Below, in pieces: positions 1 to 13,549 of a DNA stretch of 13,549 nucleotides (the first letter of the stretch is position 1; every line of letters starts with the position of its first letter). The notes beneath the pieces are model-generated. The model was not told the DNA's origin, made no database searches, and worked only from the letters and a program-made list of their open reading frames with translations. The stretch comes from Escherichia phage 500465-3. The DNA lies in sequence record CP025902.1. One strand, 5' to 3'. A program made the position numbers and the translations under genes.

Positions 1-1780
1 GGAGCATAAGCATCACCATGATTAATATAGGTGAATTGAGCGTTAGTAATTCCGCCGCCGCTGGACGTACTCGCCGTAGTAACGCGTATGGTCATTGCGC
101 CGCGAGTGCCAATAACTTCCACCACAGCACCTGCAAGACAAATATTTCCGCAACCTGTATCTGTAATGACCTTATTGTTTGCATAAGCCCATGAGCCTTT
201 GCACATCCAGTAAGGATGGTTAAATGCCCCCTGACTCTCCAGCCACGAAATGAATTGTGCGGTTGTCCAGGTCTGACTATCGCCACCAATATTCAGCCAT
301 GCGCTATATGCGCGGCAGGCACCAATATTTTTGGTGAAGGTATCTTTTCCTGGAATATCTGCGCCGTTCTGTTTTTTCTGTAATGCGCCAGAAGCCTGAT
401 TTACCGTTTCCTGTAAACCGAGGTATTCGATAACAGCGGCAACGGTCGATTTCGCAAGAATATCCCGCCCGACTTTTGTCAGGGTTGCCAGGCTGGCGAC
501 ATCATTCCCCGTAAAATACGGAAACCTGTCTGCCGCAGTAGCAAGCCCGGCCAGCGCCGTCAGGGTGGCATCTTTCGGTTGCTTACCCGCAAGCGCGTTA
601 GTCATGGTGGTCGCAAAATTCGGGTCGTTGCCCAGCGCCGCCGCCAGCTCGTTCAGCGTGTTCAGTGCATCAGGTGACGAATCTACAAGTGCGGCAATCG
701 CGGCCATCACATAAGCCGTGCTTGCGATCTGAGTATTATTAGTCCCTTTTGGCGCAGTTGGCGTTGTTGGCGTTCCGGTCAGCGCAGGACTGTTTAAAGG
801 CGCTTTCTTGTTCGTTTCATCCATTACCGCCTTAACCGCTTTTGGTGTCGCAGCCAGCGTTTCAGACGGGCTGTTAGTGGCGCTACTGAGCTGAACTATC
901 CCTTTTCGTGCCGTCGTTGCATCCTGAGCGGTATATTTTGCGTTAGCAAGGTCATATGCTGCCTTTACTGCCTTTGGTGTTGCCGCCAGTGACTCGGAAG
1001 TGCTGTTGGTCGCACTGCTGAGCTGAACCACACCTTTTTTCGTCGTGCTCGCATCTTCCAGAGATACGGCATCAGCAATATCCTCTGCCCGTTTTGCTGC
1101 TGTTTCGGCACGCGTTGCCGCGGATTCAGCAGCAACTTTGCTCTGAGATGCAGCCGTCGCACTGCCTGCCGCCTCTGATGCTTTCGTTGTTGCTGTCGTG
1201 GCACTACCTTTCGCTGCTGACGCTTGTCTGGTCGCCTCATCTTTTGAAGCAGACGCAGATGATGCCGATGACGCCGCTGAACCAGCGGACGATGCGGCCT
1301 GTCCGGCTGACGTGCTGGCGGCACGTGCTAAGCCTGCAGCATCAGTCGCACGGGTTGCCGCCTCACGGGCTGATGTGCTGGCATCGCTGGCTGACTTCTT
1401 CGCGGCTGCCGTGTTCTGTGCCACCGCGGAGGCGTTACGCGCCACCTCTTCCACCATCAGCTCAAAACGGCGCAGTGCCTCCGGACGGGCATCATCCTCC
1501 GTCATTGCACCGAGGAAATCATTCAGTGTGCCAGGCTTTGAGTCCTCATATACGGTGATAATCCCGGCGTGTGACGGCGGGAACCCCTCCACCAACAGAC
1601 TGACGCTGTACTGACCATACTCGACGTCCATTGTATAACGCCCGGCTTCATCCGGATTTTCTGAGGCACTGTGTTCACCACCACCGTGGTGCTGTTGCGC
1701 CTGGCCTTTAGCTGAATGGTGCAGTTTTGTATCGGCTTACCTGCACCGTCTTTCAGTACACCTGAAATCAGTACTGCCAT
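1..1780 (-). CDS. stf: Side tail fiber protein Stf, N-terminal ~590 codons; the 3' end of the gene lies beyond window position 1; one single-base frame break near 1664-1669
   Basis: Minus ORF 1523..1825 contains MAVLISGVLKDGAGKPIQNCTIQLKARRNSTTVVVNTV, which I recognise as the lambda Stf N-terminus, starting at the ATG at 1778-1780. After ...NTV the frame is lost. Hand translation of the adjacent frame (codons whose low coordinate is divisible by 3) continues as ASENPDEAGRY...TVYEDS...ARPEALRR..., then Ala/Ser/Thr-rich tail-fibre repeats (KKGVVQLSSATNSTSESLAATPKAVK, DALNTLNELAAALGNDP, ATTMTNALAGKQPKDATLTALAGL) with no stop down to position 1. The ORF track does not list it because it has no stop inside the window. 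Plus-strand ORFs 1094..1558 and 1198..1614 are antisense shadows. Confidence 0.8.
826..1060 (-). repeat. Intragenic tandem repeat inside stf: two ~132-bp (44-codon) copies encoding the phage tail-fibre repeat motif
   Basis: Roughly 828-903 and 960-1040 align at about 75% identity with a 132-nt offset (ctgagctgaac at 886 and 1018). The encoded peptides are TTKKGVVQLSSATNSTSESLAATPKAVKAAYDLA and TTARKGIVQLSSATNSPSETLAATPKAVKAVMDE. Confidence 0.5.
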
Positions 1781-1793
1781 ATTCCCCCCCCAC

Positions 1794-1820
1794 AAAAAAG
1801 CCCGCCTGAACCGGCGGGCT
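1794..1820 (-). terminator. Rho-independent terminator downstream of lom (minus-strand transcript)
   Basis: Plus strand reads aaaaaa-gcccgcc-tgaacc-ggcgggc. On the minus strand this is a 7-bp GC-rich stem (1800-1806 / 1813-1819) with a 6-nt loop, followed by a TTTTTT run (complement of 1794-1799). It starts 27 nt after the lom stop codon (1847-1849). Confidence 0.6.
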
Positions 1821-1846
1821 GTCATAACACTGTGTTACCTGGCTAA

Positions 1847-2435
1847 TCAGAATTTATAGCCGACACCCACGATGAAACTGTTGGTACGCCAGTCACCGCT
1901 GCCGGAGCCTTCATAAGCGACATCAACGGCCACGGATTCGGTCGGGTTAAACTGCACGCCAGCTCCCCACGCCAGAGAGGTATTGCTGTGGCGACCGTCA
2001 TCACTTCCGGTCAGCACGTCGTGCGTTTTCCCCTTGTTGTCAGTTACGCGGAGATAATCCCCGGAGAAAGTCGACACACGGCTGTAAGCCATACCCGCCA
2101 TCGCATACGCGCTGAACCATTCATTCACGCGTACAGACGGCCCCGCCATCACGCTGAACCAGCGGTTACGCACGGAATCTTCATGCCAGCGGGTATCGCT
2201 GTAATGCGTTTTTTGCTCATCTTTGGCATTGGCATAACTGAATGACGTCACCAGCCCCAGCGTGTCCGTAAACTCATAACGGTATTTCACGTTAATCCCG
2301 TTCAGATTATCGCTGCCGGGAGCGTTCGTACGGGCATGAAGATACCCGCGCTCAGTGTGGACTGATGTTCAGACGCCCATGCAGGCGCACCGGATACGGA
2401 CAGACAGATGGCTGCGGACAGAATAACAGCACATA
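1847..2435 (-). CDS. lom: Outer membrane protein Lom (Ail/Lom/OmpX beta-barrel family), a lysogenic-conversion moron; one single-base frame break near 2342-2346
   Basis: The ATG at 2433-2435 follows a GAGAGG Shine-Dalgarno and opens MRKLCAVILSAAICLSVSGAPAWASEHQSTLSAG (signal peptide plus Lom N-terminus). The frame breaks at gcgggtatc, where ggt-tat is expected. The adjacent frame gives YLHARTNAPGSDNLNGINV and joins ORF 1847..2290 (KYRYEFTDTLGLVTSFSYANAKDEQ...SFIVGVGYKF, ending in the aromatic residue typical of outer-membrane barrels). Confidence 0.85.
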
Positions 2436-2466
2436 ATTTACGCATAATTACCTCTCGCTTTTCTGC

Positions 2467-2493
2467 AATAAAAAAGGCGCCATTTCTGGCGCC
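2467..2493 (-). terminator. Rho-independent terminator downstream of J and upstream of lom (minus-strand transcript)
   Basis: On the minus strand: GGCGCC-agaaat-GGCGCC (plus 2476-2481 / 2488-2493) followed by TTTTTTATT (complement of 2467-2475). It lies about 20 nt after the J stop codon (2513-2515). Confidence 0.6.
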
Positions 2494-2512
2494 CGTATAT
2501 GGGTTATAAAAT

Positions 2513-5978
<3,466 letters not shown>

Positions 5979-6000
5979 TCCTCACGCTCCATAAACGACA

Positions 6001-6020
6001 AAACCGCCCGCAGGCGGTTT
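6001..6020. other. Perfect 8-bp inverted repeat with 4-nt loop (aaaccgcc cgca ggcggttt) in the I-J intergenic spacer; possible RNA stem-loop or weak attenuator
   Basis: 6001-6008 is the exact reverse complement of 6013-6020. On the minus strand the hairpin is followed by tGTCGTTTATGG, which is only moderately U-rich, and then by the J ribosome-binding site. Confidence 0.35.
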
Positions 6021-6038
6021 CACATAAAACATTTTGCA

Positions 6039-6678
6039 TCAGCGACCAATCACCACAACCTGACCACATCCCCTTCGTCTGCCGTGCTGATCTCCTGAGA
6101 AACCACGCGTGACCCCACGCGCATTTCACCGTACAGAACAGGCAGAACATTGCCCTGGGCAACCATGTTATCCAGTGAAGAAAAATAGGTGTTCTGTTTG
6201 CCGTTATCCGTTGTCTGTGTGCGGGGGGTTTTGGGTTTAGGGGCCAGCATCTGTGCAACACCGCCAAGCGTCATACTGGCACCGAGAGAAAACAGCAGAT
6301 TACTCGCCATAATTCCTACCCCGGCATCCATATAGCAACCGCCATAACAGCCGCCCCCAGCACAGCCTGAAACACACCGCCACTTTTGGCTCCCGCCAGA
6401 CGCGGCACGATATGGATCACAGCACCATTTGCCAGCGGTTCATTAAGACGGGCTGATAATTCCGTTTCACCTGTATCACGCCCGGCAATGCGTACCTGAT
6501 ACCAGCCGTCGCTCAGCTTCTGACGAAACGCCGGGATCTGCATGGCCAGCGCCCGGATGGCTTCGGCCCCCGTTTTCACACGCAGATCGATGCGGCGGCC
6601 AAATCGTTGTAAATCCCCGTAAAGGCAGATACGTGCCATGCCTGGTGACGCCAGAGGGAGTGTGTGCGTCGCTGCCAT
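6039..6678 (-). CDS. I: Tail assembly protein I; two single-base frame breaks (about 6316-6331 and about 6063-6070)
   Basis: ORF 6316..6678 starts MAATHTLPLASPGMARICLYGDLQRFGRRIDLRVKTGAEAIRALA... (lambda I N-terminus). ORF 6050..6331 continues ...LFSLGASMTLGGVAQMLAPKPKTPRTQTTDNGKQNTYFSSLDNMVAQGNVLPVLYGEMRVGSRVVSQEISTADEGD. The true C-terminus ...GQVVVIGR and its TGA (6039-6041) are recovered by restoring one base at gatgtggtc (expected gatggtggtc). Confidence 0.8.
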
Positions 6679-7317
6679 TTGTCGGTATACCTCTCTCGTT
6701 TGCTCAGTTGTTCAGGAATATGGTGCAGCAGCTCGCCGTCACCACAGTAAATGGCGGCATGATTCGGCACCGATGAACCAAAGCAGCACAGCAGCACATC
6801 GCCCGGTTGTGCTGATGACACGGCACCTGATACAGCCCTGTGGCCTCCAGATTATCCAGATAGAGATTCTGACCTGATTTCCACAGTCATCATGTCGGTA
6901 AAAATCCGGCAAATCGATACCTGCAAGATGATAGGCATCGCGGAACAGCGTATAACAGTCTGTCACCCCGTGCTCAAAGCGCCGCCCGGTGAGATGCGGC
7001 ACACAGCGGAACTTATGAATCACTCCCCGGCAGACCAGCCACCACGGCAAATCACTCTGCACCTGCAGCCGCCTGTCGGCCTCACTCAGCCAGGGCAGAC
7101 CAGCGGGGTGGCTGTGGACCAGCGCCACAATCTCACCCTGCATTTCTGCCTGCAGCCAGTCTTCCGGCGACATACGGAAATACGCCTCCGGCTCACCGGA
7201 AATATTCACGCAGGGAAAATATCTTTCCCCCTCCGGCGCTCTCACCACGAAGCCGCACGACTCCGCTGGCGCACATCGCCGGGCGTGCGCCAGAATCGCT
7301 GATTCTGTCTCTGTCAT
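6576..7317 (-). CDS. K: Tail assembly protein K (NlpC/P60-type peptidase plus MPN/JAB-like domain); two single-base frame breaks (about 6881-6888 and about 6825-6835)
   Basis: The ATG at 7315-7317 opens MTETESAILAHARRCAPAESCGFVV...VALVHSHPAGLPWLSEADRRLQVQSDLPWWLVCRG...GVTDCYTLFRDAYHLAGIDLPDFYRHDD (ORF 6739..7359). The C-terminus SAAQPGDVLLCCFGSSVPNHAAIYCGDGELLHHIPEQLSKRERYTDKWQRR... is in ORF 6576..6821. The 3' 103 nt overlap the start of I in another frame, as in lambda. Confidence 0.8.
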
Positions 7318-7321
7318 GGGA

Positions 7322-8019
7322 TTACTGCGAAAGTTTGTTAATGGAAAGGAAGCCGCCAAAGTTGCCGACGTTATTGCGAAACTTACAGCCGCTCAGGCAT
7401 TTGCTGCATTTATCCTTCGTGATATCGGACGTCGGCTGATCATATTCATCCGCGACCGCCGGACCGTGATAACCGCACTCATCGCCGCGATAGGTCCAGA
7501 TGCAGGTGTTGGCCAGCATGATTCGTCCCGGAAAAACAGCGCCGTCCGTTTCCGTCGGCGTGGACAGTACAAAAGAGGCACTGACCGCGCTCAGTTCGCT
7601 GCACTGCTCGATGCGCCAGCGGCTGATCACCTCCTGCTCCGGATCGGCGTCACTGTTTCCGTTGACGAAGTTCACCGCATCCAGAAAACGGGCGTAAACC
7701 TTACGCCGGACCACCGTTCCGCCGACCAGACTCTGCAGATCTTCCGCATCCCGGTGACCATACCGTACAGGTTAGAAACCGTCAGCGTGGGGCGCGTACT
7801 GGTGCCTTTGCCATTCAGTTCAAAACCACTCCCCTGAATGGGATACGGCTGATACTGTCGCCCCTGCCAGGTGACCGGCTCACCTTTTTCGTTCTGCTCA
7901 TTACAGAAAAAATAACGTTCTCCACCGACCTCTGTCAGGTCGATTTCCCAGAGCACCACGCTGGCCGACTGCTCCGCACGGGTGCATTCATTCAGTGTTT
8001 CCTGTCGGATATCCTGCAT
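7322..8019 (-). CDS. L: Minor tail protein L; one single-base frame break near 7740
   Basis: ORF 7672..8019 gives MQDIRQETLNECTRAEQSASVVLWEIDLTEVGGERYFFCNEQNEKGEPVTWQGRQYQPYPIQGSGFELNGKGTSTRPTLTVSNLYGMVTGM, and ORF 7322..7714 gives VVRRKVYARFLDAVNFVNGNS...CSKCLSGCKFRNNVGNFGGFLSINKLSQ. Both match lambda L. The start ATG (8017-8019) overlaps the M stop as aacTGATGcag. Confidence 0.85.
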
Positions 8020-8349
8020 CAGTTCACCACCTGTTCAAACTCTGCGCTGAACTCAACACGCAACATACTGACCCGCGACGACCATTTTTGCGCAGGTCAC
8101 CTTTATCTGCCGGTAGCCATAAGGTGGCGTCCACAGAAAGGCCTTCCAGCCCCCGTGCTCAGCCAGAAACGATTCCAGTGCCGTGGCCTCCTCACGGGAG
8201 ACAGACAGCGTCACGCTGTACGTTTTCAGGTCAGCGTTCAGCCCGGCAGGCGCACGCTGAGAATAGCCATCACCAAAGCGCACCTTTCTTACGGAAGGGG
8301 CCGAAGCCACATCCATACCGGGTTTCACTTTCCAGCGGAAGGTTTTCAT
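8019..8349 (-). CDS. M: Minor tail protein M; one single-base insertion in an A5 run (plus 8086-8090)
   Basis: The ATG at 8347-8349 follows a GGAGGTG Shine-Dalgarno and opens MKTFRWKVKPGMDVASAPSVRKVRFGDGYSQRAPAGLNADLKTYSVTLSVSREEATALESFLAEHGGWKAFLWTPPYGYRQIKVTCAK. Removing one A restores WSSRVSMLRVEFSAEFEQVVN and the TGA at 8019-8021. Confidence 0.85.
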
Positions 8350-11300
8350 CGTCCACCTCCGGAGAACAGACCACATCACGGGACTGCTGTTGCATAAAGT
8401 CCGCTGCTGCTTTTTTCCCGAGGTCATAAACCACCTTCAGGGCAGCCGGACCTATCTGCCCGTTCGTGCCATCGTTATTGATCTCGATGTTGTACTGCGG
8501 GGCAAACATCGCCATACCTGAACCACCAATATCCGCCACAACCCCCAGCTTACCGTCAGCACCACGACGCAGAGGCAGAATGGCTTCAGGCCCAGCTTCC
8601 CCCATCACACCTGCACCTTTTGCAAAAGCAAAAAACGTCGGACGGTTAACCACCGTGCCACTGTAGCGACTCAAATCAGCAGACTGATAAACACCACCAT
8701 CAGCATTGGGCGTCACACTGGCAGTTGCTGCACTCCCCAGCCAAACGCCGAACCAATCCCCTTAACTGCCTGCATCATGGACATCTGGGCCATGATTTTT
8801 GCCAGATCAGAAAGGAGCGAGGCGGTAAAAGATTTGAAGTTCAGTTTTCCGGTAGTACAGAACGTTGCCAGTGCATTACCTGCACTGTTAAATGCCGCTG
8901 TAAGCATCTGCTCAGCAGTGCCTGCCGCATTATCCGCATCTGCCGTGAAATTCTGAAACGCCCGCATAGCACCGTTTTTCCAGTTACCCTGAGCAATTTC
9001 AAGCTGTTGCCAGTAACGGCGATTCTCATTCAGTTGTCGGTTCAGGCTCTCCGTCAGCGCCTGCTCGGCCTTTCTGTAGTCATCCGTGTTATATGTCCCT
9101 TTCTGCTCACTATCCCGCCTCAACTGCTCCAGCTGTTGCTGGTATTTCTGGCGAAGACTCAGTTGTACCTGATATCGCTGCCGCTGCTGATCACCCATAC
9201 CCACCGTGGCGATATCCAGGTCATGTTGCTGACGCTGAGCGCGCTCTTCTTCAGCCAGTTGACTGGTCAGCTGAATTGTTTTTTTCTTCAGCTCGTTGAG
9301 TGCCGTCTGTTTCTGAAGCTCCTGCTGTTTTACATCCAGCAGCGTCAGTGCCTGAATCAGTTCATCTTTACGGGCCAGCACACTCTTTTCATCTGCCGTC
9401 AGTTTTTTCCCGTCCAGGTCGCTGATGCGCTGCTGCAGAGCCAGAAGCTGTTTATGCGCTTCTGTCATCTTTTCAGTGGCAATGCCTGCTGACTGTCTTG
9501 CAGCAGCAATCTGCCCTTCCACCTGTGCCTGTTGCTGACTGTACTGCAGCAATAACCGGGTGGCCTCATCATTACGGGTTTCGCGTGTTTTTTTTCTTAC
9601 CGGATGCCAGGGCTTTCTCGTAACGTTCATTTTCACGTTGTATCGCCGCATCCCTGACAGCCTGGTCGCGTACTGCATGGCATTAATACGCGCAATTTCA
9701 CGCTGATGTCGTGCTGCTTCCGTTTCATTCATCCGGTTCAGTGCAGCATTTTCAGCATTACGTCGTTTCTGTTGCTCCTGATAATTCCGCTCTGCCTGCT
9801 CTTTTGCATCCTGCAAATCCTTCTGGCGTTTTTTCTCCTGAAGATCGTTAAGACGCTGCTGATCGTATTCAACCTGAGAAGATGATGCCGTCCAGGGGAG
9901 TCTTTTCGCCCGCGACACTTTCTCCTGTAAAGCGGCAATCTGTTCATCCAGCGAGTCTTCACGACCAATATTCATGGCCGCATCCCAGAAACGACTCCAC
10001 AAATCAGACAGATACTTCAGCGTACTGCCAAGCGCATTGAGGTTATTATCAATATCCGCAGTACGCCGACTGGTTTTCCTCTGCCAGTGCAGACATGGCT
10101 ATCCGTGCAGCATCACTGGACCGCCCTGATCTCCAAGGACACGTATCTGCTCAAGCTGAGTGGCAGTAAGAAAATGCAGCTCATTGTCCAGAGCCTTCGC
10201 GGCATTTACAGGATCATCCTTCAGCCGCTTAAACTGATTTATGGTATCGCTGACCGACTGGCCAACCGATCGCTCCATCTGTGCGGCAGCTCTCGCCACC
10301 ATACCGATATCGTTTCCACGAAATGCACCACTCCCACCACCTGAGCCAGCGCACCGGCTGCAGCATGTTGCGTGATACCATTCCCGGAAATAGCACGACT
10401 GAGCGTCCACAGCTGCCCGGCAGTGACTCCGGCATAATGCCCCGTCAACGACAGCTGGCGGTTAAATTCTTCCCCCTCCTTCTGACCGTCATACCAGGCT
10501 TTACCCAGACCATAGACGGCCGCGGTAATACCGCCAATAACCCCGCCCAGCATCATGCCTTTCGGTGACATCAGTGTGTCTATCCATCCGGCACGGTTAG
10601 CCAGCGTTATCCCGGATCCCCTCAGCGCCCCTAAATTGCCGCGGGCCAGTTCACCTATCAGAACGCCTATCTCCTGGCGGGCCGCTGCACTTTTCAGACC
10701 CAGCGAATGCGTGGCTTTTCCTGCCCGCTCCATTTTGCGGATATACACTTCTGCAGCACTGCTTACCCCCAGCTGGGCTGCCTTGGCACGAAGCAACTCA
10801 GAAGATGAAAGATTCTGGCGGGTTGCCTGCTCTTTAAGCTGACGGATAAACGCCACTTTCTGTCGGGTAGCCTCTTCCTCAGCCTGTGTAAGAACACGGG
10901 TTTTCGCCGTAACCTCAGAAATCAGCGCCAGATAATCCTGCTGACCAATCCCGCCACTGTTTCTGGCCTGTCGGATCTGCTGCTGAATACGCTGTAATTC
11001 CTGCAGCCCCGCACTGGCCTGTTTCACACTGTCAATCTGACGATAAAACGCAGCAGCCGCTTTATCCTGAGCCTCCGCCAGAGCCATGGTCTGCGCCTGT
11101 TCCTCGCGCATTTTCTGGCTCAGTGCCTCCATGCGCTGGCGGGTTTTCTCCACCTCGCGGGCCATGCGTTCATGAGCCTGTGCGTTCTTCTCCACCGTCT
11201 GCGCATGGACGGATGCGGCTGTTGCAGCCGAAGAAGCCGCCTGCGTTGTCTGCCGGGCGGCCTGAGTCTGACGCTCCATAAAACGCTGCATACGGGCAGA

Positions 11301-11416
11301 AGACCGTTCTGCATCGCTGGCTGCACCATTCAGAAGGTTTTTGATACGGGGAATTTCATTTTTAAACTCTGCCGCATCAATCCCAAATCAATGACCAGGT
11401 TGGCTATCTGGTCCAT
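8346..11416 (-). CDS. H: Tail tape measure protein H (about 1020 codons); frame interrupted about 6 times as assembled
   Basis: The ATG at 11414-11416 opens MDQIANLVIDLG, then one missing base, then IDAAEFKNEIPRIKNLLNGAASDAERSSARMQRF... (ORF 10239..11291). This is followed by a long Q/E/K/R-rich coiled-coil stretch, then ...WIDTLMSPKGMMLGGVIGGITAAVYGLGKAWYDGQ... (ORFs 10099..10410 and 8713..10002), and the C-terminus GGVYQSADLSRYSGTVVNRPTFFAFAKGAGVMGEAGPEAILPLRRGADGKLGVVADIGG...NNDGTNGQIGPAALK (ORF 8270..8716). The final ...GLFSGGGR and its TGA (8346-8348, overlapping the M ATG as ATGA) appear after restoring one base at gatgtggtc. Confidence 0.85.
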
Positions 11417-12115
11417 AACGCACACCTCCGGAAATACCTTCCCCAAGATGCATCAGTTCTTCGTCCGTTCGCTCCGGTATCCCGTTCTCTTCCGGTAAAA
11501 GGCTGAAATCAGCCACCGCAGCATCACTGCTGCCGGACACCATTCTCACGATCAATGCCTTCAGCGAGGCAAACTGCGCATCCATCCACACATCACTGAA
11601 GCTCTGCATCCGGAAATAATCGCCCCACTCACCAAGCTCAGTGGCCGACATTTCCGACAGCATCCGCCGCCAGTCTGCCCGCCGGAACTCCCGGGCAAGC
11701 CGCATGACAAACTGCATTTCCCGCGTCAGGACTTTTCCGGCGTCAGCACCTCATGCTCCAAATCCCCGGTATTCTCAATGGCCCCCATACCGCTCAGCGA
11801 CAGAACCATCTCCGCCCCCGCACCCAGGGCATCATACGACCATGTTGTAATAACGGATGCGTAAAGCGTCTCAACATCCTGAGACTGTTCCGCATTCCAC
11901 AGTGAGCGGGAAACCAGCCAGGCATTGATATCCATCCCCATCCGCAGAAAAGCAATCTGTCGTTCAGCCTCCGGCAGTTCTCCCTCCCCGGCATCAAACT
12001 TTGCCGTTCGCTGCTGAACAAACGTCAGATATTCAATTCTCTGCAGCCCGGACAGCTCACTGAGCACCACGGACTGTTTTTCATAATTAAACGTGTCCTG
12101 TTTCAGAAACATCAT
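11388..12115 (-). CDS. Tail assembly chaperone G-T fusion, produced by programmed -1 ribosomal frameshift near the end of G; the T-frame segment spans about 11388-11750
   Basis: The T frame is open from about 11750 to the TGA at 11388-11390 and is in the -1 frame relative to G. Read through the slip site it gives G-K-VLTREMQFVMRLAREFRRADWRRMLSEMSATE...GEGISGGVRYGPDSQPGH, which parallels the lambda T region (GKVFDGELSFALKLAREMGRPDWRAMLAG...GGVRYG) as I recall it. The T stop overlaps the H start by 29 nt. Confidence 0.7.
11726..12115 (-). CDS. G: Tail assembly chaperone G (0-frame product); appears intact
   Basis: A GGTGGAG Shine-Dalgarno precedes a tandem ATGATG (12110-12115). The product is MMFLKQDTFNYEKQSVVLSELSGLQRIEYLTFVQQRTAKFDAGEGELPEAERQIAFLRMGMDINAWLVSRSLWNAEQSQDVETLYASVITTWSYDALGAGAEMVLSLSGMGAIENTGDLEHEVLTPEKS, with stop at 11726-11728. 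Its position between V and T and the overlap with T match lambda G. The start could equally be the second ATG (12112). Confidence 0.8.
   Translation of the reverse strand: MMFLKQDTFNYEKQSVVLSELSGLQRIEYLTFVQQRTAKFDAGEGELPEAERQIAFLRMGMDINAWLVSRSLWNAEQSQDVETLYASVITTWSYDALGAGAEMVLSLSGMGAIENTGDLEHEVLTPEKS
11732..11738 (-). other. Candidate -1 programmed frameshift slippery heptamer, 5'-GGAAAAG-3' on the minus strand, at the position of lambda's GGGAAAG
   Basis: Minus-strand sequence is ...acg ccg GAA AAG tcc tga in the G frame, two codons before the G stop. The T frame reads gcc GGA AAA gtc ctg... The alignment to the lambda G/T junction is by protein and from memory. Confidence 0.5.
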
Positions 12116-12128
12116 GTTCTCCACCTGC

Positions 12129-12152
12129 AAAAAAGCCCCGGATAACCGGGGC
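12129..12152 (-). terminator. Intrinsic terminator-like hairpin plus T6 run between V and G (minus-strand transcript)
   Basis: On the minus strand: GCCCCGG-ttat-CCGGGGC (plus 12135-12141 / 12146-12152) followed by TTTTTT (complement of 12129-12134), then the G Shine-Dalgarno GGTGGAG. It lies 21 nt after the V stop codon (12173-12175). Confidence 0.55.
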
Positions 12153-12172
12153 AAATGATGAGTATCGTCCTG

Positions 12173-12915
12173 TTAACCTGCTGCGCTGACAGCCACCGTA
12201 GCCACTGCCACAAAATCGCCGTCAGAAGTCATGCCCACAATGCTGACACTGCCCTGCTTCACGCCTTTCACCGTGGCCACAAGCCCGTTCAGGGTCACCG
12301 TGGCAGTCTGTGGATCTGTCGAATGCACACTGATCGCTTTGTCACTGGCTCCGTCAGGTTTTACTGTAAAGGTCAGCGTGGTGGTTGCTCCACTTTTACA
12401 CTGGCAGATGCCGGTGCCACTGTCAGTCCGGTAACGCTCACTGTTTCAGTGCCTTCCTCTGCCAGATACGGACGCCCCACACCGCTGATTTTCACTGTGC
12501 GGGTCATCACGTCTTTTGAGGCAATGGTTTTACCCAGTGCGCTCAGCCAGCCACGGAAAACATCAACAGTGCCGTTGGGATATTTGATACGAAACGCGCA
12601 GACTTCACCGGAGTCGAACAACTGAACCAGTTTTTTCTGCCCGCTGTCACCCGGACGCCAGGCCAGCGTCGCCGAAGTATCACCGACGGATTTCTGCCCC
12701 TGGGTTGTCGTTTTCCAGTCTGCATCTTCATCATCGAGATAAGTGTCATCTTCTGCATCAGCGGTCATTTCGCCAGGTTGCAGATCCTTCACCATCGCAA
12801 GACGCAGCCAGTCAGTGTCCGACAGAGGATTCGCAAACGCATCGCCGTTGCCGGTGTACATCCAGAACGTCGTCCCCGCACCTTTCGTCTTTGCCAGTGG
12901 ATTTGGTGTGGTCAT
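12173..12915 (-). CDS. V: Major tail tube protein V, with a C-terminal Ig-like (Big_2-type) domain; one single-base frame break near 12395
   Basis: The ATG at 12913-12915 follows an AAGGAGG Shine-Dalgarno and opens [90 protein letters not shown]...[46 protein letters not shown], matching lambda V. After the break at gtaaaagtg (plus tttt at 12395-12398) the adjacent frame continues [74 protein letters not shown] to the TAA at 12173-12175. Confidence 0.9.
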
Positions 12916-12922
12916 TACCTCC

Positions 12923-13334
12923 TTAATTCGTGTACGTGATCTGGTACGTGATTTCCGCCATCGCCCAGGTGGCCATCTCATTATCACGTTGATAGTTAAA
13001 CCGAGTGGGATCAGGGTGTCGATGAGTCCGGAAAGTGCCGGTACATCATTCAGGGCAGGAAAAATGGTGCTCTCCATCCACATATCCAGCTCTGAATCCG
13101 GTGCCTGTGCCCGGATGAAGACGGCAATATGCAGAACAGCCTGCCAGTCATTTCATCTGTCATTTTTCCGGTGTACTGAGCATCACTCAGCCACACCGCC
13201 ACGGCAGGCAGTTCCTGCGCATCAACAAATGCCGGAAGCCCGTCAAAAAACGTGGCGCTGTCTCCACACTGTTCCCGAAGGCGTGCCAGTACGACCTGGC
13301 GGATTTGTGTATGTCGGTTCATCGGGTCAGCCAT
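12923..13334 (-). CDS. U: Tail terminator (tail tube capping) protein U; two single-base frame breaks (about 13146 and about 12990-13010)
   Basis: The ATG at 13332-13334 opens [63 protein letters not shown] (ORF 13050..13334), matching the lambda U N-terminus. After one missing base at atgac-tggcag the adjacent frame gives [44 protein letters not shown]. After a second break the third frame gives ...[26 protein letters not shown] and the TAA at 12923-12925. Confidence 0.85.
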
Positions 13335-13549
13335 AATCTCAGTTGTTGTTTCAGTGCATACCCCAGCTGTTTCGGCATTTCCGCAGCAATGATGCGGTCG
13401 CGGGCATCTTCAAATGCCTGTGTCAGCGGTCCGGACAGCGGGATTTTCACCACATCAATGGGGTAACGATTTTTGCCATCAATACGCCGCATCACATGCC
13501 AGCGACCATTCGCCAGTTGCTGAATAAACGCATCCCGGAAAAGATATTT
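13319..13549 (-). CDS. Z: Tail completion protein Z, C-terminal 76 codons; the 5' end of the gene lies beyond the window end
   Basis: Minus-strand translation from 13549 gives [76 protein letters not shown], with stop at 13319-13321. It matches the lambda Z C-terminus (...FIQQLKNGRWHVMQRVAGKNRYPIDVVKIP...ELGYALQHQL...) and overlaps the U start. Confidence 0.8.
   Translation of the reverse strand, partial: KYLFRDAFIQQLANGRWHVMRRIDGKNRYPIDVVKIPLSGPLTQAFEDARDRIIAAEMPKQLGYALKQQLRLWLTR

What the first reader, a model, noticed from the sequence alone, without database searches (positions are those of the whole stretch)
11726..11750. The G-T frameshift site reads GGAAAAG, not the canonical lambda GGGAAAG
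The T frame overlaps the end of G in the -1 frame, as required for the conserved G/G-T tail-chaperone recoding. At the aligned position the heptamer is G-GAA-AAG. A-site Lys AAG to AAA re-pairing is preserved, but P-site GAA to GGA re-pairing has a middle-position mismatch, where lambda has GGA to GGG. Either frameshift efficiency, and so the G to G-T ratio, is altered in this phage, or the base is miscalled. The site is only two codons before the G stop.
Basis: partly seen in the sequence, partly recalled or inferred. Interest (0 to 1): 0.45.

Follow-up and report, generated by a model that had tools for sequence, protein, structure and literature searches.

The report
Normal N15-type G-T frameshift site
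The heptamer GGAAAAG at the end of the tail-chaperone gene G is real, not a sequencing error, and it is the usual, long-annotated frameshift site of this branch of lambda-like phages, so the finding is ordinary.

Summary
On the minus strand, gene G ends ...CCG GAA AAG TCC TGA. The heptamer G GAA AAG lies at 11738-11732, and T is open in the -1 frame. The "miscalled base" reading is refuted. The G-T region is 100% identical to five finished E. coli chromosomes. The same heptamer is present in cultured phage mEp460, in 122/122 copies recovered from IMG/VR with fixed flanks, and in at least 1266 complete E. coli genome records. The GGGAAAG version in these flanks has 0 hits in IMG/VR. The site is not a peculiarity of this prophage. 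GGAAAAG occurs in 41 of 45 species-level loci from more than 20 Enterobacterales genera, with T proteins down to 40% identity, and in N15, HK225, mEp213, Eeyore, Fels-1 and a Providencia phage. The N15 GenBank record already marks GGAAAAG as the "slippery sequence for -1 translational frameshift". The first G is invariant at a synonymous third-codon position across six different preceding codons, which suggests selection for P-site re-pairing of GAA to GGA through a central G.U pair. Lambda's GGGAAAG is a minority state nested inside this family. Frameshift efficiency was not measured. In vitro work treats G GAA AAG as weakly slippery, and I found no conserved stimulator. Verdict: already known, low interest.

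The parts
11726..12115 (-). gpG tail assembly chaperone ORF, 128-129 aa. PGAP starts it at the second ATG (12112) and the mEp460 record at the first (12115). The stop is TGA at 11728-11726.
   Evidence: ORF list and sequence. Pfam PF06894 Phage_TAC_2, E=1.5e-40. Annotated as gpG in NZ_CP025892.1.
11732..11738 (-). Frameshift heptamer G GAA AAG. In the 0 frame it reads GAA (Glu, P site) and AAG (Lys, A site). In the -1 frame it reads GGA AAA.
   Evidence: Sequence. Identical in 122/122 close copies and in 41/45 species-level loci. It equals the annotated N15 slippery sequence.
11729..11750 (-). The only stretch in which a -1 shift can join G to T. It is bounded upstream by the -1-frame stop TGA (11753-11751) and downstream by the G stop (11728-11726).
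   Evidence: Frame analysis: 25-nt overlap in L001/L002, which are identical to the window here, and sequence.
11388..11732 (-). T-frame part of the G-T fusion: 114 codons starting at GTC (11732-11730, re-reading G 11732) and ending at the stop at 11390-11388. Predicted fusion is about 241 aa, with junction ...LTPEK|VLTREMQFVMRLAREF...
   Evidence: Pfam PF06223 Phage_tail_T, E=4.4e-15. The T-frame peptide is conserved from the slip site onward, and 29/54 relatives have no start codon before LAREF.
11747..11752 (-). SD-like GAGGTG 8 nt upstream of the heptamer (the GAGG core is 10 nt upstream). It is a candidate stimulator specific to this sub-clade and is not conserved in the family.
   Evidence: Anti-SD duplex energy is -6.9 kcal/mol here. 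It is near 0 (+0.4 to -0.1 kcal/mol) in N15, HK225 and the Enterobacter-type loci (-1.0 in mEp213).
12129..12152 (-). Intrinsic-terminator-like hairpin GCCCCGGTTATCCGGGGC followed by TTTTTT, between the major tail gene V and G.
   Evidence: Terminator scan. The same position is annotated as a rho-independent terminator in mEp460 and as a putative one in N15.
11414..11416 (-). ATG of the tape measure gene H, overlapping the end of T. In the window H is broken 11 codons later by a 1-nt homopolymer deletion at about 11384.
   Evidence: Sequence, L001 annotation, indel list.

Best explanation
GGAAAAG at 11738-11732 (minus strand) is the genuine, conserved -1 programmed ribosomal frameshift site of a lambda-like gpG/gpG-T tail-assembly-chaperone pair. 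It is of the type already annotated in phage N15. Most ribosomes read GAA AAG TCC and stop at TGA, giving gpG of about 128 aa. A small fraction slip back one base while tRNA-Glu sits on GAA (P site) and tRNA-Lys on AAG (A site). In the inferred mechanism, tRNA-Lys (anticodon mnm5s2UUU) re-pairs perfectly with AAA. tRNA-Glu (mnm5s2UUC) re-pairs with GGA through Watson-Crick pairs at positions 1 and 3 and a G.U pair in the middle. Translation then continues with GTC CTG ACG... to give a G-T fusion of about 241 aa that links the tape measure protein to the major tail protein, as established for lambda gpGT. What is shown: the sequence is real, homologous to lambda's site, conserved as an island in a variable region, and constrained at its first G. 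What is inferred: the tRNA re-pairing geometry, and that a low efficiency suffices because lambda needs only about 1 G-T per 30 G.
For: Genomic context is V-G-T-H, with Pfam PF06894 and PF06223 matches. The permissible shift window is only about 8 codons and this is its only A_AAG. The heptamer is invariant in 122/122 close copies despite at least 11 upstream sequence variants, and in at least 1266 complete E. coli records. Four divergent copies that I checked also carry it. The GGGAAAG variant in the same flanks has 0 hits in IMG/VR. It is conserved in 41/45 loci from more than 20 genera, with T identity of 40-99%, and in viable cultured phages (mEp460, N15, HK225, mEp213, Eeyore, Fels-1, PSTCR8lys). 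The N15 record annotates GGAAAAG as the slippery sequence. The codon before GAA is GCG, CCG, CTG, TTG, ACG or GTG, always NNG, against 30% G at the third position of four-fold codons nearby. That G has no coding role in either frame, which points to selection for P-site re-pairing. The T frame has no ATG/GTG/TTG before the conserved LAREF motif in 29/54 relatives, and its peptide is conserved from the heptamer onward. The roles of gpG/gpGT and the 30:1 ratio come from PMC5009743.
Against: There is no direct measurement for this heptamer in vivo. In a reconstituted E. coli system, AUG GAA AAG was chosen as the 'unfavorable/less slippery' control and gave mainly 0-frame product (PMC6924986). A_AAG alone is near background without a stimulator and reaches 5.6% with the IS3 pseudoknot (PMC4066793). 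I found no conserved stimulator. SD-like elements are not conserved, and the fold of the 60 nt downstream has z=+0.1 in this clade. In this sub-clade T has its own ATG (11717) and is annotated as a separate CDS, so some independent initiation cannot be excluded. The third-position-G statistic is not corrected for phylogeny.
Confidence: 0.85

Rival explanations
1. The third base of the heptamer is a sequencing error, and the true sequence is lambda-like GGGAAAG. For example, a G-run contraction plus an A-run expansion could produce it, which are the error types seen elsewhere in this window.
For: The window does carry 34 homopolymer indels relative to a finished genome. They are mostly 1-nt deletions in G runs plus three A insertions in A runs.
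Against: The 779-nt G-T region is 100% identical to five finished chromosomes and has no indel. GGAAAAG is present in mEp460, cdtI-type phages and N15, in 122/122 IMG/VR copies and in at least 1266 E. coli records. GGGAAAG in these flanks has 0 hits.
Confidence: 0.01
2. The site works as a bare A_AAG tetramer. Only tRNA-Lys slips, in the A site or later in the P site, and the upstream G GA plays no part.
For: A_AAG is the most shift-prone tetramer in E. coli (PMC4066793). [quoted passage not shown] A few relatives use G GCA AAA TAG, where P-site re-pairing is impossible.
Against: The first G is invariant at a synonymous position across six preceding codons. The P-site codon is almost always GAA or GGA, not any NNA. 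Neither constraint is expected if the P-site tRNA were irrelevant.
Confidence: 0.2
3. T is made mainly by independent initiation at ATG 11717, as PGAP annotates it, and frameshifting is incidental.
For: An ATG exists in this sub-clade, and T is annotated as a stand-alone CDS in about 1800 E. coli genomes.
Against: The only SD-like sequence is GGGAA, and it directly abuts the ATG. 29/54 relatives have no start codon at all before LAREF, and the T-frame peptide upstream of that Met is conserved. The -1 overlap and the heptamer are conserved throughout. From memory of Levin et al. 1993, as cited in PMC5009743, lambda T is made only as G-T.
Confidence: 0.05
4. The heptamer is intrinsically weak and depends on a lineage-specific stimulator to reach the needed G-T level. 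Here that would be the SD-like GAGGTG with its GAGG core 10 nt upstream, acting as in dnaX.
For: GAGGTG or GAGGCG is present in the whole window sub-clade at dnaX-like spacing, with -5.6 to -6.9 kcal/mol. The heptamer alone is weak in vitro.
Against: N15, HK225, mEp213 and the Enterobacter-type loci have no SD-like element (0 to -1 kcal/mol) yet keep the same heptamer. The motif also encodes conserved Glu codons and supplies the -1-frame TGA. There is no downstream structure signal.
Confidence: 0.25

Closest known systems
Phage N15 gene 14 / gene 15 (gpG / G-T homologues), GenBank AF064539.1
   Same: Same heptamer, GGAAAAG, explicitly annotated as 'slippery sequence for -1 translational frameshift' (10027..10033). 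Same gene order (major tail, terminator hairpin, G, T, tape measure). The T frame after the site has the same length with no indel.
   Different: The T domain is only about 43% identical. N15 G continues 5 codons past AAG before its stop, against 1 codon here. N15 has no SD-like element upstream, but it has a possible CGCCAG/CTGGCG hairpin 4 nt downstream that this window lacks.
Phage lambda G / G-T (G GGA AAG), Levin, Hendrix and Casjens 1993; Xu, Hendrix and Duda 2004, 2013, 2014
   Same: Homologous proteins (PF06894, PF06223). Same -1 overlap at the homologous position. Same A-site codon, AAG to AAA. Same role, a low-level fusion chaperone for tail assembly.
   Different: The P-site codon is GGA in lambda and re-pairs cognately to GGG. 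Here it is GAA, re-pairing to GGA with a central G.U. The T domain is 38% identical. In the T-protein tree, lambda and the Stx phages form a small clade nested among GGAAAAG users.
Phages mEp460, cdtI, Ayreon, Tritos, phi458 (E. coli lambdoid siphophages)
   Same: 97.8-98.6% nucleotide identity over G-T, with an identical heptamer and flanks. The window is a prophage of this type.
   Different: A few substitutions upstream, such as GAGGCG for GAGGTG. Their records annotate G and T as separate genes with no frameshift feature.
E. coli dnaX (A AAA AAG with an upstream SD and a downstream hairpin)
   Same: A -1 shift driven by tRNA-Lys on AAG. In this sub-clade there is an SD-like GAGG 10 nt upstream.
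   Different: There is no downstream hairpin (z=+0.1). The SD-like element is not conserved in the family. The P-site re-pairing is near-cognate rather than cognate.

Membership tests
Lambda-type G/G-T tail assembly chaperone with conserved -1 frameshift | Two ORFs located between the major tail protein gene and the tape measure gene. | tested here: met
   NZ_CP025892.1, which is identical to the window apart from indels, is annotated in the order tail protein (V), gpG, T, tape measure.
Lambda-type G/G-T tail assembly chaperone with conserved -1 frameshift | The second ORF is in the -1 frame and overlaps the 3' end of the first. | tested here: met
   The overlap window is 25 nt, bounded by the -1-frame TGA at 11753-11751 and the G stop at 11728-11726.
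Lambda-type G/G-T tail assembly chaperone with conserved -1 frameshift | Sequence homology to gpG and to the T domain. | tested here: met
   PF06894, E=1.5e-40, and PF06223, E=4.4e-15. tblastn hit to lambda T at 38% identity, E=9e-19.
Lambda-type G/G-T tail assembly chaperone with conserved -1 frameshift | A conserved shift-prone sequence inside the overlap. | tested here: met
   G GAA AAG is present in 45/54 non-redundant relatives, and heptamer positions are 87-100% conserved.
Lambda-type G/G-T tail assembly chaperone with conserved -1 frameshift | The downstream ORF lacks its own translation start. | tested here: inconclusive
   This sub-clade has ATGs at 11717 and 11705 without a well-spaced SD. 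29/54 relatives have no ATG/GTG/TTG before LAREF.
Lambda-type G/G-T tail assembly chaperone with conserved -1 frameshift | A G-T fusion protein is actually produced at a few per cent of G and is required for tail assembly. | not testable with these tools
   This needs a reporter assay, a western blot or mass spectrometry. Indirect support: cultured phages carrying this exact site are viable.
Canonical tandem-slippage heptamer X_XXY_YYZ | The first three bases are identical, so that the P-site tRNA re-pairs cognately. | tested here: not met
   The heptamer is G_GAA_AAG. The P-site shift GAA to GGA has a second-position G opposite U35 (described the same way in PMC6924986).
Canonical tandem-slippage heptamer X_XXY_YYZ | The A-site codon YYZ re-pairs to YYY. 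| tested here: met
   AAG shifts to AAA, both read by the single E. coli tRNA-Lys (PMC6924986).
N15-type GGAAAAG G-T slip site | The same heptamer at the homologous position of homologous genes. | tested here: met
   The N15 misc_feature at 10027..10033 reads GGAAAAG, and the T frame aligns without gaps from the site to LAREF.
dnaX/IS911-type stimulated -1 frameshift | An upstream SD-like element 10-14 nt from the site. | tested here: inconclusive
   GAGGTG is present here at -6.9 kcal/mol but absent in many relatives with the same heptamer.
dnaX/IS911-type stimulated -1 frameshift | A stable downstream hairpin or pseudoknot 5-9 nt from the site. | tested here: not met
   The 60-nt downstream fold is -20.0 kcal/mol with z=+0.1 against dinucleotide shuffles. 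The family mean z is -0.27. There are no Rfam hits.

The most novel reading that the evidence does not exclude
G GAA AAG is used in biochemical work as the 'unfavourable' control. Here it appears to be the majority, and perhaps the ancestral, G-T slip site of Enterobacterales lambdoid phages, with purifying selection on its first G. That would mean the bacterial P site accepts a central G.U re-pairing in vivo well enough to set a tuned G:G-T ratio. It would also mean both slipping tRNAs (Glu and Lys) carry mnm5s2U34, so host tRNA thiolation would control this class of phages even more tightly than it controls lambda. Alternatively, an unrecognised stimulator exists, such as the conserved Glu five codons upstream or another nascent-peptide effect.
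Probability: 0.3. Interest if true: 0.4.

Novelty: already known. Interest (0 to 1): 0.15.

Why it matters
It matters little for discovery. The site is the standard one for this phage lineage and was annotated in N15 more than two decades ago. Three practical points follow. First, automatic annotation (PGAP) lists G and T as separate genes in about 1800 complete E. coli genomes and misses the G-T fusion. Second, frameshift-site finders restricted to X_XXY_YYZ will miss this whole clade. Third, a heptamer treated as 'non-slippery' in mechanistic studies is in fact a widely conserved natural recoding site, so it would make a cheap and informative reporter experiment on P-site mismatch tolerance.

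Tried and rejected
1. Sequencing error. I rejected this after comparison with finished genomes, cultured phages and IMG/VR, even though the window is full of homopolymer indels elsewhere.

2. Conserved upstream SD-like stimulator. I computed anti-SD duplex energies for 54 contexts. The element is present in the window's sub-clade but not across the family.

3. Conserved downstream structure. MFE z-scores for the 60 nt after the site show no signal in this clade. Only an N15/Atlantibacter/Kluyvera subgroup shows a possible CGCCAG/CTGGCG hairpin, with z of -1.5 to -2.7. Both arms encode conserved residues, so I did not pursue it as covariation.

4. Rfam scan of the whole window: no hits.

5. Literature. 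I searched the open-access library for GGAAAAG or 'GAA AAG' together with frameshift, phage or tail. No paper discusses this heptamer in phage tails. Only Peng et al. 2019 uses it, as a control. Xu et al. 2004 is not held, so I could not check whether it tabulates or tests the N15-type site.

6. Transcriptional slippage. I did not consider it further because a run of four A is far too short (established knowledge).

Full report
**Observation.** The genes of this window lie on the minus strand. Read that way, the end of the gpG homologue is ...GAG CAT GAG GTG CTG ACG CCG GAA AAG TCC TGA. The heptamer GGAAAAG occupies 11738-11732, the G stop is 11728-11726, and the next ORF (ATG 11717, stop 11390-11388) is in the -1 frame. 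The two products match Pfam PF06894 (lambda tail assembly chaperone G, E=1.5e-40) and PF06223 (minor tail protein T, E=4.4e-15). The -1 frame is closed by a TGA at 11753-11751. A shift joining G to T must therefore occur within about eight codons, and GGAAAAG is the only A_AAG-containing sequence there.

**Is it a miscall?** No.
- The reverse complement of the window aligns end to end with a prophage of E. coli 503025 (NZ_CP025892.1). There are 0 substitutions but 34 gap openings.
- These indels are almost all single-base deletions in G runs, plus three A insertions in A runs. That is a homopolymer-error signature, and it breaks V, H, J and other genes.
- However, no indel lies in G-T, and the 779-nt G-T segment is 100% identical to five finished chromosomes.
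- The finished genome and the independently sequenced phage mEp460 both read GGAAAAG.
- A scan of IMG/VR with the heptamer left as N7 between fixed flanks returned 120 contigs. With L001 and L002 that makes 122 copies, all with GGAAAAG, although the upstream 30 nt occur in at least 11 variants.
- A scan for GGGAAAG in the same flanks found nothing.
- In complete E. coli genomes, 1832 of 5426 carry this 71-nt segment, and 1266 records match it at 99% or more, that is, exactly. Four divergent copies that I inspected also read GGAAAAG.

**How widespread is it?**
- I aligned 17 T homologues and used the alignment to fetch 45 loci from species-representative genomes. T identity to the window ranged from 40% to 99%, covering more than 20 genera of Enterobacterales.
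- In 41 of the 45 loci, the G/T overlap contains NNG GAA AAG. The exceptions are Edwardsiella (G GGA AAG), one Providencia locus (G GGA AAA TAG), and Kluyvera and Ewingella (G GCA AAA TAG).
- Among named phages, N15, HK225, mEp213, Eeyore, Fels-1 and Providencia phage PSTCR8lys have G GAA AAG. Lambda, PhiR12_2 and one Stx2a phage have G GGA AAG. Other Stx phages have A AAA AAG.
- The N15 GenBank record (AF064539.1) carries a misc_feature, 'slippery sequence for -1 translational frameshift', at 10027..10033. That sequence is GGAAAAG. The variant was therefore recognised by the annotators of N15.
- The N15-type and lambda sites align base for base: GCG GAA AAG CCC TCG CCA GTG AGC TGA against GCG GGA AAG TGT TCG ACG GTG AGC TGA.
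- In a neighbour-joining tree of the T domains, the lambda/Stx group, which uses the canonical heptamers, is a small clade nested among GGAAAAG users.
- Caveat: the genome scan used peptide patterns (AREF..., MLSEMSA...) that do not match lambda-like LAREM proteins. The proportions therefore describe the LAREF branch, not the whole superfamily.

**Evidence that the site is functional and how it works.**
- Anchoring 54 non-redundant contexts on the site, heptamer positions are 87-100% conserved, while most of the 18 preceding positions are 33-72% conserved.
- In the 45 GGAAAAG contexts, the codon before GAA is GCG (18), CCG (17), CTG (7), TTG, ACG or GTG. The amino acid changes, but the third base is always G. 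Among nearby four-fold codons only 30% end in G.
- That G is not decoded as part of a new codon in either product. The simplest reason for its conservation is pairing with C36 of the P-site tRNA after the shift.
- With the single E. coli tRNA-Glu (anticodon mnm5s2UUC; established knowledge), GAA to GGA keeps Watson-Crick pairs at positions 1 and 3 and puts a G.U pair in the middle. tRNA-Lys moves from AAG to AAA.
- The T frame has no ATG, GTG or TTG between the heptamer and the invariant LAREF motif in 29 of 54 relatives. Its peptide (GK-[VA]-L-x-x-E-[LR]-x-F-...) is conserved from the heptamer onward. T is therefore translated as a continuation of G.
- Phages with exactly this site are viable. 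In lambda, G-T is required at roughly 1 per 30 G (PMC5009743). A weak site is therefore sufficient.

**What argues for caution.**
- In a reconstituted E. coli system, Peng et al. chose AUG GAA AAG as the sequence 'unfavorable for slippage' because of the second-position mismatch. They saw mainly 0-frame product at all EF-G concentrations, although slippage rose with EF-G domain-4 mutants (PMC6924986).
- Sharma et al. found that A_AAG alone is near background without a stimulator and reaches 5.6% with the IS3 pseudoknot. They tested only X_XXZ_ZZN heptamers (PMC4066793).
- I looked for stimulators. An SD-like GAGGTG lies 8 nt upstream (GAGG core 10 nt, the dnaX spacing) in the window's sub-clade, with -6.9 kcal/mol against the anti-SD. 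N15, HK225, mEp213 and the Enterobacter-type loci have nothing comparable.
- The 60 nt downstream fold no better than shuffled sequence (z=+0.1; family mean -0.27). Only an N15/Atlantibacter/Kluyvera subgroup has a possible hairpin. Rfam finds nothing.
- The in vivo efficiency, and so the G:G-T ratio relative to lambda, remains unmeasured.
- Both slipping tRNAs carry mnm5s2U34, the modification shown to tune lambda G:G-T (PMC3296357). A stronger dependence on host thiolation is plausible but is only an inference.

**Comparison with known systems and verdict.**
- The locus meets the tested defining features of the lambda-type G/G-T recoding family: position, -1 overlap, homology and a conserved shift site.
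- It does not meet the strict X_XXY_YYZ rule of canonical tandem-slippage heptamers.
- It is identical in type to the annotated N15 site.
- It is not a dnaX-type stimulated signal.
- The window is an indel-noisy copy of a very common mEp460/cdtI-like E. coli prophage.
- The finding is real, but it is ordinary and already known at the level of database annotation.
- The only mildly new point from this work concerns the LAREF branch. There GGAAAAG, not lambda's GGGAAAG, is the rule, and its first G is under selection.
- I searched the open-access library and found no paper discussing this. Xu et al. 2004 could not be read.

Noticed in passing
whole window; e.g. 13151, 12391, 11384, 10335, 10126, 8738, 6322, 4663, 1791: Against NZ_CP025892.1 the window has 0 substitutions but 34 indels. 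Thirty-one are deletions (28 of a single base), mostly in G runs on the minus strand, and three are A insertions in A runs. They fragment V, H (tape measure), J and other tail genes. This looks like homopolymer sequencing or assembly error rather than pseudogenisation.
   Followed up: yes
window 12129-12152 (minus strand): A strong terminator-like hairpin, GCCCCGGTTATCCGGGGC followed by T6, lies between the major tail gene V and G. The same position is annotated as a rho-independent terminator in mEp460 and as a putative one in N15. It may lower G/T/H expression relative to V.
   Followed up: partly
window 11750-11752 (minus strand GAG); positions -14/-13 relative to the heptamer in 54 relatives: A Glu/Asp codon (GA-) five codons upstream of the P-site codon is 96-98% conserved across the family (motif E-P-V-T-A-E-K) in an otherwise variable G tail. 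When preceded by T it also forms the -1-frame TGA. It could be a protein motif or a nascent-peptide or nucleotide element of the shift signal.
   Followed up: no
L131 (Kluyvera), L133 (Ewingella), L158 (Providencia rustigianii), around position 1475-1486 of each locus: A few relatives replace the heptamer with G GCA AAA TAG or G GGA AAA TAG, so that A AAA directly abuts the G stop codon. This suggests a 'shifty stop' P-site slippage variant of the G-T signal.
   Followed up: no
L137, L138, L145, L153, L248 (N15), L249 (HK225): +1 to +45 after the heptamer: A possible hairpin, (TCCT)CGCCAG...CTGGCG(AGGGA), starts 0-4 nt after the heptamer, with z of -1.5 to -2.7. It is extended in Atlantibacter and Leclercia, where the Arg codon is AGG. 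It is absent from the window's clade. Both arms encode conserved residues, so its significance is unclear.
   Followed up: partly
window 1783-1792 (minus strand); L001 22893-22902: A poly-G tract sits between a terminator hairpin and the ATG of the tail-fibre gene, in the RBS position. It is G8 in the window and G10 in the finished genome. The difference may be a sequencing error, but such a tract could also be phase-variable.
   Followed up: no
NZ_CP025892.1 (L001 12549-13273) and about 1800 other complete E. coli genomes: PGAP annotates gpG and T as two independent CDSs, with T starting at an internal ATG, and annotates no ribosomal-slippage G-T product. The mEp460 and Fels-1 records do likewise. 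Only N15 and HK225 mention the frameshift.
   Followed up: partly
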